Shown here: piece by piece, positions 1 to 64,000 of the stretch
Layout: each line of letters begins with the position of its first letter
Position numbering within the stretch: position 1 is the first letter of the stretch
Assembly: GCA_002344125.1 (NCBI GenBank)
Contig: DDTQ01000006.1
Location: forward strand, 275,581 to 339,580
Length of the DNA: 64,000 bases
Direction: 5' to 3'
From: Ignavibacteria bacterium UBA2360
GTDB lineage: Bacteria > Bacteroidota > Ignavibacteria > Tepidaquicellales > OLB5
Made by a program: the position numbers and the translations under genes
The notes under the pieces: model-generated
What the model saw: only the letters and a program-made list of their open reading frames with translations
Told to the model about the DNA's origin: nothing
Database searches by the model: none

Positions 1-1073
1 ATTATCCTGTGTTTATGCGAGAGGTTTGTGAGCAGGGTAGGTTCCATAAAGAATCCCTTATTGCCCTTTGGTGCTTTTCCTCCGGTAACAAGCTTCGCGC
101 CCTTTTTAACTGCTTCTTTTACCTGTGAAAGTACATTGGCTCTTTGTCTTTCACTCACAAGCGGGCCCATGTGAACGCTTTCATCATAACCGCTGCCGTA
201 CTTGAAGTTCTTGACTCCGTTTGCAACGAGTGTTGTGAATTTATCCGCGGCTTTTTCCTGGACATATATTCTTTCAACTGAAACACAAACCTGCCCCGTG
301 TTGCGCAATGAGCCGTTTACGGCGAAGTTAGCGGCTTTTTCAAGATCAGCGTCGTTAAGCACTATCATGGGATCCTTGCCGCCAAGTTCCAACACAATGC
401 GTTTAAGTTTATCGCCCGCAGCTTTCATAATTATTTTACCTACGGCTTGTGAACCAACAAAGGCTATCATATCAATATTGCTGTGTATGAGATAATTACC
501 AACTTCATCTGCGCCCTGAACAAGGTTAATAACTCCCTTAGGTAAATGTTTATTGAAAATATCAAAGATCGCTTTACCCGTCAGCGGTACCATTTCAGAT
601 GGTTTGAATACAACGGTATTACCGGCTATCAGAGCAGGGGAGAGCAATGATTCAGGCATACTTACCGGGAAGTTCCACGGTGTAATTATTGCACAAACAC
701 CCAATGGAGTGCGGTGCAGTTCCGTCCGCAGGTTTTCTTCCTGCAGGTTTTCAACGGCAAGCGCGGTTTTAGCCTGTTCGATGGTTTCCCTGATGCCGTA
801 AGCAACAGCGTGGGTTTCACCCACGGCAGATTTATAAAGCTTGCCCATTTCATCGGTAATTATTCTGCCGATCTTTTCTTTCTGCTTAACAAAATCCTTA
901 GCGCAGGCTTCAAGCATTTTGCTCCGCTGTGCCAGCGAAAGAGCCGCCCATTTTTTCTGCGCCGCTCTTGCGTTTGCTACTGCCTTATCAATTTCTTTTT
1001 CAGTGGAACATTTTACCTTTTTGATAAGCTTCCCGGTTGCAGGATTGATGTTGTTGATGTATTTTAATTTCAT
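1..1073 (-). CDS. NAD(P)-dependent aldehyde dehydrogenase (runs off the left edge, 3' truncated)
   Basis: Manual translation from ATG at 1073 (MKLKYINNINPATGKLI...) shows ITPWNFP, VFKPSE, FVGSQAVG, LELGGKDP and catalytic GQVCVS motifs. Absent from the ORF track because it has no stop in the window. Confidence 0.93.
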   Translation of the reverse strand, partial: MKLKYINNINPATGKLIKKVKCSTEKEIDKAVANARAAQKKWAALSLAQRSKMLEACAKDFVKQKEKIGRIITDEMGKLYKSAVGETHAVAYGIRETIEQAKTALAVENLQEENLRTELHRTPLGVCAIITPWNFPVSMPESLLSPALIAGNTVVFKPSEMVPLTGKAIFDIFNKHLPKGVINLVQGADEVGNYLIHSNIDMIAFVGSQAVGKIIMKAAGDKLKRIVLELGGKDPMIVLNDADLEKAANFAVNGSLRNTGQVCVSVERIYVQEKAADKFTTLVANGVKNFKYGSGYDESVHMGPLVSERQRANVLSQVKEAVKKGAKLVTGGKAPKGNKGFFMEPTLLTNLSHKHRI

Positions 1074-1082
1074 TTTTATCCT

Positions 1083-1102
1083 ATTCCCGCGGAGGCGGGA
1101 AT
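1083..1102. repeat. REP-like hairpin ATTCCCGC-GGAG-GCGGGAAT
   Basis: Perfect 8-bp inverted repeat; related copies at 8512-8538 and 8872-8895. Confidence 0.75.
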
Positions 1103-1182
1103 CTCTATTATTAATTTATAATATTTTCTTATTTTAAAGCTGCAATTCTGTATATAAATATGAACTTCATTAAAACTGCAAA

Positions 1183-1226
1183 GCCCTTCGACTCCCACGC
1201 CGTAGGCGGGCACTGCGCTCATTGAC
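1183..1226. repeat. REP-like CCCTTCGACT..GCTCA element interrupted by a ~21-bp second hairpin
   Basis: gcccttcgact[cccacgccgtaggcgggcact]gcgctca, compared with uninterrupted copies at 14296-14320 and 51045-51069. Confidence 0.6.
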
Positions 1227-1300
1227 TCAGCATGTTCAATAAGGCAGGCAGGGCGATGAGAAATCTACTTATTGAGTTCTAAATTAGTGTTTCTAAAAAC

Positions 1301-3004
1301 TCATTTCTCTACTGAACTTTCCTTCTCTGCTGTAATTTCTTCTGTTGGCAGACCCAATATCTCTCTTGCGCGGTTCAGGCCGTCATCAATGTTCCCGCGG
1401 ATGTTAGTTTCGCCTATTTTATCAAGCAGCCCGGCGCGCTCACAGGCAAACATCGGCTGCGCGTGCAGCCCGGAAAGTATCAGAACCGTATTGCGTTTCT
1501 TACAATCATAATAAAAATCTTCCAGTGTTGCAATGCCAGTTGAATCAATTGCCGGTACTTTCCGGAGTCTTAAAATCAGCACTTTTGTGGTTTTACCAAC
1601 AAACCTGATGGCATCTTTGAATTTACTTGCGGCCCCAAAGAAGAAAGGTCCGTCAATTTCAAAAATAAGCACTCCTTTAGGAATATTTTTACCCTGGATG
1701 GAATTAGCGCCGGTTTCTTCGGGTTCAACCCGGTCATCAAGTTCACGGCTAATCACGCCCACATTCGTGACAGCCGCCATGCGGCGCATAAAAAGCATAG
1801 CGGAAAGCACTATACCAACTTCTATGGCTACGGTAAGATCAAATATAACCGTCAGCAGGAAAGTTGTAACTAGCACGGCAACATCGCTCCTCGGCATTTT
1901 AAGCTGAGCTTTGAATTCACGCCATTCACTCATATTATAAGCTACAACCATCAGTATCGATGCAAGCACGCACATTGGTATCATGCCCGCATACTGCCCG
2001 AAAAAGAGCAAAATAAGCAGCAAAACCACTGAATGTGTTATTCCTGCAACGGGTGTTTTACCGCCGTTGCGTATGTTGGTTACTGTTCTTGCAATTGCGC
2101 CTGTTGCCGGAATACCGCCAAAAAAGGGCGCTACAATATTCGCGGCGCCATTGGCAATAAGCTCCATGTTAGACCTGTGTTTACCGCCAATCATACCATC
2201 GGCAACCACAGCGGAAAGGAGTGATTCCACCGCTCCAAGCATTGCAATAGTGAAAGCCGGACCCGCTAAATTATATATTATATCAAATGATATCTCCGGC
2301 ATTCTGACTGAAGGAATTGAGCTGGTCAATTGCCCAAACCTGGTGGATATGGTATCAACTTCAAGCCCGAAAACATATACCACTACAGTGCCAAGTATGA
2401 GGGCAATAAATGTAGAAGGAATTTTCTGCATGAACCGCCCCAAAAATATGATAGTGAAAAGAGATATAGCTGAAACTATTACTGTATCTGTATTAAAGGC
2501 AGTTATGTTGTTTATATAAACCGGAATTTTGGATAAAAATTCTGAGGGTAGATTCACTATTTTCAGCCCAAGAAGATCGTTGATTTGGGTGGTGAAAATT
2601 ATCAGGGCTATGCCTGAGGTAAAACCTGTAATTATAGGCAGGGGAATGAATTTTATAAGTGTGCCAAGTCTCATGAAACCCATAAATACCAAAATGATAC
2701 CTGCCATAATTGTGGCTATCATTAATCCATCTATACCGTATTTCTGGATAATACCGTAAACTATAACAATAAACGCGCCTGTTGGACCCCCAATCTGTAC
2801 ACGGCTGCCGCCGAGGGCAGATATGATAAATCCTGCAATTACAGCTGTTATGAGTCCGTTATTTGGCGAAACACCTGATGCGATACCGAAAGCGATTGCC
2901 AGCGGCAAGGCTACTATACCAACTATTACTCCTGAAGTGACATCGCTGTAGAAAAGGTTTTTGTTGTAGGTTTTTAGCGTGGTGAAGAGTTTTGGAACTA
3001 ACAT
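1301..3004 (-). CDS. SulP/SLC26-family anion permease with C-terminal STAS domain
   Basis: DxxSGxxVGIVALPLAIAFG and GGSRVQIGGPTG motifs, many TM segments, STAS-like tail (IDGPFFFGAA...VPAIDSTG). Confidence 0.93.
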   Translation of the reverse strand: MLVPKLFTTLKTYNKNLFYSDVTSGVIVGIVALPLAIAFGIASGVSPNNGLITAVIAGFIISALGGSRVQIGGPTGAFIVIVYGIIQKYGIDGLMIATIMAGIILVFMGFMRLGTLIKFIPLPIITGFTSGIALIIFTTQINDLLGLKIVNLPSEFLSKIPVYINNITAFNTDTVIVSAISLFTIIFLGRFMQKIPSTFIALILGTVVVYVFGLEVDTISTRFGQLTSSIPSVRMPEISFDIIYNLAGPAFTIAMLGAVESLLSAVVADGMIGGKHRSNMELIANGAANIVAPFFGGIPATGAIARTVTNIRNGGKTPVAGITHSVVLLLILLFFGQYAGMIPMCVLASILMVVAYNMSEWREFKAQLKMPRSDVAVLVTTFLLTVIFDLTVAIEVGIVLSAMLFMRRMAAVTNVGVISRELDDRVEPEETGANSIQGKNIPKGVLIFEIDGPFFFGAASKFKDAIRFVGKTTKVLILRLRKVPAIDSTGIATLEDFYYDCKKRNTVLILSGLHAQPMFACERAGLLDKIGETNIRGNIDDGLNRAREILGLPTEEITAEKESSVEK

Positions 3005-3014
3005 TATCTTTATA

Positions 3015-4136
3015 TTATCTGGCTGCGCAGCGGTTCGGACCTATTTCAAGATCCTCTGCATAATCCAAAGGGATCATTACGCCGGCTTTGTTAAATTTTT
3101 TAATTGTTTCGTAATTTGGTGGAGTGGTCGGGATGTTTGAAGTGATGTATTCTATGAATTCCTGTTTATCTTTAATATTGAGCGGTTTTGAAGCTGCTTT
3201 CAGCTCATTTAAAGACATAACAACAGGTCTTATTTCTGTTTTTGTGAAGTGCGAAGGGAATATTTTGGTTTCACCGTTAAGCTTGCCCAACACAGCCTGC
3301 AGTGTATCAAACAAAATAGCCGCGCCTTTTGTGGTTTCTTCCTTTGTGCGCGCAAGGTCGGGTCTGCCGGGTGATTCCAGAAGCAGCAGGTCACCGCACA
3401 AAAGTGCTTCTTTGTTTACAAGCAGCGAAACGCTGCCATCGGTGTGACCGGGTGTACTGATAACCTCCAGAATTGTACTGCCAACTTTGAATTCCGGTAT
3501 ATCTTTCAATGACTTAAACCGGAACACCTTATCTACTTCTATTTCATTCACATAGTAATCCATGTTTAACTTGGCGGCAAGCTCCATTCCCCCTGAAAAA
3601 TGATCAGCGTGCGCATGGGTATCAATTATATATTTAAGCTTCAGTCCGTTGGCGCGGATATAATCTTCGTATTCATCCATGAAGATTGCAGGTTCTACCA
3701 ATGCGCTTTCCCGGGTACCTTTATCGATCACGAGGTATGAAAGGCATCCTTTACCTATTCTGACAAATTGTATAACCGTAAACCCGGGGAAATCGATCTT
3801 ATAAATATCAAAATTTTCATTCCAGCCTTTCATGCCTTTTTCAAGGCTGACTGAATTGTAGCCCATATCCCGCAGTATTGATGCAGCCACCTGGGAATTG
3901 AGTCCTTTTGCGCAAATTGTAATTATGAGTTTATCCTTTGGGAGGGTGGAGAGCTTTTCTTTGATACCGAGGTAGTTTCCTTCTGAAATAAGGCTGTTAA
4001 CCGGGATGTTCAGGCTGCCTTTGATGTGCCAGTCTGTATATTCCTCCTCTGCGCGGATATCAAGTAAAATGTGGCCATTCGTTTGGGAGTTTATATGATC
4101 TTTAACATCTCGCGGTGAAATTAACAGGTTATCCAT
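3015..4136 (-). CDS. Rhodanese-MBL fusion (persulfide dioxygenase/sulfurtransferase-like)
   Basis: N-terminal rhodanese (LLDIR..EEY..WHIKGS; loop CAKGLNS), MBL motifs THAHADH, TPGHT and CGD, C-terminal GPNRCA. Confidence 0.85.
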   Translation of the reverse strand: MDNLLISPRDVKDHINSQTNGHILLDIRAEEEYTDWHIKGSLNIPVNSLISEGNYLGIKEKLSTLPKDKLIITICAKGLNSQVAASILRDMGYNSVSLEKGMKGWNENFDIYKIDFPGFTVIQFVRIGKGCLSYLVIDKGTRESALVEPAIFMDEYEDYIRANGLKLKYIIDTHAHADHFSGGMELAAKLNMDYYVNEIEVDKVFRFKSLKDIPEFKVGSTILEVISTPGHTDGSVSLLVNKEALLCGDLLLLESPGRPDLARTKEETTKGAAILFDTLQAVLGKLNGETKIFPSHFTKTEIRPVVMSLNELKAASKPLNIKDKQEFIEYITSNIPTTPPNYETIKKFNKAGVMIPLDYAEDLEIGPNRCAAR

Positions 4137-4200
4137 ATAAATATACTAATACGGTTTCGTTTCAAATACTATCTTACAAAATTACGGGATAATTTCCGAA

Positions 4201-4223
4201 AATAAAATACATTAAATGTTACA
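4201..4223 (+). repeat. Short copy R1 of the intergenic direct repeat
   Basis: ATAAAATACATTAAATGTTACA matches the 6183 copy at 21/22 positions. Confidence 0.65.
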
Positions 4224-4300
4224 GTAAGCAAGCTAAGTATAAATGGGCGATAAGTCGTTTTTAAAGGTTTTATTGAGTTATAATTCCTGTGTTTATATAT

Positions 4301-4308
4301 TATATTTG
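4301..4308 (+). promoter_or_regulatory. Putative Bacteroidota-type -7 element TATATTTG
   Basis: Matches TAnnTTTG, 20 nt before the ATG at 4329; an AAGGAGG SD-like motif follows. Confidence 0.55.
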
Positions 4309-4328
4309 TAATACCTAAGGAGGTTAAT

Positions 4329-5240
4329 ATGAAGAAAATAATAATTGCTCTGCTGTTTGTTTTAATCTTCGGGAATATTATTCATTCGTTTTCACTTACA
4401 TTAGATTCAAACGTTTTCAGGTATTATCCGCTTAAAGTCGGAAACAGGTGGACCTGGCAGGGTTTTGCTTACCCAATTATGCCTCCGCTTAATATAAGCC
4501 AGAAAATAATTTCTACCAGGATAATCAATAATCATCTTTATTACTTTTCCAGGCTTGATCACTTTCATAATAATGGCTTTATACAAAATACAAATTATAC
4601 ATACAGCAGAATTGACTCGTTAACAGGTAATCTGTATAATTATGACACGGTTAGTCACACAGATTGTTTAATGGATAGCCTGAATATCAGAAAAAACGAT
4701 TCAGCTTATACTTGCGGAGGGAGATGGTACAAATGTGAAGATACTGCTAATTACAGTATTTTCTCCCAGAGTATTAAAAGCAAACTGGTTTACTGGACAG
4801 ATTATTTTGAAGGCGGTGAGCGACACAGACTGGTATTGGGGATAGGAAAGGTTCGGAGCGATCAATACGGGGCACAATTCTCAATGGGGCATACACTGAA
4901 AGGATGTTTAATTGATGGCATTTTATACGGCGATACAAGCTTAGTCGGTATCAACCAGTTATCATCTGAAATTCCCGAACAATTTTCACTTTCACAAAAC
5001 TATCCCAACCCGTTTAATCCGGTAACTAACATTCAGTTTACTTTGCCAAGATCAGCATTTGTTAAGATTACAATTTACGACGCCCTGGGCAAGGAAGCTG
5101 AGACGCTGGTAAAGGAAGAATTATACGCAGGGTCTTATGAAACGCAATGGAACGCATCAGACTATCCGAGCGGTGTTTATTATTACAGCATTACAGCAGG
5201 GGAATACACAGAAACAAAAAAGATGGTGCTGATAAAATAA
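4329..5240 (+). CDS. Secreted protein with T9SS type A C-terminal sorting domain
   Basis: Signal peptide; C-terminal LSQNYPNPFNP...YPSGVYYY...KKMVLIK. Confidence 0.88.
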   Translation: MKKIIIALLFVLIFGNIIHSFSLTLDSNVFRYYPLKVGNRWTWQGFAYPIMPPLNISQKIISTRIINNHLYYFSRLDHFHNNGFIQNTNYTYSRIDSLTGNLYNYDTVSHTDCLMDSLNIRKNDSAYTCGGRWYKCEDTANYSIFSQSIKSKLVYWTDYFEGGERHRLVLGIGKVRSDQYGAQFSMGHTLKGCLIDGILYGDTSLVGINQLSSEIPEQFSLSQNYPNPFNPVTNIQFTLPRSAFVKITIYDALGKEAETLVKEELYAGSYETQWNASDYPSGVYYYSITAGEYTETKKMVLIK

Positions 5241-5262
5241 GTTTTAGCTTTAATGATTTTAT

Positions 5263-5292
5263 AAGCCGGTATATTTTTATGCCGGCTTTTTT
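5263..5292 (+). terminator. Rho-independent terminator
   Basis: AAGCCGG...CCGGCTT stem followed by a T-tract, 22 nt after the stop at 5240. Confidence 0.8.
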
Positions 5293-5310
5293 AATTTTTA
5301 CAATTTTGTT

Positions 5311-5360
5311 AATATAAAATACATTTAAAGTTAAGGTAAGTTATGTTATTTTGGATAGTA
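5311..5360 (+). repeat. Direct repeat copy R2
   Basis: aatataaaatacatttaa.gtta......gttatgttatttt.gatagta is shared with 6183-6232 (about 43/50 by hand count); weaker similarity extends a further ~25 nt. Confidence 0.85.
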
Positions 5361-5396
5361 CTGATTAATTAAAATGATTAATAAAAAAATTTACTT

Positions 5397-6035
5397 ATGC
5401 TTACATGGATTGCAGAAAATGTTGGTGGTCCCGCAATTGTTATTTTTATAGGAGCTGTTATTGCAGCCTTAGGTGCATTTTGGGCTACACAGCAACAAAG
5501 CAAGTTTGAAAAAGAACTTCGCGAAAAAAGTGATAAAATTGCTGAACTTAGTGCTGAAAATTCAATGTTTGTTACTGGGGGAAATAGTTTTTGTTATGTT
5601 ATTTTCACAAAACCTGACTTACAATCTAATTCATCTTTGATTATGCTTATGACAGATGGAAAATATCCATTATATGATGTTAACGTTAGAATTGTTGATC
5701 TTGCCAAATTTAACAAACTTGTAAAAGACCTTCCTAAACCGACAATTGAAGATATCACAAAAAGTGATTATGTATTTAATGTTGGAAATATAACACCAAA
5801 TCATGCAATGCATTTGGGCAGAATTAACCTGCCAAATACGGATGAAGCAAATTTCAACATTTTTATAACGGCTCGAAATGGTTCAATGAATGAATTACTG
5901 AGAATGAAGCGTGTTGCCGGTGAATGGTTTTCCGCGATTAAAATTCACAGACTTGAAGGTTCTACTCAAATACTATTAATGGAAAAAATAGATGATAAAT
6001 TCCCAAAAAATTCAGAAGGAAAGGTTGATTGGTAG
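5397..6035 (+). CDS. Hypothetical protein with N-terminal TM helix and short coiled coil
   Basis: 212-aa ORF; hydrophobic N-terminus; visibly AT-rich; no recognised motif. Confidence 0.7.
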   Translation: MLTWIAENVGGPAIVIFIGAVIAALGAFWATQQQSKFEKELREKSDKIAELSAENSMFVTGGNSFCYVIFTKPDLQSNSSLIMLMTDGKYPLYDVNVRIVDLAKFNKLVKDLPKPTIEDITKSDYVFNVGNITPNHAMHLGRINLPNTDEANFNIFITARNGSMNELLRMKRVAGEWFSAIKIHRLEGSTQILLMEKIDDKFPKNSEGKVDW

Positions 6036-6182
6036 ATTTAACATTTAGATTTAATAATTAAAAATAAATATCGGTTATGTAGTAGTGTCTTGATTTGACT
6101 TCAACTCCTTTGCGTTAAACTCATCACAGTGAAATCCCAAATAAATTTTTACTTCGGTAAACCATTCCAATAAGTAAATTGC

Positions 6183-6232
6183 AATATAAAATACATTTAA
6201 TGTTACACTTGGTTATGTTATTTTAGATAGTA
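6183..6232 (+). repeat. Direct repeat copy R3
   Basis: Matches R2 (5311-5360) over 50 nt and R1 (4201-4223) over 22 nt. Confidence 0.85.
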
Positions 6233-6337
6233 AAGACTTCTAATTGTGATTAATAAATAGCTTAACAATTTCAAAATATTAATAACAGAGTTTCCCGCCT
6301 TCACCTTAGAAACAAGGCAGGGGGGAATGGTAAGATC

Positions 6338-7753
6338 ATGAAAATAAAATTTTGCGGGGCGGCACAAACAGTTACAGGTTCACAGCATTTGCTTGAAATA
6401 TCCGGTAAAAAAGTACTGCTTGATTGCGGACTTTACCAGGGCAAGCGCGAAGAGGCTTACAACATAAATAAACATTTCCTTTTTGACCCCAAAGAGCTTG
6501 ATCTTGTCGTGCTTTCGCACGCGCACATAGATCACTCCGGTAACCTGCCGGGGTTATGGAAAGGCGGCTTCAGGGGGGATATTTACGCAACACCCGCAAC
6601 CCGTGACCTGTGCGCAATTATGCTTCAGGATAGCGCGCATATTCAGACCCGCGATATTGAATTCGTGAACAAAAAAAAGATCAAAAACGGTGAGAAGCTC
6701 TTCAAGCCGCTCTATGGATATGAAGAAGTCAGGGGAATAATGCAGCAATTTAAATGTATGCCTTACAGGCGAAAATTTAACTTAAACGGATTTGGCGGAA
6801 ATGTACAGGTCACTTATTTTGATGCGGGTCATATATTGGGCTCCGCCCAGGTAAGGCTTGATATAAATGAGAACGGTAAAAATATTAAATTCGGTTTTAC
6901 CGGTGATATCGGCAGGCCGCATTTGCCTATACTGCGTGACCCTGAACATATGGGTGATGTGGATTTTATGATATCTGAATCAACCTACGGCGGCAGGGTG
7001 CACGATAAAGCTTCTGATATGGATGACCAGTTCGCCAAGGTGATACTTGAAGCGCTTCAGCGCGGCGGAAAAATTATTGTGCCCGCTTTCAGTGTTGGCA
7101 GAACGCAGGAGCTTGTTTATTCGCTTTCAAAACTTTTCGCAAAAGGAATAATTCCTAAATTCCCGATCTTTGTTGATAGTCCGTTAAGCACAAATGTTTC
7201 GGAAATCTTCAAGCTCCACCCGGAATGTTTTGACAGCGAAACGGCGGAGCTGATATCAAGGGGAGTCGATGTGTTCGGCTTCCAGAACTTAACATACATT
7301 AGAGATGCAGAAGATTCCAAAAAGCTGAATTATTTTAAGGGTTCATGTATGATTATCAGCGCAAGCGGAATGGCTGAATCCGGCCGCATTGTACACCACC
7401 TGCGCAATAACATAAGCAGCGAGAAGAATACAATTTTGATTGTAGGCTTCATGGCACCGCATACTCTGGGGCGGCGAATAGTTGAAGCCGAAGGAAAACA
7501 GGGAATGTTCGTTAGAATATTCGGCGAAGAACATGCAGTGAAAGCAAAGATATATGTACTGAACTCATTTTCCGCTCACGCTGATAGAGATGAGCTGAGA
7601 GAATATTTCGGTAAGTTCACAAAAGGCACGCTTGATAAAATATTTCTTGTACACGGTGACCCTGACCAGCAGGAAGCATTAAAAGGTATGCTAAATGAAA
7701 TGAATTACAAAGATATCGATATTCCCGCAAAAGGAGATGAGGTGCAGTTGTAG
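6338..7753 (+). CDS. MBL-fold beta-CASP ribonuclease
   Basis: GAAQTVTGS, LLDCG, SHAHIDHSG, AGHILGS, ESTYG, PAFSVGRTQE and FSAHAD motifs, plus HGD near the C-terminus. Confidence 0.92.
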   Translation: MKIKFCGAAQTVTGSQHLLEISGKKVLLDCGLYQGKREEAYNINKHFLFDPKELDLVVLSHAHIDHSGNLPGLWKGGFRGDIYATPATRDLCAIMLQDSAHIQTRDIEFVNKKKIKNGEKLFKPLYGYEEVRGIMQQFKCMPYRRKFNLNGFGGNVQVTYFDAGHILGSAQVRLDINENGKNIKFGFTGDIGRPHLPILRDPEHMGDVDFMISESTYGGRVHDKASDMDDQFAKVILEALQRGGKIIVPAFSVGRTQELVYSLSKLFAKGIIPKFPIFVDSPLSTNVSEIFKLHPECFDSETAELISRGVDVFGFQNLTYIRDAEDSKKLNYFKGSCMIISASGMAESGRIVHHLRNNISSEKNTILIVGFMAPHTLGRRIVEAEGKQGMFVRIFGEEHAVKAKIYVLNSFSAHADRDELREYFGKFTKGTLDKIFLVHGDPDQQEALKGMLNEMNYKDIDIPAKGDEVQL

Positions 7754-7754
7754 T

Positions 7755-8507
7755 ATGCTTAAGTTGGTTGTAATATTATCCTTTGCCATTACAGCGTCAG
7801 TTTTTGCGCAATCTCCAGATACTTTGTATCCGGTAAAAGTTTATACCGCAGATGGCTATAAATACGGCTACATAAATAATCAGGGTTACTTAAGAATTAA
7901 ACCGCAATTTGACTTTGCAAAGGATTTCAGTGAGGGGCTGGCATTTGTAAAGTCAGATAACAATTCAAACATATGGGATTGTATAAGTACATCGGGAGTA
8001 ACTCAATTCCAAACAAACGCAAAGTACGTTTATGATTTTAATAACAGACAGTCTAAGATCATAAATGAAAATGATAGTATTTTTTTCATAAATAAGTCAG
8101 GTACTCCCGAACAATTCATAACTCCCCCAATTGATTTTGATGCAAAGAAAACACTTATCCCTTTTTACGGTAATTTGAAATGGGGCTACAGGCTCGGACC
8201 CGATGTTGTGGTATTGCCTGCAATTTACGAAAGGGCAGGGGAGTTCTCCGAAGGTCTTGCTCCGGTATTTATTATGTTCAATGAATCCGACTTACCTACC
8301 GATAATTGTTACAACGCATTCATAAATGTAAAAGGTGATGTCATTATAAAAGCTGAATTAAAGTATGATGATAAGGGCTTTTTGGAATCGAGTTATTTCT
8401 ACTCCCCGGGAAAATGGCAAAACGGAGTTTGCAGGTATTATACATCAAATGATCCTTCAACCAGAGCTGAAAAGTACATCAGGAGTGACGGGAAGATCAT
8501 TTGGTGA
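7755..8507 (+). CDS. WG-repeat-containing secreted protein
   Basis: YGYINNQG..IKPQFDFAKDFSEGLA and KWGY..PAIYERAGEFSEGLA repeats; start re-called to ATG 7755. Confidence 0.8.
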   Translation: MLKLVVILSFAITASVFAQSPDTLYPVKVYTADGYKYGYINNQGYLRIKPQFDFAKDFSEGLAFVKSDNNSNIWDCISTSGVTQFQTNAKYVYDFNNRQSKIINENDSIFFINKSGTPEQFITPPIDFDAKKTLIPFYGNLKWGYRLGPDVVVLPAIYERAGEFSEGLAPVFIMFNESDLPTDNCYNAFINVKGDVIIKAELKYDDKGFLESSYFYSPGKWQNGVCRYYTSNDPSTRAEKYIRSDGKIIW

Positions 8508-8511
8508 GAAA

Positions 8512-8946
8512 GAGAATCCCCGCGAAGGCGGGGATCTCAATTTCTAATGACTCTAAGAGTCTGGATTTTTTTTGCTCTTTCACAGAAAAACATTAAGGAG
8601 TGTGCAATAATAGTCAGTCACCAAAGGCGTAAACAAAGCCATGACGCCTACGCCTTTAACCCCCCTTGACTGCTGCAGGCAGTTAGGGGTGGAATGTTTG
8701 TAGATTAACGTTTCCCCATATAACAAAGCCCCGTTGGGGCGGCATGTTAATGAATGTGCTATTAATTTTTTACATTATAGGTGATGCCGCAAGAATTTAT
8801 GTTCTCCAACCACAAATTTCGTGCAATTAGTGCAATTCGCGGTTGATGCTTTTAATATTATAAAAAAATAAGATTCCTGCTTTCGCAGGAATGACAAAGA
8901 TTTAGGGTTTAGCGAAGCATTCCTTTGAGCCTTGGAGTCTTTGTGT
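8512..8946. repeat. Intergenic mosaic of REP-like hairpins
   Basis: Inverted repeats at 8512-8538, 8623-8657, 8658-8690, ~8726-8741 (GCCCCGTTGGGGC), ~8807-8845 and 8872-8895, plus a degenerate CTTTGnGnC repeat near 8923-8946. Confidence 0.7.
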
Positions 8947-8993
8947 CCGCTTTTTGTTTTGATTTTAATAAGCTTTTGCTTTTTAAAGTTGAA

Positions 8994-9024
8994 TTGAAAT
9001 AGTTAATAAATATTGCTATTTTTG
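8994..9024 (+). promoter_or_regulatory. Putative housekeeping promoter TTG-N20-TATTTTTG
   Basis: TTG at 8994-8996, 20-nt spacer, TAnnTTTG at 9017-9024, upstream of the TTG start at 9044. Confidence 0.65.
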
Positions 9025-9043
9025 AGCGTTATAGTATAAAAAT

Positions 9044-9883
9044 TTGAAAATATTAACGTTATCTCTGGCTGTACTTATCTTTACCAGCTTAACAGGCTGT
9101 ACTAAGGATAGGAACGAGTTTTCACGGTTACAGGATAGCGATAATAACAAAACATCGCAGGTAAGTAATGTTAAATCCAATAACATACCGCCTGTAGTTA
9201 TAACTGAAGATTTTACTGTAACAACATCAGATAATAAAGAGATCTCAGGTTCTTTATATTTTTCGGAATCAAAAAAAGATGAATCACAGCCGCTTGTAAT
9301 ACTGGTTCACCAGTTCAATCAATCACGTGCGGAGTGGCAGCAAAGTTTTATTGATTCAATGTTAGTTAACGGATTTAAAGTGCTGGCTTACGATATCAGG
9401 GGACACGGCAAATCATCCAGACAAAACGGCAAGCTTGAAGATATTCTAACGGATCCCGAACAGGCGCCGCTGGATATTAAAGCTGTAACTGTCTGGGCAA
9501 AGAAGCGGCAGGGGATAGATTCATCAAGAATTGCTGTTATCGGAACATCGATAGGCGGAAATCTTGCACTATATGCCGCGCTGAATTGCGGCGTGAAAGT
9601 ACCCGTCGCCGTTTCCAACGGCAAGTATAGCTTTGAAGCGTTCACCGGTTACAATGAAATGATGATGGGCAGACCGTACTTCCCGAAAATGAAAAATGCG
9701 CTGCTGATCTGCGGCAGCAAAGATGGCGATCACGAAGCCGGACAGAAATGGATATATGATAATTTCTGCGGTGACCCGAAAGAAATGAAAGTTTATGATT
9801 CTGCCAAACACGGAAAGTTTCTGCTGGAAGAAAAACCCGAAGCGAAGGATTTGATCTTAAACTGGCTCAAAAAGTATTTGTGA
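9044..9883 (+). CDS. Alpha/beta hydrolase, probable lipoprotein
   Basis: Lipobox-like LTGC; YDIRGHGKS; nucleophile elbow GTSIG; late His (KHG). Confidence 0.85.
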   Translation: MKILTLSLAVLIFTSLTGCTKDRNEFSRLQDSDNNKTSQVSNVKSNNIPPVVITEDFTVTTSDNKEISGSLYFSESKKDESQPLVILVHQFNQSRAEWQQSFIDSMLVNGFKVLAYDIRGHGKSSRQNGKLEDILTDPEQAPLDIKAVTVWAKKRQGIDSSRIAVIGTSIGGNLALYAALNCGVKVPVAVSNGKYSFEAFTGYNEMMMGRPYFPKMKNALLICGSKDGDHEAGQKWIYDNFCGDPKEMKVYDSAKHGKFLLEEKPEAKDLILNWLKKYL

Positions 9884-9952
9884 TCTATGTAGTAAGTTGA
9901 AAAAACCTATAACAGATAGTAAAAAAGATATTAAAACCAAAGGGATATAAAG

Positions 9953-11386
9953 TTGATAAATTTTTTAGATTTTGCTAATTCCATACCGCTGTTGATAATT
10001 GCCGGGGGCGGATTAATGGTGATGATTCTTGAAACGATCTTCCCGCGCTCCTTCAAAGATAAGACCGAAACGATAATTTTTTATTTCTCACTCGCGGCTT
10101 TAGCCGCCGCAACTGCGTTTTCATTTGGCGATCTTGCAAAGAATTTTATAATCTACAATAAATTCATCAGGGTCAATACGCTTACTTCTGTTCTTAATAT
10201 TGCGTTAATAGCGGGTACATTCATAACCGTGCTTTCATCAAAAAAATACCTTGAATCCGAAAAGATAAATCACGGTGAATATTACTCACTGTTATTTTTC
10301 TCGCTTCTCGGCATGATGCTTATGTGCCAGGCGAATGATCTGATCGTTGTTTTTGTCGGACTCGAGCTGATGTCTATTTGCTTCTATGTGCTAGCGGGCT
10401 TTATGAGAAGAAGAATTGAATCAAATGAAAGCGCCATAAAGTATTTCCTTCTGGGCGCTTTTCTGACAGGTTTCCTGCTTATGGGTATTGCTTTCATTTA
10501 CGGTTACACAGGCTCAACCAATTTTACAGCTATTGCAGCCGCTCATCCACAGAAAGATACATTTTACCTTATAGGATTGACGCTGGTTTTCATTGCGTTC
10601 ATTTTCAAAACGGGCGCTTTCCCGCTGCAGATGTGGATACCCGATGTTTACCAGGGCGCGCCTACAATTGTCACAGGGATGATGTCAAGTGTTGGCAAAA
10701 CCGCGGCCTTCGGCGCTATGATCTCTTTCTTTTCTATTTTCGGGCTCAATGATATTCCAATGGTAGTGGCATTGGTCGCCATACTCACCATGCTTTACGG
10801 CAACGTGGTTGCACTTGTACAAACCAATATCAAAAGGCTGCTTGCGTATTCAAGTATTGCGCACGCCGGCTATGTAATGGTTGGATTTTTATCCATCAAC
10901 GCGTTTTCAATTCACGCAATTTTATTCTATTTGGTTTCATATATACTCATGCAGTCAGGTGCTTTTATAATTATTTCAATGGTTGAATCAAAAACCCCTG
11001 ATAACGGCTCGAGGAATTCACTTGAAAGCTATAAAGGACTTGGCAAAACCAATCCGATGCTTTCACTTATGATGACAATTTTTCTCTTCTCACTTGCTGG
11101 CATTCCGCCTTTTGCCGGCTTCTGGGGTAAGTATTATATATTCCTTTCAGCCATACAGATAAATTATATTTGGGTCGCAATTGTAGGGATTTTATTGAGC
11201 CTTGTGGGTGTTTACTATTACATCAAGATAATATTATATATGTGGTTCTATGAACCGGCCGGTGAAACAGTTACACAGCAAAGATCAGATTTTTCATACA
11301 CAGCAGCGGTTATATCCGTTATTGGTCTCTTTGCATTCGGCGTATATCCTGAGCTCGTGCTGCGATATATCAGAAATATATTCTGA
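9953..11386 (+). CDS. nuoN: NADH-quinone oxidoreductase subunit N
   Basis: FVGLELMSICFYVL, ESAIKYFLLG, FKxGAFPxQMWIPDVYQGAP, KRLLAYSSIAHAGY and SLAGIPPFAGFWGK motifs. Confidence 0.93.
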   Translation: MINFLDFANSIPLLIIAGGGLMVMILETIFPRSFKDKTETIIFYFSLAALAAATAFSFGDLAKNFIIYNKFIRVNTLTSVLNIALIAGTFITVLSSKKYLESEKINHGEYYSLLFFSLLGMMLMCQANDLIVVFVGLELMSICFYVLAGFMRRRIESNESAIKYFLLGAFLTGFLLMGIAFIYGYTGSTNFTAIAAAHPQKDTFYLIGLTLVFIAFIFKTGAFPLQMWIPDVYQGAPTIVTGMMSSVGKTAAFGAMISFFSIFGLNDIPMVVALVAILTMLYGNVVALVQTNIKRLLAYSSIAHAGYVMVGFLSINAFSIHAILFYLVSYILMQSGAFIIISMVESKTPDNGSRNSLESYKGLGKTNPMLSLMMTIFLFSLAGIPPFAGFWGKYYIFLSAIQINYIWVAIVGILLSLVGVYYYIKIILYMWFYEPAGETVTQQRSDFSYTAAVISVIGLFAFGVYPELVLRYIRNIF

Positions 11387-11450
11387 TAACTGAATACACG
11401 CGCTGTATAATATTTCTCTTTGAATAAGCGGTAAAGCAAGGTAAGAGAAA

Positions 11451-12554
11451 ATGAAATTAGTATATTCCAAATGGAACGAAAGCTCCCTTACTGATGAACA
11501 AAGGCTCGAAAAGCTGATAAATTTGTTCAGCTATATTCTATTACAGACTTCAGGTGATGTTAACGAAGCACTCGACTGGCTTAGCCAGCTTGATGAGCGT
11601 TATAATTTCTTTGATGAAAATATGTCGCTCAGCGATTTTATCGATAAGCTCAAAGAAAAAGGACTCATTGATGATACTGACGGTATGTTCACCTTAACCC
11701 CAAAGGGTGAAATGAAGATCCGGCAGGATTCATTTAAAGAGATATTCGGCAACATGAAAAAATCGCCGGAGGGATTTCATGAGTCACCAATGAGCGGCAA
11801 GGGGATTGAGCGCAACAATACCACAAAGAAATACCAGTTTGGCGATCAGCCGCAGAATATTGATACCACACAAACCCTCAGCAATGCGTTTAAACGCGAA
11901 GGAATAGACAGCTTCAGCCTGAATGAGGATGATATTGAAATTTATGAAACCGAAATGCAGACCTCCGCTGCCACAGTACTGCTGGTTGATATAAGTCACA
12001 GTATGATATTATATGGCGAAGATAGAATTACACCCGCCAAACAGGTTGCCCTTGGGCTATCGGAGCTGATACTTTCAAAATACCGCAAGGATTCACTTAA
12101 CATTGTACTATTTGGTGATGAAGCCCGCGAAGTTTCGGTGAGTGAACTGCCGTTTGTGAGCGTGGGTCCATACCACACAAACACAAAAGCGGGACTTGAG
12201 CTTGCCCGCAGTATTTTGCGCAGAAAAAAGAACGCGAACAAACAGATTATTATGATAACCGATGGCAAACCATCCGCTATATATGAACCGGGCACGAATT
12301 CACGGCGTATTTATAAAAACTCATGGGGACTGGATCCGAAGATAATCAACAAAACCCTTGATGAAGCCGTTGCTTGCCGGCGCGAGAAAATAAAAATTAC
12401 TACGTTTATGATCGCGCAGGATGAGTATTTAATTCAATTCATACAGCAATTCACAGCCGCCAACGGCGGCAAGGCATATTATTCATCGCTAAACGAGCTT
12501 GGCGAACAGGTATTTGTTGATTACCTGAAAAATAAAAAGAGATTTGAAGATTGA
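11451..12554 (+). CDS. VWA-domain-containing protein (MoxR/chelatase-associated type)
   Basis: MIDAS-like DISHSM, TNTKAGL and ITDGKP motifs. Confidence 0.85.
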   Translation: MKLVYSKWNESSLTDEQRLEKLINLFSYILLQTSGDVNEALDWLSQLDERYNFFDENMSLSDFIDKLKEKGLIDDTDGMFTLTPKGEMKIRQDSFKEIFGNMKKSPEGFHESPMSGKGIERNNTTKKYQFGDQPQNIDTTQTLSNAFKREGIDSFSLNEDDIEIYETEMQTSAATVLLVDISHSMILYGEDRITPAKQVALGLSELILSKYRKDSLNIVLFGDEAREVSVSELPFVSVGPYHTNTKAGLELARSILRRKKNANKQIIMITDGKPSAIYEPGTNSRRIYKNSWGLDPKIINKTLDEAVACRREKIKITTFMIAQDEYLIQFIQQFTAANGGKAYYSSLNELGEQVFVDYLKNKKRFED

Positions 12555-13453
12555 AAATATCACTGCTGAAATATATTGTAATATTTACTTTCATTTTCAC
12601 TCTGCCTGATCTGTTCGCGCAGAAGGATAGCGTAATTGTTAATGATTCGTTGGTGTTTAAGGGAACGATCGGTAAATTCAAAAATGCTGTTTCAATTTCC
12701 ACTACAAGAGAAGAATTTATATTTGTATCAGATCTTGAAGACAACAAAATCTACAAGTTATCAACCATGGGAGTTGAACTTGCCTCATTCGGTGGCTCAG
12801 GGTTAGGACAAAACGAGCTCAATCAGCCGTATAGTATTGATGCATCCAATGGACTTGATGTACTTGTGGCTGATTACCAGAACAACCGTATCAAACGGCT
12901 CGATATAAACCTGAATTACATTTTATCGTTTGATTTCAATTCATACAATCTTACTGCGGAATCATCAAATAAAATATACAACCCAAACGGGGTAATGACA
13001 CTCAGCACGGGCGAAGTGTATGTGCTGTGTGACGCGACAAATTATAAGGCAGCCCGCATTAACGATTATAATGAAATTGGTATTTTCTTCGGCTCAAACA
13101 GTATCGGCGCAGAACGCCTTGATGAACCTGTAAAGCTTGTTAAAGGCAATCAACTGGATATGTGGATACTTGATAAAAAAACAGGGGAGCTGTTAAATTT
13201 TAATAATTTTGGTGTTTTTGTAAAAAAAATAAGTAAGCGCGGAAAAAATCCCATAAAAAGTATTGCATATTTTAATGATAATTTATTTATATTGCATCCC
13301 AATGAGTTGATTATATATGACTTAAAAAAGGGACAGTACTCAAAGTACTACAGCTTCCCTGAAATAAATGGTTTAACCGATATCGCAGTACTTGATAAGA
13401 ACACCGTTTTGTTCTTAACAAAAGATTCGGTTCATAAATATTCAATTCAGTAA
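12551..13453 (+). CDS. NHL-repeat beta-propeller secreted protein
   Basis: Signal peptide; FGGSGLGQNELNQPYSID...VLVADYQNNRIKR NHL-type repeat; TTGA overlap with the upstream stop. Confidence 0.75.
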   Translation: MKISLLKYIVIFTFIFTLPDLFAQKDSVIVNDSLVFKGTIGKFKNAVSISTTREEFIFVSDLEDNKIYKLSTMGVELASFGGSGLGQNELNQPYSIDASNGLDVLVADYQNNRIKRLDINLNYILSFDFNSYNLTAESSNKIYNPNGVMTLSTGEVYVLCDATNYKAARINDYNEIGIFFGSNSIGAERLDEPVKLVKGNQLDMWILDKKTGELLNFNNFGVFVKKISKRGKNPIKSIAYFNDNLFILHPNELIIYDLKKGQYSKYYSFPEINGLTDIAVLDKNTVLFLTKDSVHKYSIQ

Positions 13454-13555
13454 CTAAACTAAAAACAAATTAATTAATGGCTGGTATTACTTATCCCGAT
13501 AGGGATATTAAAACGGGTGATATCAAAGGCTGTTTTCTTAAGAAAGGAAAACATC

Positions 13556-13984
13556 ATGGCAAAAGATTTAAATAAAGTAATGCTTATCGGCAGGCTGGGA
13601 CAGGATCCCGAGCTTAAATACACACAAAGCGGTGTAGCCGTAGTTTCATTTTCAATGGCAACAGGCAGCAAGTGGAAAGACCAGGAAGGTAACTGGCAGG
13701 AAAGAACCGAATGGCATAACTGCAAAGCCTGGAGAAATTTGGCTGAAATAGTAAGCAACTATCTTAAAAAAGGCAGCAAGATTTATGTTGAAGGCAGGCT
13801 TGAAACTTCTAACTGGGAAGATGAGAACAAGAAAAAGCATTACAAGACTGAAATAGTTGTTGACGAAATGATAATGCTTGATTCAAAAGGCGATAACTCC
13901 GGAGGCGGAAGTGGTGGTAATTACAGCTCAACCAAACCCGCAGGTAAACCTGCAACAACAACAGATGACGATTTGCCGTTCTAG
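13556..13984 (+). CDS. ssb: Single-stranded DNA-binding protein
   Basis: LNKVMLIGRLGQDPEL, TEWH, KGSKIYVEGRL and acidic tail DDDLPF; start re-called to ATG 13556 after AAAGGAAA. Confidence 0.97.
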   Translation: MAKDLNKVMLIGRLGQDPELKYTQSGVAVVSFSMATGSKWKDQEGNWQERTEWHNCKAWRNLAEIVSNYLKKGSKIYVEGRLETSNWEDENKKKHYKTEIVVDEMIMLDSKGDNSGGGSGGNYSSTKPAGKPATTTDDDLPF

Positions 13985-14008
13985 TTTAAAATGAAATAGA
14001 AATAGATC

Positions 14009-14041
14009 AAAGGCTGGCTTAGTGATAAGGCAGCCTTTTTT
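14009..14041 (+). terminator. Terminator after ssb
   Basis: AAAGGCTG...CAGCCTTT stem plus T-tract. Confidence 0.75.
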
Positions 14042-14058
14042 GTTGGAGTGATACAGGC

Positions 14059-14320
14059 ACTCATCGGCTGACTTAGAGTCATCCGATGAGTTTTAAGTTC
14101 TCCCCGTTGTTGGTCTTGTGACCAACAACTATATGTTTCCGCAGAGTCTCTCGTTTTTTGAGGACTCTGCGGATTAACTAAATAAGCCAACACTCATCGG
14201 ATGACTCCAAGTCATCCGATGAGTATTTCACCATCGAGAGCCGTAGTACATTCCCAAACTGGAGTTTGGGAATGAGAAGGAAGAATTTACATTAAGCGCT
14301 TCGACTCCGCTCAGCGCGAC
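14059..14320. repeat. Cluster of six hairpins (five families) between convergent ssb and pyrB
   Basis: 14059-14091 and 14192-14224 (ACTCATCGG.TGAC-N5-GTCATCCGATGAGT), 14106-14129, 14138-14173, 14249-14274 (CATTCCCAAACT-GG-AGTTTGGGAATG) and 14296-14320. Confidence 0.85.
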
Positions 14321-14331
14321 TGTTTATACTA

Positions 14332-14359
14332 TAAAAGCCTCTATTCATAGAGGCTTTTA
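14332..14359. terminator. Bidirectional terminator after pyrB
   Basis: Perfect 13-bp arms TAAAAGCCTCTAT-TC-ATAGAGGCTTTTA. Confidence 0.8.
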
Positions 14360-14381
14360 TGTTTATTTATAATATACTTAG

Positions 14382-15449
14382 CTATTTATAGTTCAGGATA
14401 TATCCATCTTCTTTGAAGATGTGCGCTATGAGCGCTGTACGCATCCAAAGTCCGTTGACTTCCTGCTTCCAGTACCATGCGCGCTGGTCTTTATCAATTT
14501 CCGGGGGAATCTCATTCCGGCGGGGGAGCGGATGCAGTATCACTGCATCGGACTTCATTTGACGCAATAACGCTGATTTCAGGTAAAATGTGGTGTAATC
14601 TATGGTTTTCGATTCATGCTGCTTATCATATTCATCCTGTATCCTGGTATAATAAAATACATCAGCTTTTTTTATGTATTTTTCAAGGTTATCTGATTCT
14701 TCAAAACTAATCTTTTCCTTAAGCAGATATGCCCTTATATCATCGGGTATTTTAAGTTCCTCAGGTGATAAAAATACGAACTTAATGCCATCAAAATTAC
14801 TGAGCATGTAAACCAGCGACCGCACGGCTCTGCCGCGCTTGAGATCACCGATAATTGCAATTGTTTTATTCTTTACCTTACCTTTAAAGGCTCTGCATAA
14901 CGTGTAAACATCAAGCAATGCCTGTGTTGGGTGCTCATGTGGACCCGATCCGGCATTGATTATCGGTATCGGTTTATCGGAATTGTTAAACATCAGCGCG
15001 GCTTTTTCGGCTAGATTCTCCTCAACGTGGCGCATAATTATCATATCTGTGTATGAGTGCATCGTTTCAAGGGTATCTTCAATGGATTCACCCTTAACTT
15101 CGCTGGAATAACCCGCTGAGCGCATATCGCTTGTTTTAATGCCGAGTATTTGACACGCATTATTGAATGATAAGTAAGTTCGGGTTGATGGCTGCGCAAA
15201 ATACAGCACTGCGCGCTTATGTGAAAGTATGGACTGTAAGAAATCCAGCCCGTCTTTCGTCTTTGCTATCTTTCTGATGCGGTCAGCAAGCTCAAACAGT
15301 CCATACAGCTCACTGCGGCTGAACTGCTGCGCGGAAAGAACGTGATATATTCTGCCTGAGGCGAGAAGCTTAAGCCGTTTTTTTTCGCTCAGCTTTTCAG
15401 CTTCTCCCCAGGTACTTATTTTACTTTTTTGTGAAATTTTCTTAACCGT
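14382..15449 (-). CDS. pyrB: Aspartate carbamoyltransferase catalytic subunit (start inferred at ACG 15449; the ORF track starts at GTG 15209)
   Basis: PSTRT, HPTQALLD, GDLKRGRAVRSL, YYTRIQ and HPLPR (ATCase-type) motifs. The frame stays open upstream through an HVLSAQQFSRSEL segment homologous to the PyrB N-terminus. Confidence 0.88.
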   Translation of the reverse strand, partial: TVKKISQKSKISTWGEAEKLSEKKRLKLLASGRIYHVLSAQQFSRSELYGLFELADRIRKIAKTKDGLDFLQSILSHKRAVLYFAQPSTRTYLSFNNACQILGIKTSDMRSAGYSSEVKGESIEDTLETMHSYTDMIIMRHVEENLAEKAALMFNNSDKPIPIINAGSGPHEHPTQALLDVYTLCRAFKGKVKNKTIAIIGDLKRGRAVRSLVYMLSNFDGIKFVFLSPEELKIPDDIRAYLLKEKISFEESDNLEKYIKKADVFYYTRIQDEYDKQHESKTIDYTTFYLKSALLRQMKSDAVILHPLPRRNEIPPEIDKDQRAWYWKQEVNGLWMRTALIAHIFKEDGYILNYK

Positions 15450-15459
15450 AGTTTATATT

Positions 15460-16794
15460 TTATTTATATTTTTTAATAAATTCAGTTAAAATCTGTGTTA
15501 AGTCAGGTCTGCCAACTTCCTGCAGATCGTAATCGATCCTTACAGCAGGTTTATTGATCTTTATAACACGTCTCAGGTCAATTGGAGTGCCAATAATGAC
15601 GGCGTCACACGGTACTTTGTTGATTGTCGTTTCAAGATCCTTCATCTGCTTATCGCCGTATCCCATTGCCGGAAGCAAAATGCCGATTCCCGGGTATTTA
15701 TCATAGGTATCTTTGATGCTCTTTACAGCGTAGGGTCTCGGGTCAATGACCCCGGCAGCTTCAAATTTCTGCGCTGCAATTGTACCTGCGCCGTATTTCA
15801 TTTCGCCATGCGTTAAAGTGGGACCGTCTTCAACAACAAGAACTCTCTTAACGCGAATTAACTTAATATCATTTGGATTTTCAAGTGAAATAGGGGAGGC
15901 TGCTTCAACTATTTTTGCAGTTGGATTAAGCTTTAACACATTATCTCTAACTGTATTAATTTGCTCCAAATTAGCGGAATCTATTTTATTGATTACTATC
16001 ACATCAGCTAAATGAATATTCGTCCTGCCGGGATAGTAACTCATTTCGTGTCCGGCCCTGTGGGGGTCAACGACTGTTATGGTTAAATCAGATTTATAAA
16101 ATGACATATCATTATTTCCGCCATCCCATATTATAACATCAGCCTCTTTTTCAGCTTCGCGAAGTATAGCTTCGTAATCTACTCCGGCGTAAATAACGTT
16201 TCCGCGTGAAATATGCGGCTCATATTCTTCCATTTCTTCGATGGTACAATCGTGTTTTTTCAGATCGCTTATAGCTGCAAAACGCTGAACTTTCTGTTTG
16301 GCTAAGTCACCATACGGCATTGGATGCCTTACGGAAACCGTATTCAAACCGAGTCTTTGTAATACATCAACAACTTTGCGGGAGGTCTGGCTTTTGCCTG
16401 CACCCGTACGGCTTGCAACCACTGCAATAACCGGCTTTGTGGATTTCACCATTGTATTTGCGGCTCCCAGTGTAATGAAATCTGCTCCGGCGGCGTTAAC
16501 CATTGCTCCTTTTGCCATTACATACGGAAAGGGGACATCTGAATAGGAAAATATTACCTGGTTAACTTTGAATTTTTTTATAAGTTCCGGTAAGTCTGAT
16601 TCAGGGTGAATTGGTATGCCTTTGGGATAAAGCTTTCCGGCAAGACTTGCCGGGTATTTACGGTCATCTATGTTTGGAATTTGTGTTGCTGTGAAAGCCA
16701 CAACATTATATAACGGGTTGTTGCGGTAAACAACATTGAAGTTGTGGAAATCTCTTCCGGCAGCGCCCATGATGATAACATTAATTTTAGTCAT
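15460..16794 (-). CDS. COG2403 P-loop protein (annotated as cyclic 2,3-diphosphoglycerate synthetase-like; arginine synthetase ArcE-like)
   Basis: IMGAAGRDFHNFN, AFTATQIP, P-loop RTGAGKS, RHPMPYG, WDGGNND and VEDGPTLTHG motifs. Confidence 0.8.
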   Translation of the reverse strand: MTKINVIIMGAAGRDFHNFNVVYRNNPLYNVVAFTATQIPNIDDRKYPASLAGKLYPKGIPIHPESDLPELIKKFKVNQVIFSYSDVPFPYVMAKGAMVNAAGADFITLGAANTMVKSTKPVIAVVASRTGAGKSQTSRKVVDVLQRLGLNTVSVRHPMPYGDLAKQKVQRFAAISDLKKHDCTIEEMEEYEPHISRGNVIYAGVDYEAILREAEKEADVIIWDGGNNDMSFYKSDLTITVVDPHRAGHEMSYYPGRTNIHLADVIVINKIDSANLEQINTVRDNVLKLNPTAKIVEAASPISLENPNDIKLIRVKRVLVVEDGPTLTHGEMKYGAGTIAAQKFEAAGVIDPRPYAVKSIKDTYDKYPGIGILLPAMGYGDKQMKDLETTINKVPCDAVIIGTPIDLRRVIKINKPAVRIDYDLQEVGRPDLTQILTEFIKKYK

Positions 16795-16823
16795 ATCTGT
16801 AGATGTTTAGTGATTAACATATA

Positions 16824-16831
16824 CAAATATA
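16824..16831 (-). promoter_or_regulatory. Putative -7 element TATATTTG for the COG2403-pyrB operon
   Basis: TAnnTTTG on the minus strand, about 30 nt upstream of ATG 16794. Confidence 0.5.
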
Positions 16832-16910
16832 GCACTTAATGTCACGGGCAACTATGATTTAAGTCATTAAATAAATAGGGTTTAAGTGATTTAAACAAGG
16901 AATTATATGA

Positions 16911-16938
16911 AAATGTCAAATGTCAAAATCCAAATGTC
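16911..16938. repeat. 7-nt tandem repeat (AAATGTC)x4, degenerate
   Basis: aaatgtc aaatgtc aaaatcc aaatgtc. Confidence 0.75.
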
Positions 16939-16974
16939 AAAAATATAAAAGTAATATATGTGTTTCTTATAAGA

Positions 16975-17445
16975 TTATTTCAGCACAGGCGCATAATTTC
17001 CCAGCTTCAGCTCGTCGATCTGTTTAACTTTAAAATCCAGCGACTCATTTTTCAGCTTTTTTTGTAAAATATTATTATTTACGTGTATTTGGAGTCTGCA
17101 CTGATCAAAATACTCCTTTAAGCCTTCAACTTTCAGTCTGATTGTCTCTGATGCGTTTATTGCGTCTGCATCAGCGGGAAATCTGAAGCTGTTGGCATAA
17201 TCAATATGAGCATTCACGTCGGTAACAAATACGTTGAGTGTATCCATATCCTTCAATATCAATTCTTCTGTAGCGTCGTTTTGATAGCTTTGCATAAGCC
17301 TGAACTGAGCCTGCTCACGGTAAAACATGGAATCAAGCTTGGCCAGTGCGAACTGCCAATCGGCTTTCCAGTCACTTTGAGAAAATATATTTGAAGAAAT
17401 TACAGCAGATAAAAATATAGACAGATATATAAAATATTTCAGCAT
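16975..17445 (-). CDS. Hypothetical secreted helical protein
   Basis: 156-aa ORF with a signal-peptide-like N-terminus; no recognised motif. Confidence 0.7.
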   Translation of the reverse strand: MLKYFIYLSIFLSAVISSNIFSQSDWKADWQFALAKLDSMFYREQAQFRLMQSYQNDATEELILKDMDTLNVFVTDVNAHIDYANSFRFPADADAINASETIRLKVEGLKEYFDQCRLQIHVNNNILQKKLKNESLDFKVKQIDELKLGNYAPVLK

Positions 17446-17800
17446 TGTTGGATTTGATTAATTAACATATCAAAAGTAATTAACTAAAACAATAAAAGCA
17501 ATCATCCAAAACCCCAAATTTGCGGTATAACTAAATATAGAAAAACAGCTCATTTTCACATATTGTTAAAGAAATGAGAAATAATATATATTATGTAAAG
17601 TTGAATGTTGTATTAAATGTTGATAATTATTCAGATTTCTAACAGTTTTAAATTTCACTTCCCCTATTGTACTGTGTATCCGGGTTATGTTTGGTTAAAG
17701 TGATTTGTGTGGATCAAGAAAAATTGATATTTCCGTCGATTATTCTATAGCAAAGCATGCCGAATGTTACTCATGGCAGATTCTGTGTTGCGCACCATTG

Positions 17801-17890
17801 CATACCATTTGGTATCATACCAAATGGTATGATACAACACAGTATGCGGCAAATAACTATTATACCGATAGGTATAATACCTGTGGGTAT
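17801..17890. repeat. Six tandem 15-nt units, consensus nATACC-N4-GGTAT
   Basis: cataccatttggtat / cataccaaatggtat / gatacaacacagtat / gcggcaaataactat / tataccgataggtat / aatacctgtgggtat. Confidence 0.85.
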
Positions 17891-17993
17891 GATCTTGGTT
17901 GAAAATGGAATAAATTAGAATAGGCGGGCATATCAAAGCTCTAGTGTAACTGAAAATAAATCATATTTATTTCCATTATTTCTGCTAAATAAA

Positions 17994-18024
17994 TTGATAA
18001 AATGGTGAAATTCTGTTATTTTTG
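17994..18024 (+). promoter_or_regulatory. Putative promoter TTG-N20-TATTTTTG for nuoKL
   Basis: TTG at 17994-17996 and TAnnTTTG at 18017-18024; the ATG lies only 3 nt downstream. Confidence 0.6.
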
Positions 18025-18027
18025 TAA

Positions 18028-18327
18028 ATGGAACTAAATTTCTACTTAATACTGGCGCTCCTTTTATTTACAATCGGGGTAATTGGAGTTTTAACACGCA
18101 GAAATGCTATAGTTGTGTTTATGTGTATTGAATTGATGCTCAATTCAGTTAACCTTGTGTTTGTTTCGTTCTCATCTTTTCTGGGAAACCTGAACGGGCA
18201 GATATTTGTATTCTTTATTATGACCGTAGCCGCAGCCGAGGCTGCAGTTGGACTCGCTATTATCATAGCCCTTTACCGCAATAAATCAACAATTAACCTG
18301 GATGAAATTAATATTTTAAAATGGTAG
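18028..18327 (+). CDS. nuoK: NADH-quinone oxidoreductase subunit K
   Basis: [19 protein letters not shown] and [15 protein letters not shown] motifs. Confidence 0.96.
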
Positions 18328-20219
18328 ATTACTTCTATTTAATTACGGTTTTACCTCTGGTTGGATTCCTTATAAACGGACTTTTTGGCGCTAAGATCAA
18401 AAATGAAAAAGTATCAGGAATTATAGGCTCACTGATGGTATTGGGTTCGTTCATAATTACGGTTATGGCATACCTGCATATCACCTCACTTCCTGAAAAT
18501 TCCAGGACAATAACCATTCCCCTATTTAACTGGATAACAACAGGTTCACTTAACATCAGCGCGGCATATCTGGTTGATCCGCTCTCGGTAACAATGTGTC
18601 TCATAATTACCGGTGTCGGATTTTTGATCCATATTTATTCGATCGGTTACATGCATGGTGATAAAGGATTCGCGAGATTCTTTGCATTCTTAAACCTCTT
18701 CTTATTCGCAATGCTTAACCTGGTTCTCGGCGATAACATGCTGCTGATGTTCCTTGGCTGGGAAGGCGTTGGTTTATGTTCATACCTGCTTATCGGTTTC
18801 TTTTATGAAAAGAAATTCGCGGGCGATGCTGCCAATAAAGCTTTTTGGGTAAACCGTATTGGTGATTTTGGCTTCATGATAGCCATGTTCTTCATCTTCA
18901 CAAGTTTTGGAACTCTCAATTTTCTTGGTATAAATACTGCAATAGCAACCGCGGCGGTACCGGTTTCTATGTTCACAATAATTACTTTAATGTTGTTTGT
19001 TGGCGCAACGGGTAAATCCGCGCAGATACCGCTTTATGTCTGGCTCCCGGACGCTATGGCGGGTCCGACCCCTGTATCAGCGCTCATTCACGCCGCAACG
19101 ATGGTAACAGCCGGCGTATATATGATTGGCAGGACTTCCCTGCTGTTTGCGCACGCGCCAATAACAATGGAAGTTGTAATGATAATCGGCTGTCTTACAG
19201 CCTTTATGGCGGCAACAATTGCAGTCGCGCAAAACGATATTAAAAAGATCCTCGCATATTCAACAGTTAGTCAATTAGGCTTTATGTTCATGGCGATGGG
19301 CGCCGGCGCGTTTTCAACGGGTATATTCCATGTTACAACCCACGCGTTTTTTAAAGCGCTTATGTTCCTCGGAGCCGGCGCGGTTATTCACGGAATGCAC
19401 GATGAACAGGATGTAACAAAAATGGGCGGCCTGAAAAATAAAATGAAAATTACATTCCTTACCTTCTTAATGGGCGGAATTGCAATTTCAGGTATTCCCC
19501 CGTTCAGCGGATTTTTCAGCAAAGACGAAATTCTCGCGAAGCTGTTCTTCGGCGGTCATTATGCAGTATTCGGCATTGCCGTACTCACGGCGTTTATGAC
19601 AGCATTTTACGTGTGGCGACTAATAAGCTTAACGTTCTACGGTAAACCGAGATACGATGAATCCCACGTTCACCCGCATGAATCACCCGCATTAATGACA
19701 GTACCGCTGATAATTCTCGCGATACTTTCTGTAGTGGGCGGCTTCATAGGCATTCCGCATATAATCGGTCCGAACCTGATAGAACACTGGCTGGAGCCTG
19801 TATTCGCTCCCGCTTTAGCCATACTGCCTGAGCATCATGTTGTGGTTTCAACTGAAATTGGATTGATCGTAACTTCAGTACTGGTTGCAGTTATAGCAAT
19901 TATAATTTCGCTTAAGATGTTTAAGTCCGGCGAAAGACTCGATGCCTTTTCAGGCGGATTCTACAACCTGCTTCGCGATAAGTACAGAGTTGATGAGCTT
20001 TACAATAAGATAATAATTGCGCCATTAATGTGGCTAACTGAAATTTTTTATAAGATACTTGATGTAAAGATCATAGATGGTGCTGTAAACGGTACGGCAA
20101 AATTCTTCAACAGCCTTTCACTCGATTGGCGAAAGCTGCAAACAGGTATAATTCAGGATTACGCGGTATTTTCAGTTGCGGGTATAGTAGCTATATTGTT
20201 ATACATCCTGCTGCGATAA
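18321..20219 (+). CDS. nuoL: NADH-quinone oxidoreductase subunit L
   Basis: [59 protein letters not shown] and [10 protein letters not shown] motifs. Confidence 0.96.
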
Positions 20220-20276
20220 ATTAAAATAGAATATACTTTAGATATCAGTTTTTTGAACGGATATTTAGAGGAGGAG

Positions 20277-20310
20277 AAAAGGGATAGGTTGAATAAACTT
20301 ATCCTTTTTT
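20277..20310. terminator. Terminator between convergent nuoL and the HAD gene
   Basis: AAAAGGGATAGG...CTTATCCTTTTTT imperfect stem with A/T tracts. Confidence 0.6.
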
Positions 20311-20351
20311 ATTTACTGCAGGTTTCTGTTTATTAACGCTTCGCATGATTT

Positions 20352-21002
20352 TTAGTTGGGGAAAAATATTTCAGTAAGTTCCCTGGTGTTTGCCGCCATG
20401 AATACCGGCTCCAGTTTAGCAAGTTCATCCACGCTTCCATATCCATACGTAACAGCAATTGAATCGATTCCGTTTACTTTTGCGCCGTTTATATCATGGT
20501 ACCTGTCCCCTATCATTACACACTCACTTTTGATCAGCCCGTTCATTAAAATTGCATCCGCAATCAGCTTATCCTTCGGTTTATTATCCGCTGACATATC
20601 TGAGCCGTGAATACTGTTGAAGTATTCCTTAAGGTTGAAATGATCAAGAACAGTAATCGCGAACTGAAGCGGCTTTGAGGTTGCAATATAAAGCCTGAAA
20701 CCGCTATCATGCAGTTTATGGATAAGCTCATCCATTCCCGGGTAAACTGTGTTTTCAAACAGACCCGTTTCCGCATAATGCTCCCTGAAATGTTTTACGG
20801 CAATGTCAGAATCAGCTGTACTCATATTATGCCGTTCGGTATAATATGCCCGCAAGGGCGAACCTATATAGCTTCGCAGCATGTCAATATCATTTTCTGC
20901 CAGATCAATTCTGGTTAGAGAGTGGAGATAAGAGTTAATTATTCCCGGGCTTGAATCAGTAATAGTCCCGTCAAGATCGAAGAGGATATTTTTATATTTC
21001 AC
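20352..21002 (-). CDS. HAD-IA family phosphatase
   Basis: FDLDGTITDS, ATSK, KPK and MIGDRYHDI motifs; the GTG start overlaps the upstream TAG by 1 nt. Confidence 0.92.
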   Translation of the reverse strand: MKYKNILFDLDGTITDSSPGIINSYLHSLTRIDLAENDIDMLRSYIGSPLRAYYTERHNMSTADSDIAVKHFREHYAETGLFENTVYPGMDELIHKLHDSGFRLYIATSKPLQFAITVLDHFNLKEYFNSIHGSDMSADNKPKDKLIADAILMNGLIKSECVMIGDRYHDINGAKVNGIDSIAVTYGYGSVDELAKLEPVFMAANTRELTEIFFPN

Positions 21003-22087
21003 TATTTGGTGTTTAGTTTTAGTTCTGCCGCCCGTTTCTTTTCAGCTTTGGTTAAAAACGCTACTGCAATTAATATAAAGCCGAGCGTTATCCAGTCTTC
21101 AGTAACGGGATATTTCCCGCCAAATACAATCGCAAACAGCAGCGTAGCTGCCGTTCCGGCTATAAGTGAGGTTAATCGGTTAACCAGACCCGCAAATGTA
21201 GCCGTTCTTCCTTTGAACATGAATATGAAAACAGAAAAGAACGCCAGCAATCCAAATGCTAGCCCTGATATCATTGCCCATCCCCATAAGCTGTCAGGTG
21301 CAGTGAATGCCTCACGGAACTGAACGATCTGCGTCAGGTCCCACCCGAAAAGATCAGTCGCGTTGAATAAAATGATCCCGCCGATCAACATCGAAAGCGT
21401 TGCTGCTATCTGCTCAATAGCGAAGAAGGCTTTGTTATCCTGCTTAACGCCTTTACCGCGGGTGTTTTTGTAGTAATTCATTATGTAAATTCGAATGGAA
21501 TACGCTATAAGATATGCTGTTAATATAGACATTGCGGCGGTAGAACCCACAAAATCAAAACTGCCGGGTTTAAGATTGACCAGATTGGCTGCTACTGCGA
21601 TAACAGCGAACATAACAGCAACATTCTCTTCCCAATAGACACGTTTTGTCAGAATGCCCTGCTTTATCTGTATAGCGTCAATTATCCTGCTGATAACAAT
21701 TATACTCCCCCGCATAATCACCATCGCAACCATAACACTAATAGGAAGTGTGTACATAAGTGTGGTTGTTGGAATTACAACTGCGGTACATACGCCCGAA
21801 GGTATTATGTAAAGCAGCTCTGATGGTATCTTCATACCCATAAAGTTCGCGTATGAATTAGATGCCATTCTGTACCATCTGAATAACAATACTACAACCA
21901 GTGCGAGCAGATTGCCGCCAATTGTATTATAAACAAGATAGTTGATCTCCAGCATACCGGGGAATCCCTGTTCGGGACTTCCAAGGAAATACTTTACAGA
22001 AACGCCGGTTATTACATATAACACAAAATATCCGATACAGAACTGTATCAGCTGCCGTGAACTGCCTTCTTCTGATTTAAATATCAT
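21002..22087 (-). CDS. Uncharacterised polytopic membrane protein (about 10 TM, DMT-superfamily-like)
   Basis: Hydrophobic pattern by eye in two halves; coupled between the MFS and HAD genes. The family assignment is inference. Confidence 0.6.
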   Translation of the reverse strand: MIFKSEEGSSRQLIQFCIGYFVLYVITGVSVKYFLGSPEQGFPGMLEINYLVYNTIGGNLLALVVVLLFRWYRMASNSYANFMGMKIPSELLYIIPSGVCTAVVIPTTTLMYTLPISVMVAMVIMRGSIIVISRIIDAIQIKQGILTKRVYWEENVAVMFAVIAVAANLVNLKPGSFDFVGSTAAMSILTAYLIAYSIRIYIMNYYKNTRGKGVKQDNKAFFAIEQIAATLSMLIGGIILFNATDLFGWDLTQIVQFREAFTAPDSLWGWAMISGLAFGLLAFFSVFIFMFKGRTATFAGLVNRLTSLIAGTAATLLFAIVFGGKYPVTEDWITLGFILIAVAFLTKAEKKRAAELKLNTK

Positions 22088-22098
22088 TTTTCATTATT

Positions 22099-23406
22099 TT
22101 AATGTCCGCCTCTGCCGGGTCTGGCATTCCATAATTTAAGCATTAATATTGCTCCTATAACCGAAAATCCTATCATACTGGGTCCCCATGAACCCCAACC
22201 GTAAGTTTCAATAAGCCAGCCGGCCCCCACACCCATTACTGAACCGCCTACATACTGCATACCATCAAACATGCCGGCAGCTGTTGCTGCTGCGCGTTTA
22301 CCCCCAAAATCCATAGATGCCGTGCCCGAGAGCATTGAGTGCACCATTGAAATGGCCAGCGAATTAAGCGTGAATGCAATAATAATTGCTTCAAGGCTTG
22401 GCGCTAAGGCCACTATTGTTAAAGAGATTATCTGAATTACATAACCTAAAAATGCCACAGGCGGCCTGCGGGATTTAAACACTTTATCAGACATGAAACC
22501 TGCAATAAATGCGCCCGCAATTCCGGCAATTACCACCGCAAAAGCGTTTCGCTGGAAAACCGGACTCGAAAGTTCCAAATGATGGACTTCCTGCATATAT
22601 CTGGGGAACCACTCTTCAAACCCTTTTCTTACCAATCCTGTGCAAAATTCAGCAATTGCTATTGTTATGGCTATTGGATTGGTAAATACCTTCTTGGCTA
22701 CATAAGCAAGCGTGATCTTCTCGGTATCCCCGCTGGTAGCGTCCTGCGGATCAAAATCACCTAATCCTGCATCCTTTGGGGTATCTTTTACAAACATAAA
22801 TGTTAAAATTGTAAAAACTCCAACTATCATTGCCGGTAAGAAGAATTTCCATTGCCACGGGAGACCCGCAACAAGGGCAGTTGTCATCAATGCGTAAACA
22901 GCAAACCTGCCGCTTTGAATCATAGAGCCGAATATTGCTGAAAATACTCCTCTTTCCGTTACGTGGAACCATCCGGCATTAACTTTTATAAGCGCTAATG
23001 CGCTGTAAGACTGGAAATATTGGTTCAGGGTCCACATACTTGCCAGGTAGATCAGCATAAAAGTGCCTGTACCTAAAAATCCAAGGTAAGCCGCCAAACC
23101 GAAAGCAACATTAAATACACAGGCGCCTGCAGCGCCCACTATCATTGCCTTCCTGCCGCCCCATCTATCGGCAATTGGCCCGTTGAAAATTGCTGAAAGT
23201 CCGTATAATAAGGTACTTATTGTTATGATTGTACCGATCTCAGTCTTGGAAAATCCAAATGTATCACTCAGCTGCTTGTTTGCGAACCCGAAGTTGTATC
23301 TTGCCATGTACATGGCTGCATAGGTTAGCCCAAGTGTCATCCAGTTAACTCCCCGTCTTTTTTTGAATGCGGGTGAATGTACCGGTTTCTCTAATAACTT
23401 ATCCAT
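22099..23406 (-). CDS. MFS transporter, GlpT/UhpC (organophosphate:Pi antiporter)-like
   Basis: YAAMYMARYNF, GPIADRWGGRK, NAGWFHVTERG, AGFMSDKVFKSRRPP and AAGMFDGMQY motifs; start re-called to ATG 23406. Confidence 0.85.
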   Translation of the reverse strand: MDKLLEKPVHSPAFKKRRGVNWMTLGLTYAAMYMARYNFGFANKQLSDTFGFSKTEIGTIITISTLLYGLSAIFNGPIADRWGGRKAMIVGAAGACVFNVAFGLAAYLGFLGTGTFMLIYLASMWTLNQYFQSYSALALIKVNAGWFHVTERGVFSAIFGSMIQSGRFAVYALMTTALVAGLPWQWKFFLPAMIVGVFTILTFMFVKDTPKDAGLGDFDPQDATSGDTEKITLAYVAKKVFTNPIAITIAIAEFCTGLVRKGFEEWFPRYMQEVHHLELSSPVFQRNAFAVVIAGIAGAFIAGFMSDKVFKSRRPPVAFLGYVIQIISLTIVALAPSLEAIIIAFTLNSLAISMVHSMLSGTASMDFGGKRAAATAAGMFDGMQYVGGSVMGVGAGWLIETYGWGSWGPSMIGFSVIGAILMLKLWNARPGRGGH

Positions 23407-23519
23407 AGTATTTGCAGTAACAGATTTATTTTGAGATTGAGTTAAATGTAAACAACTATTATTATTATAAAATGTTTGGAGTTGATCTCCAAATATAAAC
23501 AAAAACTTAAACAAATTTA

Positions 23520-24269
23520 ATGCTAGTAATAGGAAGAAATCCGGTAATAGAAACCCTGAAGTTTGCTCCGCAAACTATAGAAAAAATTATTTTACTGAAC
23601 ACCGTAAACGATAATAAAATAAGAGAAATAGAAAACTCAGCTAAATCAAAAAATATTACCGTTGAAAAGCAGTCAAAAGCTTACTTTGAAAAGTTACTCG
23701 ATAAGAACGATAAATCTGAAGGCATCTCCCAGGGAATATTCGCGGAGGTCAAAGATTTTGAATATACAAAAACCACTGAAATTCTTAAATCGCTGAATGA
23801 AAAGCAAAAAACCACATTGATAATCCTTGATGAAATACAGGATCCCCATAACTTTGGCGCAATAATCAGAACGGCGGTTTCCGCCGGTGCGGACGGAATA
23901 ATAATTTCCGACAAAAATTCCGTAAAAGTGAACCATACAGTGATAAAAACATCTTCGGGTGCCACCAACTACATCAAAATCTCGAAAGAACCGAATATTT
24001 ACAAGACCATTGAGGTTTTACAGGAAAACAACTACAAAATTATAGCTACAGTGTTAAAAACTGATGAAGATATCTATAATTTTATTTTCCCTGATAAATG
24101 CGCTCTGGTTTTTGGAAGCGAAGGCGAAGGTTTACGGAAAAATATTATAAATCTGTGTGATAACCTTGTGAAGATACCTATGATAGGGAAAATGGATTCC
24201 TTGAATGTTTCAGTCTCAGCAGGGGTATTTTTATATGAAATATTAAGGCAAAGAGCGTTTAAGAGCTGA
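23520..24269 (+). CDS. rlmB: 23S rRNA (Gm2251) 2'-O-methyltransferase, SpoU/TrmH family
   Basis: GRNPVIE, LDEIQDPHNFGAIIRT, FGSEGEGL and IPMIGKMDSLNVSVSAG motifs. Confidence 0.93.
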   Translation: MLVIGRNPVIETLKFAPQTIEKIILLNTVNDNKIREIENSAKSKNITVEKQSKAYFEKLLDKNDKSEGISQGIFAEVKDFEYTKTTEILKSLNEKQKTTLIILDEIQDPHNFGAIIRTAVSAGADGIIISDKNSVKVNHTVIKTSSGATNYIKISKEPNIYKTIEVLQENNYKIIATVLKTDEDIYNFIFPDKCALVFGSEGEGLRKNIINLCDNLVKIPMIGKMDSLNVSVSAGVFLYEILRQRAFKS

Positions 24270-24273
24270 TTAC

Positions 24274-24618
24274 TCAACCAGGTTTGATAGAATCATCTTC
24301 GGTATTGCCGAAATCCGGGTCTTCCCCATCGAGCAGGTGAGACCAGTCCTCATTCAGCATTGCAATTGCCCTCGTCTCATCTGAGCTTTTTACGTAAATC
24401 AATATAGGAATACCCGTTGATGCCTTGCCTATGATCCGGCTACCGAGTTCATCTGAGAGCGTATCGGCTTTGTTTTTTGTTTCGTATTGGATCTCTCTAT
24501 CACGAAGCAAAGCTTCTATCAATTCTGATTCCATGTAGTCATAGGTTTCACAAAGCACCGTCCAATCCTGCCTCTCTGAACTTTCCCCCGTATTTTCCAT
24601 ATCAAAACTCAATGTCAT
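24274..24618 (-). CDS. Small DUF2007-like hypothetical protein
   Basis: W..L...Y..ME.E.I..LL.D..I pattern and IYV...D...A; ATGA overlap with the upstream gene. Confidence 0.65.
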   Translation of the reverse strand: MTLSFDMENTGESSERQDWTVLCETYDYMESELIEALLRDREIQYETKNKADTLSDELGSRIIGKASTGIPILIYVKSSDETRAIAMLNEDWSHLLDGEDPDFGNTEDDSIKPG

Positions 24619-25979
24619 TTAATAAGTACCATTTTTTTCGATGAAAAGTAATCGCCTGCCTGCAAAGTATAGAAGTAAATTCCGCTTGGCAGCTGCGCAG
24701 CGTTGAAACTTACGGTTCTATCCCCTGCTCTCTGATATGAATCGGCTAATTTACTTACCAGCTTACCTGTGATATCGTAAACATTGATCTTAACATACGT
24801 ATTTTCGGGTAGTGAATAACTTATCTTTGTAACAGGATTAAACGGATTTGGATAGTTTTGTTTCAACTCAAACCCTGAAGGAACTTCACTGCCGTTTGAG
24901 CTTATTGCAATAGGTCCAACTGAGCTCCTGAGCACATATAAGCCGGTTGACCTGTCAGAAGCAGCTATCTTGCCGCTTGGGAACATATATACCCCCCAGC
25001 AGCCGTCATATGTGAAACCGTTGTTTTGAGGATAGGTATCATACCATGCGATTTCTATTGGTTGAGCAGGATTTGAGATATCAAGAAGCCTTACACCACA
25101 GGTGTAATGCGCTACAAGCGCATAGTTACCGTATATTTCGACGTTATGCACTATAGAAGAATCAATATCTGCCGGCTGCCAATCGGCAACAAGCAGCGGA
25201 TTCATAATATCTTCAACATCCCATACCTTCAGCAGCCTGGGAAAGCCGCCTATCTCATCGGTAACATAAAGATGATTCCCATTTTCTGTAATTGCAGTAT
25301 TGTGCGGGCCCGGAAGCGGAACGTTTAGCCACCTGTTAATTGTCCGCATACTGTCTTTATCAACGGCATCAATTGCGTAAATATAGCCGTCAAAAATGGC
25401 CGCAGCCCATATGGTATCATTCACAACGCGGCAGTCATGTATATAATTCACATACCAATCACCCCGTTTTACGGGATTCACCGGGTCAGCGGATACATCA
25501 AAAATGAATATTCCCCCGCCGTTGTAGTCTCCGCCGTTTAAATACAAATACGGACCCTCCTGTGAAATAGTATGTGTCCTGGCGTAGCCGCCAAAGGTGA
25601 TAGTATTTACCAAAGAAACAGAATCCGGAAGGTACTGAAGATCAACCACCTGCAGACCACTGCCGTATGCTTCTGAAACAATGTAGGCATAGTGACCGAA
25701 AGTCTTGAACTCCCGCCAAAGTGAGGTTAACCCCTGTACAAACCCTGATTCAGTTACATTATTTGTATCAGTAATATTGTAAAACGCAGTTCCATCAGCA
25801 CACCCAAGTATGGCATATTCTTTCCCGTCGGGAGCCGTGTATCCCCAGATCGCGGAATAGTAATTGGTGAAATGCTCGTTCTTATTCGCGATCAATCGCA
25901 TATTGCTGTTCGGCAATTGCGAAAATACAGGCAATGAAATGATAATGAGGACTAATACAACCTTTAAAGTAATTTTCAT
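24615..25979 (-). CDS. Choice-of-anchor B (LVIVD-repeat) protein with T9SS CTD, paralog 3
   Basis: IWGYTAPDGKEYA, WREFK, HDC/PHN/VHN/AHY propeller motifs, CWGVY and QNYPNPFNP. Confidence 0.85.
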   Translation of the reverse strand: MKITLKVVLVLIIISLPVFSQLPNSNMRLIANKNEHFTNYYSAIWGYTAPDGKEYAILGCADGTAFYNITDTNNVTESGFVQGLTSLWREFKTFGHYAYIVSEAYGSGLQVVDLQYLPDSVSLVNTITFGGYARTHTISQEGPYLYLNGGDYNGGGIFIFDVSADPVNPVKRGDWYVNYIHDCRVVNDTIWAAAIFDGYIYAIDAVDKDSMRTINRWLNVPLPGPHNTAITENGNHLYVTDEIGGFPRLLKVWDVEDIMNPLLVADWQPADIDSSIVHNVEIYGNYALVAHYTCGVRLLDISNPAQPIEIAWYDTYPQNNGFTYDGCWGVYMFPSGKIAASDRSTGLYVLRSSVGPIAISSNGSEVPSGFELKQNYPNPFNPVTKISYSLPENTYVKINVYDITGKLVSKLADSYQRAGDRTVSFNAAQLPSGIYFYTLQAGDYFSSKKMVLIK

Positions 25980-26034
25980 ATTCCAAGTTAATTATCTGAA
26001 TACACAAAAACAATAACACATTATATCAATAAAA

Positions 26035-26060
26035 AAAGCCCGCTTTTATAAGCGGGCTTT
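26035..26060 (-). terminator. Terminator between paralogs 2 and 3
   Basis: AAAGCCCGCTT-TTAT-AAGCGGGCTTT perfect stem with an A-tract on the plus strand. Confidence 0.8.
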
Positions 26061-26079
26061 AAAAGAACTGAACAAGTAT

Positions 26080-27474
26080 CTACTTGCTTAACACTAATTT
26101 TTTTGTATCTCTAAAACCCTCATTTGTAACAAGTGAATAGAAATAAATACCGCTTGAAAGTCTTGCAGCGTCAAAATTGACTTTGTATGAACCCGCAATC
26201 TTAAATTCATCAGCAAGCAGCGCAACTTCTCTGCCAACGACATCGTACATTTTTAATGTAACGTAAGTTGATTTCGGAATATTATATTCGATCGTTGTTG
26301 AAGGATTGAACGGGTTTGGATAATTCTGCTTAAGCGAAAATCCCGCAGGAATGGTTTCATTGCCGGCAAGACCTGTGATATTACTGCCGACTTTTATCAC
26401 GAACAATCCGCCTGACATATCAGACCCGATGATTTTGCCTGATGAAGGGAACATAAAAACTCCCCAGCAGCCGGCAAACTGAGCAGAGTTGCTCGATGGA
26501 TATGTATCGTACCAAGCAATTTCTGTTGGTGCCTGCGGATTAGAAATATCCAGTATCCTTATACCTGCAGTATAATGAGCAACTACTGCAAGATTATTGT
26601 AGATCTCAACATTATGAACAATTGCTGTTGTAATATTAGTTGGCTGCCATGAAGTTACCAAAGTAACATTATTAAGGTCTGACTTATTCCAAACCTTAAG
26701 TTTACCGTTAGGTGCCGAAGTCTCGTCTGTGGTGTATATAAATCTCCTGTCGTTTGGAATAGCGCAGTTATGCGGGAACGGATTGGGATTATTTACCCAA
26801 CTCCCTATGCTTACGAGATTATCTTTATTTGCCGCGTTAATCACAGAAATTGTTCCCGGCGGATCGTAAATATTACATGCATAAATGGTATCATTTAGTA
26901 CGCGTGAGTCATGAACATAAAAATTTGACCATGATCCACGCTTAACAGGTGACTGCGGATTGGTAATATCCAGAATTGTAATTCCGCCCTGATCTGAACC
27001 GCCAAAAGTATTATCACCACCATGAAGATAAATATATGGACCTGATTGAGAAATTGAATGTGTTTTGCTGTAATTTGTGTATGAATAAGTCGCTACAAGG
27101 CTTACGGAATCAGGTAAATACTGCAATGCTATTATCTGAAGCCTGCTGTTCGTACCTTCTGAAACAACATATGCGTAGCTTGAAAATACTTTCATTTCGC
27201 GCCACCCGGATTGAACCCCCGGCACAAAATCGACTTCATGTATATTTGCAGTATCGGTGATATCGTAGAATGCTGTTCCTGTGTTACAGCCCAAAATGGC
27301 GTACTCTCTGCCGTTCGGTCCGGCATATCCCCACAAGGCGGAATAGCCGTTACCATGATCATCCTTCTGTGCAAGAAGTGTTGTGTTCTGATTCGGAAGC
27401 TGAGAATAAACTGAAACAGATCCGAAGAAAACAAATATTACAAGGACTAAAACAATTCTAAACTTATTTTTCAT
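26080..27474 (-). CDS. Choice-of-anchor B protein with T9SS CTD, paralog 2
   Basis: LWGYAGPNGREYA, WREMK, VHD/PHN/VHN/AHY, CWGVF and QNYPNPFNP. Confidence 0.85.
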   Translation of the reverse strand: MKNKFRIVLVLVIFVFFGSVSVYSQLPNQNTTLLAQKDDHGNGYSALWGYAGPNGREYAILGCNTGTAFYDITDTANIHEVDFVPGVQSGWREMKVFSSYAYVVSEGTNSRLQIIALQYLPDSVSLVATYSYTNYSKTHSISQSGPYIYLHGGDNTFGGSDQGGITILDITNPQSPVKRGSWSNFYVHDSRVLNDTIYACNIYDPPGTISVINAANKDNLVSIGSWVNNPNPFPHNCAIPNDRRFIYTTDETSAPNGKLKVWNKSDLNNVTLVTSWQPTNITTAIVHNVEIYNNLAVVAHYTAGIRILDISNPQAPTEIAWYDTYPSSNSAQFAGCWGVFMFPSSGKIIGSDMSGGLFVIKVGSNITGLAGNETIPAGFSLKQNYPNPFNPSTTIEYNIPKSTYVTLKMYDVVGREVALLADEFKIAGSYKVNFDAARLSSGIYFYSLVTNEGFRDTKKLVLSK

Positions 27475-27477
27475 TCT

Positions 27478-28878
27478 TTATTTGTTTAAGATCATTTTTT
27501 TAGTTTCTGAAAAACCTTTATCCGTGGTTAACGTGTAGAAATAAATTCCGCTTGAAAGCCTGCCGCCATCAAAACTTATTTTGTGCGCGCCTGCGTTCCT
27601 GTACTCATCAGCAAGCAATGCTACCTGTCTTCCGAGGATATCAGTTACTTTTAATGTAACGTGACCTGAGGCTTTCAGATTGAAATCGATATATGTTGTA
27701 GGGTTAAAGGGATTTGGATAATTCTGTTTTAACTCAAATTTCTCAGGAGTTCCATTTTCCGGATCATTAATGCCAACCAATGGAATTGTAGGCTTTACTA
27801 CATAGAGACCGGTCTGTCTGTCAGACCCGATTATTTTGCCTGATGGGAACATATAAACACCCCAGCAGCCATTATATGTGTTATTGTTGTTTGATGGGTA
27901 TGTATCATACCACGCAACTTCTGTTGGTGCAACCGGATTTGATATATTCAGCAGTCTAATTCCCGCTGTGTAATGAGCAACTAACGCATAGTTGCCGTAA
28001 ATTTCTACATTGTGTACAATTGAATTCGTTATTCCTGTAGGCTGCCAGTTTGCAACAAATGTAACGTTTGATAAATTTGAAATATTCCATATCTTAAGCT
28101 TACCCGGGGGTGTAGATGTTTCATCGGTTGTATAGATATAAGTTCTGCCCGGTGTTAAAGCCGCATTATGCGGAAACGGGTTTGGATTATTAACCCATGA
28201 AGCTATTGTTGTTAGATTATCTTTGTTTGAAGCATTAATAACTGTAACAGTTCCCGGTGGATCATAAATATTACACGCGTAAATAGTGTCATTTCTAACC
28301 CTGCTATCGTGTACGTATTCAGTATTCCAACCCCCTCTTTTAACCGGTGAAATTGGATTAGTGAGATCCACAACTGTGACACCCTGACCAAAACTCGAAT
28401 TACAGCCGTGTAAATATAAATACGGGCCATCCTGAGAAATTGAATGTGTGGTAGTATGTCCGGCCATGTTTGATGTGCCAACCAGGCTGACCGATGCAGG
28501 CAGATTGGCAAGATTAATTATCTGTATTTTGCTGTTATTAGCTTCTGATACTACATAAGCATAATTTGAAAATACTTTCATTTCACGCCAGTTGCTTGTT
28601 GGTCCGGTAATAAAACCTACTTCAACAATATTCGCAGAATCCGTAACATCAAAAAAAGCAGTGCCCGTTGCACAGCCTAATATTGCATATTCCCGCCCGT
28701 TTGGAGCCACATAACCCCAAAGCGCTGAATACAGATTACCGCCTGTGCCGGGGTGAGTATTCCTGTTAGCTAATAAAGTCATATTACTATTGCCAAGCTG
28801 AGCGAAAATATTGTTGCCGGAGAGAGCAAATAGTGAGAGCATCAGTAATAAAGCCAGAAAGTATTTCTTCAATTTCAT
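27478..28878 (-). CDS. Choice-of-anchor B protein with T9SS CTD, paralog 1
   Basis: LWGYVAPNGREYA, WREMK, VHD/PHN/VHN/AHY, CWGVY and QNYPNPFNP. Confidence 0.85.
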   Translation of the reverse strand: MKLKKYFLALLLMLSLFALSGNNIFAQLGNSNMTLLANRNTHPGTGGNLYSALWGYVAPNGREYAILGCATGTAFFDVTDSANIVEVGFITGPTSNWREMKVFSNYAYVVSEANNSKIQIINLANLPASVSLVGTSNMAGHTTTHSISQDGPYLYLHGCNSSFGQGVTVVDLTNPISPVKRGGWNTEYVHDSRVRNDTIYACNIYDPPGTVTVINASNKDNLTTIASWVNNPNPFPHNAALTPGRTYIYTTDETSTPPGKLKIWNISNLSNVTFVANWQPTGITNSIVHNVEIYGNYALVAHYTAGIRLLNISNPVAPTEVAWYDTYPSNNNNTYNGCWGVYMFPSGKIIGSDRQTGLYVVKPTIPLVGINDPENGTPEKFELKQNYPNPFNPTTYIDFNLKASGHVTLKVTDILGRQVALLADEYRNAGAHKISFDGGRLSSGIYFYTLTTDKGFSETKKMILNK

Positions 28879-28982
28879 TTTAATGATTATTTTATAAAAT
28901 TTTTGTTAGAATCAGACGTGATTATAGGAAAATATGTTGTAACAAGCAATATGCAATATATTGCCTATATTAGTCATATTTA

Positions 28983-30356
28983 CTACTGATTTTTATCGTC
29001 TTTTTCGGGATTTTCTATGTTAAATTGCTTAATTTTGGTGTAAAGGTGGCTGCGCTGAATATCAAGCGCTTCTGCGGTTTTAGAAATGTTCCAGTTATTA
29101 TCTGTAAGCTTCCTTTCAATAAATATCTTCTCTGATATATCCTGAAAATCACGCAGCGTGCTTTCTGAATTTATAAGCTTATCCATTTCTGAATTGTATG
29201 ACCTGTTTTCAGCTTCAATGTTTTTCCTGTCGATAACATCTGAATCCGAAAGTATTATCAGTCTTTCAATTGTGTTCTTAAGCTCCCTTACATTTCCGGG
29301 CCATTTGAGCGAGCTTAAATACTCCAATGCTTTCGGAGTAAATGTTTTTTCAGGCATATCATTTTTAAGTGTGATCTCTTTCGTGAAGTGGCAAACAAGC
29401 TCCGGTATATCTTCTTTCCTGTTCCTTAAAGGCGGTAACACCAGCGTTAATACGTTTAGCCTGTGGAAAAGATCTTCCCTGAACCTGCCTTCGGCTATTA
29501 GTTCCGTAAGATTGCGGTTAGTTGAAGCAATCACCCTTACATCCACGGGAATGAAATTGCTGCTGCCCAGCGGCTCAATTTTATTTTCGCCAAGTACGTT
29601 AAGCAGTTTCCCCTGTGATTCCATACTAAGATCAGCTATCTCATCAAGGAAAAGCGTTCCCCTATCGGCCATTTCAAATCTGCCTATTCGCCTGCCGGGC
29701 GAAAATGAAAGATAACCTTCTACACAACCGAACAATTCTACTTCCAGAAGGTCTTTGGGTATAATAGCGCAGTTCAAATGAATGAAGGGCTTTTCTGCTC
29801 TGTCGCTCAGCTTATGTATCTGCTTCGCGGCAAGCTCTTTACCGGTGCCGTTTTCGCCGGTAATCAATACGCGGCTTGATGTGGAAGCAATTTTACTTAC
29901 CTGGTCCTTAAGCCTTCTCATTTCATCACTTGCCCCCAGAAACTCAGCTTCGGCATCGAATTTCTGCTTCATGCTCTCGTTTTCAGCAAGCAGCTTTTTG
30001 TAATTCAAACCATTCTGAATTGTTAATTTCAGTCTTTCAACATCAAAAGGTTTGGAAATGAAATCATATGCGCCAAGCTTTGTTGTCTGCACGGCTGTTT
30101 CTATGTTACCGTGGCCTGATATCATTATTACGATCGACTGCTTGTCGATCTTGCGGAGCTCCTGCAGTACTTCAATACCATCCATCTTCGGCATCCTGAT
30201 ATCAAGTAAAACCAGGTCAGGCGCGGTTTCTTTGAATTTCTCAATACCGGTGGGGCCGTTAAACGCCCTTTCGATCCTGAAGCCATCATGCTCAAGTATC
30301 ATTTTAAGGACATCTACAATGGCCTTATCGTCTTCAATGATCAAAATTGTATTCAT
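28983..30356 (-). CDS. NtrC-family response regulator (REC-AAA+-Fis HTH) with degenerate GAFTGA
   Basis: Receiver (LLDIRMP, ISKPF), Walker A GENGTGKE, Walker B LFLDE, FREDLFHRLN, WPGNVRELKN and C-terminal HTH; start re-called to ATG 30356. Confidence 0.92.
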   Translation of the reverse strand: MNTILIIEDDKAIVDVLKMILEHDGFRIERAFNGPTGIEKFKETAPDLVLLDIRMPKMDGIEVLQELRKIDKQSIVIMISGHGNIETAVQTTKLGAYDFISKPFDVERLKLTIQNGLNYKKLLAENESMKQKFDAEAEFLGASDEMRRLKDQVSKIASTSSRVLITGENGTGKELAAKQIHKLSDRAEKPFIHLNCAIIPKDLLEVELFGCVEGYLSFSPGRRIGRFEMADRGTLFLDEIADLSMESQGKLLNVLGENKIEPLGSSNFIPVDVRVIASTNRNLTELIAEGRFREDLFHRLNVLTLVLPPLRNRKEDIPELVCHFTKEITLKNDMPEKTFTPKALEYLSSLKWPGNVRELKNTIERLIILSDSDVIDRKNIEAENRSYNSEMDKLINSESTLRDFQDISEKIFIERKLTDNNWNISKTAEALDIQRSHLYTKIKQFNIENPEKDDKNQ

Positions 30357-30386
30357 ATTCAAATTAGTGAAACCTGAAGAGAATTT

Positions 30387-30932
30387 TCAGGTTGATTTCT
30401 GTTTCGGCGCGCCAGGTTCTTTCTTTTCGGGCATTATATATTCCCTGTACAATTCCTGCAGCCCCGGGAAATACTCAAGTATCTTATCAAACAAAGCGGG
30501 CGCCACTTTTGTAACAGTTCCGTATAGCAATGAGCTTTCCCTTGTCTCACGGGACGGAATATCAGCCACAGATAAGTTGTAAAGCAGCACGCTTGCCACA
30601 AGTAATCCCTGGAGGAATCCGATAACTGTACCCAATATCTTATCTATCAAACTTGTACCGGAATTCATATTGGCTATGAATCTCGCAAGCCATATTGATG
30701 CGCCGTAAACAATACCTATAATTACAAGGAAAGCCAGAACGTTAACAAATACCGGGTTTTCTTTGATAACCCCGGAAAGCAAACCTGCCACAGGTTCATA
30801 AAACTTGACGGCAAGAACAAACCCGAGGATTATTCCGGCTATGCCGAGAAGCTTCCTAAGGAAACCTTTTCGGAATCCGAAGAATGTTGGTAAAGTTACC
30901 AGTAAAACAATTATTATATCTAACCAGTTCAA
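30387..30932 (-). CDS. cvpA: CvpA family membrane protein
   Basis: NWLDIIIV..FFGFRKGF and DKILGTVIGFLQG motifs; start re-called to TTG 30932. Confidence 0.8.
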   Translation of the reverse strand: MNWLDIIIVLLVTLPTFFGFRKGFLRKLLGIAGIILGFVLAVKFYEPVAGLLSGVIKENPVFVNVLAFLVIIGIVYGASIWLARFIANMNSGTSLIDKILGTVIGFLQGLLVASVLLYNLSVADIPSRETRESSLLYGTVTKVAPALFDKILEYFPGLQELYREYIMPEKKEPGAPKQKST

Positions 30933-30953
30933 TGTTATGTTTCGGAAATAAAA

Positions 30954-30987
30954 AAACACAAAGCCTCATTTCTGAAACTTTGTGTTT
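30954..30987 (-). terminator. Probable terminator after the TPR gene
   Basis: AAACACAAAG...CTTTGTGTTT 10-bp stem. Confidence 0.6.
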
Positions 30988-31010
30988 GAAAGATCAATTA
31001 CAGAATTTTA

Positions 31011-31712
31011 TCAGTTCTTGAATTCAGATTCAAATCTTTTTGATTCATTGATGTACTTTGATTTTGGATATTGTTCTTTTAATTTAGCAAATACCCTTTT
31101 GGCGTTTTCTTTATCACCCGCGTTAGTAAATGAACGTACGGCATAGAACAGGTTTTCCTGATTTATAACTACGCTTTTATTTACATTTGCCGCTTTTTCA
31201 AAGTACTCGCCGGCCTTTTTCAGATCGCCCTTTGCTTCGTAAACCGCACCCATACCTGAAATACATGAAGATTTTATAATGTCATTATCGCCGCCGTAAT
31301 TATCAAACTGCTTTAACGCATTGTCATAATCTTTCATATTGAAATAACAGTTTCCAAGATACAGCTTGGCGGTTTCACCGCTTTCGGTGCTGCCGTACTG
31401 ATCGACAATGCTTGCAAGACCGGTGATATTTGCGGCCGGATCCCCGTTTATAGCTTCGGGATACTTGCCCTGCTCATACAATGTTATAACCGCTGAAAGT
31501 TTTACTTCGGCTTCTTCATTCTTAGCGCTCTTATTGCTGAAATAAAGGAATCCAACAACTACCAGGGCTATTAAAACACCAACTCCGATGTAAATCTTTT
31601 TCTTATTTTCGTCATTATCAAGCCAGTTCCTGGCTTCAAAATAACCCGTAACAAGTTTATCTTTCTTTAATTCTTTATGCGTTATCTTTTTTCGTGCTTT
31701 TAATGAAGACAT
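31011..31712 (-). CDS. Membrane-anchored TPR protein (YfgM-like)
   Basis: Basic N-terminus, single TM, then TPR helices (AKLYLGNCYFNMKDYDNAL); start re-called to ATG 31712. Confidence 0.8.
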   Translation of the reverse strand: MSSLKARKKITHKELKKDKLVTGYFEARNWLDNDENKKKIYIGVGVLIALVVVGFLYFSNKSAKNEEAEVKLSAVITLYEQGKYPEAINGDPAANITGLASIVDQYGSTESGETAKLYLGNCYFNMKDYDNALKQFDNYGGDNDIIKSSCISGMGAVYEAKGDLKKAGEYFEKAANVNKSVVINQENLFYAVRSFTNAGDKENAKRVFAKLKEQYPKSKYINESKRFESEFKN

Positions 31713-31759
31713 CAAAAAACCTTTCTTAAAAAATGTAGTATTCCTGTGATTACAAACGA

Positions 31760-31790
31760 CAAATATAGGCAAAAAATAGCAATTATTCAA
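31760..31790 (-). promoter_or_regulatory. Putative promoter TTG-N20-TATATTTG
   Basis: Minus-strand TTG at 31790-31788, 20-nt spacer, TATATTTG at 31767-31760. Confidence 0.65.
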
Positions 31791-31834
31791 AGAAAATATT
31801 ACTGTATAATCCTCTGTAACGGCATATTATTACT

Positions 31835-32875
31835 TTACCTGAAAAATGTTCTGGCTACATCGTAGAAATCGTCGCCAACCAACTTCAGATCTTTTACAGC
31901 CTCTTCGATCGGAATATCTATAATTTCTGTTCCGCGAAGCGCAGCCATCCGGCCAAACTTTCCATCTTTAACCATTTCAACGGCGTGAACGCCAAACCTG
32001 CTGCCCAGTACCCTGTCATAAGCTGTTGGTGAACCGCCTCTCTGTATATGACCAAGTATTGTCGCACGGGTTTCTACACCGGTTTTCTTTTCAATGATCT
32101 CTGCCAACAGGTTAGCTATCCCACCAAGCCTTACATGCCCGAAAGCATCAAGTTTTTGGTCCTGTAATACCATCTCGGAATTCTTCTGATCTGATTCGCT
32201 TATTTTCGCTCCTTCAGCCACGACTATGATAGAAAATGTTCGGCCGCGTTTTTCCCGGTCATCCATTACCTTTATGACTTCATCCAGTTTTATTTCTTTT
32301 TCAGGTATTAAGATAAGGTCCGCTCCGCCTGCAATGCCTGCGTGCATTGCTATCCAGCCGGCATGCCTGCCCATTACTTCAATTATCATAGCGCGGTGAT
32401 GTGATTCCGCGGTCGTATGTATCCTGTCTATGGCATCCATTGCAATATTTACTGCAGTATCAAAACCAAATGTGTAATCAGTTCCGTTCAGGTCGTTATC
32501 AATGGTTTTCGGAACGCCCACAACTTTAAATCCCGTTTTAGCAAGCTTGTTCGCAACGCCAAGCGTATCCTCGCCACCGATTGCTATCAGCGCATCAAGA
32601 CCAAGTTTCTTTGCGTTATCAATCACTTTTTGCTCGCCGCCATCGCTCTTATAGGGATTTGTTCTTGAAGTACCAAGAATCGTTCCGCCTTTTTGTAGAA
32701 TTCCGGAAACCGCGTTCATATCCAGCGGCCTCGTATATATATCCATCAGCCCCTTCCAGCCGTTTTCAATTCCAATGCATTCCCATCCGTATGTCAGTGA
32801 TTTCCTGACTATTGCTCTTATTACAGCGTTCAGACCCGGGCAATCTCCCCCGCCGGTCAACATTCCAATTTTCAT
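31835..32875 (-). CDS. pfkA: 6-phosphofructokinase (group III type; ATP or PPi donor not resolved)
   Basis: TGGGDCPGLN, GTILGTSR, GGEDT, PKTIDND, EVMGRHAG and LGHIQRGG motifs. Confidence 0.93.
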   Translation of the reverse strand: MKIGMLTGGGDCPGLNAVIRAIVRKSLTYGWECIGIENGWKGLMDIYTRPLDMNAVSGILQKGGTILGTSRTNPYKSDGGEQKVIDNAKKLGLDALIAIGGEDTLGVANKLAKTGFKVVGVPKTIDNDLNGTDYTFGFDTAVNIAMDAIDRIHTTAESHHRAMIIEVMGRHAGWIAMHAGIAGGADLILIPEKEIKLDEVIKVMDDREKRGRTFSIIVVAEGAKISESDQKNSEMVLQDQKLDAFGHVRLGGIANLLAEIIEKKTGVETRATILGHIQRGGSPTAYDRVLGSRFGVHAVEMVKDGKFGRMAALRGTEIIDIPIEEAVKDLKLVGDDFYDVARTFFR

Positions 32876-32880
32876 TTATT

Positions 32881-34077
32881 TTAGCTCTCCTGTACTTGTA
32901 ATATATTTAAAAATAATTCTGGTTTTAATGCTTTCCTTATTTCCATGTAAACTTCATCAGATGTGATCTCCTTCATGCATGTTGGCATATTACAGCCATA
33001 GTCGTGTCCAAGGTATAAACAGGGTGAGCAGTATTTACTGCTCTGAATTGTAACTGCCTTCTTGTTGTATGCGCCCCATTTAACCGGGTTTGTTGGTCCA
33101 TGCAGTCCGATAGTTCTTGTACCCACGCAAGTACTTACGTGCAATATACCTGTATTGCTGCAAAGCATCAGCTTTGCTCGCTCTACAAGCGCCGCTGATT
33201 GCTCAAGGGTAAAATGACCTGCTGTGTTGATGGAAAAATCCTTTAAAGCCTCATGCAGCGGGTCACATAAATACTTCTCAAAATTTGTACCTGTTATGAT
33301 TATAACTATATTTTTGTCTGAATCATGGAGCCGCTTACCTGTATTGATGTAATTTTCCAGCGCCCACTCCCTGGGCCTGCCGTTTTCTCCGCATCCCGGA
33401 TGGAAACATATCACGGTTTTATCCTCAAGGTTGTGTTCTTTCCAGAATTCATCACGGAATTTTCTGTGTTCAGGCTTAAGGAAAAATTCAAGCTGCAGTT
33501 CATCAAAGTCATATTCGCCGCTTACCGGAACGATACCTAAAGGTATCATCAGATCCATAAAATTCTCAACTTCATGTTTGGTTCTGCTGTGGGCTATCAC
33601 TGCATCATTAACAACATGCTTCCACTGCCCTTTTGTTCTGAAACCAATTGAATAGTCTCTTCGTGTAAAAATTGTTATAAGTGAGTTGATTCTTTCCCAT
33701 TGACCCGCGTCAATTACTACTTCATACTTGGTCTTGCGCAATTCCTTCACAAATCTGTAAAAATTTACCGGATTTTTGAGAAAATCATATACCCTGCAAT
33801 TAATTATCCTGTCAACATACGGTATTTTCTGAATTACAGATAGGTTTATATCACTGCACATAAAGGTTATTTTCGCATTTGGGAATGAATTTTTAAGCTT
33901 TCTTAAGGTCGGGATAAGCAAAATACCATCGCCAATAGCAGCAAGTTTTATAAATAAAATATTCTGTATATCTTCTATAGGTAAGCGTCTTTTTCTCCTT
34001 GTGAATAAAGCCAAAAAAAGCACAAGGGGTATCCCTAAATATCTGTCAAAAAACCTGAAGATCTTTTTTCTACGCAT
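32881..34077 (-). CDS. Glycosyltransferase family 9 (heptosyltransferase-like)
   Basis: KLAAIGD.IL..P, CFHPG...REW, CSNTGILHV and GLHGPTNP motifs. Confidence 0.88.
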   Translation of the reverse strand: MRRKKIFRFFDRYLGIPLVLFLALFTRRKRRLPIEDIQNILFIKLAAIGDGILLIPTLRKLKNSFPNAKITFMCSDINLSVIQKIPYVDRIINCRVYDFLKNPVNFYRFVKELRKTKYEVVIDAGQWERINSLITIFTRRDYSIGFRTKGQWKHVVNDAVIAHSRTKHEVENFMDLMIPLGIVPVSGEYDFDELQLEFFLKPEHRKFRDEFWKEHNLEDKTVICFHPGCGENGRPREWALENYINTGKRLHDSDKNIVIIITGTNFEKYLCDPLHEALKDFSINTAGHFTLEQSAALVERAKLMLCSNTGILHVSTCVGTRTIGLHGPTNPVKWGAYNKKAVTIQSSKYCSPCLYLGHDYGCNMPTCMKEITSDEVYMEIRKALKPELFLNILQVQES

Positions 34078-34203
34078 CTGTACTTGAAAGATAATTAAAT
34101 ATATATTTTATATCAATTCAGCTATCTATATTTACAACCTGAAATTCGTTTTTACGTTCCAATAAGCATTTTTTATTATTATTTTGTAACTAAAAATAAC
34201 TGA

Positions 34204-34605
34204 ATGATATCTAAACCACAGAAAAACAAGCTGATAAATGCGGCTTTAAAAGTAATTAAGAATTCACATTCTCCTCATTCCGGTTTTAAAGTAGGTTCCG
34301 CGCTGCTCAGCAGCAAAGGAAAGATATATTCGGGAACAAATGTTGAATTTGACGCTTTTACTCTAACGGTCTGCGCAGAGCGCTCCGCCTTATTCAATGC
34401 AATTTCAGGCGGGGAGAAAAAATATTTAGCAATTGCTGTGGCAACAAGTTCAAAAGAATTCATCTATCCCTGCGGCTTATGCCGGCAGGCATTGGTTGAG
34501 TTCAACCCTAATTTAGAAGTGATATTAATTACAAAAGATAAAAAAACTAAGAGCTTTATTTTAAAAGATATTATTCCAAATTATTTCAAGTTAAATACAG
34601 TATAA
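34204..34605 (+). CDS. cdd: Cytidine deaminase (homotetrameric type)
   Basis: SPHSGFKVGSAL, CAERSA and PCGLCRQ zinc motifs. Confidence 0.93.
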   Translation: MISKPQKNKLINAALKVIKNSHSPHSGFKVGSALLSSKGKIYSGTNVEFDAFTLTVCAERSALFNAISGGEKKYLAIAVATSSKEFIYPCGLCRQALVEFNPNLEVILITKDKKTKSFILKDIIPNYFKLNTV

Positions 34606-34617
34606 AGAAAGTGTAGT

Positions 34618-35184
34618 ATGTACGATATTGAAAACAAGAAAATGATGGGGCAAATTGAAGTAATCTGCGGCAGTATGTTCAGTGGAAAAACTGAAGAACT
34701 CATCAGACGGCTAAGAAGGGCTCAAATTGCAAAACAGAGGGTGGAGATTTTCAAGCCTAAGATCGATAACCGGTACAGCGAAAGCGACATAGTTTCGCAC
34801 AGTGAACAAAAAATACCAAGTACAGTGGTTGAAACCGCTGAACAGATTCTGCTTTTTTCTGCGGAAGCCGATGTAATTGGTGTTGATGAAGCACAATTCT
34901 TTGATTCATACCTAGTTGAGGTATGCCAGAAGCTGGCCGCACAGGGAAAAAGAGTGATTGTTGCGGGTCTTGATACCGATTACCGCGCGATACCGTTTGA
35001 ACCCATGCCGCAATTGCTTGCAATTGCGGAGTATATCACCAAAACCCTTGCAATCTGCATGAAATGCGGCGCTCCCGCTAATCGTACTCAACGAATATCA
35101 AACACGGGAGATAGAGTCCTTGTAGGCGCTACTGACCTGTATGAAGCCCGCTGCCGCAGCTGCTACGAAGAGCCGGTGGATTAA
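34618..35184 (+). CDS. tdk: Thymidine kinase
   Basis: [24 protein letters not shown] and C-terminal Cys zinc motifs. Confidence 0.96.
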
Positions 35185-35215
35185 GGATTTAAGAACTATA
35201 AGTTATATTTATACT

Positions 35216-35703
35216 TATCATAATAATTGTTAAAAAAGTAATAATCTTTAATCAAACCGAAGAGCAAAACTCCCCTCCAAAGGAGGGGCTTGAAAGGTCA
35301 TATTTAAAGTACGTACAAATAAAAAGGTTGATTCAAGATTATAGAGAATACAATTCTATTTTTATAAATGTAATTTGATATTTTAATTATGATTGCTGAA
35401 TATGGCCCAACTCAAAAAACGACCTCCCCAACCCCTCCAAAGGAGGGGCTTGAAAGGCAACAGCTTTAAATAAATAGCTGGTACTTTGATAAAACTGGAT
35501 AACGATTCATCTAAAAAAATCGACCTCCCCCCCCCCCCCCCTAAAGGAGTGGCTTCAGAAGCAGAGAACGGTACTTGAATAGGGATTTTAAAAACACTGA
35601 GTTAATATTTAAATATATCATAATAATTGTTAAAAAAGTAATAATCTTTGATCAAACCGAAGAGCAAAACTCCCCTCCTTTGGAGGGGCTGGGGGAGGTC
35701 ATT
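35216..35703. repeat. ~86-bp direct repeat (35216-35301, 35616-35703) with four CCCCTCC-NNN-GGAGGGG hairpin copies and a 15-C run
   Basis: The copies are offset by exactly 400 nt with one mismatch in the first 63 nt; extra hairpin copies near 35422-35458 and 35522-35555; poly-C at 35527-35541. Confidence 0.9.
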
Positions 35704-36218
35704 TGAATAAAACCATCACTTCATTCGGTACAGCGTTCATCGATCCGGTTGAACCTCTATATTCCGAAATTGTAGAAATAGGCAAATACATTGCCCAAGC
35801 GGGTTATAATACTTACTGCGGTGGTTACAGCGGTTCAATGGAAGCTATTAGTAAGGGGGCTACCTTAGCCGGAGGCTATACAGTTGGAATCGGTGTTAAG
35901 GGAAATAGCTCCAAACCAAATGGGTACCTAAAAGAATTTATCCCTGCTGAAAACCTGATGGAACGCATCATGATGCTTATAACTAAGGCTGATGCTTATG
36001 TCATTTTCCGAGGCGGCACCGGTACACTTCTGGAAATTTCAGCAGCTCTGGAATTAATGAACAAAAACGCTATGCGTGAAAAGAAAATGGTATTTTATAC
36101 AGATTTCTGGAAAAATATGATTGAAACATTAAAACAGGATAGCGAAAGATTACAAAGTTTGATCGAACGAAACGTGATCTTTGTATCTGCACCGGGTGAG
36201 TTAAGTAAATATATTTAA
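35703..36218 (+). CDS. LOG/Rossmann-fold (TIGR00725/00730-like) protein
   Basis: GGYSGSMEAISKGA, LMERIMML and FRGGTGTLLEI motifs. Confidence 0.85.
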   Translation: MNKTITSFGTAFIDPVEPLYSEIVEIGKYIAQAGYNTYCGGYSGSMEAISKGATLAGGYTVGIGVKGNSSKPNGYLKEFIPAENLMERIMMLITKADAYVIFRGGTGTLLEISAALELMNKNAMREKKMVFYTDFWKNMIETLKQDSERLQSLIERNVIFVSAPGELSKYI

Positions 36219-36291
36219 TCAACTTCAGAACTGAAACAATCAAATCTTTGTTGAATATGATACAAATTTTAATAACTAAAATAAGGAAAAT

Positions 36292-36921
36292 ATGAAAAAA
36301 TCTACACAAGTTTTCGCTTTTTTATTGCTGGCGTGGAGTTTTAATACATTCGCCACTACATGGAATGTAAATGTGCAGAATTTCTCTTTTTCACCGGCAA
36401 ATCTGCCTAACGTATTTGTAGGAGATACAATTAAATGGACCTGGATAAACGGAGATCATCATACCACTACTTCTGCTACCATACCCCAGGGCGCAGCAAC
36501 TTGGGACGCTCCCCTGCATTCAGGTAACCAGGTATTTTCTTATGTTGTAACCGTTGCAGGAAGCTATCATTATGTTTGTACTCCTCACTTTCCGGGTATG
36601 GAAGGCGACTTTACAGCAAACATAATCGGTATATCGCAGATAGGAAGTGAAGTTCCGGTTAAATACAGTTTGCTGCAGAACTATCCAAATCCGTTTAACC
36701 CTGTTACAAACATAGAATTCAGTGTACCAAAAGCTTCATTTGTAAAACTCACAGTAATGAACTTCCTGGGACAGCAAGTCGGCTCGCTTGTAAATGAACA
36801 GCTTGCCGCAGGAAATTACAGGTATGACTGGAATGCTTCTGATTTGCCAAGCGGCACTTACTTTTATAGACTTGAAACTGCTGAATTTTCTGAAACCAAA
36901 AAGATGATATTAATAAAGTAA
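36292..36921 (+). CDS. Cupredoxin (plastocyanin/azurin-like) domain plus T9SS CTD
   Basis: FSFSPANL..VGDTIKW, HTTTS, Y.C.PH.PGM type-1 copper ligand pattern; QNYPNPFNP CTD. Confidence 0.88.
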   Translation: MKKSTQVFAFLLLAWSFNTFATTWNVNVQNFSFSPANLPNVFVGDTIKWTWINGDHHTTTSATIPQGAATWDAPLHSGNQVFSYVVTVAGSYHYVCTPHFPGMEGDFTANIIGISQIGSEVPVKYSLLQNYPNPFNPVTNIEFSVPKASFVKLTVMNFLGQQVGSLVNEQLAAGNYRYDWNASDLPSGTYFYRLETAEFSETKKMILIK

Positions 36922-36943
36922 AGAGTTTTGGCAATTACTTATT

Positions 36944-36981
36944 AAAAAAAACACCGTGAATATTTTCATGGTGTTTTTTTT
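36944..36981. terminator. Bidirectional terminator
   Basis: A-tract-CACCGTGAA...TTCATGGTG-T-tract. Confidence 0.75.
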
Positions 36982-37087
36982 ATAGAAATTTCTTCATTTC
37001 TGAACTATTCATAAACACCAAATTATCAATTTACTTTCATTTGTAAGTTTTTAGAATTAAATTAGATAAATACCGGGAGGAAAAGTT

Positions 37088-38365
37088 ATGATAAAAGTAC
37101 TTACATTTTTAGTCTCAGTTATATTACTTCTTAATGTATCATTCGTAAATTCTCAATGGGTTGAGCTGAATTCCGGTGTTTCCTCAAGGCTTAACTCACT
37201 CTCCTCAATTAAGGATCTTACAACGTGGGCCTGCGGAGCAGGCGGGACTGTTATCAAAAGCAGTAATATGGGTGATTCCTGGTCAAACGCAAACTCAGGC
37301 GAAATTCCTGTAAGCGCTAATTTGAATCACATTTTCTGTCTGGATGAAAACACTGTAATGATACTTGGCAACGATCAAAATGCGACGAAACTATACTATA
37401 CGGCTGATGGAGGAAATTCCTGGAGTGTTAAACATCAGCAGCCATCCTGCAAATTTAATGCTCTGCATTTCATTGATCTTAACACAGGCATCTTGGTTGG
37501 CGATCCGGTGGGCGGAAGATGGTCAATTTGGAAAACTTTCAATGGTGGATCTACATGGGATTCAACGGGCTGTTACTTGCCGCAAAACGGAAATGAGAAA
37601 GGCTTTGCAAATGCACTTTGGGCTACCGGAAATAATATCTGGTTCGGTACGGATAATTTCAAAGTATATAAATCGACTAATTTTGCAGCAAGCTGGCAGT
37701 TTCAGTCAACCGGAACTGAGAAGAAGTCGGCATCCTTATGGTTCGATTTCGATTTCAATATAGGACTAACTGGAGACCAAAGTTTAATAAGGACTTTGAA
37801 CTACGGTAACACATGGTATCCGGAATCCTTACCCGGAAGCGGAAATATAATAAGTGTTACAGGCAGCGCCCACAACAGGTTTAACTGGGCTATCAAAAGC
37901 GATAATAATATCTACCTGAACCCTCACAACAGTAACACGTGGATTTATGATTATTCAGCGCCTGACGGGAATTATACTTACATAACCATAGAACGGAACG
38001 GGTACTTCAGCGGAGCGGTTTTTGCGCTGAGAGATAACGGCGGTATTTCGAGGACCTATTTCCTTTCACTTGGAATAAATACTATTTCATCGAATATTCC
38101 AAAGGATTATAAGCTGTATCAGAACTATCCTAATCCTTTTAATCCTGTAACTAAGTTCAGGTTTGATGTTAAAAAAGCCGGGAATGTTGAGTTGGTTATT
38201 TATGATAATACAGGAAAGTTAACAGAGAAACTTGTGAGCGGAACCATGGCACCGGGTACGTATGAAATTGACTGGGATGCCTCCAAATTCTCAAGCGGAA
38301 TATATTTCTGTAAATTTTCGGCAGGTAATTTCAGCGCATCAAGCAAAATGATACTCGTGAAGTAA
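37088..38365 (+). CDS. BNR/YCF48-like beta-propeller protein with T9SS CTD
   Basis: Repeated S/T.D/N.G.SW boxes; QNYPNPFNP CTD. Confidence 0.85.
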   Translation: MIKVLTFLVSVILLLNVSFVNSQWVELNSGVSSRLNSLSSIKDLTTWACGAGGTVIKSSNMGDSWSNANSGEIPVSANLNHIFCLDENTVMILGNDQNATKLYYTADGGNSWSVKHQQPSCKFNALHFIDLNTGILVGDPVGGRWSIWKTFNGGSTWDSTGCYLPQNGNEKGFANALWATGNNIWFGTDNFKVYKSTNFAASWQFQSTGTEKKSASLWFDFDFNIGLTGDQSLIRTLNYGNTWYPESLPGSGNIISVTGSAHNRFNWAIKSDNNIYLNPHNSNTWIYDYSAPDGNYTYITIERNGYFSGAVFALRDNGGISRTYFLSLGINTISSNIPKDYKLYQNYPNPFNPVTKFRFDVKKAGNVELVIYDNTGKLTEKLVSGTMAPGTYEIDWDASKFSSGIYFCKFSAGNFSASSKMILVK

Positions 38366-38376
38366 AATTGTAAAAC

Positions 38377-38423
38377 AACCTTAAAGAAATCGTGGAATTT
38401 GTATGAATGATTTCTTCAAGGTT
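38377..38423. terminator. Imperfect inverted repeat at the cassette boundary
   Basis: AACCTTAAAGAAATCG versus the reverse complement of TGATTTCTTCAAGGTT (14/16). Confidence 0.55.
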
Positions 38424-38452
38424 ATTAAAAATGTTTATATACTTCATCCGAA

Positions 38453-38851
38453 TTATTTTGAAACATTGAATTTATTCTCCACGACATTTTCACCAGTATT
38501 AGTCAAAACATAAGCCTTCATTCCATCTTTTTTTTCCTTCGCCTCCATTAAAAGTCCCTTCTTAACTAGCATGAAGAATTTGTATGCCAAGTTATCTTTA
38601 GGTACAGTTTCTTTTGCCTCTCTGTAGCCATCTTCCAGGTCTGAAACATTCATTGAATTAAGACCTTGATGTTTCTCAAGATAATAACAAATAGTTGCTG
38701 CTTTCTGAATGTCTTTTTGAGGATTTATTTCCAAGAAAAACTCTCTAAGAGATTGTTGTTTATGTATCTTAGCAGGTTTTTCAGCCAAAAGAGATTCTAA
38801 ATCATTAACCCTAACTTCTAAATCTGCAATTCTTTTTTCAATGTCTAGCAC
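38453..38851 (-). CDS. Hypothetical protein, coiled coil plus winged-helix-like domain (cassette gene D)
   Basis: N-terminal heptads (IADLEVRVNDLESLL); C-terminal L.KKGLL.E....D....YVLTNTGENVV wing motif; GTG start abuts the upstream TAA. Confidence 0.65.
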   Translation of the reverse strand: MLDIEKRIADLEVRVNDLESLLAEKPAKIHKQQSLREFFLEINPQKDIQKAATICYYLEKHQGLNSMNVSDLEDGYREAKETVPKDNLAYKFFMLVKKGLLMEAKEKKDGMKAYVLTNTGENVVENKFNVSK

Positions 38852-39400
38852 TTAGACCTCCTTCTTGTTTTCATTTAATAGTTCTTGTATTAACTTCAAT
38901 CCTACAACTTGACATGGAAGAGTTATCTTGTATTCAAAATTCTTACTACCATTTTTGTTTTTAGGTATGAACAATTCAACATTATTTTTGAAAATTCTGC
39001 TTAAATGTCTATTATGCTTAATACCTAAGGATTCAATTCTGTGGAGTAATTCCCTTGTATCAATTATATCCCTATTGAAAATAAAATATCGCAAAACTGG
39101 AAAGATAATTGATGCTTTGTACATTTTATCGGCATCATTTTTCCCTGAAATTGGTTTTAATAAAGCTATATCATCTCCATCAATTTCAACGATCATACGT
39201 AACTGATTCTCAGGTAAATCTAGTTTTTCGGCTAGCTTATTTAAACTTGGTCTGCTTATTTCTCTCTCATTGGAATAATTAAGGTGAGTTCTAAAACCCC
39301 AATTTGTTTTTGTATTGCCACCACTTATAAATTCCGTCCGCCTTAGTAAGACATCTAGCTTGTCGTTAATTTCTTTTAAAACTAATTCTTGTACTTCCAT
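38852..39400 (-). CDS. Hypothetical winged-helix-like protein (cassette gene C)
   Basis: AAGGAG SD; paralogous to gene B (KLAEKLDLPENQL..; YKITLPCQVVG). Confidence 0.7.
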   Translation of the reverse strand: MEVQELVLKEINDKLDVLLRRTEFISGGNTKTNWGFRTHLNYSNEREISRPSLNKLAEKLDLPENQLRMIVEIDGDDIALLKPISGKNDADKMYKASIIFPVLRYFIFNRDIIDTRELLHRIESLGIKHNRHLSRIFKNNVELFIPKNKNGSKNFEYKITLPCQVVGLKLIQELLNENKKEV

Positions 39401-39412
39401 ATAAATTCTCCT

Positions 39413-39946
39413 TTAGTTTGTACTTTTTAACATTTGCTTTAAGATTTCTTTCCCTTTTATGAGCCCAGGTGTTGTGATTTTATAAACATAATCTGAACTT
39501 CCCTTCTTCCCTTTTGCAACAACATGCTCAGTGAAAGCTTTTAAAGTTCTATTAAGATTACTTTTATCTATCCCGTGATTCTCCAATTGACTAATTAAAT
39601 CCTTTGTGGGCAAGTAATCTCTTTTAAATAAGTAATTTGAAATGGTTAAAATACATATCGTCATTATATATTGCTTCTCAGGCAGTTTAGCTGCCTCAAT
39701 ATTTTTAATTATACGAAAATCATTAGCATCTAAGTCCAAAATCAATTTTAGCTGCTCATCTGTCGTATTCAACGCTTCTGCCAACTTACTTATTGAGCCC
39801 GTACTCTCTTTGTTGACTATTGACATTTCAACTGCTTTTTGTTCAATTGTAGATTTCAAAATGAAATCTTCAATAACTTTGAATCTGCGGCTAAGTTCAC
39901 TAGTTATTTTTAACAAGTGTTCTAATTTTTCATTTTCTTGAGTCAT
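39413..39946 (-). CDS. Hypothetical winged-helix-like protein (cassette gene B)
   Basis: Start re-called to ATG 39946 after AAGGAATGGG; KLAEALNTTDEQL..; YKITTPGLIKG. Confidence 0.7.
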   Translation of the reverse strand: MTQENEKLEHLLKITSELSRRFKVIEDFILKSTIEQKAVEMSIVNKESTGSISKLAEALNTTDEQLKLILDLDANDFRIIKNIEAAKLPEKQYIMTICILTISNYLFKRDYLPTKDLISQLENHGIDKSNLNRTLKAFTEHVVAKGKKGSSDYVYKITTPGLIKGKEILKQMLKSTN

Positions 39947-39974
39947 TTTCCCATTCCTTTTTAAAAGTTTAATC

Positions 39975-40003
39975 AATTTACTACAATTCAAAAGTATTGT
40001 CAA
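39975..40003 (-). promoter_or_regulatory. Sigma70-like internal promoter TTGACA-N17-TAAATT
   Basis: Perfect TTGACA at 40003-39998, 17-nt spacer, TAAATT at 39980-39975; palindrome ACGATATCGT at 40032-40041. Confidence 0.45.
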
Positions 40004-40083
40004 GTCTTTAATCTACTACCACTTCATACTGACGATATCGTGACAATCTCATTTGCATAGAGATTGCAGTGTATTTCTAAAGT

Positions 40084-40497
40084 TCAGCTTGTTTTTTGCA
40101 CTATCTCTGATACAATAGCTTTTATTCGAGGCAATGCGATGTAATGTGCGACAGACCCTCTCTCGCCACCCTCTGTTTTTATTTGGTGTACCTTATGAGC
40201 ATCTCTTAATTTCTTTAAACCCGGGAGCAGCGAACCCTTTGGCATTGTTAGCTCTGCCATGAATTCAGCGTTAGAGACTGCGTCACTTACAACAAGGCCT
40301 GCTTCTTTTGCATATGTTTTGCCAATCATATATAGTATAAGTTGTTCCTCCCCAGTCAGTTTTTCTACATTCAGTAGTTGTATAGCACCTGCCGGAGTAA
40401 TTCTTAAGTATTTCTTAATCTGATCAAAACTTTCTTCCAATAGGCGAGATGAGTCTATTGTGAGCTCTTCAAGTATCTTGTCTTTCAATGTTTTCAT
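40084..40497 (-). CDS. Hypothetical winged-helix-like protein (cassette gene A)
   Basis: 137 aa; LILYMIGK.YA.EAGL...VSN.E...L.MP.GS....LKKLRD helix-turn-helix-like pattern. Confidence 0.7.
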   Translation of the reverse strand: MKTLKDKILEELTIDSSRLLEESFDQIKKYLRITPAGAIQLLNVEKLTGEEQLILYMIGKTYAKEAGLVVSDAVSNAEFMAELTMPKGSLLPGLKKLRDAHKVHQIKTEGGERGSVAHYIALPRIKAIVSEIVQKTS

Positions 40498-40537
40498 AAT
40501 TTTTATAGTGAAGTTATTAAAACGATTATATACCTTA

Positions 40538-40568
40538 CAAATATACTCTTTTTGTTCTTAAATTCCAA
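40538..40568 (-). promoter_or_regulatory. Putative host-type promoter TTG-N20-TATATTTG for the cassette
   Basis: TTG at 40568-40566, 20-nt spacer, TATATTTG at 40545-40538. Confidence 0.65.
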
Positions 40569-40674
40569 TAATCTTATTGCGATGTTATAATCTGGATGAA
40601 ATCCCAATAAACTATGATCGTAAGTATTGCTCATTATGATGTTGTATGAATATCTAGTTATGTTATAGATTATT

Positions 40675-40811
40675 CTATGTACATAGGGGTCTGGTCATTT
40701 TTCCTGCTATCTCTGATACAATAGCTTTTATTCGAGGCAATGCGATGTAATGTGCGACAGACCCTCTCTCGCCACCCTCTGTTTTTATTTGATGTACTAT
40801 ATGAGCATCTC
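40675..40811 (-). pseudogene. Startless duplicate of the 3' end of cassette gene A
   Basis: 40707-40811 matches 40101-40205 at 102/105 nt; the frame then continues EIAGKMTRPLCT to a stop at 40675. Confidence 0.85.
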
Positions 40812-40879
40812 GTGTAATTGAGTTGCAAGGGTTGAAGAATCAGGAATTCCAGTTTAAATGATATATTTTGTAAAAGTTT

Positions 40880-40909
40880 AAAAAAGCGTTATTTCCATAA
40901 CGCTTTTTA
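40880..40909. terminator. Terminator after the DUF1579 genes
   Basis: AAAAAGCGTTAT-TTCC-ATAACGCTTTTT perfect stem. Confidence 0.8.
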
Positions 40910-40932
40910 GGGGCCTCGTTACCTGTTGTAAA

Positions 40933-41499
40933 TTATTTTTTATAAGTCATTTTTACAATTGCTGTTTCTGTTTTATCCGGCTTAATGAATATAACATCAC
41001 ATTTAATTTCAGCATCGCTTACAAACTCAAACACAAACTTGTAATCCTGCATACTTGTTGTTTTCCCCGAAGGGTCAAGAGTTGAACCGTATAAAGTCAT
41101 AACCTTCGTGTCATTATCATATTTACCCTCACCCGTAACCGCATAAGTGCCGAATTCATCAATGCCGTAATAGGTATATTTGTTTATCCTCCGGTCATAC
41201 CCCATGATACTCAGGCTTGTAAAATTCGTTCCTGCAAATTCAACTGACTGCTCAAAACTTAGAAACCGGTTTCCCAATATCATTTTGCCTTCAGCGAAAC
41301 CTTTGGAGCCTATCATAGCATCACCACCGATGCTGTATTTGAACTCAACGTTCCATTTGCCTTCAAGCTTTTTTATGAGCTCATGTTCAGGCGCGGGACC
41401 CGCAATCTTCATTGCCTCATCTTCATCTGACTGTGTGAAAATATTGGCGGAGTATAACAAAAAAAGCAAAAGTACCCAATATATCCTGCGTGTTTTCAT
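40933..41499 (-). CDS. DUF1579-family secreted protein
   Basis: PAPEHELIKKLEG.W, MILGNRFL and MGYDR...KY motifs. Confidence 0.75.
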   Translation of the reverse strand: MKTRRIYWVLLLFLLYSANIFTQSDEDEAMKIAGPAPEHELIKKLEGKWNVEFKYSIGGDAMIGSKGFAEGKMILGNRFLSFEQSVEFAGTNFTSLSIMGYDRRINKYTYYGIDEFGTYAVTGEGKYDNDTKVMTLYGSTLDPSGKTTSMQDYKFVFEFVSDAEIKCDVIFIKPDKTETAIVKMTYKK

Positions 41500-41507
41500 A
41501 ATTCAGA

Positions 41508-42008
41508 TTATTTTTTTCTTTTATAAATGATTTCTGTAGCTTTTGCTTCATCACCAGTTGGAGTAACATTGTAGGCGGTTAAGATCACATTATCCTTATC
41601 GATAATTTGCATTTCGCTCCTCCAGCCCCATTTTTCTGTGCCTTCTTCGTTGGTATCGTAGTGACCCATAACATTGTAGCTTTCTGCGCCGGGTTTGCTC
41701 TCAGAATGCATAATTGCAGTTCCCATATGAAAGCTGTCTATCCACGCGGATTGAAAAATTCCTCTCATGCAATCGAAACCGTAAATCGAGATACCTTCAA
41801 GGGTTTTACCCTGCATAGAGCCGTTATATTCATGCAGCAAAAATCTGCCGCCAAGTACGGAACTGAATTTTCCGCTTACCGGCGATTCATCCCCGATAAC
41901 ATCCGGCTCAAACCATGTTTTGGCTGTGCCTTCCCACTCCCCTGCCAGTTCCATAAACTTCTTATGTACGCCGTTTGATACTGATTCACTGAATTTAAAT
42001 TTTGCCAT
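41508..42008 (-). CDS. DUF1579-family protein
   Basis: LAGEWEG, VLGGRFLLHEY, GFD....FQSAWIDSFHMGT and WGWR motifs. Confidence 0.75.
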   Translation of the reverse strand: MAKFKFSESVSNGVHKKFMELAGEWEGTAKTWFEPDVIGDESPVSGKFSSVLGGRFLLHEYNGSMQGKTLEGISIYGFDCMRGIFQSAWIDSFHMGTAIMHSESKPGAESYNVMGHYDTNEEGTEKWGWRSEMQIIDKDNVILTAYNVTPTGDEAKATEIIYKRKK

Positions 42009-42032
42009 TTCAAGTTATTAATTAGTTATTAA

Positions 42033-42578
42033 TTATACCGTGTTTTCAATAATAGGAATTTTCTTCTTTAAAATAATAGCAGTCACAAGGCTTATTACCA
42101 CGCCAATCATAAATACAGTCAAAAGCATAACGAATGATTGCAGGTAAGGATTGTTCCACAAAGTGGATTCTTTATCAAATTCCTCAAGCTGCCGCGATAT
42201 TACTTCCTGGGTCTGCCCGCTGGTTTTAATTTTTTCGCGGTATATCTCAATCATTTTTCCGCTGAGATCAGGTGCGATGGCTGTATACAGAAAGTATACA
42301 TAAATGCCGAAGATAATTGCAGCTACTGCTGATATTCCCATTCCAAGTGTAAAAGCTTTGCCGAATGTTATCTTACCGCCGAGAACTTTATCTCTGTAAG
42401 CCTTTACACCAAAGAATATGGCAGTCAGAGCAATAAGCATACTGCTATAGCCTATTATCTCTCCTGTTTCCCACATTTCCGCCGAAAAATTCTTCATGAA
42501 AAGCATATGTGAGAGCAAAAATAGAACTGTTAGAATTCCGCCTGCTATCAGACCATAAAACAGAATCTTTTTACCCAT
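42033..42578 (-). CDS. DUF4199-family membrane protein
   Basis: IFFGVKAYRDKVLGGKITFGKAF..G pattern; start re-called to ATG 42578. Confidence 0.78.
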   Translation of the reverse strand: MGKKILFYGLIAGGILTVLFLLSHMLFMKNFSAEMWETGEIIGYSSMLIALTAIFFGVKAYRDKVLGGKITFGKAFTLGMGISAVAAIIFGIYVYFLYTAIAPDLSGKMIEIYREKIKTSGQTQEVISRQLEEFDKESTLWNNPYLQSFVMLLTVFMIGVVISLVTAIILKKKIPIIENTV

Positions 42579-42664
42579 AATTAGTAATATTAAATTATTA
42601 AATGAGTACAAAATTAGCCTTAAAAACCGCCTGAACCTTCACCCGAAAGTATGAAAATTGATAA

Positions 42665-43141
42665 CTAAGGTACTATTTGCAGTTGTTTTGCGATTTCTAT
42701 CGCCTGTGTGCGCCTCTTAACGCCCAGCTTTGAATAGATGCTGTTTGTGTGGGATTTTATTGTATTAAGCGATAGATACAATTTGTCTGCAATTTCCTGG
42801 TTCGTTAGTCCCGCTGAGATGAGCCTCAGTACTTCTGCTTCCCTTGCGCTTAATTCCATTTCTTTTGGTAATGATACCGATCTTAACGGAGTATTAACGG
42901 GATTTTGCTTCTTGCCAAACCTGATACCTAAATATATCCCCAATCCAAGGAAAATAACGGCTACAAGAGCAATGTAAATATCAGTGCGAAGTTTATAAGC
43001 AAAGTGATAGTACTCAAAAGTTTTAAGGGCTGCTATCGCTAAAGCTAAAAGGAGTCCCATAAATATAACATATTTATAAAACTCCTTTTTACTTCTTTTT
43101 GCTCTGCTTGTTTTTACTGCGGATTTCTTAGTTAACTCCAT
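42665..43141 (-). CDS. Membrane-anchored LuxR-type HTH regulator
   Basis: Two TM helices, then LSAREAEVL.LISAGLTNQEIADKLYLSLNTIKSH..IYSKLGV. Confidence 0.9.
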   Translation of the reverse strand: MELTKKSAVKTSRAKRSKKEFYKYVIFMGLLLALAIAALKTFEYYHFAYKLRTDIYIALVAVIFLGLGIYLGIRFGKKQNPVNTPLRSVSLPKEMELSAREAEVLRLISAGLTNQEIADKLYLSLNTIKSHTNSIYSKLGVKRRTQAIEIAKQLQIVP

Positions 43142-43162
43142 TATATTCAACTAAGATAGTCG

Positions 43163-46100
43163 TTAGAATCTGATCTTATTTATATTCTCAACTAAAAAAT
43201 CGAATCCAAACAGCATTGTGAAATAGAAACGCCATTCCTTTCCATATGTAACCGTTTTCTGTTCACCGGTTGTTGAAGGGAATATCCTTGAAAACTCATC
43301 AAGTCCGTAGGATGCGTTAAACGTGAAAGCAGTTGGGTAAACATAATAGGAATATGTGAGAAGCCTGAGCTCAAACCCGATATCCTTCTTCATTTCTTTA
43401 AGTTTGGTAGCTTTGTTATACCACGCGTTACCGATATCACCGTAAACTGAGAAATACAGCTTATCGAAGTAGAACTGGAGGAACTTGAAGTCCAAATTTG
43501 TTGCTAACGGGAATCTGTAGGTCAAATTGGCAGTTGCGTACCTGTTACCGCCTATTGCGTAGAATGGATAACCTTTCATATTTGGGAAACCGCTGGCGTA
43601 GAAATCAAAGAAGTTATCCTGTTCCGGTCCGAATATCGTTCCGCCGCGAAGTCTCAAGCTTAATGAATGCGAGTTATTGAATAAACCGAATCCCTGCAGT
43701 AAGTCACCTTCAAGCCTGTGGAATCTAGCTTTTTCAAATGATTCTGTTACGTTGCCCTGGTCGTCAATTACAAGTTCTGGATTCAGGTCATTTATTTCGT
43801 AATCATATTTTAATCTGAAATACCGACCAATAGGATTAATATCATCATGTTTGTTTGGCAAAAATGAGCTGTATGAATACGTGAGCGAGAGATCCCTGCC
43901 TGTAAAATAATTTGTAGATGAGGCCGATACCTGTCTGTTAATAGATGGGATCACAAATGTGCTGAGCTTTGATGAATACGAAGAGAACGTAAATCCCGCC
44001 CGCATGTTGTGATTTGCGTTTATTATCTTGAATGCCATACCAAATTCAAACTGGAGAAGATCGTAGGTAACATCAACAGGGATCGTATCAAGTCCCGCAA
44101 CAAGATCAGCCTCGGTCTTTCTTGTTACATTATAACCTGCCAGCTGGAATGAAGGTGAGAATCCGAGTTTTTTAAGGAAGAGATCCTTCAGGAACGGCAC
44201 GCCGTTGTTGTAATCAAATTGGAGGAATAGATCGCGCTCGAAGCTTCTGTTTACAGATGCGCCGCCAAATATTCCCATTCTGCCAAGCACATCTGAAGAA
44301 TAGAAATACAAACCGGGTTTTATTATATCAAGGAATTTGCCGTCTTTGGTGTAGTTATCAAACCTAAGTACCGGAATGATAAACAGCGGAGTAGCAACAT
44401 TGTTATATTTGGTTGAAGTATATGATCTAACACTGTCATCTTTAAAATTTCTGAGCTTAAGGAAATCATACTTATTTTTCTGCAGACTCGAATTTTCGCT
44501 GTTTTCCTGTTCATATTTCACAACCAGTTTATCCGGCCTGATGTAGTTCGCGTTCTTTTCTGTAACAACAGAATCAAGCTCTGTATAGTCCATAAGTTCA
44601 TTGATCTTGTACCCTGTAGTTTGCCAGGAAGCGAATGTTAGGTTTTTTTCTGAATCAACAGATGGCATAAATGCGCCCCCAATGACATTTGTAAGCTGCT
44701 GCATGAATACTATGCTGCTTTCCTTTGTCATCCTTGCGTTATTTATAAGGTCATACTTATAAATATTATATATGCCGGTTAAATCTGATGCGAAAACAAT
44801 TGAAGCGCCATCTTTGGTGTAAACCGGACTGCGGAAATCTATATTAGGATCGTTGAAAATAAAAAATATTTCCCTGGTATCAATATTGATCTCTGCAATC
44901 TGCCTCGAGCCCTCTTTGCTGTAATCAAAAACGATATTATTGCTTACCGGTGACCATCTTGGTGCATAGATCTGCTCTCCGTTTGTAAAACTTGTAATTT
45001 GTTTGATGTTCTTCTTATCAAGCATTTTGCCGTTCGGCGCCGGAGAAATGAAGAGATTCTGTGTTCCGTCATAATTCCTTACAAAACATATCCATTTACC
45101 ATCGCCGGAATACGCAGGCGCGTGCGCCCTGTAACCTTCTGTCAGCTGGGTTTCTTCCTCTTTTGATATATCATACTCAAAAAGATCAAACACAACTGCA
45201 TCGTGGATATTTGGCTTATTCCTCCTCGAAAAGAGTATTTTCCTGCCGTCAGGTCTCCAGTCATAACTTCCGCTTACACCGGCTATCAGCAGTTCATCAT
45301 CACTTTTGCCTGAAACATTGTGAACGAACATTGATGTTGAGCCGTAATCATAATCTTTATTGGAAAGGTACGTTATTTTCTTTCCATCCGGCGAAAATTG
45401 CGGGTAATAGTTGGCAAATCCTACATCAGCAATTGTTATACCCTGTACTTCGTGTTTTTTAATATTTTCAATCCTGCTTTTATAATCCTGCTTTAGGAAT
45501 GCTTTCCATTCGTCGTAAAGATCGCTGCCGGATTTTCCGATCGCTTTTCTGAAAGCGCCTTCTGAGTTTATGCGGGTTAAGTCACCAAGATTTTCAGATA
45601 CCTCGCGAAGCTTATCTTCGCCGTATTTTTCAGCTATGTAGCGTGATAAAGCAAAACCTGAATTATAAATTGATTCCGCCTTATATGTAGTAACAGTTGC
45701 AAACTGCCCCATTTCTTCCCATGTAAGCATATTATCTCCCAGTACGCGCATGCGCAGTATCATATCCCTGTGCGCATCCCAGTAATCATATCCAAGCTGC
45801 TGACGCTGGTACTGTGCTGTTCCTTCAGCGAACCATGCCGGCACTCCAACACCTGAAATAGGGTAAGAAATGATCGTATTCGGGTAACCGTAAAGTACAT
45901 CGGGTCTGCGTTCTTTTTCGTAATTCAAAAACTGCAGATAAATAGAAGGGAATTTTGTTGAAAACTTCATTGAAGCCTGTACCTGTATTACGTGTGTGTA
46001 TTCGTGTGTTATTACATTCCTAAGCCAGTTATGTGTGCCCCTCAGATCAAAATCAAGTGAAGCTGATGCAATTTCAATCCTGTTGCCGTAATAATCCGTT

Positions 46101-46363
46101 GCTCCGTTTGATATATCCGATTCATCGTTTATGATCCATGAAGTTTTATCTTCAGGCGCGTATTTGTATAGTGATGTAATCGGTCCGTAAACTTCTTCGG
46201 CTATTTTTGCGGTCAGCTTCGCTGTTCGCTCTGCCCCTTTATGATAATGAATGTAGAAGTGTTCGGTCTCTATGGTAAACCACTCAAGCTCAGGATTCGG
46301 CTCAAACTGAGAAAATGTAACGGATGAAATAAGCAGTAATAATAACAGGATTCTTGATATCAT
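43163..46363 (-). CDS. Large envelope protein: gluzincin-like peptidase + PD40/TolB propeller + Omp85-like barrel
   Basis: THEYTH...WFAEG, repeated P.FSPDG/WRPDG/YSGDG blades, amphipathic beta-strand C-terminus ending in F. Confidence 0.75.
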   Translation of the reverse strand: MISRILLLLLLISSVTFSQFEPNPELEWFTIETEHFYIHYHKGAERTAKLTAKIAEEVYGPITSLYKYAPEDKTSWIINDESDISNGATDYYGNRIEIASASLDFDLRGTHNWLRNVITHEYTHVIQVQASMKFSTKFPSIYLQFLNYEKERRPDVLYGYPNTIISYPISGVGVPAWFAEGTAQYQRQQLGYDYWDAHRDMILRMRVLGDNMLTWEEMGQFATVTTYKAESIYNSGFALSRYIAEKYGEDKLREVSENLGDLTRINSEGAFRKAIGKSGSDLYDEWKAFLKQDYKSRIENIKKHEVQGITIADVGFANYYPQFSPDGKKITYLSNKDYDYGSTSMFVHNVSGKSDDELLIAGVSGSYDWRPDGRKILFSRRNKPNIHDAVVFDLFEYDISKEEETQLTEGYRAHAPAYSGDGKWICFVRNYDGTQNLFISPAPNGKMLDKKNIKQITSFTNGEQIYAPRWSPVSNNIVFDYSKEGSRQIAEINIDTREIFFIFNDPNIDFRSPVYTKDGASIVFASDLTGIYNIYKYDLINNARMTKESSIVFMQQLTNVIGGAFMPSVDSEKNLTFASWQTTGYKINELMDYTELDSVVTEKNANYIRPDKLVVKYEQENSENSSLQKNKYDFLKLRNFKDDSVRSYTSTKYNNVATPLFIIPVLRFDNYTKDGKFLDIIKPGLYFYSSDVLGRMGIFGGASVNRSFERDLFLQFDYNNGVPFLKDLFLKKLGFSPSFQLAGYNVTRKTEADLVAGLDTIPVDVTYDLLQFEFGMAFKIINANHNMRAGFTFSSYSSKLSTFVIPSINRQVSASSTNYFTGRDLSLTYSYSSFLPNKHDDINPIGRYFRLKYDYEINDLNPELVIDDQGNVTESFEKARFHRLEGDLLQGFGLFNNSHSLSLRLRGGTIFGPEQDNFFDFYASGFPNMKGYPFYAIGGNRYATANLTYRFPLATNLDFKFLQFYFDKLYFSVYGDIGNAWYNKATKLKEMKKDIGFELRLLTYSYYVYPTAFTFNASYGLDEFSRIFPSTTGEQKTVTYGKEWRFYFTMLFGFDFLVENINKIRF

Positions 46364-46588
46364 AAAAATATTTTAAATTTATCTTTAATAGTAATTAAAA
46401 AATATAGATCATCACAATCGTTTCCCGTGGTTCCTGGGTACGAAAAAGACAAGATTAACTGAAAATGACAGTTATATCAATGATAAAAAATATCGAAAAA
46501 ATGAGAATTTAAATAAAACGGGTAGATTTGTATGCTATAATGTAGTATTAATTATTAACAAATTTAAAGGTATTTCAGCAAAAAGTAA

Positions 46589-46611
46589 AGGGGCAGATTT
46601 TATCCGCCCCT
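46589..46611. repeat. REP-like hairpin AGGGGCAGAT-TTT-ATCCGCCCCT
   Basis: 10-bp arms with one mismatch. Confidence 0.6.
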
Positions 46612-46650
46612 GATATGGCGCCACAATAAGGGTGCAAATTATACCATTAG

Positions 46651-46810
46651 TAAGGTTCACCCGCTTCAAATAAGGTTTCGTTTTTTATTCTATAAGGTAT
46701 TCCCAGTATTTAAGGTATGCCCAGTATTTTTAAGGTTTTCGCAAATGTTTTAAGGTATTCCCAGAATTTATAAGGAATATTCCAATGATGTAAGGTTCCG
46801 TTAGGTCACT
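46651..46810. repeat. Eight ~20-nt units beginning TAAGG(T)
   Basis: TAAGG at 46651, 46671, 46693, 46711, 46731, 46751, 46771 and 46791. Confidence 0.85.
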
Positions 46811-48102
46811 TATTTTATTAAGGACATCTTCTTAACCATGCTGAAATCGTTGGTAACGAGTCTGTACATATAAATGCCGCTTGAAAACTTCGCTGCATTC
46901 CAGTTCACTTCATAAATACCCGGACTTAATTGCTGATTTACCAGAGATTCCACTTCCCTGCCGAGCAGATCATAAACGGCAAGTCTAACGCTTGCGAGCT
47001 TGGGAATAGCAAATTTTATGTTTGTGGCCGGATTGAAAGGATTGGGATAATTCTGTTCAAGCGAAAACTCATTCGGAATTTCAGTTGAAATTTGGTTAAT
47101 ACCTATCACACCGCCGGTAATAGTTTTGAAAACTTTTCCGTGTGTACCGGCTACGTAGCCCATATTCTGATCGATAAAATATGTCGAATACAAAGTATCT
47201 GTATTAAGCTGCATGACTTCCTGCCATGTGATTCCGCCATCTGTAGTTTTAAGGACTCCATTTTCTTTGGTCATGTATCCTACCAAAGCATTTGCAAATT
47301 TTATAGAATACAAGGAAGATGTTGTTCCAATGTTAACGGAATTCCAATTGCTTCCCTGATTTGTGGTTCTTAAGAATACACCATTCAGCCCAACTATGTA
47401 GCCTGTGTTTGAATTGATAAAAGTAATATCTCTGAACGTGTATTCCGGAGAAACATATGAAACCCCCCATTCAATACCTTGATTGGTTGTTTTAAAAATA
47501 TTCCCGCTATCTGTTAGAAAAAAACCTGTGTTAACATCAATGAAAAATAAGCGTCTGTGAGATTGATATTCAACATTAGAAATATTTGCTGTAAGAGTTA
47601 AATTCCAGTTTGCTCCTGCATTTGTGGTTTTATATAAACCGTTAAAACTTGAAAGATAACCGGTAAGCTGATTTCCAAAATACATATTATAAAAATGCTG
47701 GTAGAAATAAGAGTTAAGGTTATCTTCCCAGGTTAAACCGCCATCAGTAGTTTTAAATAAATAACCTGTAGTTGCGAAACTTCCACCAATTGCATACCCG
47801 GTATTTTGATCAGTGAAATAAAAGCTTTTGACCCTCAGGTTACTATCCAGTAATACTCTTGACCAGTTGGTTCCGCCATTAGTTGTACGTATAATTTCAC
47901 CTCCATAAAAATTTCCGCTCAATGGCAAAGGTTCACTTGATCCAATAAAGCCGGTATTTTCATTGATGAAATAAATTGATGTTAACCAGAGATCAGAATT
48001 GGAATTCTGTTCTACCCATTGAGAAGTTACTTTGAACGGTATCAATATACAGGAAATGATAAGCGGTAGCATAAGGCACCGCTTCGGTGTGAACTGTTTC
48101 AT
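46810..48102 (-). CDS. YCF48/BNR-repeat protein with T9SS CTD
   Basis: Repeated KTT.GG..W and F....TGY blades; QNYPNPFNP CTD. Confidence 0.88.
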   Translation of the reverse strand: MKQFTPKRCLMLPLIISCILIPFKVTSQWVEQNSNSDLWLTSIYFINENTGFIGSSEPLPLSGNFYGGEIIRTTNGGTNWSRVLLDSNLRVKSFYFTDQNTGYAIGGSFATTGYLFKTTDGGLTWEDNLNSYFYQHFYNMYFGNQLTGYLSSFNGLYKTTNAGANWNLTLTANISNVEYQSHRRLFFIDVNTGFFLTDSGNIFKTTNQGIEWGVSYVSPEYTFRDITFINSNTGYIVGLNGVFLRTTNQGSNWNSVNIGTTSSLYSIKFANALVGYMTKENGVLKTTDGGITWQEVMQLNTDTLYSTYFIDQNMGYVAGTHGKVFKTITGGVIGINQISTEIPNEFSLEQNYPNPFNPATNIKFAIPKLASVRLAVYDLLGREVESLVNQQLSPGIYEVNWNAAKFSSGIYMYRLVTNDFSMVKKMSLIK

Positions 48103-48400
48103 AAATTACCTCCATAATTTTATGTTACGGCTATAGATTATACCAAGCCAGTATAAAATTCAATTGAATTTTCTCCTTAATTAAATTAAATGAATAATTT
48201 AAACGGGTAAAATTTTAATGAGATAATTTATGATTAGTTTAGAAAAATTTTAAAAAAGGTATTTTTCTGTTCGATCTGTTTTAGATAGATTAGTTTAGTT
48301 TTACTGTTTCAAATATAATACAACATTTCAGAAAAAGCAAATGCGCTCAACAAAAATTTCTTCCTAACATTTTTACAGCATTATTTACATCTTTGTAAAA

Positions 48401-50407
48401 ATGTCTGATTTTACGAACGAAATTAAAGATATATTCTCCCCTTCCGGGCTGCTTTCACAACTCGAAGGATTTGAATACCGCCGGCAGCAGCAGCAAATGG
48501 CTGTAAGTATTGCGGATTCGCTGCAATCAGCGGAGCATAATATCATCGAAGCACCCACGGGTGTAGGAAAATCACTGGCATATTTGGTGCCTGCAATATT
48601 ATTTGCGCTTAATAATGAACGCAAAGCGATAATATCTACCTGCACCATCAATCTGCAGGAACAGCTCATTAATAAAGATATCCCAGCGCTTGCCAAAATA
48701 CTGCCGGTTGAATTCAAATACGAGATTTTAAAAGGCAGGAATAATTACATCTGTACAAAGCGTCTGAATAAGGCGATGATCGAGAAGAATTCATTGTTCA
48801 TGACAAGTGAGCAGCAAACCCTGCAGAAGATATATGACTTCGTGAATAAAGAAGGTAAAGGAACAAGACAGGATATTCCTTTCCCGGTTGATGATACAGT
48901 GTGGAGTGAAATTTTCGCTGAAGAAGGAGTTTGTACACAGAAATCATGCGGCGGAGCCGATACAAACTGTTATTACCAGCAGGCGAAGCAAAGAATGAAA
49001 GATGCCGACGTGCTGGTACTGAATCACCACTTATTTTTTACGCTGTTCGGATTTTATGAACGTGAATCAGAGGGTTATCTTTATTTCAATGATTTTGTCA
49101 TTTTTGATGAGGCTCATACAGTCGAGCAAATTGCCGCGGAGCGCGTTTCGCCTTCAGTTTCGAAAGAACAGATCAGATTCTGGCTCAACAAGTTATATAA
49201 TCCAAGGACACAAAAAGGATTCTTTTCAATGCGGCAGGCCGAGAGGCTTAAAAAAGCAATTGAAATTACTTACCAGGATAATGAGCATTTTTTTAAAATG
49301 CTCCACTCACATGTAAACGATGTTTACCATGCCCAGGCGCATAAAAGCGCTATAAGGATAAAAAAGCCTGTTCCGCTTGGAACTGAGCTGATGAACTCAC
49401 TCCTTGAGCTTACCATTGAGCTTAAAAAAGCTACTCCCCTTGCAAAGAATGATATCGAAGAAGATGAGATAAAGAACTACTTTACAAAGTTCACGCGGAT
49501 AAGGAACAACCTGATATTTTTCCTTGAGCAGAAAAGTGATGAATACGTTTACTGGATAGAATACAAAGGCAGGGCCAGGAATAACATCGATCTTTGCATC
49601 TCGCCGATCGATATGGCTGAATACTTCCGCGAAAATATTTTCGCTAAGAACAGGCAGTCAGTTATGACCTCAGCCACGCTTTCAACGAACAATACTCTTG
49701 AGTTCTTTAAAAATTCGATCGGTGCTGAAGAGATTCGGGGCGAGATAATTGAAACCCCGTTTGATTACGGCAGACAGATGAAGATACATGTTTACAAAGA
49801 TATCCCTGAACCTGAGAAATCACCCAAATACAAGATAAGCGATATTCTGAACGAAAGCAGCTTTGAGAAGATATTAACTGAGAAAATTCAGGAATGTGTA
49901 AGGAAAACCAGCGGCGGCGCGCTTGTGTTATTTACAAGTAATAAACTGCTAAAGTCAGCATATAATAAATTGCTTGAAGATTTTATTGGTGAAGGAATAA
50001 ATCTTTACGCCCAGCATAACGGTATGCCAAACAACCGCATATTGCAGGAATTCCGGGATGACGAAAATTCAGTGTTATTCGGAGTGGATAGCTTCTGGAT
50101 GGGCGTTGATATACCGGGTCATAGCTTACGGAATGTAATTGTTACCAAGCTGCCGTTTGAAGTCCCTGATCATCCTGTAATAGAAGCGAAGCTGGAATTT
50201 ATTTTGCAAAAAGGCGGCAATCCGTTTATGGATTATTCGCTGCCAACAGCAATTCTTAAATTTAAGCAAGGTGTAGGCAGACTCATACGAAGCAGAAACG
50301 ATGAAGGAATCATCTGCATTCTTGATAGCCGCATAATGAAAAAGCCATACGGCAGGCATTTCCTTAGCTCTTTGCCTGAATGCGAAGTTATAATTGAAAG
50401 TGATTAA
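48401..50407 (+). CDS. DinG/YoaA-family ATP-dependent DNA helicase
   Basis: EAPTGVGKS, LKGRNNYIC, Fe-S cysteines, FDEAH, TSATL, FWMGVD and KQGVGRLIR motifs. Confidence 0.93.
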   Translation: MSDFTNEIKDIFSPSGLLSQLEGFEYRRQQQQMAVSIADSLQSAEHNIIEAPTGVGKSLAYLVPAILFALNNERKAIISTCTINLQEQLINKDIPALAKILPVEFKYEILKGRNNYICTKRLNKAMIEKNSLFMTSEQQTLQKIYDFVNKEGKGTRQDIPFPVDDTVWSEIFAEEGVCTQKSCGGADTNCYYQQAKQRMKDADVLVLNHHLFFTLFGFYERESEGYLYFNDFVIFDEAHTVEQIAAERVSPSVSKEQIRFWLNKLYNPRTQKGFFSMRQAERLKKAIEITYQDNEHFFKMLHSHVNDVYHAQAHKSAIRIKKPVPLGTELMNSLLELTIELKKATPLAKNDIEEDEIKNYFTKFTRIRNNLIFFLEQKSDEYVYWIEYKGRARNNIDLCISPIDMAEYFRENIFAKNRQSVMTSATLSTNNTLEFFKNSIGAEEIRGEIIETPFDYGRQMKIHVYKDIPEPEKSPKYKISDILNESSFEKILTEKIQECVRKTSGGALVLFTSNKLLKSAYNKLLEDFIGEGINLYAQHNGMPNNRILQEFRDDENSVLFGVDSFWMGVDIPGHSLRNVIVTKLPFEVPDHPVIEAKLEFILQKGGNPFMDYSLPTAILKFKQGVGRLIRSRNDEGIICILDSRIMKKPYGRHFLSSLPECEVIIESD

Positions 50408-50808
50408 GCCCTCAACCACCACAGCTCCATCGGACCCGCTGAGAGTATCATTTCGCCATGCTCAAACCGGTATTTGCGCACTTCTGTGCCGCCAACAAGA
50501 CTCTGAACAATAGCACCTTCAACATGATGTTTTATGACATGTTTTTCTTCATCAATTTCGTAAGGTCCAAAATAACCCATATATCCCAAATGCTTTAATG
50601 CCCAGGCCAGATCCTTTAACTTCAACTTCTTTTCAGGCATGTGCTCCAGCGGCAGGTCATGCGGCATCATGATCTGAGCTGACATGTACTCTTCATCATA
50701 AAACAAAATTGCTTTAACTTTTTTGCCGAAAGGGTAAATTATGGTGTCTTCGTGTCTGACAATTACAGATTTCAGTTTCCATCTGCCTAGGAATTTTTGT
50801 TTTATCAT
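50404..50808 (-). CDS. Lipocalin-like domain protein
   Basis: FLGRWKL, YPFG, MSAQIM and Y.GYFGPY..DE motifs. Confidence 0.75.
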   Translation of the reverse strand: MIKQKFLGRWKLKSVIVRHEDTIIYPFGKKVKAILFYDEEYMSAQIMMPHDLPLEHMPEKKLKLKDLAWALKHLGYMGYFGPYEIDEEKHVIKHHVEGAIVQSLVGGTEVRKYRFEHGEMILSAGPMELWWLRA

Positions 50809-50832
50809 GCTTATTTTAATATTTAACTATTG

Positions 50833-50840
50833 CAAATATA
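50833..50840 (-). promoter_or_regulatory. Putative -7 element TATATTTG
   Basis: TAnnTTTG about 25 nt upstream of ATG 50808. Confidence 0.5.
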
Positions 50841-51044
50841 TGCAATATTTAAAAGAGAATTAAGCACTAAGAAGTAACCAAACTTTATTACGTTTCGGTA
50901 ACTGCGGGAGCAGTCAAGAGCTCCTTCTCTCCCTATGCTCGTACAAGCATGCAGGGTAAGAAAATATCCGGGGGTTAACCCCTTACCGACCTTGCCTGAC
51001 TTGTCTCTAAGTTCGAAGGATGGTAAAAATGATTCAAGTTTATA

Positions 51045-51069
51045 GCCCTTCGACTCTGCTCAGGGCGAC
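51045..51069. repeat. REP-like GCCCTTCGACTCTGCTCAGGGCGAC
   Basis: Same family as 14296-14320, 1183-1226 and 58692-58756. Confidence 0.7.
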
Positions 51070-51102
51070 AAATATCTTGGGGGTGAGGCCTATAAACTTT
51101 TT

Positions 51103-52263
51103 CTAATAAATCCTGTAAATCTTATCATCTCCTGATTTTGGTGATCCCCTTCCATCTTTGTTGCTGCTGGAAAAGTATATGTTACCATCCGGACCCTCAG
51201 CGATATCGCGTATTCTACCATACTCTGTAGCAATTTTGCTGTGCGAAATTGCTTTCGATCTGTCGTTGGGGTCGATCTTCACTACAATTATGCCGTTCCC
51301 GCGCAAGCAGCCAAACAGGAAGCAATCTTTGTACTCAGCTATTTTACCTGATTTGTAAACCAACCCTGAAGCGGGCGCTTCGGCGGGCGTAAATACCAGC
51401 ACCGGAGATATCATCCCCTCTTTGCTTTCTGTATGTGAAACATCAGGCCAACCGTAGTTTCCTCCTTTAACTATTACATTTACTTCATCGCCCCCGCCGG
51501 GTCCGTCAAAGCCGCTTGGACCGTGCTCGGTCTGCCACATGATATCAGTACCTGCGACCCAATCAATCCCTTGAGGATTGCGATGCCCATAGCTCCACAC
51601 GGGTGAGTTGCTAAACGGATTATCAGCGGGAACACTACCATCAGAATTAACTCGCAATATTTTCCCGTGAAGCTTGCTTAGATCCTGCGCAAATTTTCTC
51701 TCACCTGCATCGCCGGTGGTAATATACAGTTTGCCGTCAGGTCCGAATTTTATCCTGCATCCCGCGTGGTATTTTGCGGCCGGAATGTTATCAAAGATCA
51801 GTTGTGGATCGCTTAGATTGGTTCCGTTATCAGTATATTTAACTACTTTCACCGCCAGGTCACCCTCCTTTTCGTATGCATAGCTTAAATAAATGAATTT
51901 ATTCTCGCCATAACCCGGGTCTAAAGTTAGCCCCATCAACCCTTCTTCCGACCCGCTTGAAACCTCGCTGAAGGTCATAAGCGGTTCCGGAGCAAGTTTG
52001 CCATCAGTTACTACCCTGAGCCTCCCCGGCCTTTCGTTAACAAGTATTCTGCTGCTTGATGTGAACACGATACTCCACGGCACTTCCAAGCCGGTCACAA
52101 ATGGTTCAATACTAACTGCCGTATTGCCTGAAGAACCCGAACTTTTAAGATCAGCTTCTTTGTCAGTTTCATTATCTTTGCAGCCGCCCGAAAACAGAAA
52201 AGAAAATGCTATAAATAGATTCAGTATAATATTCATAACTGTAATTATTTTTAGAGTTAACAT
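51103..52263 (-). CDS. PQQ-dependent sugar dehydrogenase (GSDH/YliI family), probable lipoprotein
   Basis: GLEVPWSI, EEGLMG, H.GCRIKFGPDG.LY..TGD, YGHRNPQG, NYGWP and GRIRDI..GPDG motifs; the true start may be ATG 52236. Confidence 0.9.
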   Translation of the reverse strand: MLTLKIITVMNIILNLFIAFSFLFSGGCKDNETDKEADLKSSGSSGNTAVSIEPFVTGLEVPWSIVFTSSSRILVNERPGRLRVVTDGKLAPEPLMTFSEVSSGSEEGLMGLTLDPGYGENKFIYLSYAYEKEGDLAVKVVKYTDNGTNLSDPQLIFDNIPAAKYHAGCRIKFGPDGKLYITTGDAGERKFAQDLSKLHGKILRVNSDGSVPADNPFSNSPVWSYGHRNPQGIDWVAGTDIMWQTEHGPSGFDGPGGGDEVNVIVKGGNYGWPDVSHTESKEGMISPVLVFTPAEAPASGLVYKSGKIAEYKDCFLFGCLRGNGIIVVKIDPNDRSKAISHSKIATEYGRIRDIAEGPDGNIYFSSSNKDGRGSPKSGDDKIYRIY

Positions 52264-52437
52264 ACTAACTTAATGATTTAAATGCACATTTACCTTAAAA
52301 GGTTGCGTTTCTGTTGTACTTTTAGATGTAACACAATTTTACAATAAAATTGAATATTTGACTTATAATTTGAAACTAAAACAAGTATTTTATCGTCATA
52401 TAAACTATAAAGCTGCATCTTTATCATAAAACAAGAT

Positions 52438-53781
52438 ATGAAGATACTAAAGTTATCCGTATTTACCGTTGTTTTGCTACTTGCCGGCAGTTTGAACGCC
52501 CAGGTAGTTCAGGTTTCGCTTAAGGAGGCTATAGATCATGCTTACCGAAATGATCCAAATATTAATAAACTCGAGAACACTATAGCACTGCAGGAAAGTA
52601 ATTTACGCGCAAATTACGGAAATTTGTTCCCTGATCTTAAATTTTCCACAGGCTGGACGCGTTCTAACACGGTCATAAATAACAGCTTTATAAATCAAAA
52701 TGGTATTCCAATACCGGAGAGCAATGAGACTTCAAACAACTTTTCACTTTCACTAAGATCTGATGTAACATTATTTGACGGTATGGCTAATTTTGACAGG
52801 ATCGAGCTGGCAAAACAGACCAGGGTTCAATACCAGATTCAGCTTAAACAGGTTAAGCAGGATATTGCTGTCAGGATAATTTCAAGTTACATTGCCGTAC
52901 TCAAAAATCAGCAAATTGTGGTTATAAACGAAGCTACGCTGGCAGATTCCAGAGCCCAGCTCGAAAGGGTTAAGATCTTTGTTGAGGTCGGCAGAAGAAC
53001 ACTTTCTGATGTATATCAACAGGATGTTATTGTTGCGCAAAATGAGCTGCTTGTAGAACAGGCCAAAAATAATCTCAATAAATCTATCAGTGATCTGGCG
53101 TACAATTCAAACCTGCCCTTAGATAAGAACTACGCTGTGAACACAGCTGAATTTAACACCGAAGTTGAATACGCAGCCCTGGAGTCATATGTCTTACAGA
53201 ATCAAAACACAGATGTACTGGTAAGGAATGCATTCAATAACAGGCAGGATATCAAAGCCAGGATGCAAAACCTGGACTTGCTTGAAACAAACATAGAAAT
53301 TGCAAAGGGCACTCAATACTTCCCTACTCTTACGGGATTCGGGCAGTACTCTATGAACGGCAATAAAATTGATAATGTAACCAATCAACGGACTTTTACG
53401 ATTGGGCTATCGCTCAATTACGCAATTTTCCAGGGCTTTCAACAGGATTACCAGAGACAGATCGCCCTGATCAATTACAGGTCCGCCCAGGAAGATATCA
53501 CACTTATCAAAAACCAGGTAGAGGTTGAGATCAAAAAAGCTATACAGGATCTCAGGTCACTGCTTAAACAGATCGAAATTGTTGACCGCAGCCTGTTGAA
53601 TGCACAGCAGAATAAACTGATGGCAGAAGAATCTTACAGGGTAGGTATTGGCACACTGCTTGATGTTAATACCGCCACAACCAATCTGAATAATATTCTG
53701 ATAAATAAATCAAATCTTGTATATGATTTTATCAACGCTCAGAAAACTCTCGAGTACTACCAGGGTTTACTGATTTATTAA
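52438..53781 (+). CDS. TolC-family outer membrane efflux protein
   Basis: Signal peptide; duplicated OEP pattern (NLFPDL / YFPTL; YRVGIGTLLDV). Confidence 0.9.
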   Translation: MKILKLSVFTVVLLLAGSLNAQVVQVSLKEAIDHAYRNDPNINKLENTIALQESNLRANYGNLFPDLKFSTGWTRSNTVINNSFINQNGIPIPESNETSNNFSLSLRSDVTLFDGMANFDRIELAKQTRVQYQIQLKQVKQDIAVRIISSYIAVLKNQQIVVINEATLADSRAQLERVKIFVEVGRRTLSDVYQQDVIVAQNELLVEQAKNNLNKSISDLAYNSNLPLDKNYAVNTAEFNTEVEYAALESYVLQNQNTDVLVRNAFNNRQDIKARMQNLDLLETNIEIAKGTQYFPTLTGFGQYSMNGNKIDNVTNQRTFTIGLSLNYAIFQGFQQDYQRQIALINYRSAQEDITLIKNQVEVEIKKAIQDLRSLLKQIEIVDRSLLNAQQNKLMAEESYRVGIGTLLDVNTATTNLNNILINKSNLVYDFINAQKTLEYYQGLLIY

Positions 53782-53821
53782 GTTTTTAAGGAATTGAAGG
53801 AGAAATTTAAATAATATTTTT

Positions 53822-55126
53822 ATGGCAGATATTAAACCCGTTGTAAAGAAAAAGAAAAGCAAAAAACTCCTGTTATTTTCAATAATAGGCGTTGTAATAA
53901 TATTAATTATAGTTGCGGTAGTGGCTTCAGGTAACAAAGATAAGCTTGTAACTGTGCAGACCGAAAAAGTTATTAAACGCAATGTTACACAGGTTGTCTC
54001 AGGCACAGGTACTATCAATCCTGAAACCAAGGTGGATATTTCCGCTGAGATAAGCGGTGAAATTGTTCAGCTTCCCTACAAGGAAGGCGATACAGTTAAA
54101 AAAGGCGATCTGCTTGTAAAGATAAAAGCTGAAACTTACGGAGCAAGGATAAATCAGCAGCAGGCGGGTGTGCAGTATTCCAGAACACAGGTGGAAGTAG
54201 CTGAAAACAATCTCAAAAAAGCGCAGCTTGAACTGCAGAGAACAGAGCAGCTGTTCCAAAGCGGGCTGGTTTCACAGTCTGATCTTGATAACGCCAGGAT
54301 AGCTTACGATGTAGCAGTATCAAATGTAAAGAGCTCTAATGCTAATGTAAGGCAGAACCAGGCATTGCTTCAGCAAAGCTCCCAGGATCTTTCTAAGGCA
54401 ACGATCCGCTCCAACATGGATGGCATTGTTACAGCTATGAATAACGAGCTTGGTGAAAAAGTTGTAGGAACCCAGCAGATGGCTGGTACCGTGATAATGA
54501 CAGTTTCAGATCTTTCGGTTATGGATGCTGAAATTGAGATCAGCGAAACAGATATTACAAGTGTAAAACTTGGCGATACAGCCGAAGTTGAAGTTGACGC
54601 TTTTCCTGAAAGAATTATCAAAGGGTATGTTTACGAAATTTCCAACTCAGCTAAATCAAAAGGCACAGGAACCCAGGAACAGGTTATTAATTTTATTGTG
54701 AAGATAAGAATAATCGATCAGGATGTTCAGCTGAAACCCGGAATGTCCTGCAATGCCGATATTAAAGTGAATTCAAAATCAGATGTAATTACCATACCTA
54801 TTCAAAGCGTAACCGCCAGAGAAGATGAAAAGATGGATGAAAATTCCGATGAAGAAGTTAAGAGAAAATCAAATGAAAATCTGAAGAAAAAAGAAAAACC
54901 CAAAGAAGTAGTTTTTGTGGTTGAAGAAGGCTCGCCCACAAAAGTTAAAATTGTACAGATAAAAACAGGCATCAGTGACGATAGATACATTGAAATTCTT
55001 GAGGGACTTCAGCCTGACCAGGTTGTAGTTAAAGGTCCGTATAAATCCATTAGCAAAGAGCTCGAAGAAGGCTCTGTTGTAAAAGTAGATAACGAAATAA
55101 AGAAAAAAACGGATAAGGAAGAGTAA
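53822..55126 (+). CDS. Periplasmic adaptor (MFP, MacA/HlyD-like)
   Basis: N-terminal [21 protein letters not shown], coiled hairpin and LKPGMS motifs. Confidence 0.9.
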
Positions 55127-55131
55127 CCGTT

Positions 55132-55869
55132 TTGGAAGAGATAATAAAGACCAAGGATATTGTTAAGCTTTATGTAATGGGAACCGAAGAGCTTTACGCT
55201 CTCAAAGGAGTTTCTATGACTATTCATAAGAACGAGTATGTGGCAATAATGGGACCCTCAGGCTCCGGTAAATCTACCATGATGAATATCATAGGCTGTC
55301 TTGATACGCCGACATCCGGATATTACGAACTCAACGGGCAGAACGTAAGCGAGATGGATGATAATGAACTGGCTGCTGTCCGTAACAAAGAGATAGGATT
55401 TGTATTCCAGACCTTTAATCTGCTCCCCCGTTCAAATGCTTTGCATAACGTTGAGCTGCCTTTGATCTATGCCGGCATGTCAAAAGCCGAACGAATGGAG
55501 CGCGCCGAAGAAGCGCTGCTGAAGGTCAGTTTGCAGGATAGAATGAAACATAAACCCAACGAGCTCTCAGGCGGTCAGCGGCAGCGCGTTGCCATCGCAA
55601 GAGCGCTCGTTAACAAACCCTCTATCATACTGGCGGATGAACCTACAGGTAATCTTGATTCAAAAACCGGCGATGAAATTATGGAATTATTTGATAACCT
55701 GCATTCCCTGGGAAATACCATTATATTGGTAACACATGAAGATTTTATTGCCGAACATGCTCACAGGGTAATCAGGCTCAGAGACGGGTTGATAGAAACG
55801 GATAAAGAAACAGAAAAAGGCGTCAAATATAAAAATGATAAAGCCGCCGCTTTACAGGCTGCTGTTTGA
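55132..55869 (+). CDS. ABC transporter ATP-binding protein (MacB/LolD-like)
   Basis: [28 protein letters not shown] and [10 protein letters not shown] motifs. Confidence 0.95.
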
Positions 55870-55920
55870 TAATCTGAATCAAAAATAAAAATATTCACTT
55901 TTTAAACATAAGGGGTAATT

Positions 55921-57435
55921 TTGATTATAAAGTATCTTGGTATTGCAGTTTTATTTTTATCTTTTTGCAATGTTTTACAGGCACAGGATTTCGGCAGAGT
56001 ACATACACTCATAGCAGAAGGCATTGATGCCGAATACAACATGGATTTTCCGGGCGCGCTGGCAAAATTCCAGGAAGCGAAAAATACTGCTCCTAACGAT
56101 CTGCGCGGCCACTTTTTTGAGCAGACCATTTATTACTGGAAAGCCATGCTTACCCGCAATAAGACTGATTTTGAAACTTTCATGAACCTGAGCGATAAGC
56201 TGGTTGAAAAATGTGAGAACGTTATTGATAAAAATGAAAATGATCTTGACGCCAGGCTATACCTCGGATGGACATATACTATCCGGGCATTTGCAATTGG
56301 TTTTATGGGTGAAAATTATCTGAAAGCTGCATCTGAAATCAAAGACGGCAACAGCAATCTGACCTTTGTGTTAGAAAAAAATCCTGATTACCACGATGCT
56401 GCCCTTGGGCTCGGTGTTTATAACTACCTTACCAGTTTCATTCCCCGCAAACTGAAATGGCTGACTGATATACTTGGTTTTTCAGGTGACCGCGAAGAAG
56501 GCAAAAGGCTTCTTAAAATAGCATCAGAAAAAGGAACTTATACAAACAGCGAAGCAAAGTTTTATTTAACATTAATGACCTGGCGGGAGGAAAATTATCC
56601 TGAATCTGAAAGTTACGCACTGGCCCTGAAATCAAAGTACCCTGAAAGCCCCGCTGTATGGATGCTTTGGGGCGGAGTACTCGCGCAGCAGGATAAGATG
56701 AACGAGGCAATTGAGGCATATGAGATGTCACTGGAATATAATAAAGGCAAAAACAACGATATCATTTTCCGCACCGCCTACGGCGCTTTAAGCAATGCGT
56801 ACTTCAGGATGAATAACTATTCAAAATCATCAGAATACGGCAAACTGTTTATTTCTGTGCTAACCAAAGATGATAACCAGAACAACAGGTTATACAGCAC
56901 CGGCGTATCACTTGAACTTATGGGTGATAGAAATGCCGCTATGGAATATTACCGCAGAGCTAGGACAGATATAAAAGATGAAAACCAATGGGAAAAATAC
57001 TGGCTCAGGAAGTTACGTGAACGGGAAGCTGCGCCTTTGACTACCACAGATTCCCTGCTGATTGCGGCTGATAATAACCGGGCCACTGGCAGACTTACAG
57101 AAGCAGCGAAGGATTACAGCACATTGACTTCTGCCCAGGGTGTAAATTACAGCGACGATGTAAAAGCCCAGATCAACCAGGGATTAGGTCAATTATACTA
57201 TAAACAGAAAGATTACAGTAAGGCCATTGAGCAGTTCAAAATGAATATTTCACTCAAACCTGCGAACGAAAAATGGCTTGTGCCGGAGGCATATTACCAG
57301 ATTGGCAGATGTTATTTAAGACTTGGCAACCGCTCAGAAGCGCAGAAGAATTTTGATGTTGCACTGGATATTGATTATGATTATGACTTCAAGGATTCCA
57401 TGGATGGAAAGATCAAAAACGAACTTTCCAAATGA
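55921..57435 (+). CDS. Secreted TPR-repeat protein
   Basis: Signal peptide; multiple TPR-like helices (AYYQIGRCYLRLG). Confidence 0.8.
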   Translation: MIIKYLGIAVLFLSFCNVLQAQDFGRVHTLIAEGIDAEYNMDFPGALAKFQEAKNTAPNDLRGHFFEQTIYYWKAMLTRNKTDFETFMNLSDKLVEKCENVIDKNENDLDARLYLGWTYTIRAFAIGFMGENYLKAASEIKDGNSNLTFVLEKNPDYHDAALGLGVYNYLTSFIPRKLKWLTDILGFSGDREEGKRLLKIASEKGTYTNSEAKFYLTLMTWREENYPESESYALALKSKYPESPAVWMLWGGVLAQQDKMNEAIEAYEMSLEYNKGKNNDIIFRTAYGALSNAYFRMNNYSKSSEYGKLFISVLTKDDNQNNRLYSTGVSLELMGDRNAAMEYYRRARTDIKDENQWEKYWLRKLREREAAPLTTTDSLLIAADNNRATGRLTEAAKDYSTLTSAQGVNYSDDVKAQINQGLGQLYYKQKDYSKAIEQFKMNISLKPANEKWLVPEAYYQIGRCYLRLGNRSEAQKNFDVALDIDYDYDFKDSMDGKIKNELSK

Positions 57436-57454
57436 TCCATTATAAAAATACAAA

Positions 57455-58681
57455 TTGAATTTTTTTACTGAAATAAAAGAGGGTGTTATTATTTCGCTGA
57501 ATTCCATCAGGGCAAATAAAGTAAGATCGTTTCTGGCTACACTTGGTATAGTTATAGGCATTATGACCGTTACAACCCTGCAAACAGCCATTGAAGGTAT
57601 AAACCTTGCATTCGAAAAAAGTATTTCTGCCGTTGGCGCGGATGTACTCTATATTCAGAAATTTGAATGGTTCGGCAAAGATGACTGGGAAGTTTACCGC
57701 AACAGGAGGGATATTAACTGGCAGGATTATGAATACTTCGCTGAAAATATTAATGGAGCTGAATCAGTCTGCCCCACTGTTGGTACTTCAGCGGTTGTTA
57801 ATTACCAGGATTTCACCAGTGAAAATATTCCCGTATTCGGCACTACTGAAGAGTATCAGCGCACGCTTGGACTTGATGTTGATGAAGGCAGGTTCTTCAC
57901 TAAACGTGAATCCGACGGCGGCTGGGGCGTTTGTGTAATTGGATATGATATAAAAGAATCATTTTTTCAGAACATTGACCCTATTGGAAAAGTCATTCAG
58001 GTTGATGGTCACAATTTTAAAGTCATTGGAACATATGAAAAAATGGGCTCAATGCTCGGATTATTCAGCCTCGATAACAGAATAATTATCCCCATCAATA
58101 AGTTTTTCAAAATGTTCGGCACAAGAAGGTCGCTTACAATAAACGTAAAAGCTCCCACTGTTGAAGCCCTTGAAGATACCAAAGAAGAGTCCCGCGCTGT
58201 TATGAAACGCGCCCGCAGAATACCTATTGGCGGCAAGGATGATTTTGGAGTAAACCAGCAGGAAGCTTTTAAGCAGACTTATGAATCATTAACGGGTCTT
58301 ATAAAAACTATCGGAACCGCGATCACTTTACTTTCGCTTATAGTGGGATCGATAGGCATTGCGAACATCATGTTTGTGAGCGTAAAAGAAAGAACCAAGG
58401 AAATAGGCATTCGCAAAGCAATCGGCGCGAAGCGCGTTACTATTATGCTGCAATTTCTGATAGAAGCCGTAACCATTTGCATAGTTGGCGGTATGGTGGG
58501 GCTTATGATCGCTTTCCCGCTGAGCCTGATAATTAACGCAGTATTGCTCCCAACAGTAATGCCGCTGTGGGTAGTTGTATTGGCTCTCGGAATATCAGCA
58601 TTTGCAGGCATTGTGGCGGGATTCTTCCCTGCCCTCTCGGCTTCAAAACTCGATCCCGTGGATGCATTGCGGTATGAATAG
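57455..58681 (+). CDS. MacB/FtsX-family ABC permease 1
   Basis: RSFLATLGIVIG, GRFFT, GIANIMFVSVKERTKEIGIRKAIGA and LDPVDALRYE motifs. Confidence 0.92.
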   Translation: MNFFTEIKEGVIISLNSIRANKVRSFLATLGIVIGIMTVTTLQTAIEGINLAFEKSISAVGADVLYIQKFEWFGKDDWEVYRNRRDINWQDYEYFAENINGAESVCPTVGTSAVVNYQDFTSENIPVFGTTEEYQRTLGLDVDEGRFFTKRESDGGWGVCVIGYDIKESFFQNIDPIGKVIQVDGHNFKVIGTYEKMGSMLGLFSLDNRIIIPINKFFKMFGTRRSLTINVKAPTVEALEDTKEESRAVMKRARRIPIGGKDDFGVNQQEAFKQTYESLTGLIKTIGTAITLLSLIVGSIGIANIMFVSVKERTKEIGIRKAIGAKRVTIMLQFLIEAVTICIVGGMVGLMIAFPLSLIINAVLLPTVMPLWVVVLALGISAFAGIVAGFFPALSASKLDPVDALRYE

Positions 58682-58691
58682 TAAAATGTTC

Positions 58692-58756
58692 TCACCCTGA
58701 GCTTGTCGAAGGGTAAGAAATAATGTAACAATAATCCCTCGACAAGCTCGGGATGA
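58692..58756. repeat. Inverted pair of REP-like GAGCTTGTCGA elements
   Basis: TCACCCTGAGCTTGTCGAAGGG ... CCCTCGACAAGCTCGGGATGA. Confidence 0.75.
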
Positions 58757-58789
58757 GGGTACAAGTCTAATACAGTAAATGGATGAGTA

Positions 58790-59215
58790 TTGCAAAGAGA
58801 ATATTTTAAATTAATTGTCTTATTTGTTCTATTAATTTCAGGTTCAGAATTACATTCACAGATAATCGATAAAGATACCAGCGATGTTGTAATTCGAAGA
58901 ACTAAAAAAGAAATTCCGGCTGAATACAACATCAGCGATGTGATAATCAAGCTTGATAAGTTTCAGACAAAATATATTATAAGAGTAGATCTGGATATCC
59001 CGCTAAAAACAACTCTCAAGCTTTCTGTAAGTGATACCACCGGGAACACTTTGATGTATCTTATCAATGACCAGACCCTAAAACCTGGCGTATTCAGGGT
59101 CAGATGGGAAATGGAATTCTGCAGGTCCAGTGACTGCACCTATCCCCCGGGCAGATACTTGTGCGAGTTTGAAACGGACCAGTTTATTTTTCAAAGAGAT
59201 TTTTATATAAAATAA
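58790..59215 (+). CDS. Signal peptide plus stand-alone degenerate T9SS-CTD/FlgD-like Ig domain
   Basis: EIPAEYNIS..., DIPLKTTLKLSVSDTTG...LKPG.F...W and YPPGRY align by eye with the CTDs in this window. Confidence 0.6.
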   Translation: MQREYFKLIVLFVLLISGSELHSQIIDKDTSDVVIRRTKKEIPAEYNISDVIIKLDKFQTKYIIRVDLDIPLKTTLKLSVSDTTGNTLMYLINDQTLKPGVFRVRWEMEFCRSSDCTYPPGRYLCEFETDQFIFQRDFYIK

Positions 59216-59221
59216 AAAATT

Positions 59222-59368
59222 ATGCCTGTAATAAAATCAACAGCAACAACGCAACTGCTGATTCGCAAAAAGAAGAAGAAAACCGCCGCTGTTGATAAAA
59301 CTGAGGCAGAAAAAACCCGTGTAAAGAGCATCAAAAAATCTTTGAGCGGCAAAGTTAAGGATAAATAA
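59222..59368 (+). CDS. Small Lys-rich hypothetical protein (48 aa)
   Basis: Manual translation MPVIKSTATTQLLIRKKKKKTAAVDKTEAEKTRVKSIKKSLSGKVKDK*; fills the gap in a co-oriented operon; below the ORF-track cutoff. Confidence 0.5.
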   Translation: MPVIKSTATTQLLIRKKKKKTAAVDKTEAEKTRVKSIKKSLSGKVKDK

Positions 59369-59394
59369 AAAACAAAGACAAATAAAATAAAAAA

Positions 59395-60630
59395 GTGAAC
59401 ATCAAGGAAGCATTAATTTCGGCACTCAATTCCATCAGGGCGAATAAACTTCGCGCTTCGCTGACATTGCTTGGTATAATTATCGGTGTGTTTTCCATAA
59501 TCGGAGTAATGACACTGCTTGATGCTTTACAAAAAGGTATTGATAGCGGTCTTAGTCAGCTTGGAACAAGCACCTTCCAGGTGCAAAAGTGGCCTGCAAC
59601 ATTTGTTTCGGGTCCCGGTAAATGGCGCAAATACGAAAAGCGCCAGCCTATCACAATTGAAGAGGGTTACAGACTCAAAGATCTTGCAGTAACACCCAAG
59701 TATATCGGACTCGAAGACTGGTCTGGCGGTAAAACCGTAAAGTATGGCAGCGGTCAGACGAATCCAAACTTCCAGATGGGCGGTGTTACTACGGAGTTTC
59801 TTCCGGCAAACAATCATACACTAAGCGAAGGAAGATTTTTCACAGAGGAAGAAGTTAAATCAACCAGGCACATCGCGGTAATTGGTATGGAAGTTGTTGA
59901 TAAACTGTTCCCCTTCACTTCCCCGCTTGATAAAGAAATTGAAATTGACGGCACGCGTTTTACGGTGATAGGTGTTTTGACGGCAAAGGGTGAAAACCTG
60001 GGTCAAAGCCAGGATAATATTGTTCTCATACCGCTGCGCACAATGGATAAAATTTACGGTGTGCGTAAGAACCGTTCAATTAACATTACCGTTTCAGCTT
60101 ACAGCAAAGCGCAGCTTGATGAAACCCAGGAAGAAGTCATTGGACTCATGCGGCAGATTCGCAAAGTCCCCCCGGGTGAGGAAAATGATTTTGAAATATG
60201 GTCAAATGAATCTCTTGTGCGAGAGGCAAATAACTTCACCATTTATTTCAAATACGGCGCAGGTGTAATATCGTTTATCTCATTAATTGCAGCGGGAATC
60301 GGGATTATGAACATTATGCTTGTTACGGTTACGGAGCGTACCAAAGAAATCGGAATCAGAATGGCAATTGGCGCGAAGCGCGGTAATATACTAACCCAAT
60401 TTTTATTTGAAGCAATATTGCTTTGCGAGTTAGGGGGACTCATCGGCATTGCCGTTGGAATTGGTATAGGTAACCTGCTTGGCTCAATTTTCAACTTCCC
60501 TGTAACTATTCCTTATGATTGGGTCGCAATAGGCGTGATTGTATGCTCGCTTATCGGAATAATCTTCGGCACTTACCCTGCTTTTAAGGCTGCAAAGCTT
60601 AATCCAATTGATGCTTTGAGATATGAGTAG
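59395..60630 (+). CDS. MacB/FtsX-family ABC permease 2
   Basis: RASLTLLGIIIG, GIMNIMLVTVTERTKEIGIRMAIGA and LNPIDALRYE motifs. Confidence 0.92.
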   Translation: MNIKEALISALNSIRANKLRASLTLLGIIIGVFSIIGVMTLLDALQKGIDSGLSQLGTSTFQVQKWPATFVSGPGKWRKYEKRQPITIEEGYRLKDLAVTPKYIGLEDWSGGKTVKYGSGQTNPNFQMGGVTTEFLPANNHTLSEGRFFTEEEVKSTRHIAVIGMEVVDKLFPFTSPLDKEIEIDGTRFTVIGVLTAKGENLGQSQDNIVLIPLRTMDKIYGVRKNRSINITVSAYSKAQLDETQEEVIGLMRQIRKVPPGEENDFEIWSNESLVREANNFTIYFKYGAGVISFISLIAAGIGIMNIMLVTVTERTKEIGIRMAIGAKRGNILTQFLFEAILLCELGGLIGIAVGIGIGNLLGSIFNFPVTIPYDWVAIGVIVCSLIGIIFGTYPAFKAAKLNPIDALRYE

Positions 60631-61051
60631 ATGTGTGATTGGAAATCAAAAGCATTAACCACGATTTGCAAAAATTACACTAATTACATTTTTGTAAACC
60701 CCAAAATATAACTATTCCTTTTTATGTTACATTACTTCCCTTTTTTTTATGTTTCAGGAAGAGACTAAATAAAGGAAACAATCAGGTTAGTGAAATTCGC
60801 CTCACTTTCGCTATTTGAAAGTTGGTTATTTTTTTTCACGAAATATGACTTTTATCGCTGCATTAAATATCTCTCCTTATCTATACACAAGTGTACAGAT
60901 TAAATTTTTGATTTAATTGACATTTCAAACATATTTCCTTAATTTACACTATAAAATCAACCAAAATTTGAATATTATTCTTCAAATAAAATTATTGCTT
61001 AAGAGCGAAATCCTGTCAAAAGTTGTATGGGTGTTGAATCACTTTTTGACA

Positions 61052-61408
61052 ATGGAATTCTATAGGAAACTTTGCAATAATCTTTATTGGAAGCGCCTTA
61101 CCCCCCATACAGCAAGCTATAATACCAGGTTCTGGATGATCATTTTTACTGCTATGTCAATGATATGGCTGGCATTTTTCTACAATCCCACTGACCCGGC
61201 TAACGCAAATTCTTCAGGGTTCATTATTCTTCTTTTTGCGCTCATCTTTAAACGCTCGGGTATTTCATTTCAATCTATAGTTAAAAATATATCTAAATCT
61301 GTTAACCATAAAATAGATCTGATAACTTATCGCATTCTTGATTCCCTGAATATTTCCCTGTGGCGTTCACAGGAAACATATTTGCGGAAATCCACTCTGT
61401 TAATTTAA
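61052..61408 (+). CDS. Small hypothetical membrane protein
   Basis: Two hydrophobic segments; start re-called to ATG 61052 (the track starts at 60917). Confidence 0.5.
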   Translation: MEFYRKLCNNLYWKRLTPHTASYNTRFWMIIFTAMSMIWLAFFYNPTDPANANSSGFIILLFALIFKRSGISFQSIVKNISKSVNHKIDLITYRILDSLNISLWRSQETYLRKSTLLI

Positions 61409-61536
61409 ACTCAACTGATAATCCGGTTTTTATTTAACCTGTTTTTAATATAACAGGCAATAATTACACATAACATTAAGGGTATTTACCCCGGGGTATT
61501 TATGATAATCTTCATGATACCGGTGTTTTAAGCAAT

Positions 61537-62445
61537 ATGAAAAACAGCAGCACAAATGATAGCATCATTACGGTCAATAAAGATGAGCTTTACAATAGTT
61601 CTTTTAAATATTGCGAGGATATCGCAAAAGGTCACTACGAAAATTTTCCTGTAGCATCACTCCTGCTTCCTAAGGATAAGCGAAAGTATGTTTACGCAAT
61701 ATATGCTTTTGCAAGAGCCGCGGATGATTTTGCCGATGAAGAAGGAATCGAAGGCGGAGCACCTAAGAGGCTTGCCCTGCTGGATGAATGGAACCAAAAG
61801 CTAAAGGATTGCTATAATGGCAAGGCATATGACCCCATTTTCATAGCTCTTGGCAAAACAGTACAAGATTGCAGGATCCCTATTAAGCCGCAGGAGGATC
61901 TTCTGAGTGCATTCAAACAGGATGTTGTTAAGAGCAGGTATAATACGTTTGATGAGGTGTTGGATTACTGCACACGGTCAGCTAATCCGGTAGGCAGACT
62001 TGTATTGATGATATTCGGATGCCACGATGAAGAGTTCTTCAAATATTCAGATAAAATTTGCACTGCTCTTCAATTGACGAACTTCTGGCAGGATGTGGAG
62101 GTTGACCTTAGGAAAGACAGGATATATCTGCCTGAAGAGGATATTAAGCAATTCGGGTATTCATACAGGCAGCTTGAGATGAAACAGGATAACGAGAATT
62201 TCAGGGCACTGATGAAGTATGAAGCAGAAAGAACTCAAGCGATATTTGATGAAGGAAAGAAACTGATTGAAATGACTGCCGGTAATGCAGATACCATGAA
62301 GCTTTCAAAGGAACTCAAATTAACATGGCTTGGCGGTACAACTATATTAGCGAAGTTAAAAGAAATAGACTATAACGTTCTGAATCAACGACCCACAATT
62401 TCAGCGTTTGACAAATTGAGGATTTTTTTAGGTTCAAGATTTTAA
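61537..62445 (+). CDS. hpnC: Squalene synthase HpnC (hydroxysqualene synthase)
   Basis: HYENFPVAS, YAFARAADD.AD, SANPVGRLVL and ALQLTNFWQDV..D motifs. Confidence 0.92.
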   Translation: MKNSSTNDSIITVNKDELYNSSFKYCEDIAKGHYENFPVASLLLPKDKRKYVYAIYAFARAADDFADEEGIEGGAPKRLALLDEWNQKLKDCYNGKAYDPIFIALGKTVQDCRIPIKPQEDLLSAFKQDVVKSRYNTFDEVLDYCTRSANPVGRLVLMIFGCHDEEFFKYSDKICTALQLTNFWQDVEVDLRKDRIYLPEEDIKQFGYSYRQLEMKQDNENFRALMKYEAERTQAIFDEGKKLIEMTAGNADTMKLSKELKLTWLGGTTILAKLKEIDYNVLNQRPTISAFDKLRIFLGSRF

Positions 62446-62457
62446 GTAAAGCATGAA

Positions 62458-62515
62458 ACCTCACCCCCAGTCCCCTCTCCTTCGAGGAGAGGGGTGCCGA
62501 TAGGCGGGGTGAGGT
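62458..62515. repeat. Nested REP-like element ACCTCACCCC..CCCCTCTCC..GGAGAGGGG..GGGGTGAGGT
   Basis: Outer 10-bp and inner 9-bp inverted repeats in the hpnC-hpnD gap; related to the hairpins at 35216-35703. Confidence 0.75.
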
Positions 62516-62569
62516 GTAAATAAGCAGAGCAAAGTTAGAATAATAATTTAAGCAATTAACACAATTAGA

Positions 62570-63412
62570 TTGTCAACAGAACACATCGAAATTACGCAAT
62601 CAAGCAAAACGAATTTTTTATATTCGTTTTCACTGCTGCCAAAGGATAAGTACGAGGCTATTAACACAGTCTACGCCTTTTGCAGGCAAACAGATGACAT
62701 TGTTGATAACGAAGCTGATTCCACCGAGCTCAAGTTTCGCAAAATACGTGAATGGAAAAATGAATTTGAAAAAGCCCTCAAAGGAACATCAAGCTACGCT
62801 CTGCTGAACCAGGTAACTAAGATCATAAGGAATTTTAACATCCCCGTTGAGCCGTTCTTTGAGCTCATAAAAGGTATGGAAGCGGACTTGCAGGTTTCGC
62901 GGTATAAAGATTTTAACACTTTATACCAGTATTGCTTCCGCGCAGCAGCTACTGTTGGCCTTATGTGCATCGAGATCTTCGGCTACAAGACCCAAAGCGC
63001 AAAGGAGTATGCAGTGAATCTTGGTATAGCTCTGCAATTAACAAATATATTAAGGGATGTTAAGTTCGACGCGCTCAACGGAAGAATATACATTCCCGAA
63101 GAGGATATGAAGAAATTTGGATATACTGAAGATGACCTGATGAATTTCAGGTACAATGAATCATTTGTGGAGTTGATGAAATATGAATGCAAACGTGCGC
63201 GTGATTACTTCGAAAAAGCAAACAACGCTTTCGCGAAGGAAGACCGCAAACAGCTTTTCCCTGCACGAATAATGCAGAAGATCTATTTCAATATTCTGCA
63301 AAAAATTGAGAAGATGAATTACAATGTATTCCGCAAAAAAGCTAAGGTTTCAAAACTCAAAAAATTATATTATACATTCGGGGTTTTTGTTAAGTATAAA
63401 TTAGCATATTGA
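62570..63412 (+). CDS. hpnD: Presqualene diphosphate synthase HpnD
   Basis: NFLYSF..LP, YAFCRQTDDIVD, ALQLTNILRDV..DA..GRIY.P motifs. Confidence 0.88.
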   Translation: MSTEHIEITQSSKTNFLYSFSLLPKDKYEAINTVYAFCRQTDDIVDNEADSTELKFRKIREWKNEFEKALKGTSSYALLNQVTKIIRNFNIPVEPFFELIKGMEADLQVSRYKDFNTLYQYCFRAAATVGLMCIEIFGYKTQSAKEYAVNLGIALQLTNILRDVKFDALNGRIYIPEEDMKKFGYTEDDLMNFRYNESFVELMKYECKRARDYFEKANNAFAKEDRKQLFPARIMQKIYFNILQKIEKMNYNVFRKKAKVSKLKKLYYTFGVFVKYKLAY

Positions 63413-64000
63413 ACAGAAGTGTTTCAGTGATTGGCGGCGGTTTAGCGGGACTCTCCTCAGCAGTATTCCTTGCTGAAAAGGGTTATAAGGTCACTTTAAT
63501 TGAAGTATCACCAAAGTTTGGCGGCAGAGTTTATTCGTTCTTTGACAAAGCATCCGGTTTACATATCGATAACGGTCAGCATATACTGGCAAGCTGGTAT
63601 CACAATACTTTTGATTACCTGAAAGTGATAGGTACTTACCACAAGTTGAGCTTCCAGAATCAGCTTGAAGTCATGTTTGCTGATGTTAGCGGGGTTCAAT
63701 ATTCGCTCAAAGCATCAAAGCTCCCTCCCCCCCTGCATCTGGCGGGCGGTATAATGGGATATAAAGCGCTGGGGTTAAGCGATAAGCTTTCAATTGTGAA
63801 ACTTGTGAACAAGATCAAAAAGGGCAAGTATTCTGAATCAGACTTAAATAAAATGAATACAGATAAGCTCTTTGAGTTGAGTTCACAAACTGAAAAAGCA
63901 ATTAATTACTTCTGGAAACCATTCATTATTGCTGTATTCAATGCGGAACCGGAAAATACATCAGCTAACATGTTTTGCGATATCATAAGGCTGGGTTTCA
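63409..64000 (+). CDS. hpnE: Hydroxysqualene dehydroxylase HpnE (runs off the right edge)
   Basis: Manual translation from TTG 63409 (TTGA overlap): VIGGGLAGLSSAV.L, GGRVYSF, IDNGQH; follows hpnC-hpnD. Confidence 0.88.
   Translation, partial: MNRSVSVIGGGLAGLSSAVFLAEKGYKVTLIEVSPKFGGRVYSFFDKASGLHIDNGQHILASWYHNTFDYLKVIGTYHKLSFQNQLEVMFADVSGVQYSLKASKLPPPLHLAGGIMGYKALGLSDKLSIVKLVNKIKKGKYSESDLNKMNTDKLFELSSQTEKAINYFWKPFIIAVFNAEPENTSANMFCDIIRLGF

Follow-up and report, generated by a model that had tools for sequence, protein, structure and literature searches.

The sequence that recurs upstream of three consecutive genes in this Ignavibacteria genome is, from the promoter elements it contains, most likely the ancestral promoter core of the genes flanking the locus. 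We consider it probable that this core was duplicated at a recombination-prone insertion hotspot, without a new recombination system being at work. The locus lies in a 64-kb stretch of DNA, here called the window, to which the coordinates below refer.

A degenerate 20-mer, ATAAAATACATTWAAWGTTA, has three exact matches, all on the + strand (4202–4221, 5314–5333 and 6186–6205), and no further match in the window even when up to three mismatches are allowed. Shuffled sequence contained 0.18 matches on average, and none of 100 shuffles contained three. Around the 20-mer lies a longer repeat family of 30 nt with 83% identity, whose copies start at 4199, 5311 and 6183; the positions given in the first-pass annotation (4201, 5311 and 6183) are these starts of the longer repeat. 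Copy 1 (4199–4228) is situated between a rhodanese-MBL gene and a T9SS gene. Copies 2 (5311–5394) and 3 (6183–6266), like copy 1 on the + strand, align without gaps over 84 nt at 76% identity, and a BLASTN search against all intergenic DNA of the genome pairs them over 75 nt at 78.7% identity (E 3e-12). They have thus diverged by 24%, and their longest identical core does not exceed 18 nt. Towards the left, the similarity between copies 1 and 2 and that between copies 2 and 3 end at almost the same point, AATATAAAATAC; weak similarity may continue leftward of this point, and in L051 it clearly runs to the left of both AATATAAAATAC and the 20-mer.

Within the 3.7-Mb genome, the 20-mer occurs with at most one mismatch at these three places only, and a single extra site with two mismatches lies at C6:82021. 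The motif is confined to the orthologous locus in every congener, with counts at three mismatches equal to those of a reversed-pattern control, and it was not found upstream of unrelated genes in this genome or in the 20 congeners searched. The genome-wide search that had been proposed as a check therefore returned a locus-specific sequence, and not one spread before many genes as an ordinary promoter would be. A short imperfect palindrome, ACATT-N-AATGT, lies in the core of the 20-mer and is broken in the majority variant, ACATTTAAAGT. The 20-mer is far better conserved across genera than the intergenic DNA around it.

Two conserved genes flank the locus. On the left is a rhodanese and metallo-beta-lactamase-fold gene, persulfide-dioxygenase-like, on the − strand (3015–4136; Pfam Rhodanese 5e-16, Lactamase_B 1e-11), whose product is 68–86% identical in congeners; on the right is a beta-CASP/RMMBL ribonuclease gene on the + strand (6338–7753; Pfam Beta-Casp 1e-36, RMMBL 1e-13), present in 37 of 41 relatives. 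Between them, both on the + strand, lie a T9SS-substrate gene with a Por_Secre_tail C-terminal domain (4329–5240; PF18962, 2e-11) and an ‘orphan’ ORF of 212 aa (5397–6035). The former is followed by its own intrinsic terminator (5263–5298, + strand), an 11-bp stem at 5263–5288 and then a T-run, which is kept in relatives. The layout of repeat, gene, repeat, gene, repeat and conserved RNase described in the first-pass annotation is therefore real, with copies 1 and 2 bracketing the T9SS gene and its terminator, and copies 2 and 3 the AT-rich orphan. The T9SS gene is hypervariable among strains, being 48% identical to that of the sister strain L053 and 79% to that of L033, within a range of 38–79% across relatives.

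The orphan ORF, the younger, second insertion, has a GC content of 0.33 (RNase gene 0.44, genome 0.40) and matched nothing in Pfam, NCBIfam, PADLOC or PHROG. Its membrane-anchored product has an N-terminal TM helix, a long helix (12–60) and a C-terminal beta-sandwich; the AF2 model (pLDDT 87) has weak Ig-like matches to ASF1 and complement MG domains (TM 0.3–0.36). We found 27 homologues, which are singletons in unrelated contexts, and none of 115 further genomes in the order carries the orphan; it is a member of a small, sporadically distributed family. On one contig, a homologue adjoins HTH/AAA_25 mobile-element-like genes. An origin of the orphan by tandem duplication of the RNase 5′ end was rejected, as there is no similarity between the two.

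This organism uses promoters of the Bacteroidota type. The −7 box of such promoters, TAnnTTTG, is expected some 15–50 nt before the start codon or TSS, and between −20 and −50 of gene starts it shows a strand-specific enrichment (57–88 per bin, versus 19–31 on the opposite strand). TATAAT shows no enrichment near gene starts genome-wide and is not used by this organism; a sigma-70 consensus scan (15 sites versus 11 expected) was uninformative. A PWM of 308 sites, from which we took the −33 register, places a-T-T-(T/G) at −24 to −21. The primary-sigma consensus in Bacteroidota is TTTG at about −33 and TAnnTTTG at −7 (PMC7366714), also given as TTG-N17-23-TAnnTTTG (bioRxiv 10.1101/172254). The repeat is alike in having a −7 box and a −33-like element at the genome-wide spacing on both strands, but it has ATTT in place of TTTG, a back-to-back pair of −33 elements with 2 nt between them, and, in copies 2 and 3, −7 boxes with G or A at position 7.

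The core of the 20-mer, AAAT-AC-ATTT, accommodates this back-to-back pair, each element being separated by exactly 20 nt from a −7 box of the Bacteroidota type (TAnnTTTG or close to it); one of the two boxes is predicted to serve the side of the RNase gene, the other that of the rhodanese-MBL gene. The predicted −7 box of the rhodanese-MBL promoter, at 4177–4184 on the − strand (TAATTTTG; CAAAATTA on the + strand), is an exact TAnnTTTG at a distance of 40 nt to the ATG; a spacer of 20 nt separates it from AAAT(ACA), in the genome-wide register. The box is found with the same spacer in 10 of 14 relatives, as the minus-strand pattern CnAAATTA, 20 nt, AAATACA. Copy 1 keeps AAAT at 4205–4208, the predicted −33 element of this minus-strand promoter; its + strand half has decayed to ACATTA, with no TA box 20 nt downstream. 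The T9SS gene has a predicted promoter about 95 nt downstream of copy 1, whose −7 box (4301–4308, + strand, TATATTTG) is again an exact TAnnTTTG, 21 nt before the ATG and within the genome-wide peak at −20 to −50. The segment gtattatatttgtaatacctaaggagg upstream of the T9SS gene is conserved in the window strain, L031, L033, L040 and L035.

Copy 2 is the predicted promoter of the inserted ORF, with a −33 ATTT at 5323–5326 and a −7-like TATTTTGG at 5347–5354, and copy 3 that of the RNase gene, with ATTT at 6195–6198 and TATTTTAG at 6219–6226, all on the + strand. Both −7-like boxes score 5/6 matches, departing from TAnnTTTG at the position 7 already mentioned; orthologous copies in L033, L037, L041, L042, L043, L053 and L082 have exact −7 boxes. 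All 27 ACATTT-core promoter copies checked (25 loci) have ACATTT, exactly 20 nt and then TA, with 4–6 of 6 matches to TAnnTTTG, and ATTT lies in the genome-wide −33 register in all of these + strand copies as well as in 10 of the 14 copies on the minus strand. Most of the identity between copies 2 and 3 falls into two blocks, −33/upstream and −7. Copies next to the rhodanese-MBL gene always keep ATAAAATACA, with the right half lost in L031, L032, L033 and L040; copies next to the RNase gene always keep TACATTTAAWGTTA, with the left half lost in L005, L031, L033 and L040. This decay of half-sites fits the presence of two promoter halves, and consensus and register together suggest that the predicted boxes are the active promoters.

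The first-pass annotation had named a shared regulator site as the alternative to serial capture of genes. Here the 20-mer would be a transcription-factor site co-regulating the rhodanese-MBL, T9SS, orphan and RNase genes, its copies bringing newcomers into the regulon, a reading that we think unlikely. Shared operators are frequent at divergent gene pairs, the core is near-palindromic, and its conservation across genera, far above that of nearby intergenic DNA, also exceeds that of 4-nt −33 elements. However, there is no adjacent candidate regulator gene, the palindrome is broken in the majority variant, and the regulon would consist of this single locus. Furthermore, copy 1 has lost its + strand half while the T9SS gene has its own predicted promoter, and the similarity between copies 2 and 3 spans the −7 box and the leader, which identifies them as products of duplication and not of convergent acquisition of a site. 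What stands of the earlier suggestion is that the sequence is regulatory; the copies, however, are homologous by duplication, and copy 1 has lost its + strand −7 box. Since conservation of the 20-mer, including the central AC and AAWGTTA, goes beyond the generic need of a −33 element, a dedicated DNA-binding protein may also use it, and an operator is compatible with the promoter reading and could exist in addition to it.

The promoter reading places the duplications at a hotspot, and comparison across relatives bears directly on this. Empty sites with a single motif, one of the checks proposed, were found in L037, L042, L043 and L056, and in another genus in L045 and L060. In the outgroup and basal genus members, the rhodanese-MBL and RNase genes are directly divergent, as they are in empty sites generally, with the motif present once and no T9SS gene; without an insert, the gap between the conserved flanks is roughly 100–140 bp. 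The crown clade (100/98 support in the RNase tree) has the T9SS gene and two motif copies, and the same tree identifies L036 and L037 as secondarily empty and L039 and L054 as remnants. The window strain and two metagenomic strains carry the T9SS gene, the orphan and a further motif copy. In L050 (94%) and L051 (78%) the orphan occupies this same position, flanked by repeats, and it is absent from L053, the 98% sister of the window strain. Different cargo between repeats, a second proposed check, was likewise encountered, in the form of the T9SS alleles, of a secreted protein of 136 aa in G005 and, in L050, of an additional REase-like gene. The states of the site thus comprise empty, T9SS alleles, T9SS with orphan, T9SS with orphan and REase-like gene, the 136-aa secreted protein, and remnants. 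An interval between orthologous core genes that is empty or differently filled from genome to genome is what defines an insertion hotspot, and the possibility of one raised in the first-pass annotation is accordingly well supported for one Ignavibacteria genus.

The junctions differ from one insertion to another. Three insertions used three entry points within ~120 bp, and the duplicated lengths are ~28–30 bp, ~76–95 bp and, for the REase-like gene of L050, 0; in L051 the duplication reaches to the left of the 20-mer. Copy 2 and the single RNase promoter of G005 are identical at 74 of 76 positions, yet the RNases are 89% identical, and L005 and L050 are identical as far as the middle of the 20-mer and then diverge. 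Neither the promoter/leader types I–IV nor the T9SS alleles follow the RNase tree; the locus is thus a mosaic, indicating homologous recombination between lineages. All contigs of the window strain from several metagenomes have the same stable arrangement. Contig breaks at window position 6149 in several metagenome assemblies were considered as an alternative junction and rejected, being a chimeric high-GC join and Illumina adapter.

Based on these observations, we propose that the rhodanese-MBL gene (− strand) and the beta-CASP RNase gene (+ strand) would ancestrally have been served by one bidirectional promoter region lying between them. In a first step, the T9SS-substrate gene would have entered between the two promoters with duplication of ~30 bp of the shared core, so that neither flanking gene lost its promoter. 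A foreign gene of lower GC (33%), encoding a membrane protein, would later have entered the RNase leader at about +45, and downstream of it there would be a second, older-looking diverged copy of the whole promoter segment (~76–95 nt), leaving the inserted gene on copy 2 and the RNase gene on copy 3. As to the molecular route, we infer that joining was most likely illegitimate, microhomology-mediated or homology-facilitated; a Ku homologue encoded in the genome lends plausibility to insertion by end-joining. Spread, swap and deletion between lineages would have followed through homologous recombination in the conserved flanks, and only arrangements that give every gene a promoter would have persisted. 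Promoter capture by microhomology-mediated duplication has been documented experimentally (Li & Bock 2019, PMC6614815), and duplication of promoters in front of unrelated genes is a widespread phenomenon (Matus-Garcia/Nijveen/van Passel 2012, PMC3575422).

The first-pass annotation had favoured site-specific capture of single genes with duplication of an attachment/promoter site. Worked out further, this would make the 20-mer or ~30-nt repeat the attachment site of a recombinase encoded elsewhere, regenerated as genes were added serially, and the locus an integron-like array of cassettes that bring a promoter with them or are given one. The alternation of repeats and genes, the one-copy empty sites and the strains with other cargo would be expected of such a mechanism, and the near-coincident left limits of the repeats are what it would predict; the short palindrome in the core and the presence of one and the same orphan cassette, flanked by repeats, in three lineages that differ in promoter type also agree with it. 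It is nevertheless improbable, as the right limits of duplication vary (~30 nt, ~76–95 nt, none), there are three entry points and not one, the L051 duplication includes DNA upstream of the 20-mer, and copies 2 and 3 are 24% diverged, with no identical core longer than 18 nt. Moreover, no attC-like structure is present in the 3′ flank of the orphan (z +1.07), the motif lies at no other place in genomes of the genus, and the arrangement is the same in all contigs of the strain. The earlier statement that the window holds no recombinase held up for tyrosine recombinases, the family scanned (PF00589), with none in the 64 kb, the nearest at C11:237297, 38 kb before the window start, and none in the loci of 20 or more relatives.

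A variant of this idea would give the promoter core a second role, as the site at which an undescribed recombination system, encoded in trans, places single promoter-equipped genes serially upstream of the RNase gene; it strikes us as very improbable. Such a system would amount to an integron-like array without a linked integrase, each captured gene being given a copy of the resident promoter, and its only hints are the orphan cassette in three lineages and promoter types and the near-coincident left limits.

An origin as a miniature mobile element (MITE/REP-like) or as an AT-rich chance coincidence has a negligible probability, since, although 444 intergenic regions of the genome fall into repeat families (1402 pairs) and a RAYT with flanking REP-like repeats exists elsewhere in it, the shuffles and the uniqueness of the sequence to this locus in the genome and genus rule it out, terminal inverted repeats and dispersed copies are absent, and the orthologous position is conserved in other genera. 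Genome-wide there are 56 local direct intergenic pairs, 10 of them locus-specific; eight others (the C10 tandem array left out) lie beside tandem paralogues, RAYT or similar, so that copies 2 and 3 form the only examined pair bracketing a non-paralogous, non-mobile cargo gene. An Rfam scan of 3800–6600 at E≤1 gave sub-threshold chance matches only, and a known RNA was rejected as the identity of the repeat, the L20_leader match scoring 29.9 bits against a cut-off of 58.7 and falling over the T9SS terminator.

The preferred reading, promoter duplication at a hotspot, has relatives among described phenomena. Small as it is, with 0–3 single genes and no integrase, tRNA or prophage, the locus resembles the chromosomal integration hotspots between conserved core genes, a concept reportedly due to Oliveira, Touchon, Rocha and colleagues, in being a short interval between conserved genes that is empty or holds strain-varied accessory genes reshuffled by homologous recombination in the flanks. 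It differs in lying inside a promoter region, so that each event had to preserve or duplicate promoter elements. With integron cassette arrays it shares serial single-gene units, a recurring short sequence and a fixed chromosomal point, but it has no intI, attI/attC or structured recombination sites and no significant structure in the orphan 3′ flank. Its junctions are heterogeneous, and promoter-like boxes stand before each gene, as a promoter copy per unit, where integron cassettes are mostly promoterless; it works differently and is not a member of that class. With duplicated and putative mobile promoters (PMC3575422, PMC6614815) it has in common homologous promoter DNA before non-homologous adjacent genes, a newcomer predicted to use a copy of the resident promoter, and the lack of a mobile-element gene. 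Here, however, the copies are local, in series at one locus and old, and phylogeny polarises two successive insertions into a bidirectional promoter. The definition of a putative mobile promoter (PMC3575422) asks for at least 80% identity over at least 50 nt, located between −150 and −50 of genes whose coding sequences are not paralogous. Copies 2 and 3, with 78.7% over 75 nt or 76% over 84 nt and a position that is in part closer to the start codon than this, narrowly miss the formal cut-off but are the same kind of phenomenon.

Most likely, then, this is a tidy but ordinary promoter duplication at a hotspot, and it brings no new mobile-element or recombination system to light. It provides a clean, phylogenetically ordered natural example of how a compact bidirectional promoter can take up a gene with neither neighbour being silenced: the core that they share is duplicated, and each copy retains the half that is needed. 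It also offers a first in-silico view of promoters in uncultivated Ignavibacteria, with a TAnnTTTG −7 box and aTT(T/G) 20 nt upstream, and presents the locus as a small recombination-prone islet with hypervariable cell-surface genes. Additionally, the 5′ leader of the RNase gene contains a stem-loop (6293–6326, + strand) that ends ~11 nt before the ATG, and relatives have equivalent leader hairpins, different in sequence, at the same place before the RNase gene.

A degenerate 20-mer, ATAAAATACATTWAAWGTTA, matches the + strand of the window at 4202, 5314 and 6186 (copies 1, 2 and 3) and nowhere else in the window with up to three mismatches allowed; three matches were reached by 0 of 100 dinucleotide-preserving shuffles. 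The matches belong to a longer repeat family (starts 4199, 5311 and 6183; 30 nt, 83%), and an ungapped alignment of copies 2 and 3 spans 84 nt with 76% identity (75 nt and 78.7% by BLASTN). The window corresponds to C11:275581–339580 of the genome. Within the whole 3.7-Mb genome (40% GC), the 20-mer is restricted to these three sites at ≤1 mismatch, and at 0–1 mismatch the motif is restricted to the orthologous locus in every genome of the genus; at 3 mismatches, counts across the genus equal those of a reversed-pattern control. The threefold upstream repeat reported in the first-pass annotation is therefore confirmed, and the gene order given there matches our gene and domain annotation: a SulP transporter (1301–3004, − strand), a rhodanese + MBL-fold protein (3015–4136, −), a T9SS C-terminal-sorting-domain protein (4329–5240, +) with an intrinsic terminator at 5263–5288, an ‘orphan’ ORF without any family hit (5397–6035, +, GC 0.33) and a beta-CASP/RMMBL ribonuclease (6338–7753, +, GC 0.44). 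The best NCBIfam hit of this RNase is a type VII CRISPR Cas14 beta-CASP model, at 397 bits far under the 800-bit cut-off, followed by archaeal aCPSF1; we regard the protein as a generic bacterial beta-CASP RNase rather than Cas14.

The RNase gene is present in 37 of 41 related genomes, whose records stem mostly from sludge and bioreactor metagenomes, and we compared 8–10 kb around it from 19 relatives, plus metagenome contigs (loci with L numbers). The rhodanese-MBL and RNase genes face away from each other, with no gene between them, in the outgroup genus (L045, L060) and in lineages that branch basally in the genus (L056, L043, L042); the gap there measures 100–140 bp and contains exactly one motif copy. 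A T9SS-substrate gene in the gap is the state of a crown clade well supported in the RNase tree (100/98), and such sites (for example L049, L038, L032 and L033) carry two motif copies, one beside the rhodanese-MBL gene and the other upstream of the RNase gene. Inside this clade, L036 and L037 are secondarily empty, L039 and L054 hold two partial motif copies without a gene, and L035 retains fragments of the T9SS gene. Also in this clade, G005 (locus L034) has other neighbours, with a different 136-aa secreted protein and a terminator upstream of the motif. Two metagenome contigs, L050 and L051, carry an orphan homologue at the same locus, with a copy of the local promoter segment on either side. 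L050 has one additional gene between the orphan and RNase genes (1145–2023, 292 aa), encoding a DpnII/MboI-type REase-domain protein (PADLOC Aga_Helical-REase match, 1e-11). This gene follows the second repeat, precedes the RNase leader hairpin and comes without a further repeat; Aga_Helical-REase is the PADLOC effector type of short-pAgo systems, and the 2.2-kb contig shows no pAgo. The sister strain L053, from the same sample series and with a 98% identical RNase, has the T9SS gene, lacks the orphan and shows a promoter/leader type quite different from that of the window strain.

TAnnTTTG occurs 57–88 times per 10-nt bin at 20–50 nt upstream of start codons, compared with 19–31 on the opposite strand, while TATAAT upstream of start codons shows no strand bias genome-wide. 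In a position matrix of 308 TAnnTTTG sites, counted from the initial T of the box, positions −24 to −21 form a second element, a-T-T-(T/G), which leaves a genome-wide spacer of 20 nt between the two. Box and element agree with what has been published as the Bacteroidota consensus, a −7 TAnnTTTG preceded by TTTG around −33 (PMC7366714; bioRxiv 10.1101/172254), and the organism's promoters are, judged from sequence, of Bacteroidota type. On the + strand, all 27 promoter copies examined that have ACATTT at their core (25 loci, comprising the RNase-proximal copies, copy 2, the two copies of L050, and L051) show TA beyond a spacer of exactly 20 nt, in boxes agreeing with TAnnTTTG at 4–6 of 6 positions, seven of them perfectly. 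On the − strand, 10 of 14 loci have a CnAAATTA box, the reverse complement of TAATTTnG, exactly 20 nt from the AAAT of AAATACA and 18–43 nt from the rhodanese-MBL ATG; it is exact at window 4177–4184. Because both strands fit the 20-nt register, the core AAAT-AC-ATTT is best read as two back-to-back −33 elements of a predicted bidirectional promoter region. This reading would account for a word conserved across genera yet unique per genome, and for side-specific retention of its halves: rhodanese-MBL-adjacent copies always retain ATAAAATACA and often lose the right half (L031, L032, L033, L040), and RNase-adjacent copies always retain TACATTTAAWGTTA and often lose the left half (L005, L031, L033, L040). 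On the + strand, no TA box lies 20 nt past copy 1, and the T9SS gene has its own exact −7 box, TATATTTG, at 4301–4308 within a segment conserved in five genomes; we therefore infer that the rhodanese-MBL gene would be driven from copy 1, the orphan from copy 2 and the RNase from copy 3. Copies 2 and 3 agree mainly in the −33/upstream and −7 blocks, as expected of an old duplicate under promoter constraint. The copies probably act as promoters; that a dedicated regulator also binds the 20-mer seems rather improbable to us.

The T9SS gene is placed after ...GTTACAGTAAG, in the RNase promoter spacer, and its duplication measures ~28–30 bp. The orphan block starts after GATTAATAAAAA, near leader position +45, and its duplication spans ~76–95 nt. 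The REase-like gene of L050 lies further downstream and has none; in L051, the duplicated segment takes in an additional element upstream of the 20-mer. These differing entry points and unequal duplications, the lack of structure in the orphan 3′ flank, and the absence of a tyrosine recombinase within 38 kb in this genome and from every relative's locus compared make a dedicated site-specific recombination system at the repeats very unlikely. The proposal of a hotspot with serial capture hence stands in part: the hotspot is supported descriptively by empty sites with one repeat, by varied cargo (T9SS gene, orphan, REase-like gene, 136-aa secreted protein) and by a motif confined to this locus rather than preceding many unrelated genes, but duplication of an attachment site is not supported, given the heterogeneous junctions.

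Copy 2 together with the leader 3′ of copy 3 rebuilds the uninterrupted G005 promoter-leader (74/76 and 26/27 nt), whereas copy 3 has merely ~76% identity to the G005 promoter, indicating that the inserted block probably comprises the orphan plus a diverged promoter copy. Such a block could be the product of homology-facilitated/Campbell-type recombination with DNA of another lineage, or of an old duplication. The locus is strongly mosaic. Its promoter/leader segments fall into four or more types, whose distribution conflicts with the RNase tree: L037 and L053 share one type at an RNase identity of 84%, while the window strain differs in type from L053, its 98% sister. The sequences of L005 and L050 coincide as far as the middle of the 20-mer; after that point they are unrelated. 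The genome encodes Ku, so end-joining would be available. All assemblies of the window strain, from several metagenomes, have the same arrangement, and alternative junctions in metagenome assemblies were rejected as assembly artefacts. We conclude that the genes most probably entered by illegitimate or homology-facilitated insertion and were later shuffled by homologous recombination, with selection retaining a promoter per gene.

Two concepts come nearest to this arrangement. One is the chromosomal integration hotspot between core genes. The other covers promoter capture and promoters that are duplicated or ‘putative mobile’ (PMC3575422, PMC6614815). Unlike an integron, the locus lacks intI, attI and attC, has heterogeneous junctions and carries promoter boxes in every unit, and that reading was rejected; a MITE or REP element was dismissed because the repeat is unique to one locus. 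The genome holds 56 local direct intergenic repeat pairs, 10 of them locus-specific, and since the 8 others examined (a ninth, on contig C10, was left out) flank tandem paralogues or a RAYT, the structure is uncommon, though of known kind. At C1:763260–764037 of the same genome (G000), a 147-aa IS200/RAYT-like ORF (MSHSFTKIWLHS...) is bordered on both sides by a REP-like hairpin pair in direct orientation, tagcccacggatttatccgtggg ... aaccacttcagtggttt. Intergenic all-against-all BLAST also showed long intergenic tandem arrays at C10:44879–46872 and C6:395694–401992, with many staggered self-matches (75–88%; period ~75 nt on C10).

The orphan is absent in 20/20 congeners and in 115 genomes of the order, and its small family comprises 27 database homologues (P0001–P0027), Nitrospira MAGs among them; the closest two (94% and 78%) are those on the short contigs L050 and L051. 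It is modelled as a membrane-anchored beta-sandwich protein, with invariant family motifs TGGNSF, YPLYDV, RIVDL, VGN and F(x)ARNG. Family members are singletons amid housekeeping genes, and one adjoins HTH/excisionase-like and AAA_25 genes. The T9SS-substrate protein (window 4329–5240 compared with L053, L031–L040, L049, L055 and L082) falls into two deeply diverged allele classes, with N-termini SLTLDSNVFRYYPLKVGNR and NYSDFLPLQTGN, whose distribution is incongruent with the species tree; C-terminal sorting domain and promoter are conserved across alleles. Its identity is 48% between the sisters (RNases 98%) and 79% to the protein of relative G020, a pattern suggestive of trans-specific polymorphism in a surface protein.

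Some lineages have a ~45-nt unit, ctttgtgtNNctttgagNctttg(a/t)g(a/t)ctttgtgtctaaaaga, immediately upstream of the 20-mer in 1–3 direct or inverted copies (L033 about 7830–7905; L031; L053 about 1270–1310; L082; L051 40–130 and 1015–1160); absent in the window strain, it could be a small repeat element or binding-site array. A different conserved word, ATCAAATACYTTTAATGTAA, appeared once per genome among the 3-mismatch hits of the motif search in several genomes of the genus (for example G014:C1:788168, G005:C411:4113 and G011:C492:6566); it may mark a further promoter or operator that is conserved at an orthologous position. In nearly all relatives, a stable hairpin lies 10–15 nt upstream of the RNase start codon (window 6293–6326; L034 5702–5721; L005 534–554; L060 5969–5988), but its stem comes in three or more versions unrelated in sequence (ttcccgcNNNNgcgggaa, accctgaaacaagttcagggt, ttcttcgctacgctcagaa). 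GGAAT is overlapped by the hairpin or follows it, and z-scores are −2.4 to −2.9 in three cases; such a leader may act in translational control or autoregulation of the beta-CASP RNase. In one metagenomic relative (L055 3640–3790), ~130 nt inserted in this leader contain the hairpins agctccgataggagcg and agctccgtaggagcgg, possibly a small mobile repeat.

Follow-up and report, generated by a model that had tools for sequence, protein, structure and literature searches.

The arginine synthetase gene arcE is kept beside pyrB without ornithine carbamoyltransferase in a genus of Ignavibacteria

In Ignavibacteria bacterium UBA2360, a gene for the arginine synthetase ArcE precedes pyrB, the gene for the catalytic chain of aspartate carbamoyltransferase (ATCase). 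The link between the two genes appears to be historical, not functional, and ArcE has been kept in the absence of ornithine carbamoyltransferase (OTC), where it is probably paired with a citrulline hydrolase. The evidence comes from the order of genes in sister genera, the conservation of ArcE and PyrB, and the co-occurrence of ArcE with citrulline hydrolases.

Layout of the arcE-pyrB locus

The window is the whole stretch of DNA that was analysed, 64,000 nucleotides of contig DDTQ01000006.1. It contains two co-directional minus-strand ORFs, arcE and then pyrB, with a gap of 7 bases between the arcE stop and the open frame of pyrB, which extends from 15452 to 14382. An earlier note on this DNA had described the two-gene arrangement and the motifs GAAGRDFHNFN, HPLPR and YYTRIQ, all of which we confirmed in the two ORFs. 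The features of the locus are as follows.

15460..16794, minus strand: arcE, 444 aa, orthologue of arginine synthetase (ATP-forming arginine deiminase)
14382..15437, minus strand: pyrB, about 351 aa, ATCase catalytic chain with a probable non-AUG start
15435..15437, minus strand: probable ATT start codon of pyrB, with ACG at 15449 as the alternative
15438..15459, minus strand: arcE-pyrB junction, where sister genera have arcC and argF
14330..14361, no strand assigned: 14-pair hairpin, 20 nt beyond the pyrB stop

The hairpin is a probable terminator that would separate the convergent genes ssb and pyrB; it is a consensus match, of a kind found 6 times against 2.9 expected in shuffles. A promoter scan around the locus gave matches at chance level. 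The ssb/pyrB intergenic stretch at 14065-14230, which is much shorter in relatives, carries imperfect palindromic repeats, and hairpins of 18 and 10 pairs lie at 14189-14227 and 14106-14129, respectively. Most congeners carry, immediately before arcE, a conserved 156-aa ORF (16975-17445 in the window) that has a signal-like N-terminal region and matches no family; sister genera lack it at that position. Near-identical DNA has been found in bioreactor sludge in several studies, a Chlorobi bacterium OLB5 protein is a homologue with 89% identity, and RNA contigs at the locus are patchy and come from relatives at 90-95% identity.

arcE encodes an intact arginine synthetase

The arcE product carries the motifs GAAGRDFHNFN, GAGKS (Walker A), WDGGNND and NKID, and in Pfam it gives only a weak CobW-type match. 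It is 62% identical across 439 aa to Thermococcales ArcE, the reference being metagenome orthologues fetched with the published TK2200 primer (PMC13260591 supplement) and not TK2200 itself. The N-terminus of these reference sequences fits the TK2200 forward primer, and their C-terminus nearly fits the reverse primer. In addition, ArcE is 73-76% identical to the ArcEs encoded by arcE-arcC-argF-pyrB operons of sister genera, and in a quick tree, built without an outgroup of cyclic 2,3-diphosphoglycerate (cDPG) synthetases, the ArcEs of the genus form a clade nested among sister-genus ArcEs of arcE-arcC-argF operons. Because the tree lacks that outgroup, the grouping with ArcE rests on pairwise identity.

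ArcE proteins are often misnamed cDPG synthetase in databases. The cDPG synthetase of PDB entry 9sxb is a distant P-loop relative, of which about 100 residues can be aligned with ArcE (E value 4e-5). Set against the 439-residue alignment to ArcE, this short and weak match rules out a cDPG synthetase identity and bears out the family assignment of the earlier note. Judged by its sequence, ArcE of this genome adds a new bacterial member to a family that was described only recently. To our knowledge, no substrate-bound ArcE structure exists.

The protein has been closely conserved. All 164 family-invariant columns, defined by a conservation of 95% or more across 98 outgroup rows, one of which duplicates the query, are unchanged in ArcE (164/164), and the three genus-fixed differences (Q79, T152 and E345) all fall at columns that vary elsewhere. 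ArcE is intact in 17 of the 21 genus members, and pairwise arcE dN/dS inside the genus is 0.03-0.06 (about 0.05), compared with 0.04 for an OTC-bearing sister pair. arcE is under strong purifying selection in a genus without OTC, and ArcE appears free of decay or altered specificity. In G025, arcE (L197:4528-5875) is split into two overlapping frames, by a frameshift or an assembly error.

pyrB encodes a genuine ATCase

The neighbour of arcE had been read as ATCase and not OTC, and the profile scores agree: the pyrB product passes the TIGR00670 equivalog cut-off for ATCase (265.6 > 236.95) and falls below the OTC cut-off (101.9 < 280.85). It carries the motifs STRT, YYTRIQ and HPLPR, and it keeps S52, T53, R54, T55, S80, K84, R105, H134, Q137 and R167, as well as R229, Q231, E233, P266-L267-P268 and R296. 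The contacts to carbamoyl phosphate and aspartate known from the E. coli enzyme are all retained as far as they were checked, those of the aspartate site included. The OTC motifs HCLP and SMG are absent from PyrB, which excludes a bifunctional ATCase/OTC. Taken on these signatures, pyrB is a genuine ATCase gene, and as the single PF02729 match it is the sole transcarbamylase gene of the genome. pyrC, pyrD, pyrE and pyrF are present in the genome, and pyrI was not found there.

The best PDB match of PyrB is the plant homotrimer Arabidopsis PYRB (PDB 6ypo; PMC7878868), at 234 bits against 189 for the next family. PyrB shares all catalytic and aspartate-binding residues with the Arabidopsis enzyme, and differs from it at three points: the Glu of FxExSTRT is replaced by Gln, the N-terminus is extended by 30 residues, and translation probably begins at an isoleucine codon. 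Arabidopsis F161 is needed for UMP feedback inhibition (PMC7878868); PyrB has Tyr at this position (CP-loop, window about 15110-15130), and Ser or Thr takes its place in several congeners and sister genera. ATCase look-alikes adjoining arcC, with K84, Q231 or E233 altered, occur in L077, L125, L138 and L142. PyrB, with its residues intact, is not an arcC-linked look-alike that has lost aspartate-binding residues.

The gene pair is very probably a remnant of a four-gene operon

The order arcE-arcC-argF-pyrB is found in six genomes from five sister genera (G022, G023, G024, G026, G027 and G029), and in G022 the four-gene operon occupies the same locus as arcE-pyrB here, flanked by nuoK/nuoL and ssb. 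The arcE-pyrB adjacency is retained in 16 clade genomes, while G004 has lost arcE at the locus. Across a class sample of 251 genomes, with co-occurrence tables counted by hand, OTC accompanies ArcE in 137 of the 153 ArcE-bearing genomes. Given the four-gene order in sister genera and this association, loss of arcC and argF is the simplest history, and the arcE-pyrB pair is very probably what remained of arcE-arcC-argF-pyrB after that loss in the genus ancestor. The linkage to which the earlier note drew attention is conserved across the genus and not unique to this genome, but as a remnant of the longer operon.

The 99.95% complete genome yielded no OTC, arcC, arginine deiminase, argG, argH, argB or argC, and OTC and arcC are absent from all 20 congeners, one of them a 2-contig, 100% complete assembly. 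carAB, the remaining item in the earlier note's list of genes to look for alongside argF, arcC and argG/argH, is present: carB (1500 bits) and carA (440 bits) are intact, adjacent and above their cut-offs. ArcE and PyrB would now serve unconnected pathways, with PyrB making carbamoyl-aspartate from CarAB-supplied carbamoyl phosphate.

pyrB probably starts at an isoleucine codon

The first canonical in-frame codon of pyrB is GTG at 15209, 81 codons in. This GTG is an implausible start, as the match to the family already starts some 45 codons before it and initiation there would cut off a conserved N-terminal strand and helix of PyrB. No ATG, GTG or TTG lies upstream of the conserved PyrB N-terminus in 16 of the 17 OTC-less clade genomes, this one included; a canonical start precedes the conserved Trp in 1/17 OTC-less family members versus 15/15 other homologues. 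Specifically, 13 of the 17 OTC-less members have ATA, ATC or ATT exactly 9 codons before this Trp, and in two OTC-less genomes, where an in-frame stop lies 11 codons upstream of the Trp, ACA or ATC is the sole remaining choice. The conserved isoleucine codon and the upstream stops therefore favour ATT 15437 over ACG 15449, the higher-scoring codon for initiation context (6.95 vs 2.09) in a comparison that does not separate the two, and pyrB probably starts at ATT 15437. The genome lacks a Shine-Dalgarno signal, and the canonical start is delayed by at least 80 codons in 4 of its 2673 long ORFs.

An assembly error at the start is excluded by an independent assembly, identical over 15214-16182 with zero differences, and by the lack of a canonical start in 16 of the 17 genomes. 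An ArcE-PyrB fusion, through readthrough or frameshift, is excluded by the frame offset between the genes, which varies among congeners. The change of start coincides with the loss of arcC and argF. In G004, which has no arcE at the locus, pyrB has an ATG 6 codons after the conserved Trp. Further probable non-canonical starts in this genome (G000) belong to a Kup-like potassium transporter (C5:27762-29702), an oxidoreductase-like ORF (C12:133349-134443) and infC (C10:105165-105824), all motif-based names. A literature search for pyrB with a non-AUG start found nothing.

ArcE and a citrulline hydrolase

Without OTC, ArcE may act together with CtlX: arginine, ADP and Pi would be converted by ArcE to citrulline, NH3 and ATP, and CtlX would hydrolyse the citrulline to ornithine, CO2 and NH3. 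The net yield would be one ATP per arginine and no carbamoyl phosphate. Gene content, synteny, residue conservation, selection and co-occurrence, all directly observed, are the basis for this reading, which we hold to have about an even chance of being right; the direction of flux, the coupling of ArcE to CtlX and the chemistry of CtlX we infer. The Keq of ArcE is about 10 (PMC11032458), and since ArcE works near equilibrium, irreversible removal of citrulline would tip the reaction towards ATP, with CtlX pulling the ArcE step forward.

CtlX is encoded on the same contig, outside the window (C11:166776-167648 of G000), and scores above the NF046062 cut-off (354 > 334). The protein has the motifs FPNN and HTN (Asn-substituted) and a C-terminal Cys motif; CtlX is defined by signature motifs (PMC9007349), and this member shares FPNN and HTN with the putative citrullinase described there. 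CtlX was proposed in that study to hydrolyse citrulline to ornithine on genetic support only, and the activity is biochemically unproven even for the founding members (PMC9007349). Its role there is the use of external citrulline, with the gene beside ocd or aruG in organisms that have arginine deiminase or arginase (PMC9007349). Unlike those cases, ctlX occurs here in an ArcE genome and is unlinked to arcE, and a CtlX acting downstream of ArcE is not described in that paper; a literature search for arginine synthetase with citrullinase found nothing.

The co-occurrence of ArcE with hydrolases follows the presence of OTC. ArcE without OTC is found in 16 of the 153 ArcE-bearing genomes, which are close kin and probably reflect 2-3 independent events, and 14 of these 16 encode a PF19420 hydrolase, versus 3 weak matches in the 137 genomes with both ArcE and OTC. 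Nine of the 14 hydrolases are CtlX and five (one partial) are ArgZ/DDAH-like, a type that comes nearest to dimethylargininase and the ArgZ arginine dihydrolase domain but scores below the cut-offs of both. The 61 closest genomes show the same pattern: an above-cut-off PF19420 hydrolase is encoded in 0/20 with OTC and 35/41 without OTC. In G058, pyrB of the same type is immediately preceded by an ArgZ/DDAH-like gene (L199:4565-6511), and arcE, arcC and OTC were not found in that genome.

Several observations weigh against the ArcE-CtlX route. ctlX lies about 123 kb from arcE, and ctlX was found within 5 kb of arcE in 0/80 other arcE loci, so a physical arcE-ctlX linkage is rejected. The independent events are few, and arginase, which is also encoded in the genome, gives ornithine without ArcE. 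Five genomes from two other families, along with G004, G028 and G042, have CtlX but no ArcE, and for this reason the mutual exclusion of CtlX and OTC may be no more than a way to avoid a futile cycle. As for a Ctu-type citrullinase, the genome has four carbon-nitrogen hydrolase matches as candidates; of the three checked, none scores above any family cut-off.

The main rival to the ArcE-CtlX route is citrulline salvage, in which an arginine auxotroph would use ArcE mainly to make arginine, in a single step, from imported citrulline, NH3 and ATP, and CtlX would take the excess. The genome has no argG, argH, argB or argC, and a clear above-cut-off argG match was found in only 1/61 relatives; arginase, moreover, already handles the conversion of arginine to ornithine. 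The DNA comes from bioreactor sludge, which is often ammonium-rich. T. kodakarensis ArcE supports growth on citrulline given ammonium (PMC11032458), but the same source reports a poor ammonia affinity for the archaeal enzyme, with a Ks of about 110 mM ammonium sulfate. ArcE would also have to share its citrulline with an irreversible citrullinase, and we consider salvage a fair but less likely role.

It is less likely still that ArcE works alone, gaining one ATP from each arginine while citrulline is excreted and CtlX is unrelated. Such a role would suit the occurrence of CtlX without ArcE in other genomes and the three ArcE-bearing congeners, G001, G006 and G018, in which no ctlX match was found, but these three assemblies are fragmented (140-430 contigs), and a hydrolase accompanies ArcE in 14 of the 16 genomes without OTC. 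We further regard as very improbable a new PyrB-linked substrate for ArcE, for example in the interconversion of carbamoyl-aspartate and guanidinosuccinate. The ureido-to-guanidino chemistry would be analogous and arcE adjoins pyrB in the 16 clade genomes; however, synteny accounts for the adjacency, the genus-fixed differences number just three, and T. kodakarensis ArcE is strict for L-arginine (PMC11032458). The other substrate that the earlier note had allowed for thus lacks support, all 164 invariant columns being retained.

Arginine as a proposed source of carbamoyl phosphate

In T. kodakarensis, a route from arginine through carbamoyl phosphate to pyrimidines was shown genetically in 2026, and it needs ArcE and OTC in the absence of CPS (PMC13260591). 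The genome analysed here resembles T. kodakarensis, with its ArcE (TK2200) and ArcE-ArcB-ArcC pathway (PMC11032458, PMC13260591), in its full-length ArcE orthologue and in a host without ArgG/ArgH and arginine deiminase. It differs in having CarAB but neither ArcB (OTC) nor ArcC, so that arginine would yield neither carbamoyl phosphate nor a second ATP. The parts consulted of the two papers do not take up an ArcE that lacks OTC as a partner.

The earlier note's suggestion that arginine catabolism supplies carbamoyl phosphate for pyrimidine synthesis fails in this genome, because no OTC is encoded and carAB is intact. Nor does the genus offer support, with carB present and carAB intact in 21/21 members. 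The supply could be rescued if PyrB or an unrecognised enzyme phosphorolysed citrulline, a supply that has its precedent in T. kodakarensis (PMC13260591) and is plausible for carB-less relatives, but PyrB retains every aspartate-site residue and has neither OTC motif; for this genome we consider the idea largely refuted and the least credible of those weighed.

The arginine-to-pyrimidine route may hold in carB-less relatives. carB was not found in nine sister-family genomes with arcE, arcC and pyrB, eight of them with OTC, and the ancestral arcE-arcC-argF-pyrB order therefore fits such a route. The nine are G030, G031, G032, G034, G035, G038, G039, G053 and G059; G030 also gives no OTC match, possibly through an assembly gap. 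In an OTC-less branch of the sister family (G033, G036, G040-G045, G049-G051 and G054-G058), carB lies in two separately located halves. Independent arcE-pyrB-pyrI operons occur in L096, L115, L122, L139 and L146, mostly Bacteroidales-labelled. carB is undetected in 4/5 of these genomes, whose assembly completeness is not established, and the four carB-less ones encode OTC, with or without arcC, at other places in the genome. These Bacteroidales-type genomes are good candidates for a bacterial arginine-to-pyrimidine route of the Thermococcus type.

Implications

The arcE-pyrB pair carries a caution for annotation: it resembles an arginine-to-pyrimidine link and is here a deletion scar. The conserved non-AUG start likewise explains how pyrB is easily miscalled 80 residues short. 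In a wider and more tentative reading, to which we give somewhat less than an even chance, ArcE and a citrulline hydrolase (CtlX, or the ArgZ/DDAH-like type in the sister family) would have replaced ArcB/ArcC more than once in this Ignavibacteria order, giving one ATP per arginine and no carbamoyl phosphate, and the conserved isoleucine-codon start, arising from the same rearrangement, would damp pyrB translation or couple it behind arcE.

The characterisation of ArcE dates back only to 2024 and to a single archaeon, always in the company of OTC. The genus offers a direct test of CtlX, the activity of which is unproven. Its ArcE, kept under purifying selection across the whole genus without OTC or arcC, indicates that the enzyme is useful outside the pathway for which it was named.
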